From the NCBI GenBank assembly GCA_011043375.1, contig DQYP01000172.1, positions 1 through 39,086 on the forward strand: a stretch of 39,086 nucleotides of DNA, in the 5' to 3' direction. The stretch comes from Thermotogaceae bacterium (GTDB lineage: Bacteria; Thermotogota; Thermotogae; B21-G9; HyVt-16). Shown one piece after another: positions 1-39,086 of the stretch. The notes under the pieces are model-generated. The model was not told the DNA's origin. It made no database searches and saw only the letters and a list, made by a program, of their open reading frames with translations. The translations under genes were made by a program, and so were the position numbers. Numbering within the stretch: the first letter of the stretch is position 1; every line of letters starts with the position of its first letter.

Positions 1-216
1 GTGCAAGAGTTACAAAATAAATATTACAACATTCTCATGGTAGCAACCGATCACAAAGGAAATTTAATTCAATTGCCTTATCCAGGTGGACTTTACGATC
101 AACCGTTTGACTTCATAATCATGGCAAACATATTTAAGTCAGCTTTTGTAAGCTATCTCGCCGAAGAAAACGAGAAATACGCTAAGAAGGGTGGTTCTCG
201 TTCATTCCGAAAGTGA
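1..216 (+). CDS. small ORF directly upstream of the tape measure gene; positional tail assembly chaperone candidate, possibly cut by the window edge
   Basis: The ORF ends 12 nt before the tape measure start, which is the position of gpG/gpT-type chaperone genes. No motif recognised. Confidence 0.3.
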   Translation: MQELQNKYYNILMVATDHKGNLIQLPYPGGLYDQPFDFIIMANIFKSAFVSYLAEENEKYAKKGGSRSFRK

Positions 217-227
217 GGTGAATAATC

Positions 228-3200
228 TTGGCTGTTGTAAGCCAGGAAGTTAACATAAATATAGTTGCTCAGGATAGGGCTTCTGCTATACTCCAACAAG
301 TTAAAATGCAGCTCGAAGATCTTCAGAGAGCTGCACAAAGTGCTTCTATAGGCTTTGGTAACATGACCACGGCTACTTCTCGTGTTTCCTCAAGGCTTCA
401 AACCGTTCAGAGAACATTTAGAACACTTGGGACTACCCTTAGAACTGTAGGCGATGCTGCCAAAACTCTTGGAAATGCTTTTATTGCAACACCACTTTAT
501 GCTTTCTCTCGTTCTGTAAGTTATCTCAACCAGCAACTTCTCAACATGCAGAGAAGTTTCATTACATTGCAATACGCCACGGAAGGTTTCTTGCGAACAA
601 TGATGATGGGGTTAGTGGGAGTGGCTGGTGGCGTATTTGGTTTAGCGGCCAACTATCAAAGATCCGCCGACGCCATTGCACTTGCTTCTACCATGACAGA
701 AGTGAGATTAGAAAAAGTTAGAGATATGGCTTTTGAAGTGGCCACAACCGTTGGAAAGCCAGTTGAAGAGGTAGCCAATGCCATATATATGATTGGTTCT
801 GCAGGGATAAGATCGCAAGCGGAAATAGAGAGAGCCTTGAAGGCAACCGCCGCCGCTGCTGTTGCAGGCGGCTCTGACATGCAGCAAACATTTCAGACCG
901 CGATAGGAATGGTTAATGCCTTTAAGGATATGGGATACACTTTGCAAGATGTTTATGCAAAAATGTTTAAAGCGATGAAGCAGGGATTGCTGACTTTTGA
1001 AGATATGGCAACCTATTTTGGTGTTATAACGCCAGCTGCAAACCAGTTAGGTGCTTCACTTGATGAAGCCTTGGGCGCGTTTGCCGCTTTGACTAAAATG
1101 GGATTGCTTCCCGCGAGGGCTGCTACGGCCACTCAAATGGCATTTCAGGATATTTTTGAAAAAGCTGATAAATTAAAAGAGTTAGGAATAAACATTTATG
1201 ATGCTCAAGGAAGATTCAGGGGCTTATATAGCGTTATAAAAGACCTTGCAGATAAAATGGCTGGCATGACCGACGAAGGGAAACGTGCGGTTCTGGAGAC
1301 GATAGGTTTCGAAGTAAGGGCAACAAGGGCTATAATAAACTGGATAAATCGTGTCGATGAGTTAAAAGCGATGATAGAAGATGTTGGGAGCGCTTCTGCA
1401 GAAGCCGCCGAGGACGAAGAAGACGCCTTTGTGAAAGCAGGGCAATCTGTTGCTATGACTTTTAGGCGTATTCAGCAGGAGATTCAAAGAATAATAGACT
1501 CGTTAATGCCTACATTTAATCACATTTTGCTTAGAACGCTACCAATTATTCAAAATTTAGGAAAGTGGGCCGAAAAAAATCTCGAAGGCATTTTTGATAA
1601 CTTGCTGAATATAGGAAAAGCACTGTTGCCCATCGTTATTCCTTTAAAAGTTGCCTCAGTTTTTGCTGGTGACCTCTTCCAAATGTTTTACACACTTATA
1701 CACATCATAAATCCATTTAACATCGTAATGGGCGGAATGTTGTTTGCACTATATCAATACCTTTCTGAAAACAAAGAAATACTGGACGATTTAATTGACA
1801 AAGCACGTGAAGTAATTGACAAAATCAAAGTGAGTTTCATAGAACCTATTATCACAGCGGCAAGAAAAGGAGATTTTGTAAAAGTATTTGACATTATAAT
1901 AGGCGGTCTTGCAGAATTGATCGGGAAGGCCATTGTAAAAGTTGCTGAATACCTTAAAGAACACGGTAAGGAAATATGGAAAGCGTTTACAGGTGCCGCT
2001 GGTGAAATTGGCGGTGGTGTGGTAGAAGCAGTATTAGAAGTGACAGGATTTAAGCCTAGTGAAGATATGAAAGGCGACGATGCTTTTGTTAAGAAACTTA
2101 AAGAAGCGTTAGGAGTGGCTGTAATAACAGGTGTTACCACAGGGCGCTTGGGTTTGGCTGTCAAAATTGCGTCTTTGTTTTGGTTAAATGATGTCAAAAA
2201 AGGTGACCTTAAAATGACTGAGCGTCTCAAGATTGCATTTGGGGATATGCTTGCCACTGCTATTTTATCAGAAGGCAAGCCTATACCTTTTGCAGCTATT
2301 TTGACGTTCAAATCTGTGAAAGATACCTTAGAGAATGGTTGGAGTTTAAGAGATGTGATACGAAATGTTATTATTGCCGCTTTTGTGGGAGCCGGCTTGG
2401 GATTGGCTACCAAAAGTCCACAAATAGGCGCCTTGGCGTTTTCGGTGACACTTTATATCATTTCAGAGTTTTTCCCTGGCGACCCAATGAAGCGAGTAAA
2501 AGAATTAAAAGAACGTCTTGCTGAAATAAGTTCAAGGGTTTTTGAAAAGGGTATTCCTGCTCCCGAAACTGCTATGGTTTATAAACAACAAGTGATGAGA
2601 GAATTAGGAAGTATTGCCACATTATTAGGAAACGTTGATCTCTCCAAAGTGAAAAACATTCAATATTTTTCAGAATCCTTAAAACAGTTTAACGACACAT
2701 TTGCAACACTTTCAAAGAATGTAGATAGATTATCTGTTGCTGAATTTCAAAGTCTTGTGAATCAACTCTTGAAGTTATTACAACAGATGATTACTGCGTA
2801 TGAATTTCCAGCCAAACTCGAAGAAATGGGAAAAGAAAATTGGTTTACTAATTTCCTTGGGTGGTTGAACGAGTTATACAAACGTACAGGAAGCCCAGCT
2901 ACACAACCTTTTAATCCTCTTTATACAGGTGGAGGCCATCAAGCTGGTGGTTACACGGCCGATATTGGCGTTAACAAAATTGCTGGTGTTGTTCATGGCG
3001 GAGAATGGGTAGCGCCTGCTTGGATGGTAAAACATCCACTCTACGGCGCTCTAATAGCTTGGCTGGAGCAAAAGAGAATTAGAGGATTTCAAGGCGGTGG
3101 TTCTGATAAACCGATTACCACAAGGCCGCTGGATATAGAAGGCACAATCAAAAGAGCATTTGAGTTAGGCAAAGTCCTCAGTTCGTTAGGAAATGTATTT

Positions 3201-4835
3201 GAAGATACAAGTAAGACTATTGAGGAGTTTTCTATTGACAGGTTAAGAAATTTGTTTAGAGAGTGGACTAAAGCCGAAAGAGGTGCGCCTTTACCACCTC
3301 CAAGAACTGGTTACACACCCGCTGGTATCATCTTACCTTCTGTTGAAGAATACAACGAATTGGTAAAGACGTTGTTAAAATATAGCGATATACTTTCTAA
3401 AGTAATTGCAAACGAAAACGAGCGTTTAGTTATTTCTGCGAAATTAGCAGTTGACAAAAACATTGAGACTTTAAAGGAACTGGCTGAGTTGTTAAAACAA
3501 AGCGCAACCAGCGGAAAGGATGCGGTAAGCGCCTTTAATAGAATTGCTGATGCTCTGCAGTTAAGTGCCAAAGCTCAACCCATTGCAGAAGATCTGGCAC
3601 GTTATTTTGACTTCAAAGGATTATATGAAAGCATGCAGATGTTTGCACCTGTTTCTGCAAAAATGGTAGATGTTAATAAATTGATGACTATGAGTCTCTC
3701 GGACTTCGTTGATGTGTTGCTGGAGACAACTTATGAGACAGGCAAGGTTGATAGCAGCGTGTTGAAGCTTTACAACGACTTTGTGGACTATAGAAATATT
3801 CTAGGTGATGTTATAGACGAAGAGAAGGAAAGATTAGTGACGGTTACAAAATGGAGTCAGCACCTGAAAGAGTTTGGGAAAGCAGGAAAGAATATGGCAA
3901 ATACACTTTACAATTGGACGAAAGACTCTAAAGAGTTACAAGCGGTAGTTGAAACCAATTTGACGGATTTTGATAAATTCAAAACCCTATTGGGCGGGGT
4001 AGCTGGGCTGTTTAGACCAGAAATGCTCGCGGTAGCGGCTGGAGGGGTTGGCATTCCAATAGCTGCGGGCTTAGGTGGCGCTTTAGGTATTGAAGCCGCA
4101 AAAGGCAACATAGGAGGGGTGCAGAGTTTCATAGGCGCAATTGGAGATGCTCTGATGGGTTTGATGGTTTCACTTATCCAGGTATTTGGGCCGTTAATAA
4201 TGCAATTAGAAAATGTGCAAGCGGTATTGTTCCCATTCCAGACGATTTTGCAGGCTATATGGGATGTATTGGGGCCGGTAATAAACCAGGCATTTGCTCC
4301 TTTGGCGACGATGTTAAAAATCATTGGAACGGTTATTGGTAATTTGCTATTGCCTGTTTTGCAGCCGTTACTAAGCGTATTTCAATTATTAGCAAACGTA
4401 ATGGCCATGGCATATAATATGATGTTGCCCGGGATTAGAATACTGTACATCTTAGCGTCGATGGTGGGAAATGTATTCAAAATGATTTATAACGCCTTTG
4501 CGAGTTTCTTTAACTGGTTGGCAGATCAGATAAATAATCTTCTAGGGTGGGCAGGAATTCATATTGGTCACATGAAGCTCAAGAAAGTCAAATCCTTAGA
4601 CGAAATAATGAAAGAGGCTGAACAGAAATTCAAACCGATTTCCGCAGAAGGATTAACTGGAATAGCGATGCAAACACAAGCTCAGTATACAGCAAATGTT
4701 TCTAGAACTGGTCCCGAAACTGTGAATATCTACTTCCAGAATTCTATAATATACGGCAACGAAGAGGTGTTCAAAGAACAGGTGCTTAAATGGGTGAAAG
4801 AATGGGTTAGTGAAGGAGTAGTTGGGATTGGATGA
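228..4835 (+). CDS. tail tape measure protein (TP901-type core)
   Basis: 1535-aa ORF with TTG start at 228 preceded by GAGGTG (215-220). The region around aa 140-380 (ALASTMTE..IGSAGI..FAALTKMGL..) resembles the TP901-family tape-measure core as I recall it. It has a long helical middle and Gly-rich/hydrophobic C-terminal segments. Confidence 0.9.
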   Translation: MAVVSQEVNINIVAQDRASAILQQVKMQLEDLQRAAQSASIGFGNMTTATSRVSSRLQTVQRTFRTLGTTLRTVGDAAKTLGNAFIATPLYAFSRSVSYLNQQLLNMQRSFITLQYATEGFLRTMMMGLVGVAGGVFGLAANYQRSADAIALASTMTEVRLEKVRDMAFEVATTVGKPVEEVANAIYMIGSAGIRSQAEIERALKATAAAAVAGGSDMQQTFQTAIGMVNAFKDMGYTLQDVYAKMFKAMKQGLLTFEDMATYFGVITPAANQLGASLDEALGAFAALTKMGLLPARAATATQMAFQDIFEKADKLKELGINIYDAQGRFRGLYSVIKDLADKMAGMTDEGKRAVLETIGFEVRATRAIINWINRVDELKAMIEDVGSASAEAAEDEEDAFVKAGQSVAMTFRRIQQEIQRIIDSLMPTFNHILLRTLPIIQNLGKWAEKNLEGIFDNLLNIGKALLPIVIPLKVASVFAGDLFQMFYTLIHIINPFNIVMGGMLFALYQYLSENKEILDDLIDKAREVIDKIKVSFIEPIITAARKGDFVKVFDIIIGGLAELIGKAIVKVAEYLKEHGKEIWKAFTGAAGEIGGGVVEAVLEVTGFKPSEDMKGDDAFVKKLKEALGVAVITGVTTGRLGLAVKIASLFWLNDVKKGDLKMTERLKIAFGDMLATAILSEGKPIPFAAILTFKSVKDTLENGWSLRDVIRNVIIAAFVGAGLGLATKSPQIGALAFSVTLYIISEFFPGDPMKRVKELKERLAEISSRVFEKGIPAPETAMVYKQQVMRELGSIATLLGNVDLSKVKNIQYFSESLKQFNDTFATLSKNVDRLSVAEFQSLVNQLLKLLQQMITAYEFPAKLEEMGKENWFTNFLGWLNELYKRTGSPATQPFNPLYTGGGHQAGGYTADIGVNKIAGVVHGGEWVAPAWMVKHPLYGALIAWLEQKRIRGFQGGGSDKPITTRPLDIEGTIKRAFELGKVLSSLGNVFEDTSKTIEEFSIDRLRNLFREWTKAERGAPLPPPRTGYTPAGIILPSVEEYNELVKTLLKYSDILSKVIANENERLVISAKLAVDKNIETLKELAELLKQSATSGKDAVSAFNRIADALQLSAKAQPIAEDLARYFDFKGLYESMQMFAPVSAKMVDVNKLMTMSLSDFVDVLLETTYETGKVDSSVLKLYNDFVDYRNILGDVIDEEKERLVTVTKWSQHLKEFGKAGKNMANTLYNWTKDSKELQAVVETNLTDFDKFKTLLGGVAGLFRPEMLAVAAGGVGIPIAAGLGGALGIEAAKGNIGGVQSFIGAIGDALMGLMVSLIQVFGPLIMQLENVQAVLFPFQTILQAIWDVLGPVINQAFAPLATMLKIIGTVIGNLLLPVLQPLLSVFQLLANVMAMAYNMMLPGIRILYILASMVGNVFKMIYNAFASFFNWLADQINNLLGWAGIHIGHMKLKKVKSLDEIMKEAEQKFKPISAEGLTGIAMQTQAQYTANVSRTGPETVNIYFQNSIIYGNEEVFKEQVLKWVKEWVSEGVVGIG

Positions 4836-4849
4836 GGAGGGGAGAATGA

Positions 4850-7800
4850 ATGTTTCCTAAGTTAAATATTCCTGAGGAGTATATACCTTATTTACGACAC
4901 CCCTCTCGTAATAAGAAGGTAATAGTTTATGCTAAAATCGACGGAACGAATTGGTATGATATTTCTTCTTATGTGAAAAAGGTTACCATAGTTAATCGAT
5001 TAGAATTTTTGCAGGATCCTGCTTTGGATTCTGCTACTATCACACTTGCAAATCTCAATAACGAGTGGACTCCGACTCAATATAATGACGTTTTCGATCC
5101 AGCCAATGGAAAATTTAACGGCACTGTTGATCAAGCTTATTTATCAAAAGAGTGGGAAGTAAAAATTCTATTGAGAGTTTATAAAGATCCTACTACTTAT
5201 GTTGAAGTTCCACTTTTTTATGGTGTGAAAACAGAGTTGACAGAAAAACACAAAACAGCCGAAATAACTCTCAAAGATATATTGTATTATGCCACCAAGA
5301 AAAAGTTAGAAACTGATATATTATACCAAGCTATGACACCCAGCGAAATACTGAGCGATTTGCTCCAACGTGCTGGCTACTCAACTTCGCAATTTGATTT
5401 TCAGGGGTTTACCTCTGATGCTTATAAGTGTGTATTCTTAGCAAAGAGAGACAAAACTTATTGGCAGAACATCATTAATTTAGTAAAAGGTAGCGCAGGA
5501 AAGATTTCAACTAAGCCTGACGGCACTATTATTTTCAGAACACGAAATAGTGATACTTATGAAGATCCTGACGTGGCAGCCGATCTCGCTCAAGATGAGT
5601 TCAAAAAATATGACCTTACGACCACGAAGCGTTATAACAAAATAGTTGTTGATAGTGAAAGCTATAGCATAGATCAAGATTTATCTAATGTTGTGGATGT
5701 CGAGCTGGGCGAAGATAGTGTTATAGAGCCAAATTCTAGTGCTAATTTTGAAGCCGATTATGTTTCTGATTATGCAAAAGACGTTTCTGATACAGTTGAA
5801 ATTAAATACAAAATCAGCAATTTGGAATATACCGCAACGCTTCAAGAGGGCGAAGATGATGGCACAATAAAACTTGAAAGTTATCAGCGTTTTGCTGACA
5901 AAATAGTGTGTACTATCAAAAACCTCTCTTCCTCTGAACAGGTTACCATTACACATTTGAAAACGCAGGGACGTCAGATTAAGCGCATTGCTATAAATAA
6001 AGTCATTCGTCAGGCTACAGAAACACCTGAGAAGGAATATAAAGTTGTTTCATTCTTTGAGAGCGAAGGCATTTTGAAAACTATAGCAGATATTTATTTT
6101 GATGAAGTTGGAAAGAGTATTGGGTTTGTTCTTGATATGAATCAATTTTATGGTGATATTTATGCAGGAAACTTGGTCAATTTTTCTGTGCCAGCAAAAG
6201 GCATTTCTTCTGGAAAATTCTTAGTTTTAAAAGTTGAACACACTCTTGAAGGCGGGTTGTTTAGGACTACACTCGGAATCTTAGAGTGGAGTGGTTTGCA
6301 ATTTCAACAGGGTGACCACATAGCTACTCGTAGCTATCAAGCTCCACCACCATCTGTTGACCAAATTCAACAGAGCTTAAGTGAGGTTCAAAGCCAAGTT
6401 GATGAGTTAGACCAGCGTGTTTCTCAGCAGGAGGAAAAAACTCAATTTTTAGATGGTCAAGCTCCCCCTCAACCAGATTTTCAATTGACATCGTTTAGGA
6501 ATGCACAAGGCGAAAGCATTGTGGAAGCCTCGTGGGACGAAGTGAATGCAACTGATATTATAGGATATGAACTTCAATGGGATACAAATTATAATTTTTA
6601 TCATCCGCGAACTTTAAGGACTAGTGATACAACCATTAGTTGGGCAGTGCCAGGAAATACAACGATTTATGTGCGCATGCGTACCTTGGATGCTGAAGGT
6701 AAAAAGTCGGCTTGGACAGATTGGCATTCAATTATTTCGGCGAAAGATAACGTCCCGCCTTCTAAACCACAAGGAGTAAACGCTGTTGGGTTGTTTCAAA
6801 CCATTATGGTGCAATGGAACGAAAACACAGAAGAGGATCTCAGTCATTATGTGCTGGAATATGACACTGACGAAAACTTTTCTAATCCTACTCGTATAAC
6901 ACTTGCAGCGAACCACACTGTTATAAAAGAATTGAATGTTAATACTACTTATTATATTAGAGTGGCTGCAGTGGATACTTCAGGCAATCAATCAGAGTGG
7001 TCGGATGTGGTTAGCGCGTCTACAGCAAAAATTGATGACGAGAACTATTATGATTATGCCGCTATCAAAAACTGCATTATGCACAACGGCTATATAGACA
7101 GCGCTTGGATTTCTGAATTGGATGCTGGATTGATCACTACTGGATATCTTAGTGCTGATAGGATTGAAGCTGGCACTATTACTTTTGAAAAGTTGGCTTT
7201 TAGAAGTGCTTTTTCCGTTCCTGAGGGTGCTATTGCATATTGGACTAACTCGCTCGTTGACGAATTATATGGAATAACTCCAAAGGGTTATACAGAAGCT
7301 AATTTGCATCCATCTATTACATTGTTGCCCGAAAACGCGCCAGAAGGGAGTGTCGTTGCGGATCTCCTCGCAGCGGATAAGGTGTATGGAAATCATATAG
7401 CGGCAAATACGATCACTGCGGATAAATTAGACGTTTCAGAACTATCAGCCATAACAGCCAATGCAGGAACAATCACCGCAGGAATCATCAAGGGTAGTAG
7501 CGAAACAACGAAATTTGATCTTAATCAGGATCAGCTCATTGTGGGATCCGGAATAGTAAAGATAGGAAAAGGAGTATTGCCAGACGGCGGAGACGGCATT
7601 TTGCTTAATGGCTCAAATCTACATGTAGAGGGTGAGATAGATACAGATTATTTAGACCTTCATAAAGCGGCTATAATTTCTCTAGATGAATACAAAACCT
7701 TCTTTTCTCACACTAACCAAACAAAGTATTTCTCGAGTGCTGGTGACTTGTGTGTGGATCATTATACGCTATATGTTCTCAGGCCTATAACTATTACAAC

Positions 7801-8122
7801 GGGAAAAGGAGCGCAAAAATGCTACAAAAATATTCCTATTTTTGAAATATCTGTGAATGCGCATGAAACTTCAGGAAGTGGTAAAACTCAGGCTATTGTG
7901 AAGATATTTTATATGTACAACTTAACAAAGACTTTTTCTACCGCAACTTCACAGAGCGTTTCTGCGACATGGAGTTTTAATCTTTGGGATTATGAACATC
8001 CTGACGATGACGATGAGGTGATTTTTGAACTATGGCTTTTCTGCGATCGCGGGAACACTTACGTTAACTGGAGCTGGGAATTAAAAATTATTCAAAGTTC
8101 TTGTATAATACATGTGATTTAA
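4850..8122 (+). CDS. tail component / host-specificity protein with two fibronectin type III domains
   Basis: 1090-aa ORF right after the tape measure gene, RBS GAGGAGGGG. Two tandem FN3-like repeats lie at about aa 540-730 (..WDEVNATDIIGYELQWD..YVRMRTLDAEGKKSAW.. and ..WNENTEEDLSHYVLEYD..YYIRVAAVDTSGNQSEWS..). A coiled-coil linker precedes them. Confidence 0.75.
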   Translation: MFPKLNIPEEYIPYLRHPSRNKKVIVYAKIDGTNWYDISSYVKKVTIVNRLEFLQDPALDSATITLANLNNEWTPTQYNDVFDPANGKFNGTVDQAYLSKEWEVKILLRVYKDPTTYVEVPLFYGVKTELTEKHKTAEITLKDILYYATKKKLETDILYQAMTPSEILSDLLQRAGYSTSQFDFQGFTSDAYKCVFLAKRDKTYWQNIINLVKGSAGKISTKPDGTIIFRTRNSDTYEDPDVAADLAQDEFKKYDLTTTKRYNKIVVDSESYSIDQDLSNVVDVELGEDSVIEPNSSANFEADYVSDYAKDVSDTVEIKYKISNLEYTATLQEGEDDGTIKLESYQRFADKIVCTIKNLSSSEQVTITHLKTQGRQIKRIAINKVIRQATETPEKEYKVVSFFESEGILKTIADIYFDEVGKSIGFVLDMNQFYGDIYAGNLVNFSVPAKGISSGKFLVLKVEHTLEGGLFRTTLGILEWSGLQFQQGDHIATRSYQAPPPSVDQIQQSLSEVQSQVDELDQRVSQQEEKTQFLDGQAPPQPDFQLTSFRNAQGESIVEASWDEVNATDIIGYELQWDTNYNFYHPRTLRTSDTTISWAVPGNTTIYVRMRTLDAEGKKSAWTDWHSIISAKDNVPPSKPQGVNAVGLFQTIMVQWNENTEEDLSHYVLEYDTDENFSNPTRITLAANHTVIKELNVNTTYYIRVAAVDTSGNQSEWSDVVSASTAKIDDENYYDYAAIKNCIMHNGYIDSAWISELDAGLITTGYLSADRIEAGTITFEKLAFRSAFSVPEGAIAYWTNSLVDELYGITPKGYTEANLHPSITLLPENAPEGSVVADLLAADKVYGNHIAANTITADKLDVSELSAITANAGTITAGIIKGSSETTKFDLNQDQLIVGSGIVKIGKGVLPDGGDGILLNGSNLHVEGEIDTDYLDLHKAAIISLDEYKTFFSHTNQTKYFSSAGDLCVDHYTLYVLRPITITTGKGAQKCYKNIPIFEISVNAHETSGSGKTQAIVKIFYMYNLTKTFSTATSQSVSATWSFNLWDYEHPDDDDEVIFELWLFCDRGNTYVNWSWELKIIQSSCIIHVI

Positions 8123-8140
8123 AAATGAGGGGGAAATAAA

Positions 8141-8776
8141 ATGATGAGGCACCTTTTTAAAATCGTTATAGTCATGCTTGTTTTATTAATTATAGCGGGG
8201 TGCATGCAACAATCATGCCCTGAAATTTCTCTAAATGTAACGAGTTTCTATAATTATTTTACAATCGAATTTGGTACAGAGGTTTCAGAGTGTAGCCAGC
8301 TCCGTTTGAGATTATCAACGAAGCCCTTAACCATTGATAAATCAGAATTGGAAGAAAACACAACATTCCCGGCAACAACTTTGATAACAGCAACAGATCT
8401 TAACCCAGGTGATACTTATTATCTAAGCCTACATTGCCTGAACAACGATCAGGAATGCTGTTTTTACACAGGAATTGTTAGCACTAAGCGAGATAACGAT
8501 AATACACCTCCACAGATCAACGAGATTGCTGTGAATTATTCGTCGGTGGAGGTTAAGGTGCGCGATGTCCCTTCGGGAGTTAGAAACGTTACGTTAAAAT
8601 TGAAAGATGATATCCCTGTGCCGAATGTGATAACAGTGGATTTGACTTATTTCCTTTCTGAACGTTCGTGGAAAGCTACCTATACGTTGCCGCACAAAGG
8701 CACTTGGCTGTGGCAACTCGAAGCTATTGATAAATCAGGAAATCTGGCGGTTGCAACTGGGACAATTAATTATTGA
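8141..8776 (+). CDS. phage lipoprotein (signal peptide plus lipobox)
   Basis: The N-terminus MMRHLFKIVIVMLVLLIIAGC has a hydrophobic core and an IAG-C lipobox. RBS AGGGGG. The beta-rich remainder may be FN3-like. Confidence 0.6.
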   Translation: MMRHLFKIVIVMLVLLIIAGCMQQSCPEISLNVTSFYNYFTIEFGTEVSECSQLRLRLSTKPLTIDKSELEENTTFPATTLITATDLNPGDTYYLSLHCLNNDQECCFYTGIVSTKRDNDNTPPQINEIAVNYSSVEVKVRDVPSGVRNVTLKLKDDIPVPNVITVDLTYFLSERSWKATYTLPHKGTWLWQLEAIDKSGNLAVATGTINY

Positions 8777-8789
8777 GAGGTGAAAATCT

Positions 8790-9009
8790 ATGAAGAGAAT
8801 GTTTACAGCTATTATTGAATATGATCCTGATACAAAGCAATACATTGGAATCGTTCCAAGCATTCCAGGAGTTCATACGGTGGGGAAACTCGATAGAGGA
8901 AGTGAGAAAAAACTTGAAAGAGGTGCTTGAGCTGGTATTAGAAGAAACATAAGAGGAGATAGAAAACACTGAATTCGTGGCTCTTGAAATGATAGATGTG
9001 AAAGAGTGA
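8790..9009 (+). pseudogene. hicB: decayed HicB/UPF0150-family antitoxin gene (one frameshift plus one in-frame TAA)
   Basis: Frame 1 (8790-8930) gives [34 protein letters not shown].., a typical HicB N-terminus. The homology continues in the +1 frame from 8893 as [19 protein letters not shown]. It is interrupted by TAA at 8950-8952, then continues as EEIENTEFVALEMIDVKE with a stop at 9007-9009. Confidence 0.6.
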
Positions 9010-9137
9010 GTTATATTCCCATAGTCGATCCAAAAGCCACGGAAAAAGTTCTGTTTGCTCTGGGATTTCGACGTATTCAGCAGAAGGGAGACCAGAGAAA
9101 TGACACTTTTTGTGAAAGGAGGTTGGTTTATGCCTAG
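9006..9137 (+). pseudogene. hicA: truncated HicA-like mRNA-interferase toxin remnant
   Basis: The GTG at 9006 overlaps the hicB stop (GTGA). VSYIPIVDPKATEKVLFALGFRRIQQKG matches the HicA N-terminal helix-strand region. The GSH catalytic segment and the rest of the protein are missing, and the reading frame runs into the next gene's RBS. Confidence 0.5.
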
Positions 9138-9525
9138 ATATCGTGTTTTGAGCGATTACTTTTATTATGATGGTGTAACAAGGGCAAGAGATGAAGAATT
9201 CGAAACCACTGAATATATTTATTCCGATGATGTAATATTACTAAACGATTCTCCCAGCACTCGCGTGGTGCTAGCTCATTTCACAGGAGCTATAAACGCC
9301 GGAGATGTACAAGAAATAATTATCAATTGGGGCGATGACGAAATCGGTGTTTTATTCTTAGCAGTTGATGGTGAGATCAAACTCCATTACAATGGAAATG
9401 AAACTGCACAATTTAAGGACTGCAATATAGTACATCGCATCAGTGCTAATATGGTAAGAAAGGTGGTTATAGAGGCTATAACGGACAGTAATATTTGGCT
9501 TGCTGTTCTTAGGGAGGCGAGGTAA
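9130..9525 (+). CDS. hypothetical tail-module protein (MPRY paralogue A)
   Basis: ATG 9130 is preceded by AGGAGG (9117-9123). The upstream part of tracked ORF 9055.. overlaps the hicA remnant. Resembles ORF 15284..15688 (MPRY.. start, WGD, ..IEA..DS.. C-terminus). Confidence 0.6.
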   Translation: MPRYRVLSDYFYYDGVTRARDEEFETTEYIYSDDVILLNDSPSTRVVLAHFTGAINAGDVQEIIINWGDDEIGVLFLAVDGEIKLHYNGNETAQFKDCNIVHRISANMVRKVVIEAITDSNIWLAVLREAR

Positions 9526-10820
9526 TGTTTTATACACCGCGCACAATAAATTGGAGTAAAATCTCAGAGAAACCTCTAGCACTTCCTACACATTCGTTTG
9601 TGCATTGGGATTTTTCAAATGGGGCACCACATAGCCTTAAAACCATTCCTGTTTCTTTCTTAAATTCGGATTTTCAGATACAAACTCTCATAAAAATAGA
9701 TGATACATTCTATGCATCCGCCTACAACATGACTAATGACAAAGGTTATATTTTTAAATTTCACCTCGATCAGAACGAGGATATAATCTTGGACACTCAA
9801 AAAGAAGTCACTATAGTTGAAGATTCGGTTACCTACGCCGTACCGACAGCTATGCTTTATTTAGATGGATATATCTATTATGTTTTAAGCACCGACCCCT
9901 TTACGGAGATGTATATTTATCGAATTGATACTGATTTAAACACTCCTGAGTTTATAAAACACGAAAACAGTTTCTCCTGTATCGGAATGGTCTATTATAA
10001 AGGAAAAATTTACGGGCATTCAAGCGTTGCCGAAGGCAACATCATTTACGTGATGGATACGTCATTTAATTTGATAGATCAATTTGAGTTGCCTTATGGT
10101 GATGAAATATTCGTGCTCTCAGGGCACGGGGATATGACAGTTTATCAAAACAAACTCCTCTACACGGCATACGGGGCGTTGTATTATGTTCTAATCGATC
10201 CTGAAACATGGGAAATTGAAGCACGCCCTGCTAAATGGCATACAAATAAATGGTTTGAATGGGATGGAAAACATCTATGGATGTCCTTAGGGGACGGTGC
10301 TTATACTTACTTGGTAAAAGCCGATTCTTCTGTCTTATTGGGTGATGGTATTTATCTTGCTCAATTTCATCCAGTTGAAACCACATCAAAAAACCTGATT
10401 TTTGACTCCAACGGCCTGTGCCCTGTTTCCGATTACGCGAGGATTTTCGTGCCTTATCAAGCAAAAATATTTGGAGCGCGTTTTATAAGATTGAGTGATA
10501 CAAACGGCGAAGCGTATATTGATTTGTTCTTTTCGCTGGGTTATGTGCACTTGATTTTTGATTCAACCGATGTTTTAGTTAAACAAGGCAATACTACCAC
10601 CTCTATCCAGAGTATCACATGGGATATTGGAACACCTCTCGATGCTTCTATAGATTTGTATCGAAACCTGTTACATGTAACTGTAGGTGGTTCCACTTAT
10701 TCAATTGATCTTGATGATGTTTTAACACTTCGGAATACTGAAGAACAAGTCACATTGCCACGCTATTTTATTTCAGTCCCTGCAGGAGCTAGTATAAAAT
10801 ATGCTTTCATTCAGTATTAA
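9525..10820 (+). CDS. hypothetical tail/baseplate protein
   Basis: 431-aa ORF coupled by a TAATG overlap. Beta-rich and aromatic-rich sequence with repeated Y/W segments. Function assigned by position only. Confidence 0.6.
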   Translation: MFYTPRTINWSKISEKPLALPTHSFVHWDFSNGAPHSLKTIPVSFLNSDFQIQTLIKIDDTFYASAYNMTNDKGYIFKFHLDQNEDIILDTQKEVTIVEDSVTYAVPTAMLYLDGYIYYVLSTDPFTEMYIYRIDTDLNTPEFIKHENSFSCIGMVYYKGKIYGHSSVAEGNIIYVMDTSFNLIDQFELPYGDEIFVLSGHGDMTVYQNKLLYTAYGALYYVLIDPETWEIEARPAKWHTNKWFEWDGKHLWMSLGDGAYTYLVKADSSVLLGDGIYLAQFHPVETTSKNLIFDSNGLCPVSDYARIFVPYQAKIFGARFIRLSDTNGEAYIDLFFSLGYVHLIFDSTDVLVKQGNTTTSIQSITWDIGTPLDASIDLYRNLLHVTVGGSTYSIDLDDVLTLRNTEEQVTLPRYFISVPAGASIKYAFIQY

Positions 10821-10832
10821 GGAGGTGGTGTT

Positions 10833-11105
10833 GTGGAATGGATGAAAGATTTCTGGATGTGGGTTTTGATTGGTGCTTTGATTATCGGTGGAGCGCTTTA
10901 TATTTTCTTTCCTCAAGATCAACAGAGCGACAAGGTTATCCTGCAGTGGCAAAACGCAAGCAAACAGGGAGTTATCATAGTGAAAGTTTTTGAGTTAGAC
11001 ACAGAGAAAGCGTTAGATATTTTTAAGCAAACTTATCCTGATTATGTTATAATAGATTACACTAAAACAGAAGATGGGATATTGATAAAAGCGCGCAAAA
11101 AATAA
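10833..11105 (+). CDS. small membrane protein (one N-terminal TM helix)
   Basis: GTG start after GGAGGTGG. FWMWVLIGALIIGGALYIFF is a TM segment. Confidence 0.55.
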   Translation: MEWMKDFWMWVLIGALIIGGALYIFFPQDQQSDKVILQWQNASKQGVIIVKVFELDTEKALDIFKQTYPDYVIIDYTKTEDGILIKARKK

Positions 11106-11125
11106 TCTAGAGAGGAGGCCAAAAC

Positions 11126-11458
11126 ATGGAGCACAGAGAATTTGAACAGGATGTGGTTGAAAGGCTTGCGGGTATTGAGACCGCTATAAAATACCTCTCA
11201 GAAGAAGTGATGGGGCTCAAAGATGACATTGAATATATTCGTTCCCAACTTGAGGAAAGAATTGCCGAAAATGGCCGCCAATCAGCTACCTTAGAACACC
11301 ACGCACATGGTTTGGCCGAATTAAGAGAAGATTATACAGCGCTGGAAACCAAAACTGATTCTTTAGGAAAGAAAGTTTGGACATTGTGGGGGATAGCAAT
11401 AACAGCAAGTGTAATGATTCCTATTATTATTCAAATCATTGCAACATTAGTGAGGTGA
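11126..11458 (+). CDS. coiled-coil protein with C-terminal TM helix (XhlA-like lysis-associated architecture)
   Basis: RBS GAGGAGG. The N-terminus is a heptad-like coiled coil and the C-terminus VWTLWGIAITASVMIPIIIQIIATLV is a TM segment. This architecture resembles the XhlA family. Confidence 0.45.
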   Translation: MEHREFEQDVVERLAGIETAIKYLSEEVMGLKDDIEYIRSQLEERIAENGRQSATLEHHAHGLAELREDYTALETKTDSLGKKVWTLWGIAITASVMIPIIIQIIATLVR

Positions 11459-11463
11459 CCTAA

Positions 11464-11844
11464 ATTGGGGAGAAATACTTAGGGAGGCATTTAATAGCTT
11501 CGTTTTACAATTGTCAGCGCGAAGACCTTCTAACAGACCCAGCCCGTCTTTTAAAGCTGTTATGGATGGCAGCGATAAAAGCCAACGCAACACCCCTCGA
11601 AAGCGAATATCATTATTTTGATAACGGTGGAGTTTCAGTAATGGTTATAGTTGCAGAATCACATCTTTCAATTCACACATGGCCTGAGTACAATTATGCC
11701 GAAATAGACATTTACACTTGCGGTGAGACGTTGCCCGAAGCAGCGCTACACTATCTTGAAAATGCCATAGATCCCGATTTTATAGATGTAATAACTTTAA
11801 ACAGGGGCAACACTCAGATAATTAAGAGTTTATCGGGGAGGTGA
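11464..11844 (+). CDS. speH: S-adenosylmethionine decarboxylase proenzyme (pyruvoyl-dependent, SpeH/SpeD type) with no canonical start codon
   Basis: The frame is open from 11464 and encodes ..KYLGRHLIASFYNCQREDL..GVSVMVIVAESHLSIHTWPEYNYAEIDIYTCGE... That is collinear with Thermotoga maritima SpeH, including the ES self-cleavage site. The first in-frame ATG (11566) would delete the conserved N-terminal 34 residues. GAGGTGA lies at 11452-11458. Confidence 0.75.
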   Translation: MGEKYLGRHLIASFYNCQREDLLTDPARLLKLLWMAAIKANATPLESEYHYFDNGGVSVMVIVAESHLSIHTWPEYNYAEIDIYTCGETLPEAALHYLENAIDPDFIDVITLNRGNTQIIKSLSGR

Positions 11845-12203
11845 AACAAGTGGTCATTACTACAGGAGATAAACCAACAGAGATAGCAATTTTGAACGTT
11901 TTAGACGACATAAAAAGAGGTAAGTGCAGAGTAAGATATGCTTTCAGATATGCATTTAAAGAAACCACCCAAACTGTGGAGGAAGTTGATCCCGAAACAG
12001 GCGAAGAAGCTCCAAAAGAACTCCCAGCTTGGCAATATGAAGAAGTTATCGATGAGATAGAACTCCCGCTATATTTAAAACCAAATTTAGAGTCAATCTT
12101 AAAAACACTTTACGAGCAATCTATCCCTACTTTAGAAGAGTTAACTACTTTAGCAAACTTTGAACTTCCAAAGGAGATTTCATTAAGTGAAGGTGATAAC
12201 TAA
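11841..12203 (+). CDS. hypothetical acidic protein
   Basis: GTG start overlapping the speH stop (GTGA). 120 aa. Confidence 0.55.
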   Translation: MKQVVITTGDKPTEIAILNVLDDIKRGKCRVRYAFRYAFKETTQTVEEVDPETGEEAPKELPAWQYEEVIDEIELPLYLKPNLESILKTLYEQSIPTLEELTTLANFELPKEISLSEGDN

Positions 12204-13486
12204 TGGCGCTGCATAAAACTAATTACGGTCTCATATATAATGATGATGGTTCTCTTTGTGTTACGATCAGAGATGATGACGTGCCGTTTTCTGGTGTTAG
12301 AAGTTTTGCTGTGGAGGAATGGACAACAAATTATTTTGGCTCTGATGCGTGGAACTTTGATAGTGATCAGTCGACATTTTATCCGTACGCGCTTGCTTCG
12401 GGGAAAACATGGGAAGACTGTTGGGATGAAAGCCAACGAGCTTACATAGGGGGGGACAATCTAACTGTATATCGTATTTACACTCAATCCATAGATTTAG
12501 GTCAGGTTTATTCAGCTGGCACAAAAATAACTGTTTCTTGGAAACATAAAGGTTATTTATGGTTTGTTAGGTTGTTTTATTCAGAGAATGGAACTGATTT
12601 TACAGCTTGGAACAAAGATACAGATGATATACAAATCTACGGCGATGCTTCACTTGATTTTTGGGAAGGTTCAAATGGTCTTCACATAAAGATCAATGGT
12701 ATCCGCACAAATCATAGTGGTCATCCAGAACAATTGCTGGATAAGTGGTATGATGTAAAAATTACTTATACTCTACCAACTGACGCAAGATACATTAAAT
12801 TCGTTTGGGATTTTTACTGGGCTTATAAAGCGAATAATGGCAAGGGTGTATCAGGTTATATTCACCACCCCCAATTAGAAGTCAAACCCTTCGCCACATC
12901 ATTTGTGGATGGGAGTAGACCAAGAGGAAAACTACATATACCTTCTAATAGTTTGGGCTTCAATCCTCCCGCTGATGACTGGGTAATAGCATATTGGAAA
13001 AAACCAATCGGAACTCATATTGGTGATTTAAATGGTTATAACATAGACAGTTTGGGTGAGCCAACTTCAGGAAATCTCTATATTTGGTGGGGCAAAAATA
13101 AAGGTACAAACGAGTTGTGGTTGAATGTTTGGGATGGTTCTTCCGTTTTTCATACAGCAGTGCCATTAGATGTAAACGATTTCTTCAATAAGTGGCATTT
13201 TATAGTTTTAACAAAAGTAGGTGATGTTTTTACTTTATATTATGATGGTGAACAGATATTGCAAATGATAAAAAATGTTTCAGCTCTTGCAATGCCAACA
13301 ACAGGTTTGTTGTTGGCGGATTGGATAGGAAATTCTGCTGAGCCGTGTACCAGTTTATTTTCCAACCTCTACATCGGCAAAGCTAAAGACGAAAACGGTC
13401 ATTTAATCTGGGATGAAAGTTACATCCAACAGCTTTATCAAGCGAAAAGGCCATTTAGTGTGCCGCCCAAATTACCAATTCTATAA
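12203..13486 (+). CDS. tail fibre / receptor-binding candidate with C-terminal LamG (concanavalin A-like) domain
   Basis: TAATG coupling. The C-terminal ~170 aa (..WHFIVLTKVGDVFTLYYDGEQI..SLFSNLYIGKA..) has a Laminin-G_3-like pattern. Confidence 0.5.
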   Translation: MALHKTNYGLIYNDDGSLCVTIRDDDVPFSGVRSFAVEEWTTNYFGSDAWNFDSDQSTFYPYALASGKTWEDCWDESQRAYIGGDNLTVYRIYTQSIDLGQVYSAGTKITVSWKHKGYLWFVRLFYSENGTDFTAWNKDTDDIQIYGDASLDFWEGSNGLHIKINGIRTNHSGHPEQLLDKWYDVKITYTLPTDARYIKFVWDFYWAYKANNGKGVSGYIHHPQLEVKPFATSFVDGSRPRGKLHIPSNSLGFNPPADDWVIAYWKKPIGTHIGDLNGYNIDSLGEPTSGNLYIWWGKNKGTNELWLNVWDGSSVFHTAVPLDVNDFFNKWHFIVLTKVGDVFTLYYDGEQILQMIKNVSALAMPTTGLLLADWIGNSAEPCTSLFSNLYIGKAKDENGHLIWDESYIQQLYQAKRPFSVPPKLPIL

Positions 13487-13499
13487 GGGAGGTGAATTT

Positions 13500-13787
13500 A
13501 TGAACGAGTGGATAGCTTTGTTGGTAGGTTTTCTGCTTCCACCACTTTTTGCTTGGATTTTAGCTTTGATAAAACCTGCTTCCGTGGCAACTTTTCTTGC
13601 AAAAACACTCTCTAAACTCACAAAAGACTCCAAAGTTAGAAACAAAGTTGAAAATCTTATAGGGGTTAAGTTGCTTGAGATCGGAACGGCTATAGTTGCC
13701 GAAACTCCTGATAATCAAGAAGTGGCAAAACACATAACCGAAATCAAAGCAAATATTGAAGTTTTGAAAAAGCTTATGCAAAAGTGA
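13500..13787 (+). CDS. holin-like small membrane protein
   Basis: ATG 13500 follows AGGGAGGTGA. It has an N-terminal TM (WIALLVGFLLPPLFAWILALI) and a charged helical tail, and sits directly upstream of the endolysin candidate. Confidence 0.5.
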   Translation: MNEWIALLVGFLLPPLFAWILALIKPASVATFLAKTLSKLTKDSKVRNKVENLIGVKLLEIGTAIVAETPDNQEVAKHITEIKANIEVLKKLMQK

Positions 13788-13791
13788 GGCG

Positions 13792-14364
13792 ATGATTATG
13801 ATTGAAATGGTAGAGTATGAATTGGGGGATGTGTTACTCTTACCCAAAGATAAAGCTGTGGGAATTTATACTTGGGTTAAGGAAAAATTTGGCAAAAAAG
13901 TTGCCGATACGTTAGCTGCGTTAGAACATCACAATTACATCCATGCTGAACTTTACGTAGGTGGCGGGTATGTCTTAGCAGCTTGGACTAATGGCGTACA
14001 TCTGATCAGTTATCCTCTTAGTGTTTTCAAAAACTTTGATGTTTACCGACACCCAAAACTCTTGAATAAAACTGAAGAGGCAAAACGTATTCGGGAGTGC
14101 TTCGCTGCAAATGTCAGGAAATACTTCAACAAACCTTACGATTTTGTGAGTCTTCTTTTGAACGCTCTGCCTGAGATTTTGTCTTTTGGTTTTGAACCTT
14201 TAGAGAGAATGGTGGAGTCAAAACTGCCTTATGATAACCCAGAAGCTATGATATGCTCTGAATTAGTTGCGCGAATGTATGAGCAATGCGGTATAATAAT
14301 TGAACCGAAGGCGGAATTTGTAACACCTGACGATCTTGCGGAGCATTTTATTCAGATTGCGTAA
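13792..14364 (+). CDS. permuted papain-fold (NlpC/P60, YiiX/YaeF-like) peptidase; endolysin candidate
   Basis: The His-containing segment YIHAELYVGGG comes before the Cys segment MICSELVARMYEQCG. This permuted order is typical of the YiiX family. Position in the lysis region supports the call. Confidence 0.5.
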   Translation: MIMIEMVEYELGDVLLLPKDKAVGIYTWVKEKFGKKVADTLAALEHHNYIHAELYVGGGYVLAAWTNGVHLISYPLSVFKNFDVYRHPKLLNKTEEAKRIRECFAANVRKYFNKPYDFVSLLLNALPEILSFGFEPLERMVESKLPYDNPEAMICSELVARMYEQCGIIIEPKAEFVTPDDLAEHFIQIA

Positions 14365-14376
14365 AGGGGGCGTCTT

Positions 14377-15204
14377 ATGGTTGAGAGATTGGCTTTCTCT
14401 AAGTTTCAACTGGAAGACGAGGTAATTAGCGCTGGTTATGCACACCTCTGGATTAAGAAACCTTTTATAAAACTTTTGCCTATAGGAGATGTACATTTAG
14501 GCTCACCAACGAATATGTTTTCTAAACTAAAGCAGATTCTAGAGAATTTGGATAACGACACATACATAGTTCTTTTAGGTGATATGATTGATTTAGCTCT
14601 GCGAGACTCTCTGGGAGATGTTTATCATGCAACTGCGGCGCCTGATGAGCAACTATACGCTTTTAAAGAATTGTTAATAAAACACAAAGATCGGATTTTA
14701 GGAGTTATTGATGGAAATCACGAGGAAAGATTATCTAAGAGAATAGGAGTCAGACCTGTTGCTGAGTGGTGCGATTTTCTTGAAATTCCTTATTCACCGC
14801 ACGTGTTGGTTCTTGATTTGGCTGTAGGAACAGGTCAAGGAAGAGGCAGCAGAGGAAGATCAAATTATATTATAGTGCTTTATCACGGTTCAACAGGTGC
14901 TAGAACCATCGGAGGAAAGATAAACGGAAACGCTCGAATTTTAGAAGTCATACCCGACGCTGATTTATATCTAACAGGGCATACACATCAACCTTCTGTA
15001 GTGCATTTAGCAAGGCTAACTGTGGATAAGTACAATAAAAAACTTAGAAAAGTTTCTTCTATGTTGATAACGATACCAGCATGGTTGGGGTATGAAGAAT
15101 ATGCAGCGAGACAAGCTTTCAGACCTTCTGCAACTGGAACGGTTTTGATAACGCTGGATGGAAAAGATAAGCGCATCAGCACTTCTATATCCATGGAACT
15201 TTAA
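14377..15204 (+). CDS. calcineurin-like metallophosphoesterase
   Basis: All signature motifs are present: GDVHLG, LLGDMIDL, DGNHEE, LYHGS, TGHTHQ. Confidence 0.8.
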   Translation: MVERLAFSKFQLEDEVISAGYAHLWIKKPFIKLLPIGDVHLGSPTNMFSKLKQILENLDNDTYIVLLGDMIDLALRDSLGDVYHATAAPDEQLYAFKELLIKHKDRILGVIDGNHEERLSKRIGVRPVAEWCDFLEIPYSPHVLVLDLAVGTGQGRGSRGRSNYIIVLYHGSTGARTIGGKINGNARILEVIPDADLYLTGHTHQPSVVHLARLTVDKYNKKLRKVSSMLITIPAWLGYEEYAARQAFRPSATGTVLITLDGKDKRISTSISMEL

Positions 15205-15212
15205 CTATACTC

Positions 15213-15254
15213 CCCGCCCCTCAATGCTGATGCGCTCAATGCCTGAGGGGCGGG
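15213..15254 (+). terminator. GC-rich hairpin (11-bp stem, 20-nt loop) after the phosphoesterase gene
   Basis: CCCGCCCCTCA (15213-15223) pairs with TGAGGGGCGGG (15244-15254). It is followed by an AT-rich tract with no clean T-run. Confidence 0.3.
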
Positions 15255-15283
15255 CATTTATAAATTTTGGAAGGAGGAATAAT

Positions 15284-15688
15284 ATGCCGAGGTATAAAAA
15301 CATAGGTACCAAGGATATTCTCTTAAAAGGTGAGATAATAAAACCAGGCAAAGAAGTTGTGCTTGATCATTATGTGAATATAGAAAATCTAGCATTGATA
15401 GATAATACACCGCTTCCCAAAAACACTCTGCTTTCCGATGAGGTGGCTCTTGCCGCCACGGACACAGCTGTCTACACAATTCCTTGGGGTGATATGGCAG
15501 AACAAGCTACATTGCATATCCATGTCATTGGAAAGGTCTATGTTTACTTCAATGAAAGTGATGATGATAAAATAATTTTAAATAACGCTCAACTGCTGCA
15601 CGAAATAACCCCTAAAAACGTGGCATCTATCAAGATTGAGGCTGTTGAAGACAGTACGGTGATTATAAACATAGTAAAATCGTTTTGA
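15284..15688 (+). CDS. hypothetical protein (MPRY paralogue B)
   Basis: ATG 15284 follows GGAAGGAGG. Resembles ORF 9130..9525. Confidence 0.6.
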   Translation: MPRYKNIGTKDILLKGEIIKPGKEVVLDHYVNIENLALIDNTPLPKNTLLSDEVALAATDTAVYTIPWGDMAEQATLHIHVIGKVYVYFNESDDDKIILNNAQLLHEITPKNVASIKIEAVEDSTVIINIVKSF

Positions 15689-15703
15689 GGTACTCAAATG
15701 CCT

Positions 15704-15753
15704 GCCGACACAGTCCCCTGGGGTCTCGTCCACTAGGGATCGGCTGTGTCGGC
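15704..15753. terminator. hairpin between the convergent late (+) and early (-) transcription units
   Basis: GCCGACACAG (15704-15713) pairs with CTGTGTCGGC (15744-15753). The right arm overlaps the 3' end of the - strand ORF. Confidence 0.4.
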
Positions 15754-16284
15754 TAATTTGCTATTCTTAAGTTTCTTTTTCTGGAGTTTAAGGATGTCAG
15801 CTGCCATTTCTCTTACAAAGTCGGGTTCATCTGTGAAGTAAGCCCGCCACCAACCAAATTCTCTTAATTGGAAACACTCTTTTGGAAAGTAAATTTCATT
15901 ATCTGCTAAACTTTCATCAAGTTTTGGAAAATATTCTTCATACCCGTATTTGACTAATGGTTTCACATATACATTATAATGTTTTGTGCCCAATCTTACT
16001 TTCGATACATCTATGTGATATAATAATAAGTTTATCACAACTCTTTTTCTTTCGTGCACTTTATGCATAGCTTTTGCTATCATGCGTTCGAAACACTTTT
16101 CAAATGCATCTTGTGCTTTCTTGATAAGGGTGCTGGAGGCTATTCCTTGCCTCCAGCTTGGAAACTCTGAGATCCTTTCAACCGCCGAATAAAGATCCAT
16201 ACAGAGCCATTCGATTTTTATTTTTATTGTATCACCTCCAGTATCTTCTGTTGCGCCTTGAGAACCCTCATATAGTATTCCCAT
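15733..16284 (-). CDS. hypothetical protein (start ambiguous: 16284 or internal ATG 16200)
   Basis: Last ORF of the leftward early operon. The 16284 start would overlap the upstream gene by 61 nt. Confidence 0.5.
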   Translation of the reverse strand: MGILYEGSQGATEDTGGDTIKIKIEWLCMDLYSAVERISEFPSWRQGIASSTLIKKAQDAFEKCFERMIAKAMHKVHERKRVVINLLLYHIDVSKVRLGTKHYNVYVKPLVKYGYEEYFPKLDESLADNEIYFPKECFQLREFGWWRAYFTDEPDFVREMAADILKLQKKKLKNSKLADTADP

Positions 16285-16745
16285 CCATCATCCCCGTTGA
16301 ATCTTTTGATAGCACATACCAGATCACCTTCACACACAAATTTATACAATAGACATAGATAGCGGTATCCAATGCGGATTTGCATAACTGGAAATTTAAT
16401 AAGCTCAGAATGATGCTTTATTCTTATTAAGAAAGAGCGTATGGAAGGGTAGAAATTTGCTACATACCAAGTTGCTACCGCATGCAGTTGCATATATCCA
16501 ATTGCCTTTCCTCCATCTCCCACCAGATTTCTAAAATCACTCTCGGCTTTCATAATAGCCAATACTATTAGTGGGTCAATTTCTTTACAGTATTGTGTGT
16601 GCTCCTCGATGATTGCCTCAGCTATAGCTTGAGCACGATTGAATGGAATTTTATAATGCACAAGTAAATTAGTAATTTGATCGCTATTCCATGCAAAACT
16701 TAAGACTATAATTCCTACTCCCAAAAGCACGAATAACTTCTTCAT
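16224..16745 (-). CDS. secreted lytic transglycosylase (SLT domain)
   Basis: ATG 16745 lies 6 nt after AAGGAGG. It has signal peptide MKKLFVLLGVGIIVLSFAW and the SLT motifs AIMKAESDF and AIGYMQL. Confidence 0.75.
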   Translation of the reverse strand: MKKLFVLLGVGIIVLSFAWNSDQITNLLVHYKIPFNRAQAIAEAIIEEHTQYCKEIDPLIVLAIMKAESDFRNLVGDGGKAIGYMQLHAVATWYVANFYPSIRSFLIRIKHHSELIKFPVMQIRIGYRYLCLLYKFVCEGDLVCAIKRFNGDDGWEYYMRVLKAQQKILEVIQ

Positions 16746-16818
16746 TGGCATCCTCCTTTCGGTGTATAAGTTCAAATAAACGAGAAATAATGGTGTTTTT
16801 AGGGATAATCTACGTTAA

Positions 16819-17091
16819 TCACCATGCTTCGCCTGTTTCATGATGGAGCACTCTAATATCTTCCTTTCCACCGACCAGAATTTTATATCTCACCCCTTTT
16901 TCAAAACCGTATCTTCTGAAAGCTTGCAGCACTTTACGTACAGTTGCAGGATTGTTAAATTTGATAGTTTCTACCTCATCAAAGTTGCCAAGATAGATAT
17001 ATAGTGCTTTGCGCTGTTCATCCACAGTGATCTCAATTATCTTATCAAATGGTATAAATGTCGATTTATTTCTCTCAAGTATTTCGATCAT
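16819..17091 (-). CDS. hypothetical protein
   Basis: RBS AAGGAGG and an ATGA overlap with the upstream gene. Confidence 0.6.
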   Translation of the reverse strand: MIEILERNKSTFIPFDKIIEITVDEQRKALYIYLGNFDEVETIKFNNPATVRKVLQAFRRYGFEKGVRYKILVGGKEDIRVLHHETGEAW

Positions 17092-17375
17092 CCTCTCGCC
17101 TCCTTTAGAATTTTTGAAATTTTATTCAAGAAATTCTGGAGTTTTTTAGAGTTGTGATAAGCCCAGTCGTCAATATCATTAAAGCTCTCCCATTGGAAGA
17201 TCAAATGAGCTTCATAAAGGTTTCCCTCAAGAAACCCCATTTCCAACTTTATTCCTTTGGTTTCATCGATGGGAAAGGTTATGGTGTGTTTTTCATCGTT
17301 AAAATCAATGTAAGAAGGATTGAAATATTCATTTATGGTTTCTAAAATTTTCTGTTCAAGCTTACTTATAATCAT
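17088..17375 (-). CDS. hypothetical protein
   Basis: Operon-coupled by ATGA overlaps on both sides. Confidence 0.6.
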   Translation of the reverse strand: MIISKLEQKILETINEYFNPSYIDFNDEKHTITFPIDETKGIKLEMGFLEGNLYEAHLIFQWESFNDIDDWAYHNSKKLQNFLNKISKILKEARG

Positions 17376-17596
17376 TCATCCCACCCCCTTCTCAATTCCT
17401 TAAGAGCTTCGAGTTCTTCGTAATAGTCTTCTACTATTTCGGAATAATTAGTCTTGCCAATCGTTGTTAGTAGCACTCCATTAAATTTAACTTCAACATC
17501 GCAGCCTAATTTTTCTTTCATCTTCAACATTTCTTTTGCACATTCATCGATGGTAGTTCCTGCTAAACATTCCATTTTTATCAGCAATACACTCAT
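17372..17596 (-). CDS. hypothetical protein
   Basis: Operon-coupled by an ATGA overlap. Confidence 0.6.
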   Translation of the reverse strand: MSVLLIKMECLAGTTIDECAKEMLKMKEKLGCDVEVKFNGVLLTTIGKTNYSEIVEDYYEELEALKELRRGWDE

Positions 17597-18390
17597 TCTA
17601 TCACTTCCTCTTCTGTTTCGGTTTTAAGACTTTGGATCTTCTTTTTGAGTGCTTCTATAAGTTGTGAGGCTTGATTTCTGTCAATCTCTTTGAGAGATTC
17701 CACTCCAATTTGCTTCTTGATCTGTTGTTTTAACACCTCAGGGTTAACATCAGCTCTTTTAGCCCAATCGTTTATAAGGGCATGGATGTATTTAAGTTGA
17801 TTCTCTGAGACTGCTGGGGTCTGTTCTTCTTGAATCTGTTGATTGACTTCTTTGATTTCCATTTCTTCGTGTTCAATTTCTTCTTGCTCTCTGAACTCTC
17901 TTCCAAGTAATTGCAGTATAGCTCTGTTCTTTGCTTTGGTCACTGCAATTCGCGGTAGGAAGGAATACATCCTGATAAGATGGTTAATATACTCCAGTTG
18001 TAAATCAGGTGTTGGGAAAGCTGGAATTTTGCCCCATGGTGAATCAATAGTGCCTGTGCTCATAACCTCTTCTCGCGTTATCTCCTTCCTCTTGATCTTT
18101 TTAAGCATTTTCTGCAGGAAAGTTTTATATGCTTCGGTTACGTATTCTAACCTAACCCATTCTTCCGCTTCCACTCCATCCCTCGTGCGTGCCTTTACTA
18201 CCACTTCAACCCCTTTTTCATCTGCGTGGTGATATACAACGTATGTTGAAATGCCTCTATCTACGCCTTGTTTTATAACCGCAGCGGCGTTAGGTACTTT
18301 TTGGTTTTCTACGATATAATACCCATCACGTTTTTGAATATAATCCATAACGATTGATCCCTTATCCTCATATCGCTGGATTTCTGCCAT
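17593..18390 (-). CDS. hypothetical protein; the C-terminal helical module (..NQLKYIHALI..NQASQLIEALKK) resembles DNA-metabolism accessory domains
   Basis: ATG 18390 lies 6 nt after GGGAGGG. No family assigned with confidence. Confidence 0.55.
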   Translation of the reverse strand: MAEIQRYEDKGSIVMDYIQKRDGYYIVENQKVPNAAAVIKQGVDRGISTYVVYHHADEKGVEVVVKARTRDGVEAEEWVRLEYVTEAYKTFLQKMLKKIKRKEITREEVMSTGTIDSPWGKIPAFPTPDLQLEYINHLIRMYSFLPRIAVTKAKNRAILQLLGREFREQEEIEHEEMEIKEVNQQIQEEQTPAVSENQLKYIHALINDWAKRADVNPEVLKQQIKKQIGVESLKEIDRNQASQLIEALKKKIQSLKTETEEEVIE

Positions 18391-18414
18391 AAACATCCCT
18401 CCCTTTTGGAAACT

Positions 18415-18894
18415 TTATAACGCTTCGTAAATTATTATTGGTGTCATAAGGCCAGCAGTAATCAAATCCCAATTATCTGCTATTACTCTTGCCCATTGCC
18501 TTATAGTATGCGCTGTAGGTTTTATTGCGCCTTTTATGTCTTCTAAATTTCTAACAATATCCCAGTAAATTGCATTTTGTAATTCAACGTAGTGCTTTTT
18601 GTTAGGAAAGGCACTCTTAATAGCCTCAAAGTGTAAAACTTTAACCGCTTTTTCAAATTCATCAAACGCGTCGTCCGGTACTATGCGCATTGCAAGCGTT
18701 TTTAACCCTGTTTCCAACTCGGGTGGTTCCACCCCAAGCTCTTCAATATATGCCGTCAACTCCTCAATTGTGTTCAGCAGCATGTTGATAGCTTGCTCTT
18801 TTAGTGCGTTTTGTTCTTCTAATTCTTCATACTCACGCAAAAGCTGTCTGTAGCGTGCTTTAAGATGTTTCAGTTGTTCTTCACATGTCAACAT
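18415..18894 (-). CDS. hypothetical coiled-coil protein
   Basis: ATG 18894 lies 7 nt after AGGAGGTG. The N-terminus is coiled-coil. Confidence 0.55.
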   Translation of the reverse strand: MLTCEEQLKHLKARYRQLLREYEELEEQNALKEQAINMLLNTIEELTAYIEELGVEPPELETGLKTLAMRIVPDDAFDEFEKAVKVLHFEAIKSAFPNKKHYVELQNAIYWDIVRNLEDIKGAIKPTAHTIRQWARVIADNWDLITAGLMTPIIIYEAL

Positions 18895-19267
18895 CGTCTT
18901 CCACCTCCTGTGGCGTATAGTTCTCAATGATATATGTTACTTCATCTATCACATATCCCGGAATATCTCCCGACCAACTTTCTTTGTATATCGATTCACC
19001 TTCATGGAAGATCTCAATATAGCCACCAGCTATATCAAAGTTTTTAATCACGTTTAAAATGTCCTCCATAACACTGTCAGCTACATAAGTGTTTGCCATC
19101 TCTTCTGCTTTTGTGTAAACTATTCCAAAATACGGCGATTTATATTTTGCTACTATAAGTCCTTCAACCACCACGCTGTTATGTTCTCCATATAGGATGT
19201 TTATTTCATAGCTTGGATAGTCAACTGACACACCAAGCACGATTTTAAGCTGATTTTCCAATATCAT
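18881..19267 (-). CDS. hypothetical protein
   Basis: ATGA overlap with the upstream gene. Confidence 0.6.
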   Translation of the reverse strand: MILENQLKIVLGVSVDYPSYEINILYGEHNSVVVEGLIVAKYKSPYFGIVYTKAEEMANTYVADSVMEDILNVIKNFDIAGGYIEIFHEGESIYKESWSGDIPGYVIDEVTYIIENYTPQEVEDDVDM

Positions 19268-19527
19268 ATTATCCCCTCCTTTTCAAGTTTTTTAAGAAAA
19301 ACCCCTATTTCGTCTACCGCGCTTGAAGACTTTTCAGAATCGCGCACGATATGTATTCCTATTGAGTATACTTCTTTTGAATCTCTATCTATATTCAAAA
19401 TTACATTAGCCCCTGATATCTCTACGATCACAAGCACTTCATCGCGACTTTCTTCGATGTCAACCGCTTTAGAAGGCGCGTAGACTGAAATTTTATGTAT
19501 TTTCTCTAAAATACCAGCTGGTAACAT
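19264..19527 (-). CDS. hypothetical protein
   Basis: RBS AAGGAGGG 6 nt upstream. Confidence 0.6.
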   Translation of the reverse strand: MLPAGILEKIHKISVYAPSKAVDIEESRDEVLVIVEISGANVILNIDRDSKEVYSIGIHIVRDSEKSSSAVDEIGVFLKKLEKEGII

Positions 19528-19562
19528 ATTATTCCCTCCTTTCTGATTTTAACATACTTAAT

Positions 19563-20054
19563 TCACATTTGTATATTTTGATATACTTCAAGTGTTGCCC
19601 AGTCCGCATCTCTAACTTTTTTCCATGTCTTATACCATCCTCTGTGCCAGTCGCTGATGGCGCCGACTATAGCTTTGGCTGTAGAGAAATATACCCTGAG
19701 AAAATCACGTTTTGGAAATTTGGTGTTGAGTTGATGGTGAGCCTTCTTAGTTGCGTTTTCGACTTTGTTTCCGATTTTAACGTAAATTCCGTCTTTTTGT
19801 CTCTTAAAGTAAATTCCTTTCATTGGGAGTTCCTTAACAGGATAAAATTTCCATGTATCTTGAGTGGGTCTGCTATAACCTGTGTTATTGCTGTTCTTTT
19901 TGCGTTTGGTGCCAACCGGAGCACGATTTTTAACTATAGCAAACTGTACTGCAGCAGCCCATCCAAAAGCGAGCGCGGTTTCTGCGTCAAGTCCGTCCTT
20001 TTCAAATTTTGCTTTCCATAACAGCATCATCTTTGGAAAGCGGTTAATCCTCAT
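19563..20054 (-). CDS. hypothetical basic protein
   Basis: ATG 20054 lies 8 nt after AAAGGAGG. Lys/Arg-rich. Confidence 0.55.
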   Translation of the reverse strand: MRINRFPKMMLLWKAKFEKDGLDAETALAFGWAAAVQFAIVKNRAPVGTKRKKNSNNTGYSRPTQDTWKFYPVKELPMKGIYFKRQKDGIYVKIGNKVENATKKAHHQLNTKFPKRDFLRVYFSTAKAIVGAISDWHRGWYKTWKKVRDADWATLEVYQNIQM

Positions 20055-20069
20055 CAAACCCACCTCCTT

Positions 20070-20489
20070 TCACTCTTTAAACCGTTCTGCTATTTCCTCT
20101 TCCAATTCAAGTGTTTCAATCAATTCACGTTTTATAATACCAAGTGCTTCTTTTCGTGTAGTCCAACTCTCCCACAGCAAAGGCATTATAAATGGCAAGT
20201 TGGTATCGATATAATTAGTCCATACATTTTCATCAAAATATTCCATAGCGGTTTCCCAAATATCATCTGGTGTTTCAAGCTCATCTAACGCTTCCCTGAG
20301 TATTGCTCTACCAATGACGTAATACAGCAAATTAACATCCAAATCCCCTCCGAGATCTTTCCAGTCCTCAATCCATTCTGCATTAAATTTATTAGCTATT
20401 TCAACTAAATTTCCAAGCAGTTCTACATCTTTTGTCCCGCAGTCAAGCATATCAGCCAAAAGGTTTTCATAAAATTCACTTCTCGCCAT
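20070..20489 (-). CDS. strongly acidic first gene of the leftward early operon (DNA-mimic / anti-restriction candidate)
   Basis: ATG 20489 follows GAGGAGGTG. By hand count of the tracked 142-aa ORF (the 139-aa CDS plus three N-terminal residues) there are about 34 D+E against about 12 K+R. Confidence 0.55.
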   Translation of the reverse strand: MARSEFYENLLADMLDCGTKDVELLGNLVEIANKFNAEWIEDWKDLGGDLDVNLLYYVIGRAILREALDELETPDDIWETAMEYFDENVWTNYIDTNLPFIMPLLWESWTTRKEALGIIKRELIETLELEEEIAERFKE

Positions 20490-20528
20490 GCCGTTCACCT
20501 CCTCGCTGATTTTTGCTTTCCGCTTCTA

Positions 20529-20557
20529 TATATACCACCTTCTTTATGAAAAATCAA
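20529..20557 (-). promoter_or_regulatory. sigma70-type promoter for the leftward early operon
   Basis: The minus strand reads TTGATT, a 17-nt spacer ending in GTGG, then TATATA. Confidence 0.55.
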
Positions 20558-20612
20558 TAAACAGAATGTTGCAAGAATGTTAACAAACATTGTGAAATAA
20601 AATATAACATAA

Positions 20613-20757
20613 GGGGTATCTTGAATACCCCAAAATCGTATCTCGGGCATTCTCAGACACCGCCTAATTGGGGGTTGAGAGGCTCATATTCGCACGATCT
20701 CACCCTTAGGGGTATAATCATATACCCCGCTTTGTGAAAATGCCTCTATGAGCCTCT
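20613..20757. promoter_or_regulatory. nested palindromes in the divergent control region
   Basis: GGGGTATcttgaATACCCC lies at 20613-20631 and GGGGTATAatcaTATACCCC at 20709-20728. The second is enclosed by GAGAGGCTCATA (20677-20688) pairing with TATGAGCCTCT (20747-20757). Confidence 0.4.
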
Positions 20758-20881
20758 GGTAAATCACAAGGTTTAATTCAGCTCTATAAGAAGAAATATT
20801 TTATTCCATTTCACAAAGTCAATGATATGAGAATTTAAAAATCATTGCTTATAATCTCGCAAAGCAAAATTTCACAAAGTC
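20730..20881. promoter_or_regulatory. three copies of a TTTCACAAAG box (operator-like)
   Basis: ATTTCACAAAGTC occurs at 20808-20820 and 20869-20881 as direct repeats 61 bp apart. An inverted copy CTTTGTGAAA lies at 20730-20739. Confidence 0.4.
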
Positions 20882-20950
20882 CTGAGATTGCAAGCAAAAC
20901 AAGCCTGAAACTCTCTCTCGCGACAGTAAATTGCGCGCGTGCGAACAAAA

Positions 20951-20975
20951 TCCCGAAAAATCGGGAATTATTTTT
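20951..20975 (+). terminator. short hairpin plus T-run in the intergenic region
   Basis: TCCCGA-aaaa-TCGGGA followed by ATTATTTTT. It is followed by the same TAAGGTAAATT / AAATTTAAAT motifs seen after the terminator at 24832. Confidence 0.35.
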
Positions 20976-21299
20976 GCCTTAAGGTAAATTTAAATAGCTA
21001 TATTTATAAAAAAAGATTTCTCCCGTCCATTCTAACTCCCTTTTACGTCTTTTGCGCTTTTTCTTACTCCTTCCGTTCTTTACTCCACACCACACCCATG
21101 AGCATGCGTATGCTCCGCTGTTTACGCATTTTATATCTCGTGTGCGAAATGCGTAAAGATAAGGGCGTTTTTCTCTTTTTTGGGCGTCTACTTTCTACAT
21201 ACTCAAAAACTCGAGTTAGTCAAGATTAACATAAAATTTAAAATCTGAGTCTATAAGAGAAAAATCGAAATCGTTAACAGAATTGTAAACTCACGATGC

Positions 21300-21327
21300 T
21301 TGAATCGTAACATGAAATCAGTATAAT
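21300..21327 (+). promoter_or_regulatory. sigma70-type promoter for the rightward early operon
   Basis: TTGAAT (21300-21305), a 16-nt spacer, then TATAAT (21322-21327), about 50 nt upstream of the 21377 gene. Confidence 0.55.
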
Positions 21328-21376
21328 GAGGGTGAGGATTCTATAAGATAATAAAGGATAAGAGGAGGGGTTTATT

Positions 21377-21604
21377 ATGCGCAAAAAGCGATTTTTGAAT
21401 ATTTTACGTAAACTAATGGATAAGGGATTAGTTAAAGTCGAAAACGTAGTAGATCATAAAGGACAACTTGAACGCATATATAGGTCGATAGCAGAAGATG
21501 AAGTAATAATCATGATCAGCGTTATTGGTGAGGATGGCGTAAAAAGTGTATATCGCAATGAAAACGCGCTCCAGCGTTTATGGAGCGCTTTACGTTTATG
21601 GTGA
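21377..21604 (+). CDS. small protein, possible winged-helix DNA-binding protein
   Basis: RBS GAGGAGGGG. The segment LNILRKLMDKGLVKVE resembles a wHTH recognition region. Weak call. Confidence 0.45.
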   Translation: MRKKRFLNILRKLMDKGLVKVENVVDHKGQLERIYRSIAEDEVIIMISVIGEDGVKSVYRNENALQRLWSALRLW

Positions 21605-21631
21605 ACAAAAACGTAAAGGGAGGTGTTTGGC

Positions 21632-22945
21632 ATGATTCGTATTGAAGTGGAGCGTGCAGCAGTAGAGGTGTTAAAAGAGTATTGGGATACGAATTTTACA
21701 GAAGACGTAGAAAGAATCCTTGAGGAAGAATACTATATTAGTGTAACCAACATTATCAACACAATTGAAAAACCCGATATAATTGACGGCAAAGTGGTGT
21801 TGCGTGCATTAAACTCAGACTACGTGCCCATAGCAGTAGATCCAAAATATTTTGGAGGCGTATATTACGTCGGAGACAATAATAACTTGGTTCCTATCTA
21901 TCCACGTTACCATACAGACAGCGACTACGGCCACGTTCTTGACGTAGACGTAGCAGAATACGTAGGAATAGAGTTTGAAGTTGGAACGCGCTTGCAGCAT
22001 ATTATGCTCAGAGATGTATTAAAACACACCTCATATTATGATGCGTCAGTTGAAGCAGAGTTTAAAATTCCACTTTCACCCTACACAAAGCAGCAAATCG
22101 AAGCAATTTACTGGTTTAAACGTTTTAAAGGTTTTAAACGTGATTTTCCAGTTTCTACCCATCTTCACGTTTCTTGGTGGTGGCTATATATGGCCACCGC
22201 AAAGCAATACAAAGAACGTGTTAAGACGCCTGATGCACCAGAGGAGTATTTTGGCAGAAGTTATAACAGTTACTGTAATGAAGGCGTTTCACGTTCTCAT
22301 TATGCGACATTTCATTTGGGAGTATATGACGTCAGCAGTGATAGAGCGGAGCATCCAGCGTGGATTGATACATTCGAATTTCGATTACCTGCGGCGCAGA
22401 ATTTGCAGCAATTACGCAATTCGATACTCTGGATATACATGGCAGGAATAGATGCATTACGCGATTTGCACTTAACTCGCGATTATAAATATTGGCTGCA
22501 GCGCCCTGAGTTCATTATAGCACTCAGCCGCAAGATACGTAAAGAGTTGCTGATTGATGATATTGTATTGATTTCTGCAGTTGACTATTATGACTACCTT
22601 GGGCATATTGGAGCAGAAGATATGTATGTTGATGAGATTGACGTATTTGGCAAGAGTATATATCACTGGATAAATTACGAAGTAATTTACCGCTTTGATG
22701 GTAAAGATGCAGCACCTCGCATATATTACGGTGATATCGATGAAGAAGTAGAAAAAGGTGTGTATTACGGTGAATATTATTACATTGGCATTGACCGCAA
22801 AGAGCTTAAATACCGTGAAAAACGGTTGAGACGCTGGGAGAATGATATATTCTCATGGTTGGGAGTTGATATGAAAGAAGTTTATCGCATAGAAAAAGAG
22901 TTAAGTGGTAAATCACGCATAAAACTTTTGAGGGAGGTGGCTTGA
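21632..22945 (+). CDS. amidoligase (glutamine synthetase-like fold, Amidoligase_2 / GCS2-related)
   Basis: ATG 21632 lies 8 nt after GGGAGG. The ordered motifs are VGIEFEVG, DASVEAEFKIP, STHLHVSW and IDTFEFRLP. They match the E-x-E / E / H-x-H / E-F-R pattern of phage amidoligases as I recall it. Confidence 0.6.
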   Translation: MIRIEVERAAVEVLKEYWDTNFTEDVERILEEEYYISVTNIINTIEKPDIIDGKVVLRALNSDYVPIAVDPKYFGGVYYVGDNNNLVPIYPRYHTDSDYGHVLDVDVAEYVGIEFEVGTRLQHIMLRDVLKHTSYYDASVEAEFKIPLSPYTKQQIEAIYWFKRFKGFKRDFPVSTHLHVSWWWLYMATAKQYKERVKTPDAPEEYFGRSYNSYCNEGVSRSHYATFHLGVYDVSSDRAEHPAWIDTFEFRLPAAQNLQQLRNSILWIYMAGIDALRDLHLTRDYKYWLQRPEFIIALSRKIRKELLIDDIVLISAVDYYDYLGHIGAEDMYVDEIDVFGKSIYHWINYEVIYRFDGKDAAPRIYYGDIDEEVEKGVYYGEYYYIGIDRKELKYREKRLRRWENDIFSWLGVDMKEVYRIEKELSGKSRIKLLREVA

Positions 22946-22947
22946 GT

Positions 22948-23763
22948 ATGTGTAGGTTAGCCGCGTGGAGTAAGCTTAAACCGCAAAGCGAGGATCTTAT
23001 GTGGCTCCAAGCATCTAACGGTGGTGACGGGGATGGTTTCATTTACGTAACTGGAGATCTTGACGTAAAAGCCGAAAATGCAAAGGAAAATGCTATAGAA
23101 TACGTAGACGGGCTTACAATAGCAAGGTTTATGCCCTCCACCCAAAAAACAGCTTATAAATCAAAAAAGTCAGGTATAGTAGAATACTTTACATGGCCTG
23201 AGGAGATAGAATATATACAATTACCGCAGAGTGCATTTTATCACACAAGAATAAGGTCAAGCGGAGCTTACGGCATAATGCACACCCACCCTGCTATAAG
23301 TGGAAATATATTAGTTATGCAAAATGGCACCGAACGCGTTTTTGAGATAGAAGGCATGGCAGACTTTCAAGGCGTAGCATACTTGATAAATATTGGATAC
23401 ATAAAACCCGAAGCTTTGAAGTTTCTCACGCATTCGAATTGGTTTATAGTAAATACCGCAACCCATAAATTCTGGATAATAAGCGCAAAAAGCTTTGATC
23501 CGCTTTGGATGCACGAATTAAGTGATGAAGAATGGATTATAGCAAGCGAAGCAATTAGAGATGAAATGCGTGAATTCCTTGGAGTTATCAAAGGGCGCAT
23601 AACAGAAGACATGACGTTCAAGATAGAGAATGCAGATATTACATACGTCGAGAAAAAGAACGTAGAAAAATACTATGGCTATTATGGATATAACTCAACG
23701 GTGAATAATTCGAATTATACGAAATATTTATACGACGATTATCAAGCATGGGAAAGCTTTTAA
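22948..23763 (+). CDS. class II (Ntn, Cys2) glutamine amidotransferase, YafJ-like
   Basis: ATG 22948 lies 7 nt after GGGAGGTGG and gives an N-terminal MC (Cys2 nucleophile). Other motifs are GGDGDGF, HTRIRSSGAYGIMHTHPA and MQNGT. The 5' end is tightly coupled to the amidoligase gene. Confidence 0.6.
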   Translation: MCRLAAWSKLKPQSEDLMWLQASNGGDGDGFIYVTGDLDVKAENAKENAIEYVDGLTIARFMPSTQKTAYKSKKSGIVEYFTWPEEIEYIQLPQSAFYHTRIRSSGAYGIMHTHPAISGNILVMQNGTERVFEIEGMADFQGVAYLINIGYIKPEALKFLTHSNWFIVNTATHKFWIISAKSFDPLWMHELSDEEWIIASEAIRDEMREFLGVIKGRITEDMTFKIENADITYVEKKNVEKYYGYYGYNSTVNNSNYTKYLYDDYQAWESF

Positions 23764-23783
23764 CTTAAAGGGAGGTGAAGAGT

Positions 23784-24044
23784 ATGTTTTACGTAGCAAG
23801 TAAAGAAGTTTTAAAGAGAGTTAATGGAGTATATCATATCACAACCGTAAGTAGCCAAAAACTACTTCAAAAACTGCAAAAAGATAAATGGCGTGTAATT
23901 GATGGAAAAGTGCCAAGTCTTATAGTAAATAACATACCCGAAATAGTTTGGAGCAAAAGACGCGTCAAAAAGTTAAACTACCCACTTTATGTGGTCTTAG
24001 ATGATGAGAATATTTTACTCTTGAGGCATAAAAAAGGGTGGTGA
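23784..24044 (+). CDS. hypothetical protein
   Basis: ATG lies 6 nt after AGGGAGGTG. Confidence 0.6.
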   Translation: MFYVASKEVLKRVNGVYHITTVSSQKLLQKLQKDKWRVIDGKVPSLIVNNIPEIVWSKRRVKKLNYPLYVVLDDENILLLRHKKGW

Positions 24045-24050
24045 AAAACG

Positions 24051-24314
24051 ATGAGCATAGAAAAAGTTTTTGATGATGGAATACTTGCAGTTTATAAAGA
24101 TAAGCGATATGGCATATTTTACTTTTACCCTGCGGGTGAAGATCCCCGCGGGGATTGTCTCGGATACCATGAAGTGTTAGAGCTTGCGCAAAATGAAGCA
24201 AAACGCAAGGAATACTTAAAGTGGCTTGAGCTTGACGCCTCACGTAATAATACATGGTCAACTCTATTTTACGCAATGAGTATAACTTCAAAGGGAGGTG
24301 AGTTTAATGAGTAA
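24051..24314 (+). CDS. hypothetical protein
   Basis: ORF in the operon, preceded by GGGTGGTGA. Confidence 0.55.
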   Translation: MSIEKVFDDGILAVYKDKRYGIFYFYPAGEDPRGDCLGYHEVLELAQNEAKRKEYLKWLELDASRNNTWSTLFYAMSITSKGGEFNE

Positions 24315-24594
24315 AGAAAGGCTGATCGAAAAACTTGAGGTAGTTTATGATGAACTGAGTGAGAACACACAGGAAGTTATAGAAAACGCTTTAGAAGTCT
24401 TAAAGATTATAAACTTAACACACGGCGGGACTGCAGGTTATATAATAACCGTAGCAACTGGTGGCCCGCATATCGAAATCAATACGCGCGATGGACTCAT
24501 TCAAGGATGGTGGGGAGCAGATTATGCGGATATTAGCATTCCATGGCATTTGGTGGAGGAAATAGAAAATGCATTAAGTGAGGTGATCGCGTGA
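24307..24594 (+). CDS. hypothetical protein
   Basis: ATG 24307 lies 8 nt after GGGAGG. Confidence 0.55.
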   Translation: MSKERLIEKLEVVYDELSENTQEVIENALEVLKIINLTHGGTAGYIITVATGGPHIEINTRDGLIQGWWGADYADISIPWHLVEEIENALSEVIA

Positions 24595-24803
24595 TGTATA
24601 TCAATACCGAGATAATACGTCAAGAACGTTTAAAGAAAATTATCGATACTTTGCGCATAATAAGAGATGTTATATCAGATATAGCAATCGATGATGGATG
24701 GCTCGTGATACGTTTAAAACACGGTTCGATAATGAAAACGCAAAATTATTGGCTTGATGCAGAAGACGCAGAATGGTTAAAATACATGATCAAGGAAACT
24801 TGA
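24594..24803 (+). CDS. hypothetical protein (paralogue of 25199..25405); a GTG at 24591 is an alternative start
   Basis: GTGATG overlaps the upstream stop. The pattern ..IIDTLRIIRDVISD..VIRLKHG.. is similar to the 25199 product. Confidence 0.55.
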   Translation: MYINTEIIRQERLKKIIDTLRIIRDVISDIAIDDGWLVIRLKHGSIMKTQNYWLDAEDAEWLKYMIKET

Positions 24804-24831
24804 AGCGATCGACTCAATCGACTCAAATCAC

Positions 24832-24856
24832 GCGGGGCACTCAAGCCCCGCTTTTT
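24832..24856 (+). terminator. rho-independent terminator of the rightward early operon
   Basis: GCGGGGC-actcaa-GCCCCGC followed by TTTTT. Confidence 0.8.
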
Positions 24857-25136
24857 GCGTAAAAAATCAGGAAATTTAAATCGCATAAGGTAAATTATAT
24901 ATACAAGATTACGTTTTTCGCATCTCTTACGTCATTTTAACCCCATGTTTAGATTACTTAAACTACGCTTTAATTATTCTAACATTATTTTTGTGTAAAA
25001 GATGTTTTACATGGTCAATGATATAATCACCATAATAAAATTAGCACTCTCACCTTGAGAGTGATAACATATATGGCATAAAATAAGGCATATGATATGC
25101 CTTATGTTTTGTAACATTCTATTAACATTTCTTTTA

Positions 25137-25160
25137 TTGACTTTTCATAATCAGTATAAT
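25137..25160 (+). promoter_or_regulatory. candidate promoter of the single-gene cassette 25199..25405
   Basis: AATCAGTATAAT (25149-25160) is identical to the -10 region at 21316-21327. TTGACT at 25137 lies only 12 nt upstream, so the -35 assignment is uncertain. Confidence 0.4.
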
Positions 25161-25198
25161 AGAATCGGATTGACAATCGCAAGAGGGGGGATGATAAA

Positions 25199-25405
25199 AT
25201 GGTGATGTATAGCTGGGAGAGAAAAGGAAAGATATACGAGAGGATTATAGCACGCTTGAGGATGTTTACTGATATTATAGCACTTGACTATAAAGAGAAG
25301 TTTATTAAGGTTATCCGAAAAAACGGGACTGGAATTATTATACCAGTCCCGGAATTGAAAAAAGATGATATTGACTTTCTGAGAGATGAATTAGTTAAGG
25401 CATAA
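25199..25405 (+). CDS. hypothetical protein in a stand-alone promoter-to-terminator cassette
   Basis: RBS GAGGGGGG 8 nt upstream. Flanked by the terminators at 24832 and 25428. Confidence 0.6.
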   Translation: MVMYSWERKGKIYERIIARLRMFTDIIALDYKEKFIKVIRKNGTGIIIPVPELKKDDIDFLRDELVKA

Positions 25406-25427
25406 TTATTTATATCTTATCATCATC

Positions 25428-25454
25428 ATCCCGGCTCATGCCGGGATCTTTTTT
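25428..25454 (+). terminator. rho-independent terminator
   Basis: ATCCCGGC-tcat-GCCGGGAT followed by CTTTTTT. Confidence 0.8.
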
Positions 25455-25504
25455 ATCCTATTTAACAGGTATACAATTGTATACTATCAGAGGATAAAAT
25501 TAAA

Positions 25505-25523
25505 GGGCGCCTTATCGGCGCCC
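25505..25523 (-). terminator. rho-independent terminator of the RHH-like gene
   Basis: GGGCGCC-ttatc-GGCGCCC. On the minus strand it is followed by TTTAATTTT. Confidence 0.65.
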
Positions 25524-25544
25524 TGACTTGTGAGATATATAGTT

Positions 25545-25721
25545 TTATGCGTTTACTTTTTTCAAGATGTCTTCAAGTTGTCTCATTTCGGGTTTGCTCT
25601 CTATGAGCTCTCTTACTGCTTTCTCTATGGCCCTTTGGATGCTTCCATAAGCTGCTCTCAAAACTCTAACCTCACTCTCTTTCAGCTCAATCGCATACCT
25701 CATAGTCCTTTCACCCATCAT
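25545..25721 (-). CDS. small regulator, ribbon-helix-helix-like (CopG/Arc type) candidate
   Basis: ATG 25721 follows AGGGGGT. 58 aa with the predicted pattern short strand (RYAIELKE) then two helices. It has its own promoter and terminator and lies adjacent to the iteron region. Confidence 0.4.
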   Translation of the reverse strand: MMGERTMRYAIELKESEVRVLRAAYGSIQRAIEKAVRELIESKPEMRQLEDILKKVNA

Positions 25722-25775
25722 AAAACCCCCTTTCAAGTTTTTTTCATTGACCCTTCATCTCACTTTCCATTATAC

Positions 25776-25804
25776 TTTATACACCACGCATTATAAAAAG
25801 TCAA
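25776..25804 (-). promoter_or_regulatory. sigma70-type promoter of the RHH-like gene
   Basis: The minus strand reads TTGACT, a 17-nt spacer ending in GTGGTG, then TATAAA. Confidence 0.5.
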
Positions 25805-26066
25805 GTAACAGAAATGTTAACATCATGCTATTTATATGTTATCAACCTTTAATCACATTTAACACCCTCTATTATCCCTTATATCATGCTATCCCATCTC
25901 ATATCTTATAGTCATTTAACATTTCTCATATCATATAAATCTGAGTTTATTCTATCTAACACTCATATTAGATTCCCTAATCCCATTTTATTCTCTATAA
26001 TACTTTATCCCATCTTGTATCATTAGCCCTCTTATATCTATATCGATATATCTATATCGTTATATC

Positions 26067-26119
26067 TATCTAATGTCAAGTATGCTTTACATCTTTATTA
26101 TATCTAACATGTCAAGTAT
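26067..26119 (+). repeat. two copies of TATCTAA(T/CA)TGTCAAGTAT
   Basis: Copies at 26067-26083 and 26101-26119. Confidence 0.7.
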
Positions 26120-26152
26120 ATTTGACACTATAACTGTCATACTTCTATATAA

Positions 26153-26230
26153 CAGTTAGACAGTTAGAGAAAAGCAGGTATTGTAAAAGCAGGTATTGTA
26201 GACGATATATATAATATATATATCATCGTC
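26153..26230 (+). repeat. tandem CAGTTAGA x2, tandem AAAGCAGGTATTGTA x2, then a 30-bp AT palindrome
   Basis: CAGTTAGA lies at 26153-26160 and 26161-26168. AAAGCAGGTATTGTA lies at 26171-26185 and 26186-26200. GACGATATATATAATATATATATCATCGTC lies at 26201-26230. Confidence 0.8.
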
Positions 26231-26386
26231 AATATATCCTCTTATCTCCCATTATAGGCCCTCTTATTCCAGAGTCCTCTCATATCGGGGACTTATACTC
26301 TCATATATTCATACGTATACTATTATATATCGTGTCGTAAAAGAGATATTTTACGACATTATAGCTTATATCTCATTACTTTTAGG

Positions 26387-26443
26387 TTATCTTATCTAAC
26401 GTATTAGTTATCTTATCTAACATGTTAGTTTATCTTATCTAAC
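26387..26443 (+). repeat. three tandem iterons TTATCTTATCTAAC spaced 21 and 22 bp apart
   Basis: Exact 14-mers at 26387-26400, 26408-26421 and 26430-26443. The TATCTAAC core also occurs at 25953 and 26101. Confidence 0.85.
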
Positions 26444-26553
26444 ATTATACCTCATTAAATGTTAGTTACTATAAAAGATGTTTTTTACGCTATTACCCCT
26501 ATACCCTTATTTTACGTAGAGAATGAGAGGGAATGGGGGTATACTAAAAAAAT

Positions 26554-26692
26554 TACATTTAAAAATTAAAACTTTTAAGAATTAGAATTCTAATATAGTT
26601 ACCATTATCATAAGAAAAACGGAGATATAGCATCAGAAGATTTATAGTTTGCATGTTATACGATACAGAAAAAATACATTTAAAAATTAAAA
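26554..26692 (+). repeat. 18-nt direct repeat TACATTTAAAAATTAAAA
   Basis: Copies at 26554-26571 and 26675-26692, each preceded by an A-run. Confidence 0.75.
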
Positions 26693-26885
26693 TTTCATTA
26701 TAGTTATAACTACGAGAAGAGTACTATAGTATAACATCAGGGAATTTATGAATTCTATATTACACAGTTCATGATATAGAAAGCTGATATAGTAAAGTTG
26801 CTGTTATATAAGAGATATAACTGGCGTATAGAGAAAGGGATAATATGAGAGGCTCCTGTTATAGTTATAAGGCTCTATATAATTA

Positions 26886-26925
26886 TTCGGGTTTTTCTTA
26901 AATATTTCGGGTTTATTTCGGGTTT
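26886..26925 (+). repeat. three copies of TTCGGGTTT
   Basis: Copies start at 26886, 26906 and 26917. Confidence 0.7.
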
Positions 26926-26936
26926 ATATAATAAAA

Positions 26937-26958
26937 CAGCCCTCTTATAAGAGGGCTG
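26937..26958 (-). terminator. rho-independent terminator ending the long leftward operon
   Basis: Perfect palindrome CAGCCCTCTTATAAGAGGGCTG. On the minus strand it is followed by TTTTATT. Confidence 0.75.
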
Positions 26959-26976
26959 GGATATGAAATTATTTAT

Positions 26977-27462
26977 TTATAAACTTATAATTTGATTAGC
27001 TTCATCTATTAGTTTTCTTATCAAAAAGGGTTCTTTATTTGGTTTGAGGGATTTGATACTTTCAAATATTTCCTCCTCAGAAGAGCCAAATTCTCTCTTC
27101 ATAAAAAGAGCAGTCGTGATAATAGAAAGTTCACTAGTCGAAAATCTTCCATAATGTTTAACGATATCGAGAATTTCTTTATCTTCTTTTTCGGGGGGCT
27201 CTATTTCAGGAGAGAGGGGAATTAACTTGAGAAATTTATCATAGTATTCTTCGATCCAATTTAAAGATTTTGCGGTGTTTATAAACCAGTTCACTCTAAT
27301 CGATTTTGGCCCAAAATGATATAAGCTGTAATCCAGATCGATTCCAGAGATTGTTTCGTAGATATACATGAGATACATAAGCTTCTTAACAGAAATTTCT
27401 TTTAATTCTTTTACCAAGTAGTATACTATTTTAGCTCCTCTAAAGTCTGAAAATTTATTCAT
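26977..27462 (-). CDS. Panacea/DUF4065 (GepA/SocA-like) domain protein; possible antitoxin
   Basis: RBS AAAGGAGGA. The N-terminal half ..VKKLMYLMYIYETISGIDLDYSLYHFGPKSIRV.. matches the KLxKLLY...GP(V) pattern of the family as I recall it. Confidence 0.45.
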   Translation of the reverse strand: MNKFSDFRGAKIVYYLVKELKEISVKKLMYLMYIYETISGIDLDYSLYHFGPKSIRVNWFINTAKSLNWIEEYYDKFLKLIPLSPEIEPPEKEDKEILDIVKHYGRFSTSELSIITTALFMKREFGSSEEEIFESIKSLKPNKEPFLIRKLIDEANQIISL

Positions 27463-27531
27463 AGTTATTCCTCCTTTTAAAAAATGGGGTCATATTGAAC
27501 AAGCCATACCATTTCTCCTTCAGGGTAAACA

Positions 27532-27915
27532 CTATGTTATATCAAACCCCTGAAACACAAACTCTTTTTCGAATGTTAAACTTTCTTTTATCTTTTCTCT
27601 TTTATATCCTATTAAGGCGTTTTTTACGACTTCAGCGAGGTTTTGTAAGAACTCATCCAGAGAAAATCTTTCTATCTCTTCTTTGGTTTCTGGGTGCATT
27701 TCAAATCCGATTTTCAAATCATATCCATCATCTGGGTCATAAGACCAGTGATATGACCGGAAGCTGTGCTGGATTTCTCTTTTCACATACTCTCTCGCAT
27801 CCTCATCATACCCTCCAGGGAAACGAATGTTTGTAAAGATATAAATATCACCCTTCCATTCTCCAGAAAGATATTTCCACTCTCTGTAAAAAGAACCCTT
27901 TACTCTTATTTCCAT
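27532..27915 (-). CDS. hypothetical 127-aa protein (candidate partner or toxin of the Panacea-like gene)
   Basis: RBS AAAGGAGGGGAG. No recognisable motif. Confidence 0.6.
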   Translation of the reverse strand: MEIRVKGSFYREWKYLSGEWKGDIYIFTNIRFPGGYDEDAREYVKREIQHSFRSYHWSYDPDDGYDLKIGFEMHPETKEEIERFSLDEFLQNLAEVVKNALIGYKREKIKESLTFEKEFVFQGFDIT

Positions 27916-27998
27916 AGTCTCCCCTCCTTTTTATAAATGTCTTCATCCATCAAACGAGAGTTGTTTGTATAAACGTGTTTTAGAGCTCCTAGTTTCAT
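27906..27998 (-). CDS. 30-codon ORF
   Basis: ATG lies 5 nt after GAGGAGGTG. The 3' end overlaps the start of the 127-aa gene. Not in the supplied track because it is under 60 aa. Confidence 0.35.
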   Translation of the reverse strand: MKLGALKHVYTNNSRLMDEDIYKKEGRLWK

Positions 27999-28015
27999 AC
28001 TTACACCTCCTCAGT

Positions 28016-28180
28016 TCATTCTCTAAAGAATTTGCTCTGTATTGCTTTCAATTCTGCAACCATTATTATTAATTTATCTATTTCTTTGAAAGCCTCGAAA
28101 ACAAAGCTGTGTTCTAAGAGGCTTTCGATGTGAGAAATTTTATCCCGTATTTCCTCAAGGGCGCGATAAAGTTCATCCAT
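28016..28180 (-). CDS. 54-codon helical ORF immediately downstream of tnpB
   Basis: ATG 28180 lies 6 nt after GGGAGGTGA, which overlaps the tnpB stop. Translation is MDELYRALEEIRDKISHIESLLEH... The region could alternatively be omega RNA / IS right-end sequence. Confidence 0.35.
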   Translation of the reverse strand: MDELYRALEEIRDKISHIESLLEHSFVFEAFKEIDKLIIMVAELKAIQSKFFRE

Positions 28181-28185
28181 TTCAA

Positions 28186-29520
28186 TCACCTCCCAAACTT
28201 TTTATACCATATTTCTTGAGAATTGTCAAGATACTTTTCAATCCTTCTTAAAAGGTCAGCTACTCTCCCCCCTAAAGAAGGAGAGCTTGCTCTACCGGTT
28301 TGACCGGGAGCATTAGGCTGGCTGACAAGCAGCCCCTTTAGATTCTCTTCTTGGGTTTTTGAAAGCTCACGAAGTGCGATATTGATCGCTCCAACTATAT
28401 CTGCATGCTCTTTGTAACCACAGTTCTGACAAACAAATCTTTCTCCATGGTTGGGTCTGTTGTTTTTTGAAACGTACCCGCACACAGGACATGTTTGAGA
28501 GGTATAGCTTGGATCTACATATACAGCTTGAACTCCGTAGTATAAAGCTGCTTTGTATTCGATCTTCTTCTGGAGCGATGCAAAAGGCCATTGCTCAGCT
28601 TGCCGTCTTGCTTCTTTATCTTTGCCGCGATACGTAACGCGGTTGGAGCGAATCTGAGTCAGGTCTTCCAAGACAAACCTAGCCTGAGGATGGGATTCAA
28701 CCAGGGTTTTTGAAACGATGTGTAGCACGTTCTCGGTAAACCGTTTTTCCCGCCTGCTAAGCTTCTGGAGTTTTCGCTTAGCAGAGCGGGTGCCTTTGGA
28801 CATTAGCTCAGAGCGCAGGTTGTGATAACGTTGTTTTCTGCGTTTGACTTCCTCAGGCAGATTGACAAGATATTTCTTTCCGGTTGTTGAAGCAACAGCC
28901 ATGATATGTCTTTCGCCAACATCGACTCCGACGATTTCTTTGGGACGCCGCTCTTGAATTTCAAGAGTTACAGGAACCAAGAGAAAGAATGTCTTAGAAG
29001 AGCGATCATAACTGAGGATAGGATCACCGATTTTCCCTTGTCGCAGGTACTCATAATGCTTATTCCAACCGTAGATTCGTATCCACTTTAGACGGCCTTG
29101 CAGAGTTGAAATGGAAACGTAGATTTCGTTCCAGTTGGCAAATTTGAAAGATACAGTTCTGTTGTACGTGTATTTGGCGATTAGAGACTTTCGCTTTGGA
29201 GGCTTATCCCAAAATTTCTTAGTAGCTTTCGAATCTGGCTTTCTGCGTTTCAACTCTTTGAACTGAGCCCAAAGGGTTTTGTAGATCGCAGCGGCGTCTC
29301 TGTTAACGTTCACAGCAAGTTGAGCAGGAAGACCAAATCGCTCTCTGATAGTCACATAATATGCATGGTGTAGTTTCTTCACATTAGTGGTCTTATCAGA
29401 CAGGTTTTTAGACAGCACAAAGTTTACGGCTTCTGTATACGCTTCAGCCGTCTCAAACAATTGCCTCTTTTGCTCTTTTGTGGCGTCAAACTTGAATTTA
29501 AGCATAAGCACCTGTTTCAT
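28186..29520 (-). CDS. tnpB: TnpB (IS200/IS605-family OrfB, RuvC-like RNA-guided nuclease)
   Basis: Typical N-terminus MLKFKFDATKEQKRQL. RuvC triad candidates are GVDVGE, FVLEDL and HADIVGAINIA. Zinc ribbon CPVCG..CQNCG. The tracked ORF starts at TTG 29526 and ATG 29520 is preferred. Confidence 0.85.
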   Translation of the reverse strand: MKQVLMLKFKFDATKEQKRQLFETAEAYTEAVNFVLSKNLSDKTTNVKKLHHAYYVTIRERFGLPAQLAVNVNRDAAAIYKTLWAQFKELKRRKPDSKATKKFWDKPPKRKSLIAKYTYNRTVSFKFANWNEIYVSISTLQGRLKWIRIYGWNKHYEYLRQGKIGDPILSYDRSSKTFFLLVPVTLEIQERRPKEIVGVDVGERHIMAVASTTGKKYLVNLPEEVKRRKQRYHNLRSELMSKGTRSAKRKLQKLSRREKRFTENVLHIVSKTLVESHPQARFVLEDLTQIRSNRVTYRGKDKEARRQAEQWPFASLQKKIEYKAALYYGVQAVYVDPSYTSQTCPVCGYVSKNNRPNHGERFVCQNCGYKEHADIVGAINIALRELSKTQEENLKGLLVSQPNAPGQTGRASSPSLGGRVADLLRRIEKYLDNSQEIWYKKFGR

Positions 29521-29522
29521 CT

Positions 29523-29792
29523 TCAATCACCACTATATGAGATTATATTCCAGATAAAGAGATAGCCCCAGTATCCTGTATATAGTGCTTTTAGGTAAGA
29601 GAAAACTGGAAAATTAAATATCATTTGCAGTCCTATTACGCCGAATGGAACTACTATGAATGTTATAAAAAGATCTTGTGCTATTATTGACCATATTGGT
29701 GTTTTTAAAATAGCATATTTCATAACCTGCAGAGTTATAATCATGCGCAGCGCTAATACTACCCAGAAAGCTATCCAGAGAACTATCATCAT
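29523..29792 (-). CDS. small integral membrane protein (about 3 TM)
   Basis: RBS GAGGAGGTGA. Hydrophobic throughout. The stop overlaps the tnpB start region. Confidence 0.6.
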   Translation of the reverse strand: MMIVLWIAFWVVLALRMIITLQVMKYAILKTPIWSIIAQDLFITFIVVPFGVIGLQMIFNFPVFSYLKALYTGYWGYLFIWNIISYSGD

Positions 29793-29796
29793 ACTT

Positions 29797-30558
29797 TCAC
29801 CTCCTCAAGATTTTAACATTAGGATGGAAGGGAACATGAGTTTGTGTAAATGTGGTGATTTTAACTTCTTTTGCGTCTAATACAGCGGTAAGAGTCTTTA
29901 TGATGCGCTCTTTCTTTTTAAACACTTCCTCCTCTACTGTTTTGTCAATTTCTAAAACAATGTGCAATCCATTTGAGGGCGTAGAGACAGCATACACAAT
30001 ATTAGGAAAATAGAGATTTTCATAGACAAACTGTAATTGTTCAAGAGTAAGATTTTCATTAAAATCAATATCTATCATAACATATTTTGGTCTACCACTT
30101 CTCGCAGTGCTATGAACATAACTTTTCCATTTGCTTTGAAATTTCAATAATTCACTGACATCGTAGTTCTGATACATGAGTTTTTTAACATAATCGCTTA
30201 TAAGTCTTTTGGTGGCTTTTACAATATCTCTGGGTTCATAAACAAAGGTTAGTGAGATCGCTTTTGGAAATCTTTCAAAGAGTTCGCTGACAGTATATGG
30301 TTTGCCTTTGATCGATTTAATTCTGGTGTACTTATCATTCAGCACCGCCAGATGATTATTGATTTTACTTATGACATAATTCTCGCCCTTCTTAAAATCT
30401 GTATAATCTATCACAAAATGGGTTAATACTATCTCTCTGGCTGGAAAATCTGCTTCGGGGTAATACAATTTAATCCATTTCTTGCGCATAAGCAGCAGAA
30501 AATAAAAGCCTTCGTTTTCTTTTAAAGAAGGTAAGTATTTTAAAAATTCAAAATTCAT
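29797..30558 (-). CDS. hypothetical protein; possible archaeo-eukaryotic primase (AEP)-like fold
   Basis: ATG 30558 lies 8 nt after AAGGAGG. YVMIDIDFN (DxD-like) is followed 28 aa later by STPSNGLHIVL (sGxH-like), with about 33 aa between the Asp pair and the His. Weak call by eye only. Confidence 0.3.
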   Translation of the reverse strand: MNFEFLKYLPSLKENEGFYFLLLMRKKWIKLYYPEADFPAREIVLTHFVIDYTDFKKGENYVISKINNHLAVLNDKYTRIKSIKGKPYTVSELFERFPKAISLTFVYEPRDIVKATKRLISDYVKKLMYQNYDVSELLKFQSKWKSYVHSTARSGRPKYVMIDIDFNENLTLEQLQFVYENLYFPNIVYAVSTPSNGLHIVLEIDKTVEEEVFKKKERIIKTLTAVLDAKEVKITTFTQTHVPFHPNVKILRR

Positions 30559-30574
30559 TCTATACGCCTCCTTC

Positions 30575-31411
30575 TCAAAAGAGTTTTGATTGTAATTCTG
30601 CAATACGTTTCTTCGTTACCGCACAATATGCAGGGCTTAGTTCGATACCTATCCACTTTCTTCTCAGCTTCTCCGCCACCACCAATGTTGTTCCTGCACC
30701 GGCAAACATATCTAAAACGGTATCTCCGATCCACGAAAGCATTTTAATAAGACGATATGGAAGTTCTTCAGGAAACATTGCGGGGTGTCCAAATTGTTTC
30801 TGGCGTGTTTCCGGTGGAAACCTCCATAACGCAATAGAAAATTCAATAAACTCTTCTTTTGTTAGATCGCTGTCTCCTCGTTTTTGGAGTTTTCTTGTTT
30901 CTTTGGCAAACACAAGAATATGCTCAAAAGGTGTTGGAAAAGAGGGGGCAGCAGGAGAACAAAAACTACCCCAAGCCGCTCTGTTTCTTATTTGCATTTT
31001 GTCCCAAATTATGTGAGTGTACGGAATATAACCTATCTCTTTCATGAATTGGATAACATCGCTACTGGTGGGAACGGCGCCATTCTTACTATCTCCAATA
31101 TTGATACAAACTCTTCCACCTCTAGGAAGCAGGCGATATGTTTCTGCAAAAATTTCTTTCAACCATGCAATGTATTCATGATGTTCCCGATTATCGTTGT
31201 ACAAATCATACGGACGTTTGTGATATTTATTGTTTCCCAAATCAACATTATACGGCGGCGACGTAATCACTATATCTATTGATTCATCAAGAAAATCTTT
31301 TAGAATCTCCAACGCATCCCCTAAATACAATATACCTTTCTCTGTTTCAAAATATCTATTTTCGTTCGGAAAAATATTCTTCCAACTTATATTCTCACTC
31401 CTTTCTACCAC
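30575..31411 (-). CDS. DNA methyltransferase, N4-cytosine/N6-adenine beta-class (SPPY motif)
   Basis: Motif IV is VITSPPYN and motif I is FAGAGTT near the C-terminus, which is the beta-class order. The only in-frame start seen is GTG 31411, and it has no SD. Confidence 0.8.
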   Translation of the reverse strand: MVERSENISWKNIFPNENRYFETEKGILYLGDALEILKDFLDESIDIVITSPPYNVDLGNNKYHKRPYDLYNDNREHHEYIAWLKEIFAETYRLLPRGGRVCINIGDSKNGAVPTSSDVIQFMKEIGYIPYTHIIWDKMQIRNRAAWGSFCSPAAPSFPTPFEHILVFAKETRKLQKRGDSDLTKEEFIEFSIALWRFPPETRQKQFGHPAMFPEELPYRLIKMLSWIGDTVLDMFAGAGTTLVVAEKLRRKWIGIELSPAYCAVTKKRIAELQSKLF

Positions 31412-31413
31412 TT

Positions 31414-31447
31414 TGGTAGAATTCTGGTAGAATTACTTGGTAGAATT
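31414..31447. repeat. three tandem copies of TGGTAGAATT at the XRE-gene/methylase junction
   Basis: Copies start at 31414, 31425 and 31438. Confidence 0.75.
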
Positions 31448-32008
31448 TTCAAACAGCTTATCCAGCTCTTCTTTTAGCTCAGGTGGAAGTTGAACACAGC
31501 GAAAACTATCCGTTTGAAGTTCTTTGCCATCAAAATAAGCCTCTATAAACTGTTGCGTGGGATCATATTCTTGGGCCTTAGATTGGTCTATAAGAACTTT
31601 GCCATGGTATTTGTCTTTTAGCAACGCTTCTATGGTGGGTTTCATTTCGTAAGCAAAGTAATGAGTTTTGATTTTGATAACTTTCAGACCTTTATAGTCT
31701 TTAATATCGACGAATTCTGGATAATATTTCTGCTCAAATTCCAGTCTAGGTTGCAAACCCAATTTGCTAAATATTTTTGCAATTTCGCTTATTTTAAGGT
31801 CGTATTCGCCTTCTTCAATTGCTTGGTAGGTTTTCAAATCAATTTCAAGATATTTTGCCATATCTTCTTGCGTGAGATCATATCTTTTTCTATAAGCCAT
31901 CAATTGCCCGCCTATTTGTGCTTTAAGAGAGATGAGGTATTCGTATTCTAAAGACAATTTTGCTCCAAGATCACGCATAAGTTCGAAGACGTTTGAATAA
32001 ACCTTCAT
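31433..32008 (-). CDS. XRE-family helix-turn-helix protein with C-terminal extension
   Basis: The HTH_3-like segment is YRKRYDLTQEDMAKYLEIDLKTYQAIEEGE..ISEIAKIFSKLG. Confidence 0.7.
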   Translation of the reverse strand: MKVYSNVFELMRDLGAKLSLEYEYLISLKAQIGGQLMAYRKRYDLTQEDMAKYLEIDLKTYQAIEEGEYDLKISEIAKIFSKLGLQPRLEFEQKYYPEFVDIKDYKGLKVIKIKTHYFAYEMKPTIEALLKDKYHGKVLIDQSKAQEYDPTQQFIEAYFDGKELQTDSFRCVQLPPELKEELDKLFENSTK

Positions 32009-32018
32009 AATTTCACCC

Positions 32019-32303
32019 CTATTCTATCCAACCGTCATAAATCCAAATTTCCCCTTCTGGTGTGATTATGATTGGGTTATCCACCTCTCTGATCAGTTCT
32101 AACAAATCCTCTAACGTGTTTATTGTAATGAAATATTTGTTTTTCTCGAAGGGGTAATATGGTTTTCGAGAGGCTTTCTTTTCGATTTGAAACTTTTTAA
32201 GTTTCTCAAAATAAATCTCTTCCATTGCATTTTCTGCTTCAGGGAACGTGAAACCAGGCCCAGGAGCGTGTTTATCGTGTGCTGATAATATTTGGAACTT
32301 CAT
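32019..32303 (-). CDS. hypothetical protein
   Basis: ATGA overlap with the upstream gene. Confidence 0.6.
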   Translation of the reverse strand: MKFQILSAHDKHAPGPGFTFPEAENAMEEIYFEKLKKFQIEKKASRKPYYPFEKNKYFITINTLEDLLELIREVDNPIIITPEGEIWIYDGWIE

Positions 32304-32614
32304 TTTTCTTCCTCCCTTCTTTCAAGAATCTCATTAAATAATTCCCTTGCTGAAACCTTGTTTTCTGCCCATTTACCAGCCATTTCCCAATAGTATGGCC
32401 CCAGTAAATAAACTGTTTCCGTATCTGTTATTACCATACCGAAATCTTTCGCTATATAGTATCCATGGCACTCATAAACTTCACCCTTAAGCTGCACAGG
32501 CTTATCGGCTTTATACATTAGGCAAACTTTTATTCTGTCTGGTAATTCGTCAAAGAATCTTGATACTACTTCAGGTATCTCAAGCACATCAACCCACTTC
32601 TCACCTATTTTCAT
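32300..32614 (-). CDS. hypothetical protein
   Basis: ATG 32614 lies 8 nt after GGGAGGGG. The tracked start at 32644 lies inside the upstream gene. Confidence 0.55.
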   Translation of the reverse strand: MKIGEKWVDVLEIPEVVSRFFDELPDRIKVCLMYKADKPVQLKGEVYECHGYYIAKDFGMVITDTETVYLLGPYYWEMAGKWAENKVSARELFNEILERREEEK

Positions 32615-32630
32615 TTTCTTTACCCCTCCC

Positions 32631-33182
32631 TTATTCTGTCTCATCTATACTTTTTAAAAGCTGTTCTGCGGCTTTTGTGTACGGTTTGTAATACCGTAAC
32701 GCTTTAGCAAGCTCGTTCACATCGACTATGATATATGAACCAGAATCTTTGTCATAGCAAACTCTTACATAGAAAGTCTTTGGCCAGAATGGGTATTTAA
32801 CTTTTTGACGACTTGTTATACCATTCACTTCTCCTGTAAAAGCAGTTCCAGATTCATCAACCCAAACTATGGCGTTGTTATAATAAACCGTATCTCCATC
32901 TTTAAAGAGAGCTGAACAGCGTCTGCTTTGATATTTGTTTTCGCCAATTTTCTCCCATTCTTCTTCACCTTGATAAATAGGGGCCAGAGGCATCTTCAAG
33001 AGGCGATTTTCAACCAACTTGGCTATTTTTGGTGCAAACCAGTGCGCAGTGAAACCAGAATGAAGCTGTTTATCAAAAATTGCTTTCATTCTTTCAATAA
33101 CTCCGATAAAGTCTTCATACACTTTCCACTCGTCTTCAGAAACATGCTTTTTAAGATATTCCCATTCCGTCACACCCAACAC
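32631..33182 (-). CDS. hypothetical protein (start TTG 33182 or GTG 33173)
   Basis: RBS GGGAGG immediately upstream. Confidence 0.55.
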   Translation of the reverse strand: MLGVTEWEYLKKHVSEDEWKVYEDFIGVIERMKAIFDKQLHSGFTAHWFAPKIAKLVENRLLKMPLAPIYQGEEEWEKIGENKYQSRRCSALFKDGDTVYYNNAIVWVDESGTAFTGEVNGITSRQKVKYPFWPKTFYVRVCYDKDSGSYIIVDVNELAKALRYYKPYTKAAEQLLKSIDETE

Positions 33183-33265
33183 CTCCCATTATTCTGATTC
33201 CTCAAAAAGCTTTGAAATTTCAGCGCGTTTTCGTTCTTCTCGATCTTTTAACTGTTTTGCGAATT

Positions 33266-33484
33266 TCAACCCCCCCAATAATCTTCGCTTTTGTGTTCTA
33301 CCATTGCTTCTATTATATAAAAAGGTGTGATGTGTTTTTCTTTATATAAACGTTTACAAGCCTGATAAAATTTCTCATCTTTTAAAAGTTTTTCTGCAAG
33401 CGAATTAGCTAAAGCATACTTCCATTCAACATCAAAAAACATATCTTCTATTTCATCTGCATTTAAGTAATGAAACACAGCCAT
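33266..33484 (-). CDS. hypothetical protein
   Basis: RBS AAGGAGGTG. Starts 20 nt downstream of the tRNA 3' end. Confidence 0.6.
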   Translation of the reverse strand: MAVFHYLNADEIEDMFFDVEWKYALANSLAEKLLKDEKFYQACKRLYKEKHITPFYIIEAMVEHKSEDYWGG

Positions 33485-33504
33485 TCCAACACCTCCTTAT
33501 ATTC

Positions 33505-33584
33505 TGGCAGGGGCGGTGGGATTCGAACCCACGTTAGCCTTCGGGGTAGAAACCCGATGCTCGATCCAGCTGAGCTACGCCCCT
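33505..33584 (-). tRNA. tRNA-Arg (anticodon UCU) with encoded CCA and an unusually long 8-nt variable loop
   Basis: Manual fold on the minus strand: acceptor AGGGGCG/CGCCCCT, D arm GCTC-AGCTGGATC-GAGC, anticodon arm TCGGG-TTTCTAC-CCCGA, variable AGGCTAAC, T arm GTGGG-TTCGAAT-CCCAC, discriminator G, CCA. Confidence 0.8.
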
Positions 33585-34027
33585 GCGTTCTGTTGATTAA
33601 TTTTGTTGGAATTTTTAAATACTTTTACGAAACAATCCAGCATCTTGCGAGCCACATATCCATAATCCAATCTATCGATTTGTAAGAGCTCTTTTTCTAC
33701 CCAAATCTGCACATAAATAGTGAGCCAATCATCTTCTTCCGTCTCTACGCCGTTGTATCTAATCATAGCAGGATTGATGTTATAATTCTCTTTTAAAAAC
33801 AGTAAAGCTTTTCCTGCTATCCAGTCGACGCTTGTATCCTCACCCCAAGGAAAAGCCTCCAACACTTTATCAAACTCTGTCTCGCTGATATAGTCGAACA
33901 ATTCTTCGCTCCCGAAGTAATCCACTTGTACAGTGAAAAGATATGCATCAGCCGCATCTGAAAAGCCCACTTGTATTCTTAAATCTAGTTCTGGTATAGT
34001 GTCCACGAAAGTGTGAAGCACACTCAT
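33575..34027 (-). CDS. hypothetical protein (the alternative GTG 34123 start would add a basic low-complexity extension)
   Basis: ATG 34027 lies 8 nt after GAGGAG. The last three codons overlap the tRNA 5' acceptor strand. Confidence 0.55.
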   Translation of the reverse strand: MSVLHTFVDTIPELDLRIQVGFSDAADAYLFTVQVDYFGSEELFDYISETEFDKVLEAFPWGEDTSVDWIAGKALLFLKENYNINPAMIRYNGVETEEDDWLTIYVQIWVEKELLQIDRLDYGYVARKMLDCFVKVFKNSNKINQQNAGA

Positions 34028-34127
34028 CGGTCTCACTCCTCTTCTTGAACCAAAACCTCGCCTTTCACCTTTCTTTTCAGAGTTATCATCTTTCTCCCCT
34101 CCCCTTTTTCCATTTGTTTTCACTCAT

Positions 34128-34297
34128 CTGTTCACCTCCCAATCTTGGCCAAGTATTTTCTAAAAGGTTGGAGGCTTTGGCGGGCGCTGAGGCCCACCGA
34201 CGGTCATTTTCGCCCCCTCGCACTCAGGCGACGGGTTGCCTCCACCCATTCCCTCTCCCACCCCCGCCTTCACGGTCGGGGGGGAACCACAACCTTC
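34128..34297 (-). ncRNA. GC-rich structured RNA / leader candidate (family unknown)
   Basis: By eye this ~170-nt island is far more GC-rich than its AT-rich flanks. It starts directly downstream of a near-consensus promoter, has many complementary G-run/C-run segments, and carries no credible ORF. Confidence 0.45.
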
Positions 34298-34304
34298 ACT
34301 ATTA

Positions 34305-34333
34305 TATATACCACACTTTTCAAGGTTTGTCAA
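34305..34333 (-). promoter_or_regulatory. near-consensus sigma70 promoter
   Basis: The minus strand reads TTGACA, a 17-nt spacer ending in TGTGG, then TATATA. Confidence 0.6.
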
Positions 34334-34646
34334 GAGGGTATTTTGAATTTTTGTTAAAACGTGTTCCTATGCCAACCAAGCGAATATGTACAGGATCAAA
34401 AACAGTCTTTACCCACCATGCTGCAAAGTTCTCTATAATCTCCCCAATCCAATGCATAAACAAAGCAAAAACTATTATCAAGAAACTAAGAGCATAAAAT
34501 GGCCACATCAAACTCTTCAGCACCATATAAACCCAATATCCGAGTTCTTTCCAGTACAACTTAGTGACTTCCCAACTAAACCATACAAATCCTATAAAAG
34601 CTCCAACAACGCCTCCAAGATAAATACTCAAAATGATTCCCCACAT
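34320..34646 (-). CDS. small integral membrane protein
   Basis: Three hydrophobic segments. The 3' end overlaps the promoter at 34305-34333. Confidence 0.55.
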   Translation of the reverse strand: MWGIILSIYLGGVVGAFIGFVWFSWEVTKLYWKELGYWVYMVLKSLMWPFYALSFLIIVFALFMHWIGEIIENFAAWWVKTVFDPVHIRLVGIGTRFNKNSKYPLDKP

Positions 34647-34655
34647 ACTCCCACC

Positions 34656-35042
34656 TCAGAGCCATAGTTCCCCGAGATGTTTTCCAATTAGATGAAATGC
34701 TTCTAGTGCCATCTCACTATACATAGGACTTTTGCGTCGCGTGTGATCCCAGATAGATTCGTAATATCTCAAAAGCAAAGAATGAGCTCTGCGCAAATCT
34801 CTATATACTTCACATTGATGACGCGCAACTTCTTCGAAGTAATCCTCACAGTTCTCTCCTTCCGCGCCCTCTATAATTTCAGATTCTTTAAAGAACAATT
34901 CAAGAGCATTGATGAGAACAATCACCAAGAAGTGATCAAGATCGTAAACGTCAGTCGGGCTAACACCGTATTCTAGCCTATATTTGCGATCTTCTTCGTC
35001 CAGAGGCCAGTCAACATCAGGCAAGGCAAACTTAATCATCAT
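34656..35042 (-). CDS. hypothetical protein
   Basis: ATGATGA overlap with the upstream gene. Confidence 0.6.
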   Translation of the reverse strand: MMIKFALPDVDWPLDEEDRKYRLEYGVSPTDVYDLDHFLVIVLINALELFFKESEIIEGAEGENCEDYFEEVARHQCEVYRDLRRAHSLLLRYYESIWDHTRRKSPMYSEMALEAFHLIGKHLGELWL

Positions 35043-35506
35043 TTCACCTCCTCTAATAACTTATCCCTCAAATTTAAGAGTTCCTCAGAAATGGTTTTAT
35101 ACAAAGCCTCAATATCTTCAGGATTATCAAGCTCTTTCCATTCCATATTGGGTGGGTTGGTTGACACAATATATCTCACAGTCAATTCACCGTGATCTAA
35201 TTGCAAAGAGACGCTGAGGAAGATACAAGTTTTATCTGATAGGCGTCTTGAAAAACGCAACTGAATATCAAGTGTTTTTAATTTTTGGGTGTCAATGAAC
35301 AAAGTTGACACATTCTCATCCAAAACCTTCACCTTTATACCATTTTCCGTCAGGTCTACATCTAATGCGCCATTGAAGGTCACGAAAGTTAAAAGATTGT
35401 CCTCAACCACTGCCAATACTACCTTGTACAACGACATATAAAACCGCTTTGCAATAGATTTTATCTCTTTCAGTAACGGTACAAGATCGTGAAAGGTTTG
35501 TGCCAT
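35039..35506 (-). CDS. hypothetical protein
   Basis: ATG 35506 follows GGGGTGAG. The tracked start at 35602 lies inside the upstream gene. Confidence 0.55.
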   Translation of the reverse strand: MAQTFHDLVPLLKEIKSIAKRFYMSLYKVVLAVVEDNLLTFVTFNGALDVDLTENGIKVKVLDENVSTLFIDTQKLKTLDIQLRFSRRLSDKTCIFLSVSLQLDHGELTVRYIVSTNPPNMEWKELDNPEDIEALYKTISEELLNLRDKLLEEVK

Positions 35507-35507
35507 T

Positions 35508-35735
35508 TTACTCACCCCATCTATGAGTTTCTTTCCACCTTTGGGCTTTCTCTTTAAGATATTCAATCCAATCCATAAGTTCGTCGTAAGGTACAAACAC
35601 ACAAAGGGCGTAAGCTAGATCTTCTAAATCAAACATCATATTTCCATTGAGACTAAATTCAACCTCTTTTTCTCCGAGCTTCAACACACCTTCCAAATTA
35701 TCAAACATTATAAATGGCCGCTTTTTCATGTCCAT
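35508..35735 (-). CDS. hypothetical protein
   Basis: ATG 35735 lies about 10 nt after AAGGAG. Confidence 0.5.
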   Translation of the reverse strand: MDMKKRPFIMFDNLEGVLKLGEKEVEFSLNGNMMFDLEDLAYALCVFVPYDELMDWIEYLKEKAQRWKETHRWGE

Positions 35736-36232
35736 ATCATGCCAACTCCTTGCAACTTGCACTCTTCCCAACCACCATATTCACACCTATAAATGCGCAC
35801 CGTATAATGATCTACGACTTCAATATCATCCTCGGTAATTTTGAAAACTTCCTTGTAAGACTCAGGTATTTGCTTATAAAACCAATAAACATCGCAAATT
35901 TCATCCAACTCGCCGAATAACCTGCTGATAGCCAACCAAGCCTCCAAAGGGATTTTTTCAAGAATTTCTTTTACATCCTTGGCGCTGTAATATCTCAAGT
36001 CTGAAAAAGTCGATAACAACGATAGTTCGTGATTTTCTTGACCATCTGGATAGATATAAGGAAGATCTTCTAAAATTTCCAATTGCTCTATAAATTCACG
36101 CCACGTTCTGTCTGTTCGTTCGATAATTTCTTCTGCAGACATCGATAGATCAAAATGGACAGCAGGTGGAAGACGGACTATTTTTACACGATCGTCATGG
36201 AGTCTAAAAACCACATAATATTCCATACTCAT
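35726..36232 (-). CDS. hypothetical protein
   Basis: RBS AAGGAGGG 6 nt upstream. Confidence 0.6.
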   Translation of the reverse strand: MSMEYYVVFRLHDDRVKIVRLPPAVHFDLSMSAEEIIERTDRTWREFIEQLEILEDLPYIYPDGQENHELSLLSTFSDLRYYSAKDVKEILEKIPLEAWLAISRLFGELDEICDVYWFYKQIPESYKEVFKITEDDIEVVDHYTVRIYRCEYGGWEECKLQGVGMIWT

Positions 36233-36244
36233 AGTGCTCCCTCC

Positions 36245-36601
36245 TTACGAAATAATGGTCGGTTGTGTTCCGCCCTTCAGCCATTCGTAAACCATTTTCA
36301 ATTCGGTATCTGTTGAATTCATTGACATAACATCTATCACGAACGGCATATCTTCCTCATCATGCTTGAGTTCTATAAATCTTTCCCTTTCGTTTTCACG
36401 CCATTCAACATCGACTATTTCGAAATCAGGAATAGAGCTTTGAATGTGTCCGTAAAGAAATACTAGCACATTCACTTCATCATCGCGGGCTATTTGAGAC
36501 AGCGCAGGAAACACTGTAAAATGAAACCCTCCAGGAAGCGAAACTCGAAGCAAAAGCGTTGCAGTAAAAGGATATTCAGAAATCAGATAAGACAATCTCA
36601 T
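36245..36601 (-). CDS. hypothetical protein
   Basis: ATGA overlap with the upstream gene. Confidence 0.6.
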   Translation of the reverse strand: MRLSYLISEYPFTATLLLRVSLPGGFHFTVFPALSQIARDDEVNVLVFLYGHIQSSIPDFEIVDVEWRENERERFIELKHDEEDMPFVIDVMSMNSTDTELKMVYEWLKGGTQPTIIS

Positions 36602-37101
36602 CGGTTATCCACCTCGCACGCACCAAGCAAAACTTTTGATTCATTTTGAATTCCAAAAACACAACTTACTAAAAATTTTTGATTCCACATGCCTACCACC
36701 CATACTATATCAGAATTAAATGTTGTGAAAGCTTTATTTGCCAGTAGTAAAGAGGCAATATAAAGCTTTTGAGCATCTTCTGTAGAATAGCCTGCGTGAT
36801 ATACAAAACGCCCTTTGCCTTGTTTCACCATAAAAAGCGCATAAGCGACTTCATACTCTGATGTTTTGAAAGAAGTCAAAAATCCAGTTATATCAGCTGC
36901 ATAAAGCAAGGCGGGAGTAAAACTATCTTGCCAATTTATAACCACACGTTCCCAGTTGTTCCAAAATGGTGCGCCCAAACTTTCGGCTATAAACGGATCC
37001 ATTATTCTCCCAAAATCGTCGTATCCCATTACAAACAGCCCTGTCCCAAAAACAAAAGAAGTTGCAATCAGCAAACACAAAACAAACTTACTCATCAACA
37101 T
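36598..37101 (-). CDS. hypothetical exported or membrane-anchored protein
   Basis: The N-terminus KFVLCLLIATSFVFGTGLFVMG is hydrophobic. Coupled to the SLT gene. Confidence 0.55.
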   Translation of the reverse strand: MLMSKFVLCLLIATSFVFGTGLFVMGYDDFGRIMDPFIAESLGAPFWNNWERVVINWQDSFTPALLYAADITGFLTSFKTSEYEVAYALFMVKQGKGRFVYHAGYSTEDAQKLYIASLLLANKAFTTFNSDIVWVVGMWNQKFLVSCVFGIQNESKVLLGACEVDNR

Positions 37102-37603
37102 CGCCTCCCCTCCGCCTTCTTGTTAACCACCTTAGACTGGGATCTTTTTTAAGCTGCTGATAATACCATTCAACATCGGTATAGTGTTTCCATGTTTCGG
37201 TGGGAACGAATTCATCAATTACCGCATTGTCAGGTGGCAATCGCAACCATTTCTTTAAGTTTCCATAACCATAATTCCATGCAATACCGACTGCAATAAT
37301 ATCGGGTTCATATCCCAACCTGCGTATTCTTCGTTTTGTGAGTTTCAAAAATCTCAATCCAACTTCCAAGTTCACCCTCGGATCAAATAGATCATCATAA
37401 ACATAATGCGTACCATAGATCTTGTTTACATCCCTCAAGGCTATCCTCGAAATCTGCATCAACCCTCTTGCTTCTCCAGAATCTTTCAAAGGATCACCGT
37501 CGCTTTCCGCTAAGATTATTGCCATAACATGCGCGGGGTCTTCATCAAACTCTTCACATTTCTTCTTTACCATCTCCCAGAGCTTCTTAAAATCAGGTTT
37601 CAT
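37088..37603 (-). CDS. lytic transglycosylase (SLT domain), no obvious signal peptide
   Basis: RBS GGAGGTGA. Motifs AIILAESDG, ARGLMQI and AWNYGYGN. Confidence 0.75.
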   Translation of the reverse strand: MKPDFKKLWEMVKKKCEEFDEDPAHVMAIILAESDGDPLKDSGEARGLMQISRIALRDVNKIYGTHYVYDDLFDPRVNLEVGLRFLKLTKRRIRRLGYEPDIIAVGIAWNYGYGNLKKWLRLPPDNAVIDEFVPTETWKHYTDVEWYYQQLKKDPSLRWLTRRRRGGDVDE

Positions 37604-37622
37604 CCTTTCACCTCCAGTCTAT

Positions 37623-37651
37623 TATATACCACATTTTTCTTGTTTTGTCAA
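37623..37651 (-). promoter_or_regulatory. near-consensus sigma70 promoter
   Basis: The minus strand reads TTGACA, a 17-nt spacer ending in TGTGG, then TATATA. Confidence 0.55.
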
Positions 37652-37654
37652 AAA

Positions 37655-38017
37655 TTATTTCCAAGATCGCTTTAATTTTTCCAACTCGATCGGTTTACCT
37701 TCAGGTAGTTTGCGAATAAGGGCTCGAATCGTATATTCGGTTATGTTGATGTTTTTAGTGAGCTCTTCAATCACCGCAAAATATTTTGGATAAACATTTT
37801 GAATTTCTACGCTTTCATAACACTTTGCAACATCTTCGGAAAATGGTAAGCCGTCACGTTTAATCCAAGTAACGTTCAAGAGCCTTTGATCGTTTTTCCA
37901 AGTCCATAACAGATCAGCCACAAACGCTTTCAACATATACTCCTCACGTGTTTTTGAAAGACGTTTTACCATTCCTAAAACTCGTTTTGTTTCGTCAAAT
38001 AGTCCTAAAAATCCCAT
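37655..38017 (-). CDS. hypothetical protein
   Basis: ORF overlapping the thyX 3' end by 13 nt. Confidence 0.55.
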   Translation of the reverse strand: MGFLGLFDETKRVLGMVKRLSKTREEYMLKAFVADLLWTWKNDQRLLNVTWIKRDGLPFSEDVAKCYESVEIQNVYPKYFAVIEELTKNINITEYTIRALIRKLPEGKPIELEKLKRSWK

Positions 38018-38655
38018 TTATACCATCCCCTCAACATTTCCCAAAGTTCCGGATGAATTTCATAAAGTTTTTCAAATAGTTCTATTGCAAATCTGCGAAA
38101 TTCACACAAAACGTTTTCTTTATGCCTGAGTTCAATGAGATGCCCCAATTCTCGAGCGTTTGTTGTTGCCACGAAAGCGGTTTTAAAGGCTTCTGGAAGT
38201 AAGTATTTCAAGACGTCATTGGGTAGTTCTTGGATATGGGATTTAATGTATTCTAACTGTTTTAAGTTCTGCTCTGTAATATTACGATAGTAAAGCTCAA
38301 AATAACGCTGAGGCACTTCGGGATCAGTGCAAGGAACAACCAACAGATCATCCAAGGCGTTTGTTTTTAAAAGTTTCTTCAGAGCAAATCTAGTAGACTG
38401 TACAGTTAAAGAAATATGCCTATGGCGCACGAATTCTTGCAAAAAAGCTCTTGAAACCCCTTCAACTTCGAATGTGTACACGAAATGCTCTAATACACTG
38501 TGATGCCCTTGCTCTATCACTAGATAAAGCAATTTTTTATCGTTAGGCCCCAACTTGTTTTCTTTGGAATCAAGCCTGCCCAAAGAAGCATGTGAAAAGC
38601 GTATAGCACGCATAACCGTCTCATATGGTGTGTAATGTGTTATGTTAATTTCCAT
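38005..38655 (-). CDS. thyX: FAD-dependent thymidylate synthase ThyX
   Basis: ThyX signature RHRHISLTVQSTRF (RHRxxSxxxxSxR) plus HHSVLEH. ATG 38655 lies about 10 nt after GGAGGA. Confidence 0.85.
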   Translation of the reverse strand: MEINITHYTPYETVMRAIRFSHASLGRLDSKENKLGPNDKKLLYLVIEQGHHSVLEHFVYTFEVEGVSRAFLQEFVRHRHISLTVQSTRFALKKLLKTNALDDLLVVPCTDPEVPQRYFELYYRNITEQNLKQLEYIKSHIQELPNDVLKYLLPEAFKTAFVATTNARELGHLIELRHKENVLCEFRRFAIELFEKLYEIHPELWEMLRGWYKWDF

Positions 38656-38660
38656 GTTTA

Positions 38661-39002
38661 TCATTCCTCCAGCCAGATTTTCCAAAATGCAACCTTGCCC
38701 TCTCTAGCTAACAATCTCACATATGCTTCATCCATAGAAGAAACGATCCTAGCGTGCGGAGCGACCGAACACAGAAGAAACACATTTGCTCTCGTTAAAA
38801 TTACTGGTCTTACACCCACTTCAACAGGCTCGCCCAGCAACGCTTCTATGATATTAGCGGTTCTTTGGTCGTTGAGAGCATTTATGTAGCCTGCTTTCAA
38901 TTCGAGTTTGAACTCTTCTGGGTTTAATTGGGCAAAGTTTACTTTGCAGCTCCGAAATGGAAGCATCCACGTGCTGAAACGATCAACAAGAATTCGCGTC
39001 AT
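38661..39002 (-). CDS. hypothetical protein (faint resemblance to DUF1874 / archaeal-virus B116-like proteins)
   Basis: ATG 39002 lies 8 nt after AAGGAGG. The segment NALNDQRTANIIEALLGEPVEV loosely recalls the DUF1874 core. Low certainty. Confidence 0.5.
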   Translation of the reverse strand: MTRILVDRFSTWMLPFRSCKVNFAQLNPEEFKLELKAGYINALNDQRTANIIEALLGEPVEVGVRPVILTRANVFLLCSVAPHARIVSSMDEAYVRLLAREGKVAFWKIWLEE

Positions 39003-39086
39003 CAATATCGCCTCCTTTTCCTTCCCCTTCGGGGATGTTTCTTTCTTTCTTCTTCGTCTTCAATATACCCCCAGAGCCACCAGACA

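Follow-up and report, generated by a model that had tools for sequence, protein, structure and literature searches.

A siphovirus of Thermotogae carries a class 1b AdoMet decarboxylase gene that probably starts at an AUU codon

The window analyzed here, a stretch of 39,086 nt (contig DQYP01000172.1), belongs to a roughly 39-kb siphovirus that is related to Marinitoga viruses and whose host is a Thermotogae-class bacterium; no terminal repeat was found in the contig. An AdoMet decarboxylase (AdoMetDC) proenzyme gene sits in its late (tail/lysis) operon, and a promoter and terminator scan of 9–16 kb stayed at background level, with no sign of a separate transcription unit. Using protein clusters and a search with a 67-aa truncated gene call, we recovered close haplotypes of the locus from separate metagenome assemblies, for a total of four: the window haplotype (identical in L099 and L100), L107, L101, and L002. 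The gene preceding the decarboxylase gene was called in L002, L099, L100, L101, and L107; a preliminary description of this DNA had called it XhlA-like, an assignment that the profile score does not support (PF10779, 11.5 bits, E 0.35, cut-off 34.7). The features on which the analysis turns are these, with positions counted in the window:

11126–11458, forward strand: upstream 110-aa gene with a coiled coil and a C-terminal hydrophobic helix, preceding the decarboxylase gene in all four haplotypes
11452–11458, forward strand: Shine-Dalgarno sequence GAGGTGA, 5 nt 5' of ATT, invariant in all haplotypes
11461–11463, forward strand: TAA in the decarboxylase frame, directly 5' of ATT, kept in all haplotypes
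11464–11466, forward strand: ATT, the proposed (AUU) initiation codon, where the NCBI product P0122 starts M-GEKY
11464–11844, forward strand: class 1b AdoMet decarboxylase (SpeH/SpeD) proenzyme gene, 126 codons plus TGA (11842–11844)
11465–11482, forward strand: out-of-frame TTG overlapping ATT (AUUG) and its 5-codon frame, TTG GGG AGA AAT ACT TAG, absent from L002
11479–11481, forward strand: TTA, coding for Leu6 in the conserved LGRH motif; L002 has TTG here, and gene callers use it as the start
11566–11568, forward strand: ATG, codon 35, the first canonical in-frame start, without a Shine-Dalgarno sequence
11656–11661, forward strand: GAA TCA, codons 65/66, the Glu-Ser self-cleavage/pyruvoyl site
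11674–11676, forward strand: His71
11719–11721, forward strand: Cys86
11837–11852, forward strand: GGAGGTGA, containing the decarboxylase TGA stop, then 5 nt and GTG 11850, in the layout seen at 11452–11466

The open frame encodes a full-length SpeH-type proenzyme, as the preliminary description had proposed. The translation from 11464 covers profile positions 1–107 of 107 in Pfam AdoMet_dc (PF02675; E 1e-32, 113 bits, cut-off 25) and positions 1–112 of 112 in the NCBIfam equivalog TIGR03330 (120 bits, cut-off 75.65), whereas the 92-aa ORF from ATG 11566 spans TIGR03330 positions 32–112 only, so that a start at this ATG would indeed remove the conserved N-terminus. Glu65-Ser66, His71, and Cys86 align with the catalytic residues of the T. 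maritima enzyme (Ser63, His68, and Cys83) and are invariant in 76 aligned sequences. Glu75, Phe52, Ser58, and Pro74 are conserved too, as are both of the glutamates that have been described as substrate-binding (PMC1282579). An AlphaFold2 model (pLDDT 95.8) places strand beta1 at residues 5–17 and helix alpha1 at residues 26–39, both of which a start at Met35 would remove according to the model, and Foldseek superposed it on T. maritima AdoMetDC (1TLU) with a TM-score of 0.87/0.94 and an rmsd of 1.1 Å, in keeping with the alpha-beta sandwich of that enzyme. Self-cleavage between Glu65 and Ser66 would be expected to generate the pyruvoyl cofactor. At four beta-chain positions, each of them conserved by at least 93% of the 74 homologues compared, every haplotype has a replacement (E13S, F49Y, P54N, and G59V): the homologues have Glu or Asp (74), Phe (70), Pro (71), and Gly (73) at the sites where the phage clade has Ser13, Tyr49, Asn54, and Val59 (Glu11, Phe46, Pro51, and Gly56 in T. 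maritima). The chromosomal copy of the host genus retains all four.

The conserved N-terminus lacks a canonical start, in agreement with the preliminary description: no in-frame ATG, GTG, or TTG occurs 5' of codon 35 (ATG 11566). The start region of the window reads ATTGGGGAG...TTA, with ATT 11464 directly after TAA and 5 nt after GAGGTGA, and ATT is the only near-cognate codon within codons 1–8. TTG 11465, also as described before, is out of frame and followed by the four-G run GGGG at 11467–11470; the short frame that it opens closes at TAG 11480–11482. [quoted passage not shown] A GGAGG-type Shine-Dalgarno sequence stands 5–8 nt from the start of almost every gene on the contig; ATG 11566 lacks one and is very unlikely to be the real start. 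Genome-wide, frames of 60 codons or more end on the TGA of a GAGGTGA in 38 cases, in 25 of which a canonical start follows after 3–9 nt (mostly 4–6). The decarboxylase locus has this same layout with ATT at 5 nt, and it is the sole case in the window in which ATT, ATC, ATA, or CTG stands in such a layout with the canonical start far away. Given the layout at the 3' end of the gene, the 117-aa gene that follows probably starts at GTG 11850, a call that is present in L099 and L100. The predicted fold energy of the RNA around the start is like that of shuffled sequences (z −0.52), with no stimulatory structure. Fusion with the upstream gene, or read-through from it, was rejected because TAA 11461–11463 lies in the decarboxylase frame, and an alternative genetic code was rejected as well, the adjoining genes reading normally.

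Comparison of the haplotypes bears on the choice of start. The TAA-ATT and the GAGGTGA are unchanged in all four, while the first canonical in-frame start moves from codon 35 in the window and L107 to codon 10 in L101 and codon 6 in L002 because Leu6 and Leu10 switch synonymously between TTA and TTG; codon 6 of L101 is TTA, as in the window. Between the window and L101, its nearest haplotype, codons 1–34 differ by six synonymous changes (codons 5, 7, 8, 10, 17, and 19) and no non-synonymous one, and the whole gene differs by 14 synonymous and 2–3 non-synonymous changes (dN/dS about 0.05). Codon differences from L107 number 32 synonymous and 8 non-synonymous. Against L002, codons 1–34 have 20 synonymous differences at 21 sites and 10 non-synonymous differences at 81 sites; for codons 2–5 the numbers are very small (about 3 synonymous and 2 non-synonymous). 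By these substitution patterns, codons 1–34 are under strong purifying selection, and the gene as a whole is under purifying selection too. Further sequences were sought in several ways: megablast of the locus against phages gave no match, a search of JGI metagenome contigs with an exact 22-mer gave no hit, protein-pattern scans of viral, metagenome, and genome contigs returned only relatives of at most 51% identity, and the exact 92-aa product is not on record.

Homologues point to the same N-terminus. The preliminary description had suggested aligning them to see which start they use, and 81 of about 115 begin MxxLGRH; the Leu that precedes GRH is present in 69 of 74 aligned homologues, and a start at this Leu is called in L002 and in no other of the approximately 115. 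The 126-aa protein from ATT 11464 is also NCBI's own product for the contig. Taken together, the sequence has what is expected of an AUU-initiated gene, namely Shine-Dalgarno spacing, no usable canonical start before the conserved domain, and conservation of the AUU itself. We infer that translation starts at ATT 11464, an option raised in the preliminary description that conservation among haplotypes and selection on codons 1–34 strongly favor, and we consider it highly probable. Nearly as much confidence attaches to the explanation as a whole, an intact, selected, phage-borne class 1b AdoMetDC proenzyme gene initiated at AUU.

Several other ways of starting, or not starting, this protein were weighed against AUU 11464. 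Ribosomes might initiate at the out-of-frame UUG 11465, which lies 6 nt after GAGGTGA, and slip back by one nucleotide on GGGG, where the Gly-tRNA on GGG 11468–11470 is able to re-pair with GGG 11467–11469; or the G-run might be phase-variable or mis-sequenced and really comprise five Gs, which would bring this TTG into frame. The TTG and the GGGG are both found in the window, L101, and L107. The most distant relative, L002, reads ATTAGGGAA and has neither, yet its gene is intact and under selection and keeps both the ATT and the Shine-Dalgarno sequence unchanged, so that the UUG-and-slippage reading demands different mechanisms in different haplotypes. The combination of a conserved slippery site and a stimulatory structure that characterizes programmed −1 frameshifting is absent. 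The homopolymer error considered in the preliminary description is improbable given that the window, L099, L100, L101, and L107, all assembled separately and from separate samples, agree on the four-G run, and the phase-variable tract also considered there is disfavored since a run of five Gs, or of any other length, appears in no assembly. Both forms of this reading together seem very improbable. Just as improbable is a start downstream of ATT 11464 at another non-canonical in-frame codon. GGGAGG at 11482–11487 matches the Shine-Dalgarno core perfectly and lies 6 nt 5' of ATA 11494, a near-cognate start, and GGGGAG stands upstream of TTA 11479. These purines of GGGAGG are Gly-Arg codons and are not conserved, reading GGAAGA in L101 and GGACGG in L002; codons 5–10, 5' of the ATA, show only synonymous changes between the window and L101 and specify half of beta1 together with the LGRH motif, which hardly varies; and TTA is two positions off AUG.

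A slightly larger, still very small probability goes to the view that the window allele was recently disabled, or yields only a non-functional 92-aa protein from ATG 11566, after an ancestral start at codon 6 was lost by a change of TTG to TTA. Codon 6 of L002 is TTG and is taken as the start by gene callers, and the products that the JGI and ENA callers annotate for the window-type allele are all of 92 or 67 aa. L107 likewise has no canonical start until codon 35, L101 likewise has TTA at codon 6, and since the lineages split, synonymous changes have outnumbered non-synonymous ones by 14 to 2–3 (L101) and 32 to 8 (L107), and by 6 to 0 in codons 1–34 in the former comparison. Change dominated by synonymous substitutions in lineages without TTG-6 means that selection persisted without TTG-6, and on these grounds the recent inactivation envisaged in the preliminary description was rejected. 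A start at Met35 would besides lack a Shine-Dalgarno sequence and cost the protein beta1 and alpha1, and one at the LGRH Leu would be unlike that of any other homologue.

Ribosomes would probably initiate at AUU 11464 partly de novo and partly by termination-reinitiation, the combination described for infC of E. coli, with translational coupling to the upstream gene, and the product would be fMet-GEKYLGRHL..., of 126 aa. IF3 normally discriminates against AUU, so expression may be very low; a weak start codon of this kind would give low and possibly IF3-sensitive expression. In E. coli reporters, AUU is about equal to UUG (PMC3592434). The overlapping UUG of window-type haplotypes, out of frame and at a spacing of 6 nt to the Shine-Dalgarno sequence, could draw ribosomes away from AUU. 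In L002 the in-frame TTG at codon 6 could act as a start, so that use of AUU is not forced in that lineage.

As for what the enzyme does, it most likely produces decarboxylated SAM for a spermidine synthase-type aminopropyltransferase of the host, the use of which would raise polyamine supply during infection. The polyamine role put forward in the preliminary description fits published work on phage AdoMetDCs (PMC9992855) and the speH-speE operon of host relatives: speE is present in all 12 relatives searched and adjoins speH wherever positions were compared. The host MAG, which is only 84% complete, shows neither speH nor speE, the latter by the lack of a PF01564 match. Depletion of SAM as an anti-defense measure, also raised before, finds no support here.

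AdoMet is the substrate suggested by family membership, with a reservation that stems from the four replaced beta-chain positions and from the fact that some phage members of the family are arginine or ornithine decarboxylases (ADC or ODC; PMC9992855, PMC10407285). The protein might be made as proposed but have come to act on L-arginine, or on some other amino acid, as certain phage and bacterial SpeD homologues do, which we regard as unlikely, if the most plausible of the alternatives. The replacements E13S, F49Y, P54N, and G59V occur in all haplotypes, the chromosomal copy of the host genus keeps the four usual residues, and the beta subunit reportedly sets specificity in Sulfolobus paralogues, a finding attributed to Giles and Graham in 2008. 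ADC or ODC activity is documented for phage SpeD homologues, and the ADC type, SpeDA, is reported to be marked mainly by the absence of a Pro that true AdoMetDCs all retain (PMC10407285); the phage protein has the TWPE Pro (Pro74) and has Asn in place of the FxP Pro (position 54), and the text of that paper leaves the position of the diagnostic Pro unspecified. On the other side, the AdoMetDC equivalog cut-off is passed (120 against 75.65 bits) and the central region, AESHLSIHTWPEYNYAEIDIYTCG, is canonical, TWPE Pro and Glu included. The ornithine decarboxylases, SpeDC, have diagnostic Gln, Thr, Phe, and Tyr residues in the central region (PMC10407285), and the ODC-type marks of the published fusion-protein alignment (..QLIETS..GHF..Y.D.FSC) are missing here: the window has VIVAESHLSIHTWPE..AEIDIYTCG where the ODC domains of the supplement have ..VQLIETSL.SGHFAN..YIDIFSC. 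A tblastn search against phages matched validated bona fide enzymes (phiYS40 and cyanophages) and no pelagiphage ADC-type record at E 1e-3, and the validated phiYS40 enzyme is far more divergent than the protein studied here. More speculative, and somewhat less likely again, is the idea that AUU coupled to an upstream membrane-protein gene is a deliberate expression throttle and that the four replacements mark a new substrate or regulatory SpeD variant in viruses of thermophiles, candidates for which would be a decarboxylase of the arginine type and an enzyme adapted to making long-chain polyamines.

With AdoMetDC activity and the AUU start as the preferred reading, the locus offers an AUU start in a phage gene that is supported by comparative genomics and that standard callers miss, shortening the product to 92 or 67 residues; such shortened calls hide functional auxiliary metabolic genes in viromes. 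It also extends phage-borne polyamine-pathway genes to siphoviruses of Thermotogae, whose hosts depend on polyamines at high temperature. The system does not represent a class of its own: AdoMetDC genes were already known from phages, AUU starts were known as well, and the NCBI pipeline had called this start.

The start resembles those of the AUU-initiated E. coli genes infC and pcnB in pairing a near-cognate AUU with a Shine-Dalgarno sequence. As in infC, whose AUU sits 3 nt past the preceding stop (PMC3592434), the AUU comes shortly after the stop of the preceding cistron (UAA GGU AUU in infC, UGA CCUAA AUU in the phage gene), and the low, IF3-sensitive expression of infC-type genes (PMC3592434) would by analogy be expected here. 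ATT also seems to be the start of infC in the host itself, where the gene, as read in the MAG, likewise has no well-placed canonical start and has an ATT 8 nt after its Shine-Dalgarno sequence. infC encodes a translation factor, whereas the gene described here is a phage metabolic gene in which no autoregulatory logic is evident and AUU use is read from the sequence.

The encoded protein shares about 41% identity with T. maritima SpeH/AdoMetDC (TM0655; PDB 1TLU, 1TMI, and 1VR7) over residues 4–116, and all catalytic residues are common to both. Chromosomal speH of the host clade starts with ATG (MxxLGRH) and adjoins speE, whereas the phage gene is not beside speE, and its identity to host-class chromosomal copies is only 42–52%, which indicates that it is not a recent capture. 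Phage class 1b AdoMetDC genes are known from cyanophages (speD), the Thermus phages phiYS40/TMA, and Moorella and Bacillus phages (Li et al. 2023, PMC9992855), and phage enzymes of this class have been validated experimentally, one of them from a Thermus phage (PMC9992855). The present protein belongs to this family and shares its fold: it is a small pyruvoyl proenzyme that has the ES cleavage site and the His and Cys residues, and like that of phiYS40 it is borne by a phage of a thermophile; it matches PHROG 3125, and 148 phage records contain a homologue. It differs from the deposited phage copies in sequence (at most 44% identity) and in setting, since known phage copies are carried by phages of at least 79 kb and this one by a small, Marinitoga-virus-like siphovirus of about 39 kb, in the tail/lysis operon. 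The related Marinitoga viruses MCV1, MCV2, and MPV1 are without an AdoMetDC gene. The present gene is further set apart from known phage AdoMetDC genes by its probable non-canonical start and by the replacement of four nearly invariant residues of the beta chain.

The phage-borne S-adenosylmethionine (AdoMet) decarboxylase gene is real and intact and, judging from its sequence context and conservation, most likely initiated at AUU. The window is an entire contig (C1, 39,086 nt) of a metagenome-assembled genome (MAG) of 2.18 Mb that is 84% complete. Re-reading the locus, we found all sequence statements of the preliminary description correct (TAA, ATT, open frame and TTG 11465), including the absence of any in-frame ATG, GTG or TTG before ATG 11566.

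Start region of the decarboxylase gene (forward strand)
11126-11458: upstream 110-aa gene, 3' end reading ...GTG AGG TGA, followed by CC
11461-11463: TAA
11464-11466: ATT, first of 126 open codons and the sole near-cognate start among codons 1-8
11465: TTG, off by one base, its frame reading only TTG GGG AGA AAT ACT TAG
11566: ATG, codon 35, earliest canonical start in frame
11842-11844: TGA stop

NCBI annotates a 126-aa product with M at the ATT 11464 codon; the JGI and ENA gene callers give stumps of 92 or 67 aa. The full translation matched over the whole length of Pfam AdoMet_dc (positions 1-107 of 107, E 1e-32) and of the NCBIfam equivalog TIGR03330 (120 bits; cut-off 75.65), bearing out the earlier claim of a full-length SpeH-type proenzyme. 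Residues 4-116 align with the Thermotoga maritima enzyme (1TLU), with the Glu65-Ser66 cleavage site, His71 and Cys86 in register, and an AlphaFold2 model built with 76 homologues (pLDDT 95.8) superposes on 1TLU with TM-scores of 0.87/0.94 and an rmsd of 1.1 Å. The modelled strand beta1 occupies residues 5-17 and helix alpha1 residues 26-39; on this model, a start at Met35 would remove both. A protein begun there spans profile positions 32-112 only.

Independent assemblies reached through protein clusters supplied five related loci: L099 (JGI 3300025156), L100 (ENA ERZ27245762, a 39,088-nt contig), L101 (JGI 3300021471), L107 (ENA ERZ27248172) and L002 (SRR21462135). At the start region L099 and L100 do not differ from the window, L101 is a close haplotype, L002 is distant, and L107 is a mosaic whose codons 1-36 match the window exactly and whose remainder is divergent.

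Codons 1-12 in three haplotypes
Window: ATT GGG GAG AAA TAC TTA GGG AGG CAT TTA ATA GCT
L101: ATT GGG GAG AAA TAT TTA GGA AGA CAT TTG ATA GCT
L002: ATT AGG GAA AGG TAT TTG GGA CGG CAT TTA ATA GCT

All haplotypes keep GAGGTGA-YCTAA-ATT. The ATT is constant across four haplotypes, in which the earliest canonical in-frame start falls at codons 35, 35, 10 and 6; its position shifts with two Leu codons that are TTA in some haplotypes and TTG in others. The TTG of L002 is best taken for the Leu6 codon rather than a start, because homologues begin MxxLGRH (81 of about 115), the Leu before GRH is conserved (69 of 74 aligned sequences) and the 'MGRH' N-terminus called in L002 is unique among homologues. 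As for host speH starts, which the preliminary description had proposed to compare, the copy in a same-genus genome begins ATG GGA ATG AAA GCT CTG GGA AGA CAT.

Between the window and L101 the gene differs at 14 synonymous and 2-3 non-synonymous positions (dN/dS about 0.05). All six differences in codons 1-34 (codons 5, 7, 8, 10, 17 and 19) are synonymous, an outcome with a chance probability, by our arithmetic, of roughly 1e-4 at ~22% synonymous sites, or ~2e-3 with strong transition bias. Against L107, 32 codons differ synonymously and 8 non-synonymously; for L002, synonymous sites have reached saturation (pS ~0.8-0.9, pN ~0.10-0.12), in codons 1-34 as well. By parsimony, no canonical start stood ahead of codon 35 in the common ancestor of the window and L101 either; the purifying selection acting on this allele since then implies that it is expressed. 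The selection pattern excludes a pseudogene or truncation.

On this contig nearly all genes carry a GGAGG-type Shine-Dalgarno sequence at 5-8 nt from the start codon; no such sequence precedes ATG 11566. Genome-wide, 38 long frames end in a TGA that lies within GAGGTGA, and a canonical start follows 3-9 nt on, mostly at 4-6 nt, in 25 of these cases. The decarboxylase locus has exactly this layout, with ATT at 5 nt, and is the sole near-cognate case in the window with a canonical start far downstream. The layout recurs at the gene's own stop (GGAGGTGA, 5 nt, GTG 11850).

Shine-Dalgarno positions also bear on other gene models. The downstream gene is listed at 11841-12203 from GTG 11841, and GGAGGTGA (11837-44) sits 5 nt ahead of GTG 11850; the 117-aa form from GTG 11850 is the version called in L099 and L100 and matches PHROG 38476 (E 9e-21). 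Genes shorter than the longest ORF are suggested at 9055-9525 (AAGGAGGT 6 nt upstream of ATG 9130) and 13413-13787 (GGAGGTGA 4 nt upstream of ATG 13500). Elsewhere in the MAG (C79, minus strand, ~6030), another stop-in-GAGGTGA junction lacks a canonical start, and an ATA 6 nt on opens a 290-codon frame, a candidate second non-canonical start.

The preliminary description had left three options: an AUU start, a homopolymer error or phase-variable G-run, or recent inactivation. Purifying selection on the gene, codons 1-34 included, rules out inactivation. The G-run option is disfavoured, since the same four Gs recur in several assemblies and haplotypes and neither the G-run nor the TTG is present in L002. 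Initiation at UUG 11465 followed by a -1 slip into the decarboxylase frame would require L002 to work by another mechanism and finds no supporting RNA structure (z -0.52). ATA 11494, behind GGGAGG, was excluded: this Shine-Dalgarno-like string is not conserved, and codons 5-10 upstream vary only synonymously. AUU initiation is the favoured option; in window-type haplotypes the AUUG overlap may lead some ribosomes to start the 5-codon frame instead.

Known substrate-binding and catalytic residues are intact (E65, E75, F52, S58, S66, H71, C86). All haplotypes carry S13, Y49, N54 and V59 in the beta chain, where the 74 homologues have E/D (74), F (70), P (71) and G (73). The consensus residues at these positions (window 11500-11640; 93-100% conserved) are kept in the same-genus chromosomal copy. 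A 127-aa homologue between two ribonucleotide reductase subunit genes (2980-3363) on an unrelated 39.8-kb viral contig (IMGVR_UViG_3300032248_000908) likewise lacks the FxP proline. Several phage homologues, including that of Thermus phage phiYS40, restored spermidine synthesis in Escherichia coli (PMC9992855), and others have switched to decarboxylating arginine or ornithine (PMC9992855, PMC10407285). Ornithine-type marks are absent from the phage sequence; the arginine-type mark is reported as loss of 'a conserved Pro', its position not specified in the text (PMC10407285). With four conserved positions replaced, set against intact catalytic and binding residues and absent ornithine-type marks, AdoMet is the likely, not certain, substrate.

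Each of the 41 genomes searched (the MAG and 40 relatives in its class) has one speH homologue; those of the relatives are 42-52% identical to the phage protein. speE occurs in 12 of 12 relatives searched and adjoins speH where positions were compared. In the MAG, the speH search matched the phage gene alone, and speE was not found; one absent contig could explain both. The most economical function is extra decarboxylated AdoMet for host aminopropyltransferases during infection; the earlier suggestion of AdoMet depletion as an anti-defence measure found no support.

The contig is a siphovirus-like genome with Marinitoga camini viruses 1 and 2 and MPV1 as relatives. Its tail protein (12203-13486) shares 30-37% identity with the counterparts in these viruses, which, unlike the window phage, lack a decarboxylase gene. 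Homologues occur in 148 deposited phages, none more than 44% identical. The 110-aa and decarboxylase genes are paired in all haplotypes, and no separate promoter or terminator stood out for the latter. Downstream genes vary: in L107 (980-1267 versus window 11850-13787) the MNEWIALL gene (window 13500) follows directly, the 117-aa and 427-aa tail-fibre-like genes being missing, and L002 has other Laminin_G_3 proteins, which points to a variable receptor-binding cassette. The phage also carries a tRNA-Arg (33505-33584, reverse strand; anticodon TCT, reading AGA).

In the MAG's infC (C2:11005-11572), no canonical start is well placed: ATT C2:11053 lies 8 nt past the Shine-Dalgarno AAAGGGG, with the closest TTG 17 nt away from that sequence. 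Like E. coli, the host thus probably starts infC at AUU. E. coli reporters starting at AUG or GUG outperformed those with UUG or AUU 6-8-fold (PMC3592434), so AUU is about equal to UUG. The infC AUU lies 3 nt past the preceding stop, with reinitiation and de novo initiation contributing about equally (PMC3592434). The decarboxylase ATT lies 5 nt past a stop inside its own Shine-Dalgarno, a layout that fits the infC model. Phage AdoMet decarboxylase genes and AUU-start genes are both known kinds, and this gene adds one member to each; it is useful chiefly for annotation and as a small case that can be tested.

Follow-up and report, generated by a model that had tools for sequence, protein, structure and literature searches.

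The window analysed here is the whole 39,086-nt stretch of contig DQYP01000172.1 (assembly GCA_011043375.1), from a Thermotogaceae bacterium. It contains a block of rightward genes in which two adjacent reading frames, gene 1 and gene 2, are followed by four small ones that complete the apparent operon. The features of this block are as follows.

21300..21327, + strand: sigma-70-like promoter candidate, TTGAAT-16 nt-TATAAT (consensus scan, 10 of 12 matches), 50 nt 5′ of the first ORF of the block
21377..21604, + strand: 75-aa ORF at the head of the block (ORF list)
21563..21618, + strand: two overlapping hairpins between the end of the 75-aa ORF and the gene 1 ribosome-binding site (inverted repeats I23, 21563-21591, and I10, 21588-21618)
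21632..22945, + strand: gene 1, a divergent Amidoligase_2-superfamily (glutamine synthetase (GS)-like COOH-NH2 ligase) protein of 437 aa, assigned by profile comparison
22948..23763, + strand: gene 2, a divergent stand-alone class II (N-terminal nucleophile, Ntn) glutamine amidotransferase-like protein of 271 aa, assigned by profile comparison
23784..24803, + strand: four tightly packed small ORFs (86, 87, 95 and 70 aa; ORF list)
24832..24851, + strand: intrinsic-terminator-like hairpin of 7 G-C pairs followed by TTTTT (terminator scan)

Both frames are present as in a preliminary description of this DNA. Gene 1 runs from ATG 21632, which sits 6 nt past GGGAGGTG (21618-21625), to the TGA at 22943-22945. 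Gene 2 starts at ATG 22948, 2 nt past the gene 1 stop and 8 nt past a second copy of GGGAGGTG (22932-22939). Its longest possible ORF would begin at TTG 22942 and read MSMC. The preliminary description had argued that translation must start at the ATG, so that Cys follows the initiator Met (ATG-TGT, 22948-22953, codon 2 being Cys2). This start is well supported, since all gene 2 homologues begin with the invariant MCRLAAWS and each is preceded by a strong Shine-Dalgarno sequence of its own.

The surroundings of the pair are less firmly defined. The pair had been described as expressed from the first early promoter, behind a tiny possible winged-helix-turn-helix (wHTH) protein, and both statements are unproven. 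The basis of the former is the one consensus-type match, TTGAAT-16-TATAAT; promoter-type sites in the region number 36 against 23.6 expected, a count of pattern matches only. The 75-aa protein may be a small DNA-binding protein. It gave sub-threshold matches alone, all to wHTH families (DnaD_N, TFIIE_alpha and TrmB, E 0.03-0.08), and a search of PDB sequences returned no credible relative; nor is the ORF conserved beside the pair in other lineages, as judged by BLASTP of the pair-carrying loci. Within the first of the two hairpins 5′ of gene 1, the terminator scan marked a site at 21566-21588, so that this hairpin looks like a weak intrinsic terminator. The hairpin beyond the fourth small ORF probably ends the rightward block. 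None of the four small downstream ORFs has a significant family match in family searches or a BLASTP match in the other pair-carrying loci.

The gene 1 protein has no direct match in Pfam, PHROG, NCBIfam or PADLOC by hmmscan. There is no Pfam match at E ≤ 1, and neither gene 1 nor its close homologues reach the gathering threshold of Amidoligase_2 (PF12224, 22 bits). An exhaustive HMMER search with the gene 1 family collected 29 relatives, five of which (P0015, P0017, P0020, P0026 and P0028) pass the PF12224 gathering score. When the family was compared with a Pfam-validated Amidoligase_2 set by hhalign, a probability of 98.65% was obtained (E 4.8e-16, 156 columns), with every gene 1 motif in register. 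The aligned region and the motifs, located in the translation, are the following.

21950..22435, + strand: amidoligase catalytic core, aa 107-268 (region aligned by hhalign)
21965-21979, + strand: GIEFE, aa 112-116
22040-22063, + strand: DASVEAEF (SVEAEF, aa 139-144)
22154-22183, + strand: STHLHVSWWW (HLHV, aa 177-180)
22250-22273, + strand: FGRSYNSY
22370-22390, + strand: TFEFRLP (FEFR, aa 248-251)

The four motifs singled out earlier from the letters alone (GIEFE, SVEAEF, HLHV and FEFR) thus fall on invariant or near-invariant columns of the 30-sequence superfamily alignment. Nine residues are invariant in that alignment and all of them are kept in gene 1 (E114, E116, D137, H177, H179, G208, R209, E249 and R251); S139, E143 and Y224 are near-invariant. 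The residue set of Amidoligase_2, ExE, D-x-S...E, HxH, GR and ExR, is found in gene 1. By homology, gene 1 is predicted to be a highly divergent member of the Amidoligase_2, or glutamine-synthetase-like carboxylate-amine ligase, superfamily. It also carries large lineage-specific N- and C-terminal regions. The possibility that these extensions correspond to other canonical cluster proteins was rejected, as hhalign gave no match.

Gene 2 behaves similarly. Its product has no direct match in Pfam, PHROG, NCBIfam or PADLOC by hmmscan, and neither it nor the homologue P0003 gave a match at the GATase_6 (PF13522) gathering threshold of 27 bits; the best score in the family, 18.2 bits (E 0.0027), belongs to the homologue P0004 and lies on the correct motif block. 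At the family level, eight validated phage GATase_6 domains served as the hhalign reference, and the comparison yielded a probability of 86.5% (E 4.5e-6, score 45.9, 103 columns). Control alignments with 200 column shuffles scored 14.1 on average (sd 2.4, maximum 20.7, minimum E 0.04), and reversed and unrelated-family controls gave E values of 0.34-0.77. The elements below are taken from the family alignment.

22951..23550, + strand: glutamine amidotransferase motif set (invariant family-alignment columns)
22951-22953, + strand: Cys2
23020-23037, + strand: GGDGDG
23239-23250, + strand: YHTR
23284-23295, + strand: THPA
23317-23334, + strand: MQNGTE
23362-23364, + strand: Asp139
23542-23550, + strand: ASE

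In the hhalign comparison these motifs are in register with HNR, AHPF, VHNGT, VDS and ASE of the reference amidotransferases; R101, N126-G127, D139 and A199-S200-E201 align with the HNR, HNG, VDS and ASE of the reference set. GlmS, PurF and AsnB share with gene 2 the N-terminal Cys nucleophile, HxR, HP, the oxyanion NG and D motifs. In GlmS and PurF, the Arg and Asp bind glutamine at its amino-acid end and Asn-Gly forms the oxyanion hole. The distance from NG to the conserved Asp is about 25 residues in GlmS; it is shorter in gene 2, at 13 residues. The motifs do not separate a glutaminase from a gamma-glutamyl amidase, since Arg and Asp fit a gamma-glutamyl-X substrate equally well. Homology predicts gene 2 to encode a highly divergent stand-alone domain of the class II glutamine amidotransferase (GAT-II) type. 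The tail of gene 2 was considered as another canonical cluster protein and rejected, again for want of an hhalign match. Two ORFs in loci L012 and L013 that had been ranked as amidotransferase-like are actually RdRP-like polymerases.

AlphaFold2 models built from three-sequence alignments had mean pLDDT values of 33.3 (gene 1) and 34.7 (gene 2), too low to be informative about either fold. Searches of PDB sequences found no relative of gene 1, even with the 30-sequence profile, and a sequence-profile search with gene 2 was also without relatives; the three profiles compared with PDB sequences gave chance matches to uL23m alone. The reference-set protein LUZ24 gp19 does connect to GlmS structures by sequence. 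Profile searches, which the preliminary description had proposed as a check, are therefore divided in outcome: direct hmmscan is negative for both window proteins, while family-level hhalign places both. The link to Amidoligase_2 and GATase_6 needs intermediate sequences.

Outside the window, homologues of the two proteins, 24-42% identical, are present in three further lineages. In all four lineages known, the two genes are neighbours with strand and order unchanged, and gene 1 and gene 2 are never apart in any recovered locus, so that the survey of gene neighbourhoods bears out the co-occurrence of the pair. The pair is carried by the siphovirus-like contig of the window, T7-like contigs and a contig binned with Desulfurococcales. 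Nothing else is common between the lineages, except one unrelated HTH protein in the window and in locus L007. The pair travels as a self-contained cassette among unrelated thermophile phage backbones. Stop and start codons overlap or lie 2 nt apart in three lineages. Translational coupling, claimed earlier for the window, is plausible there, with a gap of 2 nt, and in the T7-like contigs, where the genes overlap at TAATG, but not in L007, where an 85-nt spacer shows that tight coupling is not universal. On the T7-like contigs the pair is close to the contig end, with the RNA polymerase gene following 2-3 kb downstream, and an early position is better supported in these relatives than in the window. 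Contig collections of viral, metagenome and genome origin were also scanned for more family members and for the contexts of intermediate relatives. They contributed one extra T7-like contig and a fragment identical to the window; nothing further was recovered. Megablast and tblastn searches of 50,697 phage records with the region, both proteins and one validated amidoligase returned nothing.

For comparison, the canonical cluster was represented by LUZ24 gp16-gp22 and by the phages KBNP1711, Cronobacter phage 009, Lyrsu03, Vp_R1, CW02 and IME271. In LUZ24, KBNP1711, Csa009, Lyrsu03 and Vp_R1, the amidoligase lies directly upstream of the amidotransferase on the same strand, as in the window. 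In a specificity matrix of eight LUZ24-type cluster families, each window family matched its expected partner and no other: gene 1 matched the LUZ24 gp18 family (E 2.5e-4) and none of the seven other families by hhalign, and the sole match of gene 2 was the gp19-type amidotransferase (E 1.5e-5). Conversely, HMMs of the canonical families, run over the 1,073 ORFs of the window and its related loci, recovered the pair homologues alone. The motif sets and motif order of PF12224 and PF13522 are those of the window proteins, although the latter fall under the reporting thresholds of the curated HMMs, and likeness to the canonical cluster is detectable by profile-profile comparison alone.

There are also differences. 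The canonical phiEco32/LUZ24 cluster adds a second ligase (COOH-NH2_lig type 2, PF14395), gp17- and gp20-like proteins, a RimK-type ATP-grasp protein and usually a gamma-glutamyl cyclotransferase. Within the range detectable by HMMER, the PF14395 ligase, the ATP-grasp protein, the cyclotransferase and gp17/gp20-like proteins gave no match or noise (E ≥ 0.077) in the 1,073 ORFs. The canonical amidotransferase is annotated at 437-587 aa and has a long C-terminal region, whereas gene 2 is a stand-alone protein of 271 aa. The homology indicates that the pair corresponds to the minimal two-gene core of the phiEco32/LUZ24-type amidoligase/GAT-II cluster. Taken together, profile-profile comparison, shuffles, the specificity matrix and strict co-occurrence uphold the proposal of a single module in which the gene for a Cys2 Ntn class II amidotransferase follows that for a GS-like amidoligase.

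The association was predicted in 2009 and, as the preliminary description stated, is experimentally undefined, which agrees with later reports (PMC10580990, PMC11706807, PMC8989533); the function of the canonical phage cluster is likewise undetermined (PMC10580990, PMC11706807). Since 2009 amidoligase/GAT-II has been variously cited as a possible cell-wall modifier, a superinfection-exclusion factor, a metabolic gene and a DNA-hypermodification enzyme. The literature found identifies no substrate, and contains no report of ATP-dependent carboxylate-amine ligase activity even for canonical phage members. In a LUZ24-like phage, both directed-evolution lines gained missense changes in the amidoligase as well as in the amidotransferase (PMC11450229), which speaks for a functional link between the two.

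We consider a two-subunit glutamine-dependent amidotransferase or amide ligase to be the most likely form of the system. The whole reading, a divergent amidoligase and GAT-II core carried as a portable cassette and acting as such a heteromeric enzyme, is given a probability of roughly 0.6. Removal of the initiator Met would expose the catalytic Cys of gene 2, and the two proteins would act as a heteromer. Cys1 of the amidotransferase would hydrolyse the amide of glutamine (or a gamma-glutamyl amide) and free ammonia (or an amine). With ATP and metal ions, the amidoligase would convert the carboxylate of a substrate into an acyl-phosphate and then capture the released nitrogen nucleophile to give an amide. 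Judging from where the genes lie, the system may belong to the accessory or early phase of infection and act on a molecule of the host or of the phage; host takeover and counter-defence, which the preliminary description suggested, are speculative roles. The proposal is modelled on GlmS, PurF and AsnB, in which ammonia is passed to a partner that activates the acceptor. In these enzymes the acceptor domain is fused to the amidotransferase and does not have the GS-like fold, whereas the partner of gene 2 is a separate GS-like ligase. We know of no characterised enzyme in which a class II amidotransferase delivers ammonia to a GS-fold ligase, and the mechanism is thus drawn by analogy and not from precedent. 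The closest functional analogy is the peptidoglycan amidotransferase MurT/GatD. GatD is a class I (triad) amidotransferase and MurT, unlike gene 1, is a Mur-ligase-type protein; the window proteins have no homology to either. The ATP-dependent ligase-type and glutaminase subunits of MurT/GatD, encoded by two co-transcribed genes, are reported to amidate a carboxylate (PMC3267633).

Alternatively, the amidoligase could join the gamma-carboxyl of glutamate to an amine-bearing metabolite or precursor as a handle, and the product of gene 2, then a gamma-glutamyl amidase and not a glutaminase, would hydrolyse the gamma-glutamyl amide after a host or phage step in between. The canonical relatives cluster with RimK-type ATP-grasp ligases and gamma-glutamyl cyclotransferase, which points to gamma-glutamyl chemistry, and the conserved Arg101 and Asp139 of gene 2 suit any substrate whose glutamyl amino-acid end is free. 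Precedents exist in EgtA/EgtC of ergothioneine synthesis and in PuuA/PuuD, where a ligase of the GS/GCS2 superfamily (GCS2 in EgtA) works alongside a hydrolase of amidotransferase-like type that cleaves gamma-glutamyl amides. EgtC, whose sequence opens with MC, is a class II GAT-like protein that stands alone. However, both pathways have intermediate enzymes and the window has no such partners, the ATP-grasp protein, the cyclotransferase and the second ligase not being found in it or in close relatives. A ligase and a hydrolase for one bond would be futile unless an intermediate step exists, and strict pairing with start/stop overlap better fits a single heteromeric enzyme. We regard the gamma-glutamyl handle as a minority reading, at about one chance in five. 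It is clearly more doubtful, and in our estimate unlikely, that the similarity is real but the proteins do not work together, one or both being inactive scaffold derivatives or each acting on its own substrate. Extreme divergence without a curated-family match, and the lineage-specific terminal regions of gene 1, would agree with this. Against it stand the nine superfamily-invariant residues of gene 1, all of them retained, and the preservation in gene 2 of Cys2, Arg, Asn-Gly, Asp and ASE between lineages that share only 24-42% identity, as well as the fact that the genes are not found apart in any recovered locus.

A further idea, to which we give very little credence, is protein or peptide tagging by a Pup-like conjugation system of the phage. 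In the manner of PafA, the GS-fold ligase would couple a peptide or small protein through its carboxylate to an amine on a host or phage target, and the Ntn amidohydrolase would mature or remove the tag in the manner of Dop; the tag might be an adjacent small protein with GGE near its C-terminus. PafA and Dop are members of the carboxylate-amine ligase superfamily too. In the window, the product of ORF 24051-24314 ends in KGGEFNE. Among 1,021 ORFs from all loci fetched, GGE lies within the last 8 residues in five, all in pair neighbourhoods:

24051-24314, + strand: the small ORF in the window
2216-2518: ORF in locus L001
3570-3869: ORF in locus L008
1937-2233: ORF in locus L009
T7-like contig: a gene 1 homologue

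The three T7-like copies are near-identical and therefore count as one observation, and BLASTP detected no homology between the small proteins of the window and those of the T7-like contigs, even at E ≤ 100. Moreover, GGE is non-terminal, and the pattern was noticed post hoc, with an estimated chance of about 1-5%. The GGE tail was rejected as a general cluster feature, as the conserved small protein of the canonical gp20 family lacks it. A class II amidotransferase pocket also normally requires a free alpha-amino group, which the C-terminal residue of a protein does not offer. Secondary citations of Iyer et al. 2009 ascribe peptide modification of proteins to the title and content of that work and to that extent favour tagging. 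If true, a Pup-like system would be a portable, early-expressed cassette of unrelated thermophile phages.

The pair is a divergent minimal variant of the amidoligase/GAT-II system already known, and the locus alone reveals no new kind of biology. Annotations of the association exist in hundreds of phage genomes (341 phage records contain the reference phage amidotransferase), and the locus extends it far past the reach of curated models. The two-protein system is probably thermostable, as it comes from Thermotogaceae and Desulfurococcales bins, and may offer a practical start for structures and for finding the substrate. The portable conserved core consists of the amidoligase and GAT-II alone, and T7-like phages of thermophiles carry this core in their early region.

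The preliminary description had read two ORFs as an amidoligase followed by a Cys2 class II glutamine amidotransferase (GATase). Both ORFs are present as described, and all four amidoligase motifs lie in gene 1 where it had placed them.

21632–22945, + strand: gene 1, 437 aa, starting 6 nt past GGGAGGTG
from ATG 22948, + strand: gene 2, 271 aa, starting 2 nt past the gene 1 stop and 8 nt past a second GGGAGGTG

A TGT codon directly follows ATG 22948, and therefore the gene 2 product starts with Met-Cys. The hmmscan search proposed as a check did not recognize either protein, giving zero matches in Pfam (even at E ≤ 1), PHROGs, NCBIfam and PADLOC. At the nucleotide level and by tblastn, 50,697 phage records likewise contained no match. 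In word-indexed searches of 5.8 billion proteins, gene 1 retrieved only its own fragment and gene 2 retrieved two relatives, P0003 at 40% identity and P0004 at 42% identity over half its own length.

P0003 originates from T7-like contigs, whose genes include those for a single-subunit RNA polymerase, a primase-helicase of T7 type and a DNA polymerase of family A; P0004 originates from a contig (L007) binned to a Desulfurococcales archaeon. The expected co-occurrence is borne out, since the ORF of 346–375 aa immediately upstream of every gene 2 homologue is a homologue of gene 1 (24–26% identity; BLASTP E 2e-14 and 4e-18). In an all-against-all comparison of ORFs, the pair is the sole content common to the window, the T7-like contigs and L007, bar one unrelated HTH protein common to the window (31433–32008) and L007 (1477–1770) only. 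Every gene 2 homologue is preceded by a strong Shine-Dalgarno sequence and begins with ATG-TGT. The gene 1 stop and gene 2 start overlap as TAATG in the T7-like contigs, and are 2 nt apart in the window and 85 nt apart in L007. The pair of the T7-like contigs is no more than 2–4 kb from a contig end and precedes the RNA polymerase gene by 2–3 kb; the same position in T7 is occupied by early genes. L007 also encodes, at 2353–3837, a Ro60/TROVE and vWA protein and a Dam-type methylase.

The alignment of the gene 2 family has invariant MCRLAAWS, GGDGDG, FYHTR, THP and LVMQNGTE. P0004 on its own gives a GATase_6 match below threshold (E 0.0027) that covers this conserved motif block. The reference for comparison consisted of the N-terminal domains of 8 phage GATases, including LUZ24 gp19, which itself matches GATase_6 at 4e-26 and GlmS structures by sequence. 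By hhalign the gene 2 family matches this reference with 86.5% probability (E 4.5e-6, score 45.9, 103 columns), aligning YHTR with HNR, THPA with AHPF, MQNGT with VHNGT, Asp139 with the VDS aspartate, and ASE with ASE. Shuffling the columns 200 times yields a score of 14.1 ± 2.4, with a maximum of 20.7 and a best E of 0.04, while the reversed alignment gives E 0.38 and unrelated alignments give 0.34 and 0.77. Judged by these profiles, the gene 2 product is a predicted divergent class II amidotransferase domain.

For gene 1, the family profile was run exhaustively with HMMER over 1.84 billion representatives and retrieved 29 proteins at E ≤ 1e-3. Of these, 5 pass the gathering score of Amidoligase_2 (PF12224), and 3 more are slightly short of it. 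In a profile-profile comparison, the gene 1 family matches the Pfam-positive relatives with 98.65% probability (E 4.8e-16, 156 columns), with GIEFE/SIEFE, DAS/DGS, STHLHVS/GTHIHVG, FGRSYNSY/WGRYFNxYA and TFEFRLP/TIEFRLP in register. An alignment of 30 sequences brought the gene 1 family and the intermediates together with Pfam-positive proteins and with annotated phage amidoligases, namely those of LUZ24 (gp18), KBNP1711 and CW02 (gp9) and a mis-annotated protein of IME271. In it E114, E116, D137, H177, H179, G208, R209, E249 and R251 are invariant, and S139, E143 and Y224 nearly so. The gene 1 protein is thus a divergent amidoligase by sequence homology, and retention of this residue set predicts that it is very probably catalytically competent. 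No match was obtained for the ~105 residues at its N-terminus or the ~130 at its C-terminus.

Among the relatives, P0015, P0017, P0019–P0029 and P0031 (~250 aa) join an N-terminal CxxC...CxxC zinc-ribbon-like segment to the Amidoligase_2 core, P0020 with pentapeptide repeats in addition. On two large IMG/VR contigs of 78–131 kb, L012 (3875–4828, 7365–8648) and, alike, L013, a remote amidoligase relative is followed ~2.5 kb downstream by an RdRP-like (PF05183) protein, with no GATase in the fetched flank.

The specificity of both assignments was examined against 8 families of the LUZ24-type cluster. The gene 1 family matches solely the gp18 amidoligase (E 2.5e-4) and the gene 2 family solely the gp19 GATase (E 1.5e-5); the remaining 14 comparisons give E ≥ 0.086. 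In the reverse search of 1,073 ORFs from the window and related loci, the canonical amidoligase and GATase HMMs find only the homologues of the pair, those for the type 2 COOH-NH2 ligase, gp17 and gamma-glutamyl cyclotransferase find nothing, and those for the RimK-type ATP-grasp and gp20 give noise-level matches only. Profile-profile matches, clean controls, specificity and recurrent adjacency together support the amidoligase and Cys2 GATase reading. AlphaFold2 models from three-sequence alignments have a mean pLDDT of 34.7 (gene 2) and 33.3 (gene 1), and PDB sequence-profile searches gave no genuine match; statements on the fold would derive from homology to families whose folds are assigned in the literature.

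The canonical cluster is conserved in LUZ24, KBNP1711, Cronobacter phage 009, Lyrsu03 and Vp_R1 in the order COOH-NH2 ligase type 2, ~200-aa protein, amidoligase, large GATase, small protein, RimK-type ATP-grasp and, usually, gamma-glutamyl cyclotransferase; CW02 and IME271 hold most of these genes in another order, and 341 phage records contain the reference GATase. In comparison, the window module is of the same kind but cut down to a two-gene core with a short GATase that stands alone, and curated models reach neither sequence. Two likely annotation errors were seen. In Vibrio phage IME271 (L018, 6832–7677) the "aminotransferase" is an amidoligase homologue. In Escherichia phage KBNP1711 (L023, 4001–4135) the codons for the conserved (M)CGIV N-terminus lie 135 nt upstream of the annotated GATase start, and hence the annotated protein is without the catalytic Cys.

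The window covers nearly all of a 39,088-bp metagenomic contig, placed by NCBI in a Thermotogaceae bacterium MAG, with ENF81_05890 as the locus tag of gene 2. The contig is phage-like, and also encodes a GemA-like protein, a DNA methylase and tRNA-Arg.

228–4835: tape-measure protein
28186–29526, − strand: TnpB-type transposase, TnpB/Cas12f-like (OrfB_IS605 and TNB domain)
31433–32008, − strand: HTH_3 protein with an RnlB-antitoxin-like C-terminal part
32631–33182, − strand: Tad3-like protein, 183 aa (Pfam Tad3, E 8e-14, above gathering score)
38005–38685, − strand: ThyX, flavin-dependent thymidylate synthase (PF02511, E 1e-36), close to the contig end

The TnpB gene adjoins a low-GC stretch (0.31 at 26–28 kb). 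The HTH part of 31433–32008 has 36% identity (5e-19) to the product of L007 1477–1770. Tad3 is a type I Thoeris inhibitor, and the match above gathering score therefore gives the element a candidate anti-defence gene away from the pair. The pair itself sits in a rightward block of closely packed ORFs (21377–24803), bounded by a 727-bp divergent intergenic region before its start and a terminator-like hairpin (24832–24851) at its end. In the divergent region the 10-mer TTTCACAAAG/CTTTGTGAAA occurs four times (20587–20880), with both orientations represented; these are possible operator sites closer to the leftward genes. Two overlapping, mutually exclusive hairpins (21563–21618) extend across the end of a 75-aa ORF up to the edge of the ribosome-binding site of gene 1, and could attenuate read-through or translation. 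The wHTH protein, the first early promoter and the role in counter-defence suggested in the preliminary description are unproven.

The pair exhibits homology, retained catalytic residues, strict adjacency and portability. By analogy, its two products most likely form the subunits of a glutamine-dependent amidotransferase or amide ligase. Glutamine (or a gamma-glutamyl amide) would be the source from which the Cys1 subunit frees ammonia (or an amine), and the GS-like subunit would activate a carboxylate with ATP and then form the amide, a logic analogous to that of MurT/GatD and of fused class II amidotransferases. The main rival is a gamma-glutamyl handle chemistry as in EgtA/EgtC, with which the Arg and Asp conserved in gene 2 are compatible; however, this needs an extra intermediate step, and none was identified in the two-gene cassette.

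A further, low-probability analogy arises from small ORFs near the pair. GGE in the last eight residues is found in 5 of the 1,021 ORFs of all fetched loci, and all 5 fall in pair-family neighbourhoods.

window 24051–24314: ...KGGEFNE
L001 2216–2518, T7-like, overlapping the gene 2 homologue end: ...QGGETE
L008 3570–3869, T7-like, overlapping the gene 2 homologue end: ...QGGETQ
L009 1937–2233, T7-like, overlapping the gene 2 homologue end: ...QGGEAK
L001 383–1510, T7-like gene 1 homologue: ...KGGEM

These tails are reminiscent of Pup, which is conjugated by PafA, a GS-like ligase. Nevertheless, the small proteins have no detectable homology between lineages, the T7-like copies are not independent of each other, the canonical gp20 family is without such a tail, and the pattern was spotted post hoc.

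In papers up to 2025, the function of the cluster is still a prediction, credited to Iyer et al. 2009; modification of the cell wall or superinfection exclusion is mentioned, as are secondary metabolites, nitrogen metabolism and co-association with thymidine hypermodification genes (PMC10580990, PMC11706807, PMC11318856, PMC10945688, PMC8989533). Directed evolution of a LUZ24-like phage produced missense changes in the amidoligase and adjacent GATase in both evolved lines (PMC11450229), consistent with the two acting jointly in host interaction. The pair is a divergent minimal variant of this known, biochemically uncharacterised phage system, and is chiefly valuable as a small system for experiments on a question standing since 2009.

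What the first reader, a model, noticed from the sequence alone, without database searches (positions are those of the whole stretch)
26977..27998. Terminal two-to-three gene module: unknown 127-aa protein plus Panacea/DUF4065-like protein, a candidate novel toxin-antitoxin or defence cassette
The last gene before a strong terminator (26977..27462) carries what looks like a Panacea (DUF4065, GepA/SocA) domain.
- Published work on PanA antitoxins shows this domain pairs promiscuously with many unrelated toxins.
- Immediately upstream are a 127-aa protein with no motif I can recognise (27532..27915) and a 30-codon ORF (27906..27998). Both have excellent Shine-Dalgarno sites.
- The module sits at the distal end of an early operon, next to a TnpB gene and the ori-like region. 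That is a typical moron or accessory position.
- The 127-aa protein would therefore be a candidate for an undescribed toxin or effector family.
Basis: inference. Interest (0 to 1): 0.65.

Follow-up and report, generated by a model that had tools for sequence, protein, structure and literature searches.

The report
Orphan Panacea-like antitoxin gene in phage
The last gene of this phage operon does encode a very divergent relative of a known toxin-neutralising protein domain (Panacea / DarG tail), but the 127-residue protein beside it became its neighbour only through a recent deletion, so this is a lone antitoxin-type gene, not a new toxin-antitoxin cassette.

Summary
The ORFs, Shine-Dalgarno sites, terminator, TnpB gene and AT-rich repeat region are all present as described.

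**The 161-aa protein** has no direct Pfam DUF4065 hit, even at E<=1. It is still a divergent Panacea-type protein:
- A full HMMER search with its profile found 86 relatives. Of the 75 aligned, 47 hit PF13274 on their own.
- PADLOC matches it to the DarG C-terminal domain.
- Its AlphaFold model's only real PDB match is that same domain (7YK3, TM 0.61).

**The proposed pairing with the 127-aa protein fails the synteny test:**
- In a 93%-identical relative (L001), three genes lie between the two.
- The gene abutting the Panacea-like gene there is an 86-aa gene. A 61%-identical relative (L002) keeps its 92-aa homologue in the same position.
- The window's arrangement is a deletion. The 161-aa gene now uses the ribosome-binding site and start codon of a deleted gene.
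- Other relatives follow a small membrane protein, a 105-aa protein, a DruA-like protein or, most often, a dGTPase-like HD protein.

**The 127-aa protein** is a real, constrained gene (dN/dS 0.05). It is acidic, specific to this lineage, has a paralogue, and has no recognisable fold or family.

**Best reading:** an orphan antitoxin-type binder in a variable accessory region that also carries anti-defence-like genes. It may be a counter-defence factor or a leftover antitoxin.

The parts
26977..27462 (-). 161-aa stand-alone Panacea-like / DarG-C-terminal-domain-like protein (antitoxin-type toxin-binding fold). It is the last gene of the operon.
   Evidence: ORF. No direct Pfam hit. PADLOC DarG positions 175-322 of 329 at E=1.2e-4 and PDC-M19A at 1.8e-4. 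86 relatives found by full HMMER search; of the 75 aligned, 47 hit PF13274. 9 of the 10 closest relatives have PF13274 as their top hit, and P0011 scores 30 bits against a cut-off of 25.7. AlphaFold2 pLDDT 80. Foldseek top hit is 7yk3_D, the DarG chain of the DarTG complex, with TM 0.61 and probability 1.0. dN/dS 0.02 against L001.
26937..26958 (-). Intrinsic-terminator-like hairpin plus T-run that ends the operon.
   Evidence: 9-bp stem with 6 G-C pairs, 4-nt loop, then TTTTATTATA. Sequence shown.
27450..27531 (-). Intergenic spacer plus deletion junction. The spacer, the Shine-Dalgarno site and ATGAA match the 5' end of an 80-aa gene in L001 and are fused to codon 3 of the Panacea-like gene.
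   Evidence: The blastn segment boundaries overlap at window 27458-27476. Sequences side by side: window MNK-FSDF, against L001 80-aa gene MNG... and L001 160-aa gene MQ-FSDF.
27532..27915 (-). 127-aa acidic soluble protein of unknown function, specific to this lineage. It is not a conserved partner of the 161-aa protein.
   Evidence: No hit in Pfam, PHROGs, PADLOC or NCBIfam. Only two homologues in 5.8 billion proteins: P0003 (96%) and the L001 paralogue P0004 (40%). AlphaFold2 pLDDT 78.6, an alpha/beta sandwich. No Foldseek match with TM above 0.47 in PDB or BFVD. pI 5.0, net charge -7, no transmembrane segment. dN/dS 0.05.
27906..27998 (-). 30-codon ORF with a good Shine-Dalgarno site. Coding status is doubtful; it is probably junction or remnant sequence.
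   Evidence: Only its last ~25 nt are shared with L001, where a different 80-aa ORF (L001 5053-5295) ends with the same residues KEGRLWK. Window 27936-28016 has no counterpart in L001.
28016..28189 (-). 57-aa small acidic protein, conserved in L001 and L003. It is the first gene after the TnpB insertion.
   Evidence: 87.5% identity to L001 3925-4095. dN/dS 0.16.
28186..29536 (-). tnpB gene (ORF 28186..29526) on a ~1.28-kb insertion (about 28255..29536) that L001 lacks. The insertion has higher G+C than its flanks and replaces the last codons of the membrane-protein gene.
   Evidence: Pfam hits. Insertion boundaries. G+C 0.43-0.47 against about 0.33-0.36 in the flanks. 34-41% identity to TnpB genes on Deinococcus plasmids over residues 1-424.
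29523..29792 (-). 89-aa small membrane protein. Its homologue lies immediately upstream of the Panacea-like gene in the 46%-identical relative L005/L006.
   Evidence: 40.6% identity to the L005 89-aa protein, E=5e-17. Hydrophobic segments.
31433..33182 (-). Context, same operon: an HTH_3 protein with an RnlB-antitoxin-like C-terminus (31433..32008) and a Tad3-like Thoeris-inhibitor homologue (32631..33182).
   Evidence: HTH_3 at 2.7e-8; RnlB_antitoxin at 1.9e-5 with 25.4 bits, just under the cut-off of 27. PF25185 Tad3 at 8.1e-14 with 51.9 bits, above the cut-off of 27.

Best explanation
The window comes from a tailed phage. The final gene of a long leftward operon encodes a stand-alone, highly divergent member of the Panacea (DUF4065) / DarG-C-terminal-domain superfamily. 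The documented job of this fold is to bind and neutralise a partner toxin directly, as a type II-like antitoxin.

In this phage the gene is an orphan. In close relatives it is translationally coupled to an 86-92-aa upstream gene. In the window a deletion removed that gene and two others. The deletion happened at micro-homology between ribosome-binding-site and start regions, and it left the Panacea-like gene beside the unrelated 127-aa gene.

The 127-aa protein is one of several interchangeable small accessory genes in a variable region. That region lies between a conserved small membrane-protein gene and the Panacea-like gene. The 127-aa protein is not the toxin.

The retained Panacea-like protein most likely still acts as a protein binder and inhibitor. 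It is either a leftover antitoxin whose toxin was lost (losing a toxin is harmless, so this is an expected outcome) or a counter-defence factor that neutralises a host toxin.

Shown here: homology, fold, deletion junction, lack of synteny, purifying selection. Inferred: binding and neutralising activity, and its target.
For: **Homology and fold of the 161-aa protein**
- PADLOC DarG C-terminal half at E=1.2e-4.
- A profile of the protein and two close homologues finds 86 proteins at E<=1e-3, most of 160-190 aa.
- Of the 75 aligned, 47 hit PF13274 SocA_Panacea on their own, best E=3.7e-8.
- 9 of the 10 closest relatives have PF13274 as their top Pfam hit.
- The 75-sequence profile hits DarG chain 7yk3_B at E=1.1e-4 through the shared QKLMY...YGPxS motif.
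- The AlphaFold2 model (pLDDT 80) matches only 7yk3_D well: TM 0.61, with every other hit at TM 0.32 or below.
- PMC13621843 states that DUF4065 proteins are homologous to the DarG C-terminal inhibitor domain.
- G51-P52 aligns with the functionally important GPV motif of Panacea.

**Orphan status and deletion**
- In L001, the 127-aa gene (5286-5669) and the 160-aa gene (6607-7089) are separated by genes of 80, 124 and 86 aa. The 86-aa gene ends 2 nt before the 160-aa gene.
- L002, 61% identical, has the 92-aa homologue of the 86-aa protein (64% identity) in the same abutting position.
- The junction sequence is chimeric.
- No remnant of the 86/92-aa gene remains in the window.

**Partner diversity in relatives, always upstream and tightly spaced**
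- An 89-aa membrane protein in L005/L006, a 105-aa protein in L007-9, a DruA-like protein in L015, and a dGTPase-like HD protein in five lineages.

**Constraint**
- dN/dS is 0.02 against L001.
- Within the orphan lineage there are 4 non-synonymous and 5 synonymous changes, still below the neutral ratio of about 4 to 1.

**Context and precedent**
- The same operon carries a Tad3-like gene, an HTH/RnlB-like gene and a DNA methyltransferase.
- Phages are known to use orphan antitoxins as counter-defence (PMC11825919).
Against: - The protein itself does not reach any Pfam threshold. Most relatives score below the PF13274 gathering cut-off, so family membership rests on transitive and structural evidence.
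- No activity was or could be tested.
- About half of known DUF4065 proteins are not in TA-like loci, and their function is unknown (PMC8832971). An antitoxin-type action is therefore not guaranteed.
- In L001 the 127-aa and Panacea-like genes are still in the same operon. A non-adjacent functional link cannot be formally excluded.
- The 4 non-synonymous to 5 synonymous changes in the orphan lineage, against 0 to 7 on the other branch, may hint at relaxed selection. That would suit a decaying remnant rather than an active factor. The numbers are too small to decide.
- The host and any host toxin are unknown.
Confidence: 0.6

Rival explanations
1. The 127-aa protein is a new toxin or effector, the 161-aa Panacea-like protein is its cognate antitoxin, and together (with or without the 30-codon ORF) they form a TA or defence cassette.
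For: - The two genes are adjacent, co-directional and 69 nt apart, within the 100-nt limit used for PanAT loci.
- Panacea antitoxins swap partners readily, and toxin-upstream arrangements exist.
- The 127-aa protein has no known family or fold.
- Both genes are under purifying selection.
Against: - The adjacency is limited to 99%-identical copies and was created by a deletion.
- In L001 both neighbours of the 127-aa gene differ from those in the window, and its paralogue also sits away from any Panacea-like gene.
- No relative of the 161-aa protein has a homologue of the 127-aa protein nearby.
- The 69-nt gap is the widest upstream-partner gap in this set where such a partner exists. Elsewhere the spacing ranges from a 17-nt overlap to a 15-nt gap.
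- The 127-aa protein is soluble and acidic with no enzymatic motif.
Confidence: 0.08
2. The cognate partner in this phage is the conserved 89-aa membrane protein (29523..29792), acting as a small membrane toxin like several validated PanT toxins. The pair has been pulled apart by cargo genes and the TnpB element inserted between them.
For: - In L005/L006, whose Panacea-like protein is 46% identical, the homologous membrane-protein gene ends 8 nt before the Panacea-like gene.
- The membrane protein is retained upstream, on the same strand, in the window and in L001.
- Membrane-targeting small proteins are a major class of validated PanT toxins (PMC8832971).
Against: - In L001 and L002 the abutting partner is the soluble 86/92-aa protein instead.
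- L007-9 have no homologue of the membrane protein.
- The membrane protein and the Panacea-like protein may simply both be core genes of related phages with conserved gene order. The methyltransferase and the next gene are also syntenic.
- In the window the insertion has changed the membrane protein's C-terminus.
Confidence: 0.12
3. The 161-aa protein is not an antitoxin-type inhibitor at all. It is one of the many Panacea/GepA-like phage proteins outside TA loci, with some other role such as a regulator or structural adaptor, and the neighbouring genes are irrelevant.
For: - About half of DUF4065 proteins are not in TA-like loci.
- P0009 stands alone in a cellular context.
- The weaker Foldseek hits are to winged-helix regulators such as SloR, MntR, PadR and MarR, at TM 0.2-0.3.
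- The gene persists without its usual partner.
Against: - Every experimentally characterised member of the superfamily (PanA proteins, SocA, DarG C-terminal domain) acts on a partner toxin.
- Most relatives examined have a tightly coupled upstream gene, and 5 of 8 distant lineages have the same HD partner.
Confidence: 0.15

Closest known systems
PanA antitoxins (Panacea domain, DUF4065, Pfam PF13274; Kurata et al. 2022, PMC8832971)
   Same: - Size of about 160-175 aa.
- A helical fold with a conserved central helix followed by a G-P motif.
- A stand-alone domain encoded tightly next to highly variable partner genes, and also found in phages.
- Relatives retrieved by its profile hit PF13274.
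   Different: - The window protein has no PF13274 hit even at E<=1.
- The motif is G-P-K/Y-S, as in DarG, rather than G-P-V.
- In this subfamily the partner lies upstream in every case seen, which is the less common arrangement for PanAT loci.
- In the window no conserved partner is present at all.
C-terminal DarT-inhibiting domain of DarG (PDB 7YK3; Deep et al. 2023, as cited in PMC13621843)
   Same: - It is the best and only convincing structural match (TM 0.61).
- It is the best PADLOC match.
- It is the best solved-structure sequence match once the broad 75-sequence profile is used, through the shared QKLMY...YGPYS segment.
   Different: - The window protein has no macrodomain or NADAR hydrolase domain.
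- No DarT gene lies nearby.
- Sequence identity is about 12%.
Phage-encoded orphan antitoxins used as counter-defence (for example AdfN/NADAR against DarTG1, PMC11825919; T4 Dmd against RnlA, from general knowledge)
   Same: - A phage gene homologous to an antitoxin, with no cognate toxin beside it.
- It sits in an accessory region with other anti-defence-like genes (Tad3-like, RnlB-like).
   Different: - Those examples have demonstrated activity. Here the target and the activity are only inferred.
- No Panacea-type counter-defence factor turned up in the literature searched.
SocA of the SocAB system (Panacea-containing adaptor that delivers the toxin SocB to ClpXP; cited in PMC8832971)
   Same: It belongs to the same domain superfamily and acts on a partner toxin.
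   Different: SocA works as a proteolytic adaptor. Nothing here bears on that mechanism, and there is no SocB homologue.

Membership tests
Panacea / DUF4065 (Pfam PF13274 SocA_Panacea) | The protein itself matches the Pfam model at or above the gathering score (25.7 bits). | tested here: not met
   no Pfam family at E<=1 for the 161-aa protein. P0002 (61% identical) also has no PF13274 hit.
Panacea / DUF4065 (Pfam PF13274 SocA_Panacea) | Significant sequence homology to proteins that do match the family (transitive membership). | tested here: met
   profile hits reach E=1e-15 for P0011, which scores 30.0 bits on PF13274, above the cut-off. Of 75 retrieved relatives, 47 hit PF13274 at E<=0.01. 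PF13274 is the top Pfam hit for 9 of the 10 closest relatives.
Panacea / DUF4065 (Pfam PF13274 SocA_Panacea) | Fold: a central conserved helix surrounded by further helices plus a small sheet, homologous to the DarG C-terminal domain. | tested here: met
   The AlphaFold2 model has 7 helices and short strands, pLDDT 80. Foldseek matches 7yk3_D with TM 0.61 and probability 1.0, with no other hit above TM 0.32. Fold description from PMC8832971. The DUF4065-DarG link is stated in PMC13621843.
Panacea / DUF4065 (Pfam PF13274 SocA_Panacea) | The conserved GPV motif after the central helix. | tested here: inconclusive
   G51 and P52 are at least 90% conserved across the 75 relatives. The third residue is K in the window and Y in most relatives and in DarG (YGPYS), not V.
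PanAT-type TA-like locus (criteria of Kurata et al. 2022), applied to the 127-aa / 161-aa pair | At most 100 nt between the two genes. | tested here: met
   69 nt, from 27463 to 27531.
PanAT-type TA-like locus (criteria of Kurata et al. 2022), applied to the 127-aa / 161-aa pair | [quoted passage not shown] | tested here: not met
   The adjacency is seen only in 99%-identical contigs. In L001 the genes are separated by 3 genes. All other relatives have different neighbours. tblastn finds the 127-aa family only in the window, L001, L003 and L004.
PanAT-type TA-like locus (criteria of Kurata et al. 2022), applied to the 127-aa / 161-aa pair | The neighbourhood does not suggest an operon longer than three genes. 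| tested here: not met
   The genes end a co-directional run of more than 25 ORFs on the minus strand, from about 39005 to 26977. The order is conserved with L001.
PanAT-type TA-like locus (criteria of Kurata et al. 2022), applied to the 127-aa / 161-aa pair | The toxin is toxic when expressed alone, and the Panacea protein neutralises and binds it. | not testable with these tools
   This needs expression and pull-down experiments.
DarTG toxin-antitoxin system | The antitoxin carries an ADP-ribosyl-glycohydrolase domain (macrodomain or NADAR), and a DarT toxin gene is adjacent. | tested here: not met
   The 161-aa protein corresponds only to DarG model positions 175-322. No macrodomain, NADAR or DarT hit was found in the protein or its neighbours.
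Phage orphan-antitoxin counter-defence factors | A phage-encoded antitoxin homologue with no cognate toxin gene. | tested here: met
   Phage context. The conserved 86/92-aa partner is absent, with no remnant.
Phage orphan-antitoxin counter-defence factors | It neutralises a host-encoded toxin or defence system during infection. | not testable with these tools
   The host is unknown. This needs phage-challenge or co-expression assays.

The most novel reading that the evidence does not exclude
The phage's orphan Panacea-like protein may be a counter-defence factor. Its cellular-type relatives (28-33% identical) are encoded immediately after a ~420-aa dGTPase-like HD protein in five separate lineages. 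That arrangement looks like a Panacea-controlled, dNTP-depleting toxin or defence module.

The phage copy could be a captured antitoxin that re-inhibits such a host toxin, or another Panacea-guarded host toxin, during infection. This would be the first Panacea-type anti-defence protein, and it would point to an HD-Panacea defence pair.

One HD pair (L010) and a contig nearly identical to the window (L003) come from the same metagenome sample, ERZ27248172.
Probability: 0.15. Interest if true: 0.65.

Novelty: new member of a known kind. Interest (0 to 1): 0.3.

Why it matters
- **A cautionary case.** A 'Panacea plus unknown neighbour' pair looks like a new toxin family but turns out to be a deletion scar. 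Adjacency in a single genome is weak evidence for a TA pair.
- **A gap in Pfam coverage.** This branch of the Panacea superfamily falls below current Pfam thresholds. It occurs in uncultivated low-G+C phages and in HD-protein gene pairs, so surveys based on PF13274 undercount the domain.
- **A possible new weapon.** If the orphan copy proves to neutralise a host toxin, the hyperpromiscuous Panacea fold would join the list of phage counter-defence tools. As it stands, the locus is a modest, mostly ordinary finding.

Tried and rejected
**Direct family scans**
- Pfam, PHROGs, PADLOC and NCBIfam scans of the 127-aa, 30-aa and 57-aa proteins, and of the 86-, 92-, 105- and 89-aa partner proteins, gave nothing significant.

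**Homologue searches**
- The word-indexed homologue search gave only 2 hits for the 161-aa protein and 1-2 for the 127-aa protein.
- Scans of viral, metagenome and genome contig collections, using profiles of both proteins, found no further loci.
- No DNA or protein match was found in GenBank phages.

**Structure-based searches**
- Foldseek with the 127-aa model found only weak matches, with TM at most 0.47. These were to T3SS-chaperone/YbjN-like and uncharacterised phage proteins, and I do not treat them as meaningful.
- Sequence searches of solved structures with the 127-aa and 86/92-aa profiles gave only chance-level hits: RPD3 and retinol-binding protein.

**Rejected leads**
- The 3-sequence profile hit the V-ATPase A subunit at E=3e-5. 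I rejected it as spurious because it disappears with the 75-sequence profile and has no structural support.
- Rfam found only a tRNA in the window.
- The host could not be identified. The TnpB is only about 40% identical to Deinococcus plasmid copies.
Full report
**What is in the sequence**

On the minus strand the window carries, in order:
- an 89-aa membrane-protein gene (29523..29792)
- a tnpB gene (28186..29526)
- a 57-aa gene (28016..28189)
- a 30-codon ORF (27906..27998)
- a 127-aa gene (27532..27915)
- a 161-aa gene (26977..27462)

Each of the last three has a strong Shine-Dalgarno site. A G+C-rich hairpin with a T-run follows the last stop codon at 26958..26937. Beyond it lies an AT-rich, ORF-poor stretch with iteron-like repeats.

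The window is a tailed phage. It encodes a tape-measure protein, a GemA-like protein, ThyX, an SLT lysozyme domain, an N6/N4 DNA methyltransferase and a tRNA-Arg. It has no DNA or protein match for these genes in GenBank phages.

**Is the 161-aa protein a Panacea protein?**

Not by the literal test. hmmscan against Pfam gives no family at E<=1. Weaker signals pointed the same way:
- the C-terminal half of the PADLOC DarG model (E=1.2e-4)
- PDC-M19A (E=1.8e-4)
- PHROG 14939 (E=0.005)

I built a profile from the protein and its only two indexed homologues, P0001 (98% identical) and P0002 (61%). An exhaustive HMMER search of 1.84 billion representative proteins with this profile gave 86 hits at E<=1e-3, nearly all of 160-190 aa.
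- Of the 75 I aligned, 47 match PF13274 SocA_Panacea on their own, and no other family recurs.
- PF13274 is the top Pfam hit for 9 of the 10 closest relatives. P0011 scores above the gathering cut-off.
- The 75-sequence profile hits the DarG chain of PDB 7YK3 (E=1.1e-4) through a QKLMY...YGPYS segment.

The AlphaFold2 model (pLDDT 80) has one convincing PDB match. This is 7yk3_D, the DarG chain of the M. tuberculosis DarTG complex, at TM 0.61. Everything else is at TM 0.32 or below. A 2026 paper states that DUF4065 proteins are homologous to this DarG C-terminal inhibitor domain (PMC13621843).

G51-P52 of the window protein align with the GPV motif, which Kurata et al. showed to be important for neutralisation (PMC8832971). 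Here the third residue is K or Y, as in DarG.

I conclude that the protein belongs to a divergent, under-annotated branch of the Panacea superfamily.

**Is the 127-aa protein its partner?**

The evidence says no. The 127-aa protein has only two homologues in 5.8 billion sequences:
- P0003 (96% identical), on contig L001
- P0004 (40% identical), a paralogue on the same contig

L001 is a 7.5-kb metagenomic contig, 93-94% identical to the window at the DNA level. There, the 127-aa gene (5286-5669) and the Panacea-like gene (6607-7089) are separated by three genes of 80, 124 (membrane) and 86 aa. The 86-aa gene ends 2 nt before the Panacea-like gene.

In L002, whose Panacea-like protein is 61% identical, a 92-aa homologue of that 86-aa protein (64% identical) occupies the same abutting position. 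A further gene follows. The L001 arrangement is therefore ancestral.

The junction in the window confirms a deletion:
- The 69-nt spacer, the Shine-Dalgarno site and ATGAA after the 127-aa gene match the 5' end of L001's 80-aa gene.
- From codon 3-4 onward the sequence is the Panacea-like gene. The window reads MNK-FSDF, against MQ-FSDF in L001.
- The two blastn segments overlap by 19 nt of micro-homology.

No trace of the 86/92-aa gene remains in the window. The 127/161 adjacency is seen only in two 99%-identical contigs, L003 and L004.

**Neighbours in wider relatives**

The gene immediately upstream of the Panacea-like gene varies by lineage:

| Lineage | Upstream gene |
|---|---|
| L005/L006 (46% identical) | 89-aa membrane protein, homologous to window ORF 29523..29792 (E=5e-17) |
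| L007-9 | unrelated 105-aa protein |
| L015 | DruA-like protein |
| Five lineages: P0007, P0008, P0011, P0012, P0014 | ~420-aa HD + HD_assoc_2 protein, typed as dGTPase-like |
| L019 (P0009) | no co-directional upstream gene (stand-alone) |

Where a co-directional upstream partner was found, it is tightly spaced, from a 17-nt overlap to a 15-nt gap. This fits the partner-swapping behaviour described for Panacea, with the toxin upstream. The window's 69-nt gap to a lineage-specific gene does not fit it.

Measured against Kurata's criteria for a TA-like locus, the 127/161 pair meets the distance rule only. It fails conservation across species and it fails the short-operon rule.

**What the 127-aa protein and the 30-codon ORF are**

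The 127-aa gene is real. dN/dS is 0.05 against L001. The protein is soluble and acidic (pI 5.0). The model is an alpha/beta sandwich with pLDDT 79. It has no meaningful structural or sequence relatives.

It is one of a set of small accessory genes in a variable segment bounded by the membrane-protein gene and the Panacea-like gene. That segment holds ten genes in L001 and four in the window. Its function cannot be assigned.

The 30-codon ORF shares only the ribosome-binding site and start region of the 127-aa gene with a different 80-aa ORF in L001. It has no independent support.

**Most likely mechanism**

- **Shown:** the 161-aa protein has the fold and ancestry of proteins that bind and neutralise a partner toxin. 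In this phage it has lost the gene it is normally coupled to. It remains constrained, with dN/dS 0.02 against L001. Within the orphan lineage there are 4 non-synonymous and 5 synonymous changes, a possible but non-significant sign of relaxation.
- **Inferred:** it is either a leftover antitoxin or a phage counter-defence factor. A leftover antitoxin is plausible because loss of a toxin is tolerated while loss of an antitoxin is not.
- **Support for the counter-defence idea, all circumstantial:**
  - the Tad3-like, HTH/RnlB-like and methyltransferase genes in the same operon
  - the precedent of phage orphan antitoxins (PMC11825919)
  - the existence of HD-Panacea pairs among its relatives, one of them from the same sample as a window-like contig

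**Verdict**

The central interpretation, a new toxin paired with Panacea, is not supported. The locus holds a new, divergent member of a known antitoxin superfamily in an orphan state, next to an unrelated accessory gene of unknown function. Interest is modest. The most novel reading still open is a Panacea-type phage counter-defence against HD-type toxins.

Noticed in passing
L010 729-2521, L013 1449-3226, L016 3-1749, L017 485-2401, L021 2-720 (related loci, not in the window): Distant relatives of the 161-aa protein (28-33% identical) are encoded immediately after a ~420-aa HD + HD_assoc_2, dGTPase-like protein, usually with a 4-nt overlap. This holds in five separate lineages, and the HD proteins are 38-58% identical to each other. 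It looks like a conserved HD-toxin / Panacea-antitoxin or defence pair. I did not establish whether the pair has been described before.
   Followed up: partly
window 32631-33182 (-): A 183-aa protein matches Pfam PF25185, the Tad3 type I Thoeris inhibitor (E=8e-14, 51.9 bits, above the cut-off). It is a likely anti-Thoeris gene in the same operon.
   Followed up: no
window 31433-32008 (-): A 191-aa protein has an N-terminal HTH_3 domain and a C-terminal region resembling the RnlB antitoxin (E=1.9e-5, 25.4 bits, just under the cut-off of 27). It may be a second antitoxin-like or regulator gene.
   Followed up: no
window 28186-29536 (-): The tnpB gene sits on a ~1.28-kb insertion (28255-29536) that L001 lacks. 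The insertion has higher G+C (0.43-0.47). It replaces the last codons of the 89-aa membrane-protein gene. The last 23 codons of the tnpB ORF lie in phage DNA shared with L001, and Deinococcus TnpB homologues align only to residues 1-424. The element may therefore be truncated at its 3' end. No tnpA gene is present.
   Followed up: partly
window 28201-28229 (-): A TTGACA-17 nt-TATAAA promoter-like site lies just upstream of the 57-aa gene and is conserved in L001. It could drive the variable gene block separately from the long operon.
   Followed up: no
L001 3700-6600 compared with window 27460-28260: The segment between the membrane-protein gene and the Panacea-like gene is a cassette-like variable region, with ten small genes in L001 and four in the window. 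The differences fall at short repeats in ribosome-binding-site and start regions, for example the MIEM... starts of the 68- and 56-aa genes. L001 also carries a 124-aa paralogue of the 127-aa protein (4397-4771).
   Followed up: partly
window 26977-27462 (protein residues 56-117): The 3-sequence profile of the 161-aa protein hits eukaryotic V-ATPase subunit A, residues 447-509, at E=3e-5 (VNW-I...EYYDK...PL). The hit vanishes with the 75-sequence profile and has no structural support, so it is probably chance.
   Followed up: yes
L007 946-1973: P0006 (251 aa) is a Panacea-like domain fused to a C-terminal extension. The extension is 43% identical to the product of the next gene downstream (91 aa), which suggests a local duplication and fusion.
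   Followed up: no
window 25800-26970: This AT-rich non-coding region (G+C 0.25-0.29) carries three copies of TTAGxTTATCTTATCTAAC spaced 21-22 nt apart (26382-26443), a perfect tandem 15-mer (26170-26199) and several palindromes. It lies between convergent terminators and is consistent with a replication origin.
   Followed up: partly
window 33505-33584 (-): A phage-encoded tRNA-Arg (anticodon TCT) lies inside the leftward operon.
   Followed up: no

Follow-up and report, generated by a model that had tools for sequence, protein, structure and literature searches.

A tnpB-only IS200/IS605-type insertion with a truncated left end in a phage of hot environments

Results

An intact TnpB in an early-type phage operon

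The window, by which we mean the entire 39,086-nucleotide stretch of DNA that was analysed, carries on its minus strand a tnpB-only element of the IS200/IS605 type, inserted into an early-type phage operon beside genes for a methylase and an XRE-family regulator (Table 1). Upstream lies the gene for an 89-aa phage membrane protein, which has no Pfam match. Downstream there follow a 57-aa ORF, whose Shine-Dalgarno sequence and ATG overlap the stop codon of the lengthened tnpB frame and which is a phage gene outside the IS, and a promoter-like element that probably starts the next phage transcription unit and that a simple promoter scan missed because its -10 hexamer ends in A.

Table 1. Coordinates of the element, its parts and the neighbouring phage features, counted from the first base of the window.
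Feature	Position	Strand	Basis or remarks
89-aa phage membrane-protein gene	29523..29792	-	last codons replaced by the IS; window versus L021 translations
TAM TCAT	29537..29540	-	phage flank directly 5' of the element; also in the L021 empty site
Inserted element	28255..29536	-	1,282 bp; tnpB-only IS200/IS605-type, truncated left end
Residual left end ATAGTGGTGATTGAAG	29521..29536	-	16 nt; tnpB Shine-Dalgarno plus the upstream gene's last codons and TGA stop
tnpB ORF	28186..29520	-	444 aa from the likely ATG; codons 1-422 IS-encoded, last 22 codons and stop in phage flank
omega-RNA scaffold, 3' part, three helices	28255..28349	-	RNAalifold and pair counts, 17 copies; covariance model R1
Predicted guide CTTTTAAGAAGGATTGAAAA (length inferred)	28235..28254	-	phage DNA immediately 3' of the right end
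Promoter-like element TTGACA-N13-ATGG-TATAAA	28201..28229	-	just 3' of the guide; read from sequence, conserved in L021
57-aa phage ORF	28016..28189	-	conserved in L021 (3919-4097, 90.5% identical)
Unoccupied site CCAC + CTCGCACGCACCAAGCAAAA	36609..36632	+	L013 carries a second tnpB IS there, 84% identical

The preliminary description of this DNA had read tnpB as encoding an intact nuclease, and all the motifs on which that reading was based are present: the RuvC triad in GVDVGE (D200), FVLEDL (E285) and HADIVGAINIA (D374) and a zinc ribbon with CxxC at 344 and 364, all of which align with those in solved TnpB/Cas12f chains. The protein matches the Pfam families Cas12f1-like_TNB and OrfB_IS605 (PF07282, 79 bits; PF01385, 41 bits) and scores 205.7 bits against the NCBIfam model guided_TnpB (NF040570; cut-off 100). 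Against the Cas12f2 model of type V CRISPR-Cas12f, by comparison, it reaches 106 bits (NCBIfam; cut-off 450), and there is no repeat array in the window. Its clade is a common one among Thermotoga-like thermophiles. dN/dS between the window tnpB and its relatives is about 0.05, and the window ORF has no frameshift, whereas the L007 and G002/G016 copies are broken.

An unoccupied site fixes both boundaries

A related phage contig, L021, is 90-94% identical to the window and contiguous across the site, with L021 3660|3661 corresponding to window 29537|28254. Because L021 carries the unoccupied site, both boundaries of the element are fixed to the base. The empty site reads ...CTCAT|CTTTTAAG... 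and the occupied one ...CTCAT|IS|CTTTTAAG..., a comparison that reveals no target-site duplication. The right boundary coincides with the common ...GCTGAC end of related copies, about 25 of which were compared and found to continue into unrelated flanks beyond it. On the left, TCAT ends the junctions of at least nine other independent insertions, including relatives that are only 42-45% identical. Four junctions of the 'type 2' left-end variant (L013-type) yielded no single TAM consensus.

The sequence GGTGATTGAA is repeated at either end of the ORF, at 29531 and at 28190. We considered it as a target-site duplication and rejected this: upstream it is the ribosome-binding site of the IS itself, kept in all relatives, and downstream it is the ribosome-binding site of a phage gene and is already present in the L021 empty site.

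The L021 comparison also places the element within the final five codons of the 89-aa gene, where the C-terminus has changed from ..NIISSFKRD* to ..NIISYSGD*. The suggestion that an IS insertion had truncated the upstream gene thus holds as far as insertion and alteration are concerned, but the length of the gene is unchanged. Note also that tnpB overlaps the upstream stop, as had been described, only if translation begins at TTG (28186..29526, minus strand, 446 codons); from the ATG there is a 2-nt gap after the TGA.

The right end is complete and supplies a guide from the phage flank

Three GC-rich hairpins had been noticed towards the 3' end of tnpB and proposed as a possible omega-RNA scaffold. 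They are where they were described, and folding and covariance analysis of the region resolves them into three helices (28335-28328/28323-28315, 28312-28303/28299-28288 and 28286-28279/28269-28262), with the GCTG/CAGC hairpin forming part of a longer helix, GGGCUGCU...AG.CAGCCU. Across 17 copies 95.9% of cells are paired, with compensatory changes in 13 of the 26 pairs; this is far above chance, since none of 500 shuffles did as well (84% paired in shuffles) and slid controls reached 32-47% pairing. A covariance model, R1, built without the right ends of L005 and L008, recovered both at 74-75 bits and gave the window its top score of 100 bits. Covariation and model together support the scaffold assignment, and no Rfam family matches the scaffold at either gathering or permissive threshold. 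As judged from these comparisons, the right end is complete and encodes the terminal (3') helices of the omega-RNA scaffold.

That the hairpins lie inside the ORF is a property of this copy only, because its ORF reads through the element end. The ORFs of relatives stop inside the right end at 409-421 aa. In the window copy one extra G in the loop of helix 3 moves the frame past the TAG in GAGTAGCTGAC, and tnpB therefore reads 22 codons into the phage flank; the C-terminal extension would seem to be a side effect of this single-nucleotide insertion.

Since the scaffold ends at 28255, the guide should be the adjoining phage DNA (CTTTTAAGAAGGATTG...), and related copies diverge exactly at 28254, where the predicted guide starts. 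The preliminary description had looked for the guide after the stop codon and saw RBS-ORF units there instead. The guide is to be expected inside the ORF tail, from 28254 downward and next to the right end, so that these units conflict with nothing. The predicted guide differs from L021 3661-3680 only at position 10, and beyond this has no match above chance in the window or the MAG. To judge from the guide sequence, nothing but the IS-free allele of sibling phages can be recognised as a target.

These observations bear on the idea that TnpB has been domesticated by the phage. TldR proteins are TnpB-derived RNA-guided repressors that have lost mobility and their RuvC catalytic residues and whose guides have been retargeted. 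One might imagine that the window protein is a nuclease or repressor of this or a Cas12-like kind, directed by its guide against the host, a plasmid or an unrelated competing phage. The element does appear locked in place, as we argue below, and the early-type operon with its adjoining methylase and XRE-family regulator genes would be a fitting home. However, the guide consists of syntenic flanking DNA, at the very position of the sibling's empty site, and has no other target in the window or the MAG, so that there is no evidence of domestication for the benefit of the phage. Neither window nor MAG holds a second scaffold or guide, no CRISPR-like repeat array is present in the window, and TnpB here, while presumably as immobile as TldR, keeps its RuvC triad and a guide that has not been retargeted. 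We therefore regard domestication as highly improbable.

The left end is reduced to 16 nucleotides

Canonical relatives have a left end of about 104-117 nt with a strong hairpin (that of L012 folds at -39.8 kcal/mol). In the window no subterminal left-end hairpin was found; the 100 nt upstream are phage gene and fold weakly, at -13.5 kcal/mol. The boundary lies 16 nt upstream of the ATG, in keeping with the earlier remark that there is no room for a left end, and some 90-100 nt are missing, including a hairpin of the type bound by TnpA. With only 16 nt remaining, TnpA should no longer excise the element, which we infer to be locked, its excision or movement by TnpA no longer being possible. 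The window has no tnpA, as was noted before, and a search of the whole MAG (84% complete) for Y1_Tnp yielded no more than two fragments, both short or broken (contigs C51 and C234). Loss of the left end is not a general trait of viral copies, an idea ruled out by the IS in L005, a 104-kb viral contig, which keeps a full left end.

How might the left end have been lost? We propose that the element integrated canonically and that its left end was later deleted flush with the TAM, by a deletion between TCTCAT in the flank and the conserved TCTAAT inside the left end. The order, insertion before deletion, is suggested solely by the microhomology of 5/6 nt between these motifs. The same motifs lend themselves to another account, in which the element arrived already truncated, either as a short circle that aberrant cleavage at TCTAAT| produced and TnpA then inserted 3' of TCAT, or through capture by microhomology-mediated repair. 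In its favour, the left junction is immediately preceded by a TAM-like motif in either sequence, TCTCAT in the phage flank and TCTAAT in the canonical left end, and the junction is clean, without extra bases. On the other hand, the TnpA of IS608 and ISDra2 requires the left-end hairpin for cleavage and integration, and a hairpin-less circle should therefore integrate poorly; moreover, the right end is exactly canonical and the TAM exact, for which canonical integration is a simpler explanation than break repair. Arrival in truncated form thus strikes us as quite unlikely.

Relatives, single copies and reciprocal empty sites

Protein, DNA and covariance-model searches found no further copy of the element in the MAG; the identity of the two remaining tnpB fragments there is only 33-36%. 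Comparison with other copies, advocated in the preliminary description as a means of delimiting the IS, gave a mixed answer: the right end and the TCAT TAM are those of an ordinary IS, the left end with its hairpin is present only in relatives, and the MAG has no further copies to offer.

Among the close relatives are multi-copy chromosomal elements of Thermotoga-like genomes and metagenomes (the P0002 family L059, L060 and L061; L012, L050 and L053; and the Thermotoga spp. P0008 locus L015). At 73-88% amino acid identity they share with the window element the right end, scaffold, TCAT TAM and GGTGATTGAA-ATG ribosome-binding site; they differ in keeping the full left end and the shorter ORF. 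Taken together, these findings identify the window element as an ordinary non-autonomous tnpB-only IS200/IS605-family (IS1341-type) insertion in a hot-environment phage.

The 268-aa protein encoded next to the element has two close homologues in a large protein database, one of whose contigs is L021, the empty site; searching IMG/VR with it gave no match. Neither the right-end core nor the guide/promoter region turned up in exact-pattern scans of viral contigs, and a search with flank DNA found no prophage copy in 40 related genomes. A second site in the window is empty where the sibling phage contig L013 is filled: the IS of L013 is bounded by its positions 3-217 and 1550-2544, which correspond to window 36401-36615 and 36611-37605, with the junction ambiguous by 3 nt (CTC). 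This second insertion speaks for mobility of such elements within the phage group. Occupancy is reciprocal, the window being filled at 28255 and empty at 36612, and the phage of sample 3300005099 the reverse.

Do the empty alleles bear marks of escape from cleavage? They match at 23/24 and 21/24 positions, where local flank identity is 90-92% and 79-88%, respectively. We rejected the notion of escape mutations, since the mismatches are no worse than the flanks would lead one to expect. The position-10 mismatch in L021 likewise does not exceed what a local divergence of 8-10% predicts, and has no bearing on cleavage or escape.

Finally, the element may simply be an inert remnant, a dead-end passenger that has lost its left end, with TnpB and omega RNA either absent or ineffective and with its removal pending. 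It is the sole copy in a MAG whose tnpA is in fragments, and other copies of the clade show decay: there are frameshifts and a stop in L007 and a 5' truncation in L004, while only fragments occur in G002 and G016. Against this, the ORF, catalytic triad, zinc ribbon, ribosome-binding site and whole scaffold are intact, with the top R1 score; the element stands in line in a phage operon, so that transcription would be expected; and 1.28 kb has been retained in 4/4 assemblies carrying the window phage despite the pressure of phage packaging. An inert remnant is, we think, unlikely. We favour, with a probability of roughly three in four, a canonical insertion followed by loss of the left end, with TnpB-omega RNA limited to IS-free sibling alleles.

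Discussion

In several respects the window element resembles characterised systems, namely ISDra2 of Deinococcus radiodurans (Karvelis et al. 2021, PMC8612924) and IS605 of Geobacillus (Meers et al. 2023, bioRxiv 10.1101/2023.03.14.532601). It has the RuvC D-E-D and zinc ribbon in common with them, a scaffold derived from the 3' end of tnpB and the right end, a guide taken from the right-end flank, and insertion 3' of a short TAM without target duplication. It differs in having no tnpA, in the deletion of the left-end hairpin and in a scaffold that falls into no Rfam family. Its TAM is TCAT as opposed to TTGAT in ISDra2, to whose protein (PDB 8exa/8h1j) the window TnpB is only remotely similar (E about 1e-6).

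With the left end gone, TnpB is the only possible source of a selfish advantage. Such an advantage has experimental precedent: among plasmid copies in E. coli, IS605 undergoes a TnpB gene drive that is TnpA-independent and TnpB-dependent (Mears et al. 2025, PMC11870625), and an advantage over IS-free copies of this kind is the only activity open to an element without a left end. A review of OMEGA systems names the process 'transposon non-restorative homing' and proposes it for co-infecting phages in theory only (PMC13565253).

How could the process operate at the present locus? The element would be transcribed from the upstream phage operon, and TnpB would generate omega RNA by processing its own mRNA at the 3' end. 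In co-infecting sibling phages, and nowhere else, the complex would find an allele that it recognises, the unoccupied TCAT + CTTTTAAGAAGG...; the cut IS-free allele would be repaired from the IS-bearing genome, and the element thereby copied in. The outcome would be TnpA-independent, non-restorative homing, in other words a gene drive. Homing against IS-free sibling phages is a plausible hypothesis. The wider proposition, that locked tnpB elements in thermophile phages persist and spread purely as RNA-guided homing elements at reciprocally empty sites, we put forward tentatively and consider possible but doubtful.

A parallel exists in the free-standing T-even homing endonucleases SegF, SegB and Mob (reviewed in PMC13565253), in that a nuclease gene lodged between conserved phage genes could cut the empty allele of a co-infecting relative and convert it through repair. 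Those enzymes recognise their target by protein, whereas the window element would use an RNA guide and a TAM and tell self from non-self by whether the insert is there, as happens in intron homing.

As a candidate for genome editing the TnpB itself holds routine interest: it is compact (422 IS-encoded residues), comes from a thermophile-associated clade and is presumably thermostable, and its TAM and scaffold are defined. The omega RNA is absent from Rfam. As a natural example the element offers base-exact boundaries, a TCAT TAM, a defined guide and a known empty allele. Together with the reciprocal insertion in the sibling, the locus forms a pair for testing TnpA-independent TnpB homing between co-infecting phages, a process so far demonstrated only for plasmids. 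If the proposal is true, each element would, on co-infection, cut and convert, or exclude, the allele of the other. This would be an RNA-guided analogue of the marker exclusion exerted by T4 Seg/Mob and possibly a stepping stone from transposon to phage-borne defence nuclease.

An insertion in a phage genome

The 39,086-bp window is the whole of C1, one of 317 contigs in the MAG, and reads as a siphovirus-like phage. Its genes include those for tape-measure and tail-fibre/virion proteins, ThyX, a repair exonuclease, an XRE-type regulator and an N6/N4 methylase, and there is one tRNA. The tnpB locus lies within a block of leftward (minus-strand) genes, and G+C content is 43% at 28-29 kb versus 34-39% on both sides.

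Where the inserted sequence begins and ends can be read from a sibling phage, L021 (JGI sample 3300005099), which carries a 93%-identical homologue of the neighbouring 268-aa gene and matches window 26.7-32.3 kb at 90-94% identity, but lacks tnpB. L021 3368-3660 corresponds to window 29822-29537, and L021 3661-3737 to window 28254-28178. At the empty site, ...TGGAATATAATCTCAT runs directly into CTTTTAAGAGGGATTGAAAAGTATC...; in the window, ...TGGAATATAATCTCAT runs into ATAGTGGTGATTGAAGATG... and, at the far end, ...GTAGCTGAC into CTTTTAAGAAGGATTGAAAAGTATC... The preliminary description had proposed an IS insertion that truncated the upstream gene. The insertion is borne out by the empty site; as for truncation, the insert falls in the last five codons of an 89-aa gene, whose last codons and stop now come from the IS (ancestral ..NIISSFKRD-stop has become ..NIISYSGD-stop). 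Independent insertions within the clade share a TAM: the flank at the left junction ends in TCAT in every case, and in CTCAT in the window, so that the insertion site is canonical for the family.

Features of the insertion in the window, and left flanks of related copies
Feature	Position	Strand	Remarks
Inserted element	28255-29536 (1,282 bp)	minus	From base-level comparison with L021; no duplicated or ambiguous base
tnpB ORF	28186-29526	minus	Pfam PF07282 and PF01385; NCBIfam guided_TnpB, 205.7 bits (cut-off 100)
Promoter-like TTGACA-N13-ATGG-TATAAA	28229-28201	minus	About 25 nt downstream of the element's right end, directly downstream of the guide; kept in L021
Left flank GTCAT			L012
Left flank TTCAT			L050, L053, L052, L060, L005, L008
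Left flank CTCAT			L015 (Thermotoga spp.), L059
Left flank ATCAT			L061

Two of the tabulated copies, L059 and L061 of the multi-copy P0002 family, share their right flank (ACACGAGTATTTTGG...) and have different left flanks; recombination between copies, a deletion beside the IS or chimeric assembly are possible explanations. The sibling phage also has a 65-aa ORF between the 89-aa gene and its homologue of the 57-aa ORF (L021 3725-3932; no such ORF at window 28186-28198, minus strand). On each side of it is an 11-nt direct repeat, TGATTGAAATG, that forms a stop/RBS/start junction; the window holds a single copy of the repeat, a layout that suggests gain or loss of a gene cassette through recombination at repeated junction sequences. 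About 1.2 kb with four small ORFs (76, 124, 116 and 68 aa) at L021 4098-5265 is missing from the window (27936-28016).

Right end and omega-RNA scaffold

When the 3' region is aligned with copies from genomes and metagenomes, all share one right end: ...GGGCTGCTTGTCAGCCAGCCTAATGCTC, a stem-loop, GAGCAAGCTC, a stem-loop and GTAGCTGAC, with unrelated sequence directly after GAC, the final C of which is position 28255. The three hairpins flagged earlier as a possible omega-RNA scaffold prove to be this region's three helices. RNAalifold, run on 17 distinct copies, gives 26 predicted pairs, 13 of them with compensatory double changes. Paired cells amount to 95.9% in the real alignment versus 84% in shuffles (0 of 500 reach the observed value) and 32-47% in a control that shifted the partners by 1-3 columns. 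A covariance model made from the aligned right ends scores 100 bits on the window. It also detects two right ends left out of model building, those of the far relatives L005 and L008 (TnpB 42-45% identical), at 74-75 bits and straddling the tnpB gene ends. The hairpin region is therefore, as suspected, the 3' part of this TnpB clade's omega-RNA scaffold, for which a search of Rfam returned no matching family.

The last ~95 nt of the scaffold occur without an upstream tnpB in L028, L032 and L049, perhaps as miniature elements or as solo omega-RNA remnants; in L032 this stretch lies directly 3' of tRNA-like sequence. In L034 (~287-400, reverse strand) the second helix (TAATGCTCCTCAGGGTCTATCCCTGA) is present in three tandem copies, a genuine expansion unless it arose in assembly.

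TnpB and its guide

By equivalence with the MKQ(T/V)LML start of its relatives, TnpB begins at ATG 29520 and has 444 aa. D200, E285, D374 and two CxxC pairs (344, 364) are all there and line up with the matching motifs of solved TnpB/Cas12f chains, in keeping with the intact nuclease residues and zinc ribbon originally reported. Close relatives (409-421 aa) share 82-88% identity when from metagenomes and 73-75% when from named Thermotoga species; dN/dS against five relatives is ~0.05, with dS near saturation. The closest named copy (L007 1-940, 88% identical, from a Guaymas Thermotoga sp. MAG) is a pseudogene: frameshifts and an in-frame stop break its reading frame, and HAD has become RAD.

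Because of one extra G in the helix 3 loop (six, versus five in L012), the window frame bypasses the TAG, in GAGTAGCTGAC, at which the L012-type protein stops, and continues through 22 codons of phage DNA to a TGA in GGTGATTGAAATG. Since C-terminal tails vary in sequence and length among relatives, this extension is most simply seen as a by-product.

Members of this IS family take as guide the DNA next to their right end, so here it starts at 28254 and runs downward (CTTTTAAGAAGGATTGAAAA...). It had been sought after the stop codon; it lies inside the ORF because the extra G, a quirk of this copy, extends the frame into the phage flank. The RBS-ORF units following the stop are phage genes, the 57-aa one being kept in L021. 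The window contains the 20-nt guide a single time, and matches to its 16-nt core (up to two mismatches) across the whole MAG are no more numerous than in a reversed-sequence control. A TnpB domesticated by the phage and carrying a useful guide had been put forward, but the guide is adjoining phage DNA, without retargeting and with no other target in the window or MAG, which argues that the element is not a domesticated system.

Loss of the left end

In canonical copies TAM and ATG are 104-117 nt apart, an interval that includes a strong hairpin (GGGTCGTCGGAGACCCATCCCCTTTAGGGGATTGGGAGGAGGCGACCC in the case of L012, whose left end folds at -39.8 kcal/mol). The window has only 16 nt, ATAGTGGTGATTGAAG, the counterpart of the final 16 nt in the L012 and L053 left ends. 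That no space remains for a left end had been recognized; the reason would be that it was deleted. Just before the final 16-nt stretch canonical left ends carry a conserved motif, (A/C)AGTCTAAT, and the phage flank at the window's left junction ends in AATCTCAT. The simplest reading, including the order of events, is canonical integration and then a ~90-100 nt deletion between these two hexamers, identical at 5 of 6 positions, which would put the TAM flush against position -16. TnpA requires the left-end hairpin (IS608, ISDra2), so without it the element should no longer be excisable.

The preliminary description saw no tnpA in the window, and a Y1_Tnp search of the window was likewise empty; in the rest of the MAG (84% complete) it found only two fragments, short or broken. 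Identical copies elsewhere in the host genome, named as a sign of ordinary IS insertion, did not turn up: protein, DNA and covariance-model searches of the MAG yielded no second copy. Across 40 related genomes close copies are rare, and those found are broken.

A second insertion in the phage group

L013, a contig from the same sample as L021, carries a tnpB IS (84% identical) whose two flanks are homologous to window 36401-36615 and 36611-37605. As these flanks match contiguous window DNA, the window is the empty site for the L013 element; the trinucleotide CTC leaves the junction, placed at 36612/36613, ambiguous. This IS too sits at a gene's end, in the final few codons; its left end is of a different type (73 nt, -10.9 kcal/mol), without the hairpin present in its nearest relatives L014, L040 and L047. 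Thus this phage group has acquired two different tnpB elements in independent events, each at the end of a gene, and both have lost the left-end hairpin. Between guide and empty allele there are 1/24 mismatches in L021 for the window element and 3/24 in the window for the L013 element; these do not exceed local divergence, and thus give no signal of escape.

Hairpin loss as a rule for viral copies is ruled out by the 104-kb viral contig L005, whose IS has a full left end; the L004 copy is truncated into the ORF. The L014 copy (2300-3800, 86% identical) is nested within a different, unrelated tnpB gene, in the stretch coding for the zinc ribbon, on a contig weakly similar to window 12.2-13.4 kb.

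Implications for persistence in phages

The left end that might have held a promoter is gone and the ribosome-binding site is retained; transcription would come from the upstream phage operon. TnpB would process its own mRNA into omega RNA, as has been shown in ISDra2 (PMC10278001), and the sole target recognised would be the unoccupied allele in sibling phages. For plasmids, it has been demonstrated that IS+ copies gain a TnpB-dependent, TnpA-independent advantage over IS- copies (PMC11870625); a recent review describes the counterpart among phages, 'transposon non-restorative homing', as still theoretical (PMC13565253). TnpA-independent homing of the element among sibling phages is best regarded as plausible.

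Follow-up and report, generated by a model that had tools for sequence, protein, structure and literature searches.

What is encoded by a short, GC-rich segment that lies directly behind a consensus promoter in the otherwise AT-rich DNA of an uncultured hot-vent phage from the Thermotogota? The whole stretch of DNA analysed here (39,086 nt; hereafter the window) had been annotated from its letters as containing a structured RNA candidate on the minus strand at 34128-34333, and the minus-strand sequence quoted for this interval in the initial annotation was found exactly as written there. The proposed GC spike is borne out by sliding-window GC: the 150-nt window 34150-34299 contains 62.7% GC, and 34165-34284 is the best 120-nt window (70% GC) and the top peak of the whole 39 kb. 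With a mean of 38.5% and a standard deviation of 5.3% in the window, the element is situated ~6 standard deviations above the mean, and the runner-up peaks, a tRNA and the interior of the tape-measure gene, reach 57.5%. The structured module occupies 34162-34297 (minus strand; ~135 nt, ~66-70% GC) and is bounded by a predicted helix, P1. Its edges coincide with the positions at which the window and the sister phage locus L003 cease to share flanking sequence. A covariance model of the element, R1, detects one copy in the window at 178.6 bits, and the next-best match scores 12 bits. A multi-copy GC-rich repeat or MITE, the outcome that was to have spoken against an RNA, was looked for and not found; MITE, REP, and dispersed repeats are rejected by the single copy in the window and by 0 IMG/VR and 0 GTDB matches. 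The proposal of a structured, non-coding RNA transcribed from the minus strand is supported as a candidate.

The reported TTGACA-17-TATATA promoter is credible. This sigma-70-type promoter (34305-34333, minus strand) consists of a -35 hexamer TTGACA at 34333-34328, a 17-nt spacer, and a -10 hexamer TATATA at 34310-34305, with an extended -10 TGn at 34313-34311. TTGACA-N16-18-TATA occurs at five sites in the window compared with 0.38 expected (0 of 100 shuffles reach five). The five promoters, the element's own among them, are near-identical, and three of the minus-strand copies have in common the flanking motif ...GAAA..TGTGGTATA or TATGGTATA. Because of this excess and the shared flanking motifs, the promoter is more than a chance match. 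Both hexamers and the TGn are invariant across the loci L003, L005, L006, and L007, and the spacer varies. A generic promoter scanner misses this promoter because it demands T at position 6 of the -10 hexamer. From the sequence, transcription is predicted to start at ~34300-34297, and in the window phage the element begins 1-4 nt 3' of this site. The element thus has a 5' leader position in the window phage, as it does in L005. In L003 it is intercistronic, starting at the stop codon of an 86-aa gene that separates it from the promoter, ~300 nt away, and by eye it has no obvious promoter of its own there. The link between promoter and element is therefore not obligatory.

Downstream of the element lie a Shine-Dalgarno (SD) sequence, GGGAGGUGA (also given as GGGAGGTGA), at 34132-34140 (minus strand) and an ATG at 34127. 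Both had been noted in the initial annotation and both are present, but the ATG opens just a 13-codon ORF, MSENKWKKGRGER (34086-34127, minus strand), whose stop overlaps the next ATG (ATGA). This ORF is what remains of the start of a gene that encodes an 82-aa membrane protein in L003, and the SD is homologous to the one that directly follows the element in L003; by alignment, the spacer from element to SD is 20 nt in the window and 0 nt in L003. The next ORF (34033-34089, minus strand) has 18 codons and is what an in-frame deletion of 264 nt, evident from comparison with L005 and L003, has left of a 106-aa gene. Beyond these remnants, the nearest complete gene (33575-34027, minus strand) encodes an orphan protein of 150 aa, for which a confident AF2 model (pLDDT 83) gave no fold match. 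The nearby phage tRNA noted earlier is confirmed as tRNA-Arg(TCT) at 33584-33505 (minus strand), which follows the 150-aa gene in the same transcription unit. The operon also encodes Tad3, a Thoeris inhibitor domain (51.9 bits vs a cut-off of 27), as well as an orphan methyltransferase and an HTH protein (31433-32008) that weakly matches an RnlB antitoxin; no downstream terminator was identified besides that at 26958-26937. The phage carries a tape-measure protein and tail genes like those of Marinitoga siphoviruses, and an ORF-poor, AT-rich region at 24800-26970 contains 48-nt direct repeats and divergent promoters. Which genes lie downstream of the element varies among its variants, and none of them has a metabolic annotation. 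The element is intact while the 86-aa gene upstream comes and goes, and despite turnover downstream of the 82-aa gene, a 235-aa gene, and most of the 106-aa gene. Both locus arrangements co-occur in one sample, ERZ27248172, from which L006 and L007 both derive.

The family membership of this RNA was examined with covariance models, pattern scans, and protein searches. At the gathering thresholds of Rfam 15, the tRNA is the sole match anywhere in the window. When E-values up to 10 were admitted, the window element and the L003 copy gave sub-threshold chance matches only: blv_FSE scored 25.8 bits against 34, and Flavi_NKV_xrRNA 19.2 bits against 50, the latter match not being reproduced in the L003 copy. 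The absence of a match to known riboswitch classes, first judged by eye for SAM, cobalamin, c-di-GMP, ykkC, and ZTP, is thus upheld by the Rfam covariance models at this permissive level, at which the tRNA, tmRNA, Y-RNA, and pRNA models also give no score on the element. A TnpB omega-RNA or IS605 end is rejected, as tnpB (28186-29526) is 4.6 kb off, with no R1 match and no shared repeats. BLAST against GenBank phages with the locus and the element returned the tRNA or noise only. The 150-aa protein, a 108-aa protein, and the 129-aa protein of L003 retrieved their own cluster only among 5.8 billion proteins. Four proteins and two DNA patterns scanned against IMG/VR gave nothing, or chance matches rejected by R1. 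The nucleotide scans of large collections were exact-pattern scans: an 18-mer scan of metagenomes gave 22 chance matches in GC-rich contigs besides the contig of L005, which alone showed extended similarity, and a 24-mer scan of GTDB genomes gave 0 matches. R1 has 0 matches in the Marinitoga viruses MPV1, MCV1, and MCV2, and the only remote homologous locus of the downstream gene (L041/L042) lacks both the element, as judged by R1, and the tRNA. Literature searches yielded no description of this phage or RNA. By these comparisons, the element is, as far as its sequence indicates, a single-copy RNA outside any known family and restricted to one phage lineage.

In all data searched, the element exists in only three sequence variants (window, L005, and L003), which are 92.5-98.6% identical and effectively represent two lineages. 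A consensus fold of these variants, computed at 70 °C, begins with P1 (minus strand), in which the 5' strand GAAGGU (34297-34292) and the 3' strand ACCUUU (34163-34168) join the ends of the module through six pairs, 100% paired in the three variants. It is followed by the P2 hairpin (34257-34285, minus strand; eleven pairs), where a C7 run pairs with GGGGG.GG beneath the apical loop GUGAA. A purine-rich single-stranded linker, J2/3 (GAGAGGGAAUGG; 34245-34256, minus strand), then leads to a four-way junction domain, P3-P6 (34169-34244, minus strand). This domain is closed by P3 (UGGAGGC at 34244-34238 with GCCUCCA at 34175-34169) and comprises P4 (34235-34214; loop CUGAGU, 34227-34222), the weak helix P5 (34213-34200), and P6 (34198-34179; loop CUCAGC, 34191-34186), all on the minus strand. 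L4 and L6, the first and third hairpin loops of the junction, have 5-nt Watson-Crick complementarity (P ~0.005 per loop pair), and their sequences are invariant across the variants. Folding Z-scores are -2.6 for the window, -2.8 for L005, and -1.2 for L003, and the folding energy is -66.9 kcal/mol for the minus strand vs -59.2 kcal/mol for the plus strand. Among the complementary segments listed in the initial annotation, CCCCCG/CGGGGG (P2), GGAGGC/GCCTCC (P3), and GGTTG/CAACC (P1) take part in the supported fold, while GGGT/ACCC and TCGCC/GGCGA are unsupported alternatives, the former being broken in L003. As modelled, the segment most likely folds into a compact non-coding RNA.

A coding function is rejected for the same segment: three separate 1-nt indels shift its frame, compared with 0 in two flanking genes, and its one shared frame shows 3 nonsynonymous vs 1 synonymous changes. 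A 129-aa ORF called by JGI in L003 has no relatives. Base changes among the three variants, which come from related phages, preserve the helices. All 10 substitutions and two paired 1-nt deletions keep them (P about 0.006-0.05). Pairing is preserved by 7/7 substitutions in paired columns, including one C-G to U-A double change, and 112/112 cells are paired across helices, the fold being derived from the same three sequences whose changes were scored. The double change lies in P2, where both sides are altered in L003. P1 has two one-sided changes (G.U to A-U and U-A to U.G), and in P3 of L003 one whole A-U pair is gone through two separate 1-nt deletions. P6 has three one-sided changes, all compatible with pairing, and the resulting G.U wobbles count as pairs in RNA of the minus strand only. 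A neutral simulation run with the observed mutation types gave a probability of 0.006 for 0 broken pairs and of 0.048 for at most 1, a P-value that is modest; a shuffle control of the structure-pair count (172/500) was uninformative. The fold can accordingly be said to have modest evolutionary support at the sequence level.

The same numbers bear on whether the segment is a functionless GC-rich relic, such as a piece of foreign DNA or the decayed remains of a gene stranded between recombining gene cassettes, whose apparent conservation reflects chance and transition bias. There are three close variants only, and flanking genes show an equally strong transition bias (33:3 and 16:0). The probability of at most one broken pair is 0.048, the locus is a deletion hotspot, and the lineage is tiny, the remote relative of the downstream gene having no such element. 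Against a relic, at least two deletions beside the element have left it untouched, the pair of 1-nt deletions strikes both partners of one base pair, and one C-G to U-A double change has occurred. Both lineages maintain its composition, which deviates from the genome by 6 standard deviations, and its best fold beats shuffles in two of the three variants. Searches of GenBank phages, IMG/VR, metagenomes, GTDB, and proteins did not reveal a source sequence. On balance a relic seems unlikely.

Another reading places the function at the level of DNA: the promoter would fire into a G-cluster on the non-template strand, where an R-loop or G-quadruplex could prime replication or promote recombination at this locus of cassette exchange. 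J2/3 together with the 3' strand of P2 (34265-34245, minus strand) matches (G3+N1-7)x3 G3+, the sole match in the window on either strand; it lies ~35-55 nt past the predicted start site, and all three variants retain it. The term G-quadruplex denotes here a sequence motif that meets this canonical pattern. The locus is also polymorphic, with indels on both sides and the two arrangements within the single sample mentioned above. However, such a motif arises by chance in 5% of shuffles of the whole window and in 3.9% of those of the element, and the promoter of L003 is ~300 nt away. The compensatory changes, together with the G.U wobbles, suggest that selection acts on RNA hairpins built from these very G-tracts, and the region 24800-26970 is a better candidate for an origin or regulatory site. 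We regard a role in R-loop or G-quadruplex formation as highly improbable.

The initial annotation had pointed to a riboswitch or attenuator leader, which would sense a ligand and switch between alternative pairings to control the downstream genes. Riboswitch aptamers, e.g., purine riboswitches, are P1-closed multi-helix junctions with loop-loop contacts, and the element resembles them in its size, closing P1, junction, possible kissing-loop contact between L4 and L6, and place just upstream of the SD. In addition, each variant shows complementarity between the 3' strand of P3 (CCUCC; CCCC in L003) and the SD context that follows. The switch itself is not supported, however. The 3' GCCUCCAACC had been seen as an alternative partner of GGAGGC or GGUUG, but no choice is required: GCCUCCA-UGGAGGC (P3) and the adjoining ACCUU-AAGGU (P1) pair simultaneously on one continuous strand, so the two pairings are compatible rather than exclusive. 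An intrinsic terminator or attenuator is rejected by a terminator scan, which showed no hairpin with a U-run on the minus strand at the 3' end of the element (the criterion being a G+C-rich hairpin with at least 5 U among the 8 nt that come directly after it on the transcribed strand). The U-run after the element has 4 nt (5 nt in L003) and lies partly within P1. Because the SD spacer is 20 nt in the window vs 0 nt in L003, there is no conserved expression platform. Moreover, no Rfam class is similar, the element is not bound to a 5' UTR in L003, the downstream genes vary, none with a metabolic annotation, and there is no clue to a ligand. A ligand-sensing switch is thus improbable, and the riboswitch or attenuator flavor of the original proposal is not supported.

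A tentative alternative is that the element is cut from the polycistronic transcript as a stable small RNA, like the neighboring tRNA-Arg, and acts in trans. For a host or phage protein, such as a tRNA-directed defense nuclease or an RNA-processing enzyme, its cloverleaf-like junction could be a decoy, sponge, or scaffold; alternatively, the RNA might form multimers through its complementary loops. The module is closed by P1, flanked by AU-rich sequence, and has recombination breakpoints as its edges. Its GC content is tRNA-like, the tRNA being the sole other GC peak nearby, and this operon tRNA is itself made without its own promoter or terminator. The P3-P6 domain spans 79 nt; in both variants NCC comes after its 7-bp closing stem, and its three hairpins, the first and third with complementary loops, give a topology resembling that of tRNA; candidate counter-defense genes lie in the neighborhood. 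Yet the likeness to tRNA is confined to the four-way-junction topology, the 7-bp closing stem, and the NCC tail, and the last doubles as the 3' strand of P1. Arm lengths, spacers (AA, AAA), and loop sequences are unlike those of tRNA, and no Rfam model scores as a family member at E up to 10. A tRNA or tRNA-like RNA is rejected by ARAGORN, which called nothing at 100-80% of its thresholds and made inconsistent calls only at 70-60%. An antisense action on the 150-aa gene is likewise rejected, its lone 12-nt perfect match in the window being lost in L003. Processing of the element itself is only presumed.

Two groups of phage RNAs invite comparison with a small RNA of this kind. In the pRNA family of phi29 (RF00044), loops drive ring formation, and the element is similar in being a phage RNA of ~120-170 nt with a strong early promoter, paired ends, and two complementary loops. 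However, it belongs to a long-tailed phage related to Marinitoga siphoviruses and not to a phi29-like podovirus, its loop complementarity could be intramolecular, and RF00044 gave no match at E up to 10; a phi29 pRNA is therefore rejected. The small stable RNAs C and D of phage T4, whose genes adjoin its tRNA cluster, have no known function. Like them, the element is a stable-looking structured phage RNA in one transcription unit with a phage tRNA, but no sequence relationship is expected.

The reading that we favor, with a probability of roughly 40%, is that the element is a real structured RNA module of ~135 nt acting in cis as a leader or intercistronic domain of an early counter-defense operon. 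It would be transcribed on the minus strand, which the G.U wobbles and folding energies favor as the RNA strand, within a long leftward operon of small early and candidate counter-defense genes, and would act on its own transcript. A very stable closed structure at the 5' end or between cistrons could delimit and protect the end of the downstream message and present the strong SD, which always lies 0-20 nt behind the element; it would not be a metabolite riboswitch of the terminator type. We infer cis action because the homologous SD and ATG have remained next to the element despite loss of the gene body, and because the element has no terminator of its own and, by eye, no obvious promoter in L003. 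These arguments are weak, since the operon tRNA exemplifies RNA processing without a promoter or terminator of its own, and a processed stable RNA is nearly as likely as a cis-acting leader or intercistronic domain. Folding with flanks also gave context-dependent, inconsistent results for SD accessibility.

By analogy with structured 5' UTRs of anti-defense operons, a cis-acting element may be a docking site for a protein regulator. In acr-aca operons, structured 5'-UTR motifs, which consist of one or two short hairpins mimicking the DNA operator, are bound by HTH Aca proteins such as Aca2 and Aca1 (PMC13551039). The element is similarly placed behind a strong early promoter heading an operon of small genes with Tad3 and an HTH protein, and in the window and L005 the folded region falls between start site and SD, a position that it does not have in L003, where it is intercistronic. 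In contrast to the Aca motifs, it forms a multi-junction fold of 135 nt, and no operator-like inverted repeat was seen by eye at its promoter.

Cis-acting RNAs of two other kinds share its placement. The mRNA stabilizers of the ompA, ermC, and aprE leaders and of SP82 are simple hairpins, and REP elements are multi-copy. The element likewise provides a GC-rich stable structure with AU-rich flanks, a few nt at most from a 5' end or between cistrons, but it is single-copy and architecturally complex. The put RNAs of phage HK022 are cis-acting RNAs of processive antitermination with two hairpins of ~65 nt; putL is situated just downstream of the early promoter and putR after the first gene, which parallels the arrangements of the window and L003, respectively. 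We know of no relatives of put RNAs outside HK022-like phages. Against the favored reading, a simple hairpin would suffice for mRNA protection, and a fold of five to six helices with complementary loops suggests a more specific role, involving a ligand, a protein, catalysis, or action in trans. The element might even be the founding member of a new functional class of RNA in phages of thermophiles, for example a tRNA-shaped decoy or scaffold for counter-defense, or a new riboswitch or self-cleaving ribozyme with a compact fold secured by an L4-L6 kissing interaction, although we consider this distinctly unlikely. A decoy or scaffold is conceived of as a counter-defense tool because the element sits with Tad3, the RnlB-like HTH protein, the orphan methyltransferase, and the phage tRNA.

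Although its general kind is already known, the element makes up a new RNA family, and what is said here of its function is a guess. As an orphan candidate with three known copies, it represents a lead and not yet a result. The heuristic of a GC spike in an AT-rich thermophile genome, familiar from cellular genomes, works on phage contigs as well. To our knowledge, almost nothing is known about RNA-level regulation and counter-defense in viruses of the Thermotogota, and the link to counter-defense is worth testing because the element heads an operon with a recognized Thoeris-inhibitor domain. If its fold and function are confirmed, the element would constitute a new structured RNA family from phages of the Thermotogota.

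The sharp rise in GC content reported in the initial annotation was reproduced by a sliding-window calculation, and the minus-strand sequence quoted there occurs in the window as written. The best 120-nt stretch (34165-34284) reaches 70% GC, and a 150-nt stretch covering the structured RNA candidate (hereafter the element; 34297-34162, minus strand, ~135 nt) has 62.7%; the peak lies ~6 SD above the window mean of 38.5% (SD 5.3%) and is the highest within 39 kb. The nearby tRNA is a tRNA-Arg(TCT) at 33505-33584. It forms one of the two second-highest GC peaks, at 57.5%, the other being in the interior of the tape-measure gene.

The promoter is present, with TTGACA at 34333-34328, a 17-nt spacer and TATATA at 34310-34305, directly preceded by a TGn extended -10; a generic promoter scanner passed over it solely by demanding T at the last -10 position. 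Five TTGACA-N16-18-TATA sites were observed in the window (0.38 expected; five reached in 0 of 100 shuffles): 37625-37651, 34307-34333 (upstream of the element), 28203-28229 and 26053-26079 on the minus strand, and 26122-26149 on the plus strand, those at 26053-26149 being a divergent pair. The minus-strand promoters starting at 37651, 34333 and 28229 have TTGACAA...GAAA..T(G/A)TGGTATA in common. Because of this family and its shared flanking motif, the promoter upstream of the element is regarded as real, and transcription probably starts at ~34300-34297. The other copies have a leader of ~20 nt leading directly to a GGAGGTGA ribosome-binding site; a long GC-rich leader follows only the element's copy.

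Single-sequence and alignment folding at 37-80 C converged on six minus-strand helices, P1-P6. P1 would pair GAAGGU (34297-34292) with ACCUUU (34168-34163), and the P2 hairpin (34285-34257) a C7 run with a G-run, closed by a GUGAA loop. A purine-rich linker of 12 nt follows on the 3' side, and P3, UGGAGGC (34244-34238) with GCCUCCA (34175-34169), encloses three hairpins: P4 (loop CUGAGU), the weak P5 (3-4 bp) and P6 (loop CUCAGC). P3 is predicted to stack on P1 via one continuous 3' strand. The alternative pairing envisaged for the 3' segment did not hold, since GCCUCCA (P3) lies next to ACCUU (P1) and both pair simultaneously. The P4 and P6 loops are Watson-Crick complementary over 5 nt (P ~0.005 per loop pair, roughly 0.03 over six loop pairs) and invariant across the variants, which places their contact beyond the reach of covariation. 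Folding z-scores are -2.6, -2.8 and -1.2, and the minus strand folds at -66.9 kcal/mol versus -59.2 for the plus strand.

Across both strands of the 39 kb, a canonical G-quadruplex motif occurs just once, as GGGGGTGGGAGAGGGAATGGG at 34245-34265 (minus strand). It falls inside the element, overlapping the 3' strand of P2 and the purine-rich linker, and is present in the related contig L005 and the sister phage L003. A role as DNA, as an R-loop or as a quadruplex is nevertheless very improbable: the G-tracts of the motif are the same tracts that covary as hairpin strands, and 24800-26970 is a better origin-like region. This ORF-poor, AT-rich 2 kb carries a divergent promoter pair, direct repeats of 48 nt (26568 and 26673, 105 nt apart) and more AT-rich repeats, and may serve as a regulatory or origin region.

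The proteins of the flanking genes are orphans, each matching only its own 90%-identity cluster in 5.8 billion proteins searched, and the sole relatives of the element were reached through members of these clusters. L001 and L002 do not differ from the window; the element is 98.6% identical in L005 and about 92% identical in L003. No relatives were found in GenBank phages, IMG/VR or GTDB genomes, in a covariance-model search of three Marinitoga viruses, or at the single remote homologue locus of the adjacent 150-aa gene, and an 18-mer scan of metagenome contigs gave chance matches only, apart from L005's own contig. Within the window, the covariance model built for the element (R1) gives it 178.6 bits, the second-best match reaching 12 bits. 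This single copy, together with the negative wider searches, excludes a MITE or many-locus repeat, the possibility raised at the outset, and confines the element to a very narrow lineage.

Among the three variants, 15 columns vary, 10 of them in helices, and pairing is kept in nine of these ten. P2 contains a C-G to U-A double change, P3 has lost a whole A-U pair by two deletions 69 alignment columns apart, and five one-sided helix changes keep pairing through G.U; in the tenth column a C-run that is able to slip has been shortened. All 112 of 112 cells pair in the model-fitted alignment, the fold being derived from the same three sequences, and a shuffle control of pair counts (172/500) is uninformative with three sequences. 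A neutral simulation that scattered 10 transitions and 3 deletions, the types of mutation observed, at random gave P = 0.006 for no broken pairs and P = 0.048 for at most one; restricting the null model to transitions is justified by the same bias in the flanking genes (33:3 and 16:0). The G.U pairs of the element become A.C mismatches if read on the opposite strand. Retained pairing, strand-specific G.U pairs and better minus-strand folding together suggest a structured RNA on the sense strand; the conserved fold proposed initially thus gains comparative support that is modest, not conclusive, from only three variants. That the element is a functionless relic is unlikely.

Coding is ruled out. 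Compared with the window, the L003 copy of the element carries three separate deletions of 1 nt, and the two flanking genes carry none; the deletions shift the reading frame twice, and the single shared-frame stretch has three nonsynonymous changes and one synonymous. A public (JGI) gene call of 129 aa with a GTG start (L003:1617-2006) runs through the element into an 82-aa gene. It has no relatives that we found, has a proper SD and ATG solely for its last 82 codons, and is probably an over-extended annotation.

The order in L003 is promoter, 86-aa gene, element, SD, 82-aa membrane gene, 235-aa, 106-aa and 150-aa genes, and tRNA; in L005 it is promoter, element, 20 nt, SD, 13-codon ORF, 106-aa gene and 150-aa gene. 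The window resembles L005, but a 264-nt in-frame deletion trims the 106-aa gene to 18 codons. The ribosome-binding site (34140-34132) and ATG (34127) noted initially do exist, but open just the 13-codon ORF, a remnant start of the 82-aa gene of L003; the SD and ATG are homologous between the two arrangements. The two decayed genes occupy 34033-34127 (minus strand; compared with L003:1759-2995 and L005:678-998). Flank divergence begins exactly at the ends of P1 and the neighbouring genes vary; the element is accordingly a discrete module, retained through gene loss and gain on both sides and not tied to the promoter. Assemblies break at this locus: the contig ends L006 and L007, from one sample (ERZ27248172), represent one of each arrangement, which co-occur there.

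Tape-measure and tail proteins are encoded in the window, the latter 39-42% identical to counterparts in Marinitoga camini viruses 1 and 2 and Marinitoga phage MPV1. The TnpB gene (28186-29526, minus strand; OrfB_IS605 and a Cas12f1-like TNB domain), which lies within the phage operon, has its nearest genomic relative in a Thermotoga sp. MAG from the Guaymas Basin (88% aa and about 80% nt identity). These two similarities make an uncultured siphovirus of Thermotogota from hydrothermal sediments the most likely source. Among the window ORFs scanned, none was recognised as a head or packaging gene, and the window begins inside the tape-measure gene; the contig may accordingly represent only part of a genome. 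A phage Mu GemA-domain protein is encoded at 17593-18396 (minus strand; 33.2 bits, cut-off 27). In MPV1, a CCGGCA repeat run (10260-10340) between tRNA-Pro and the small terminase gene may be a packaging-site repeat; it is unrelated to the element.

The element belongs to a series of small minus-strand genes that stretches from the right window end as far as a strong terminator (26958-26937). On its 3' side, in the same direction, follow the 150-aa orphan (33575-34027, minus strand), tRNA-Arg, a 72-aa orphan, a Tad3-domain protein (32631-33182, minus strand; a type I Thoeris inhibitor domain in Pfam, 51.9 bits, cut-off 27), two small orphans, an HTH_3 protein (31433-32008, minus strand) whose C-terminus is weakly RnlB-antitoxin-like (25.4 bits, below the cut-off of 27), an N6/N4 methyltransferase and TnpB. 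One consensus promoter overlaps the last codons of the TnpB gene; no relation was found between the TnpB locus and the element. The Tad3-domain and RnlB-like proteins suggest a counter-defence gene cluster, and the neighbourhood looks like an early region of this type. In 1.84 billion cluster representatives, the 150-aa protein has a single remote homologue, at 41% identity; its single-sequence AlphaFold model is confident (pLDDT 83, pTM 0.80), with no significant fold match in the PDB.

The initial annotation found no match by eye to SAM, cobalamin, c-di-GMP, ykkC or ZTP consensus sequences, and an Rfam search returned no family at all for the element, including riboswitch, ribozyme, pRNA, tRNA and tmRNA. 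A 19-bit xrRNA similarity is absent from the L003 copy, ARAGORN calls no tRNA even with its thresholds relaxed to 80%, and no terminator follows. A 12-nt perfect complementarity between the element (34166-34177, minus strand; AAAGCCUCCAAC) and the 150-aa gene (33850-33861, minus strand; GUUGGAGGCUUU) is probably chance and not antisense pairing, because L003 retains the gene segment but not the element segment. A classical riboswitch is decidedly unlikely: no conserved expression platform was found, the spacer to the SD being 20 nt in the window versus 0 nt in L003. SD accessibility is inconsistent when the element is folded with its flanks.

The element is a conserved, non-coding, strand-specific fold behind a promoter of a family, within a polycistronic unit from which a tRNA is also produced, and the same strong SD always lies 0-20 nt 3' of it. 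We favour, at a probability of about 0.4, a cis-acting leader or intercistronic domain, which would cap and protect the message 3' of it, present the SD of that message and perhaps serve as a protein-binding operator. By analogy, the structured 5' UTRs of anti-CRISPR operons are bound by their own HTH regulators (PMC13551039), and the element could be a protein-binding leader of this kind. A stable RNA that is processed and acts in trans is almost equally likely, if a tentative reading: the P3-P6 domain resembling a cloverleaf, the NCC tail, the complementarity of the loops and the complexity of the fold point to a role more specific than that of a stabiliser, and the co-transcribed tRNA removes the objection that the element has no promoter or terminator of its own. 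A new class of counter-defence decoy RNA, riboswitch or ribozyme is quite unlikely. Known from three copies, with modest covariation and lacking a functional handle, the element is a reasonable lead and not a discovery. It represents a new RNA family without a detectable relative, of a general kind that is known, the phage-encoded structured leader or non-coding RNA.
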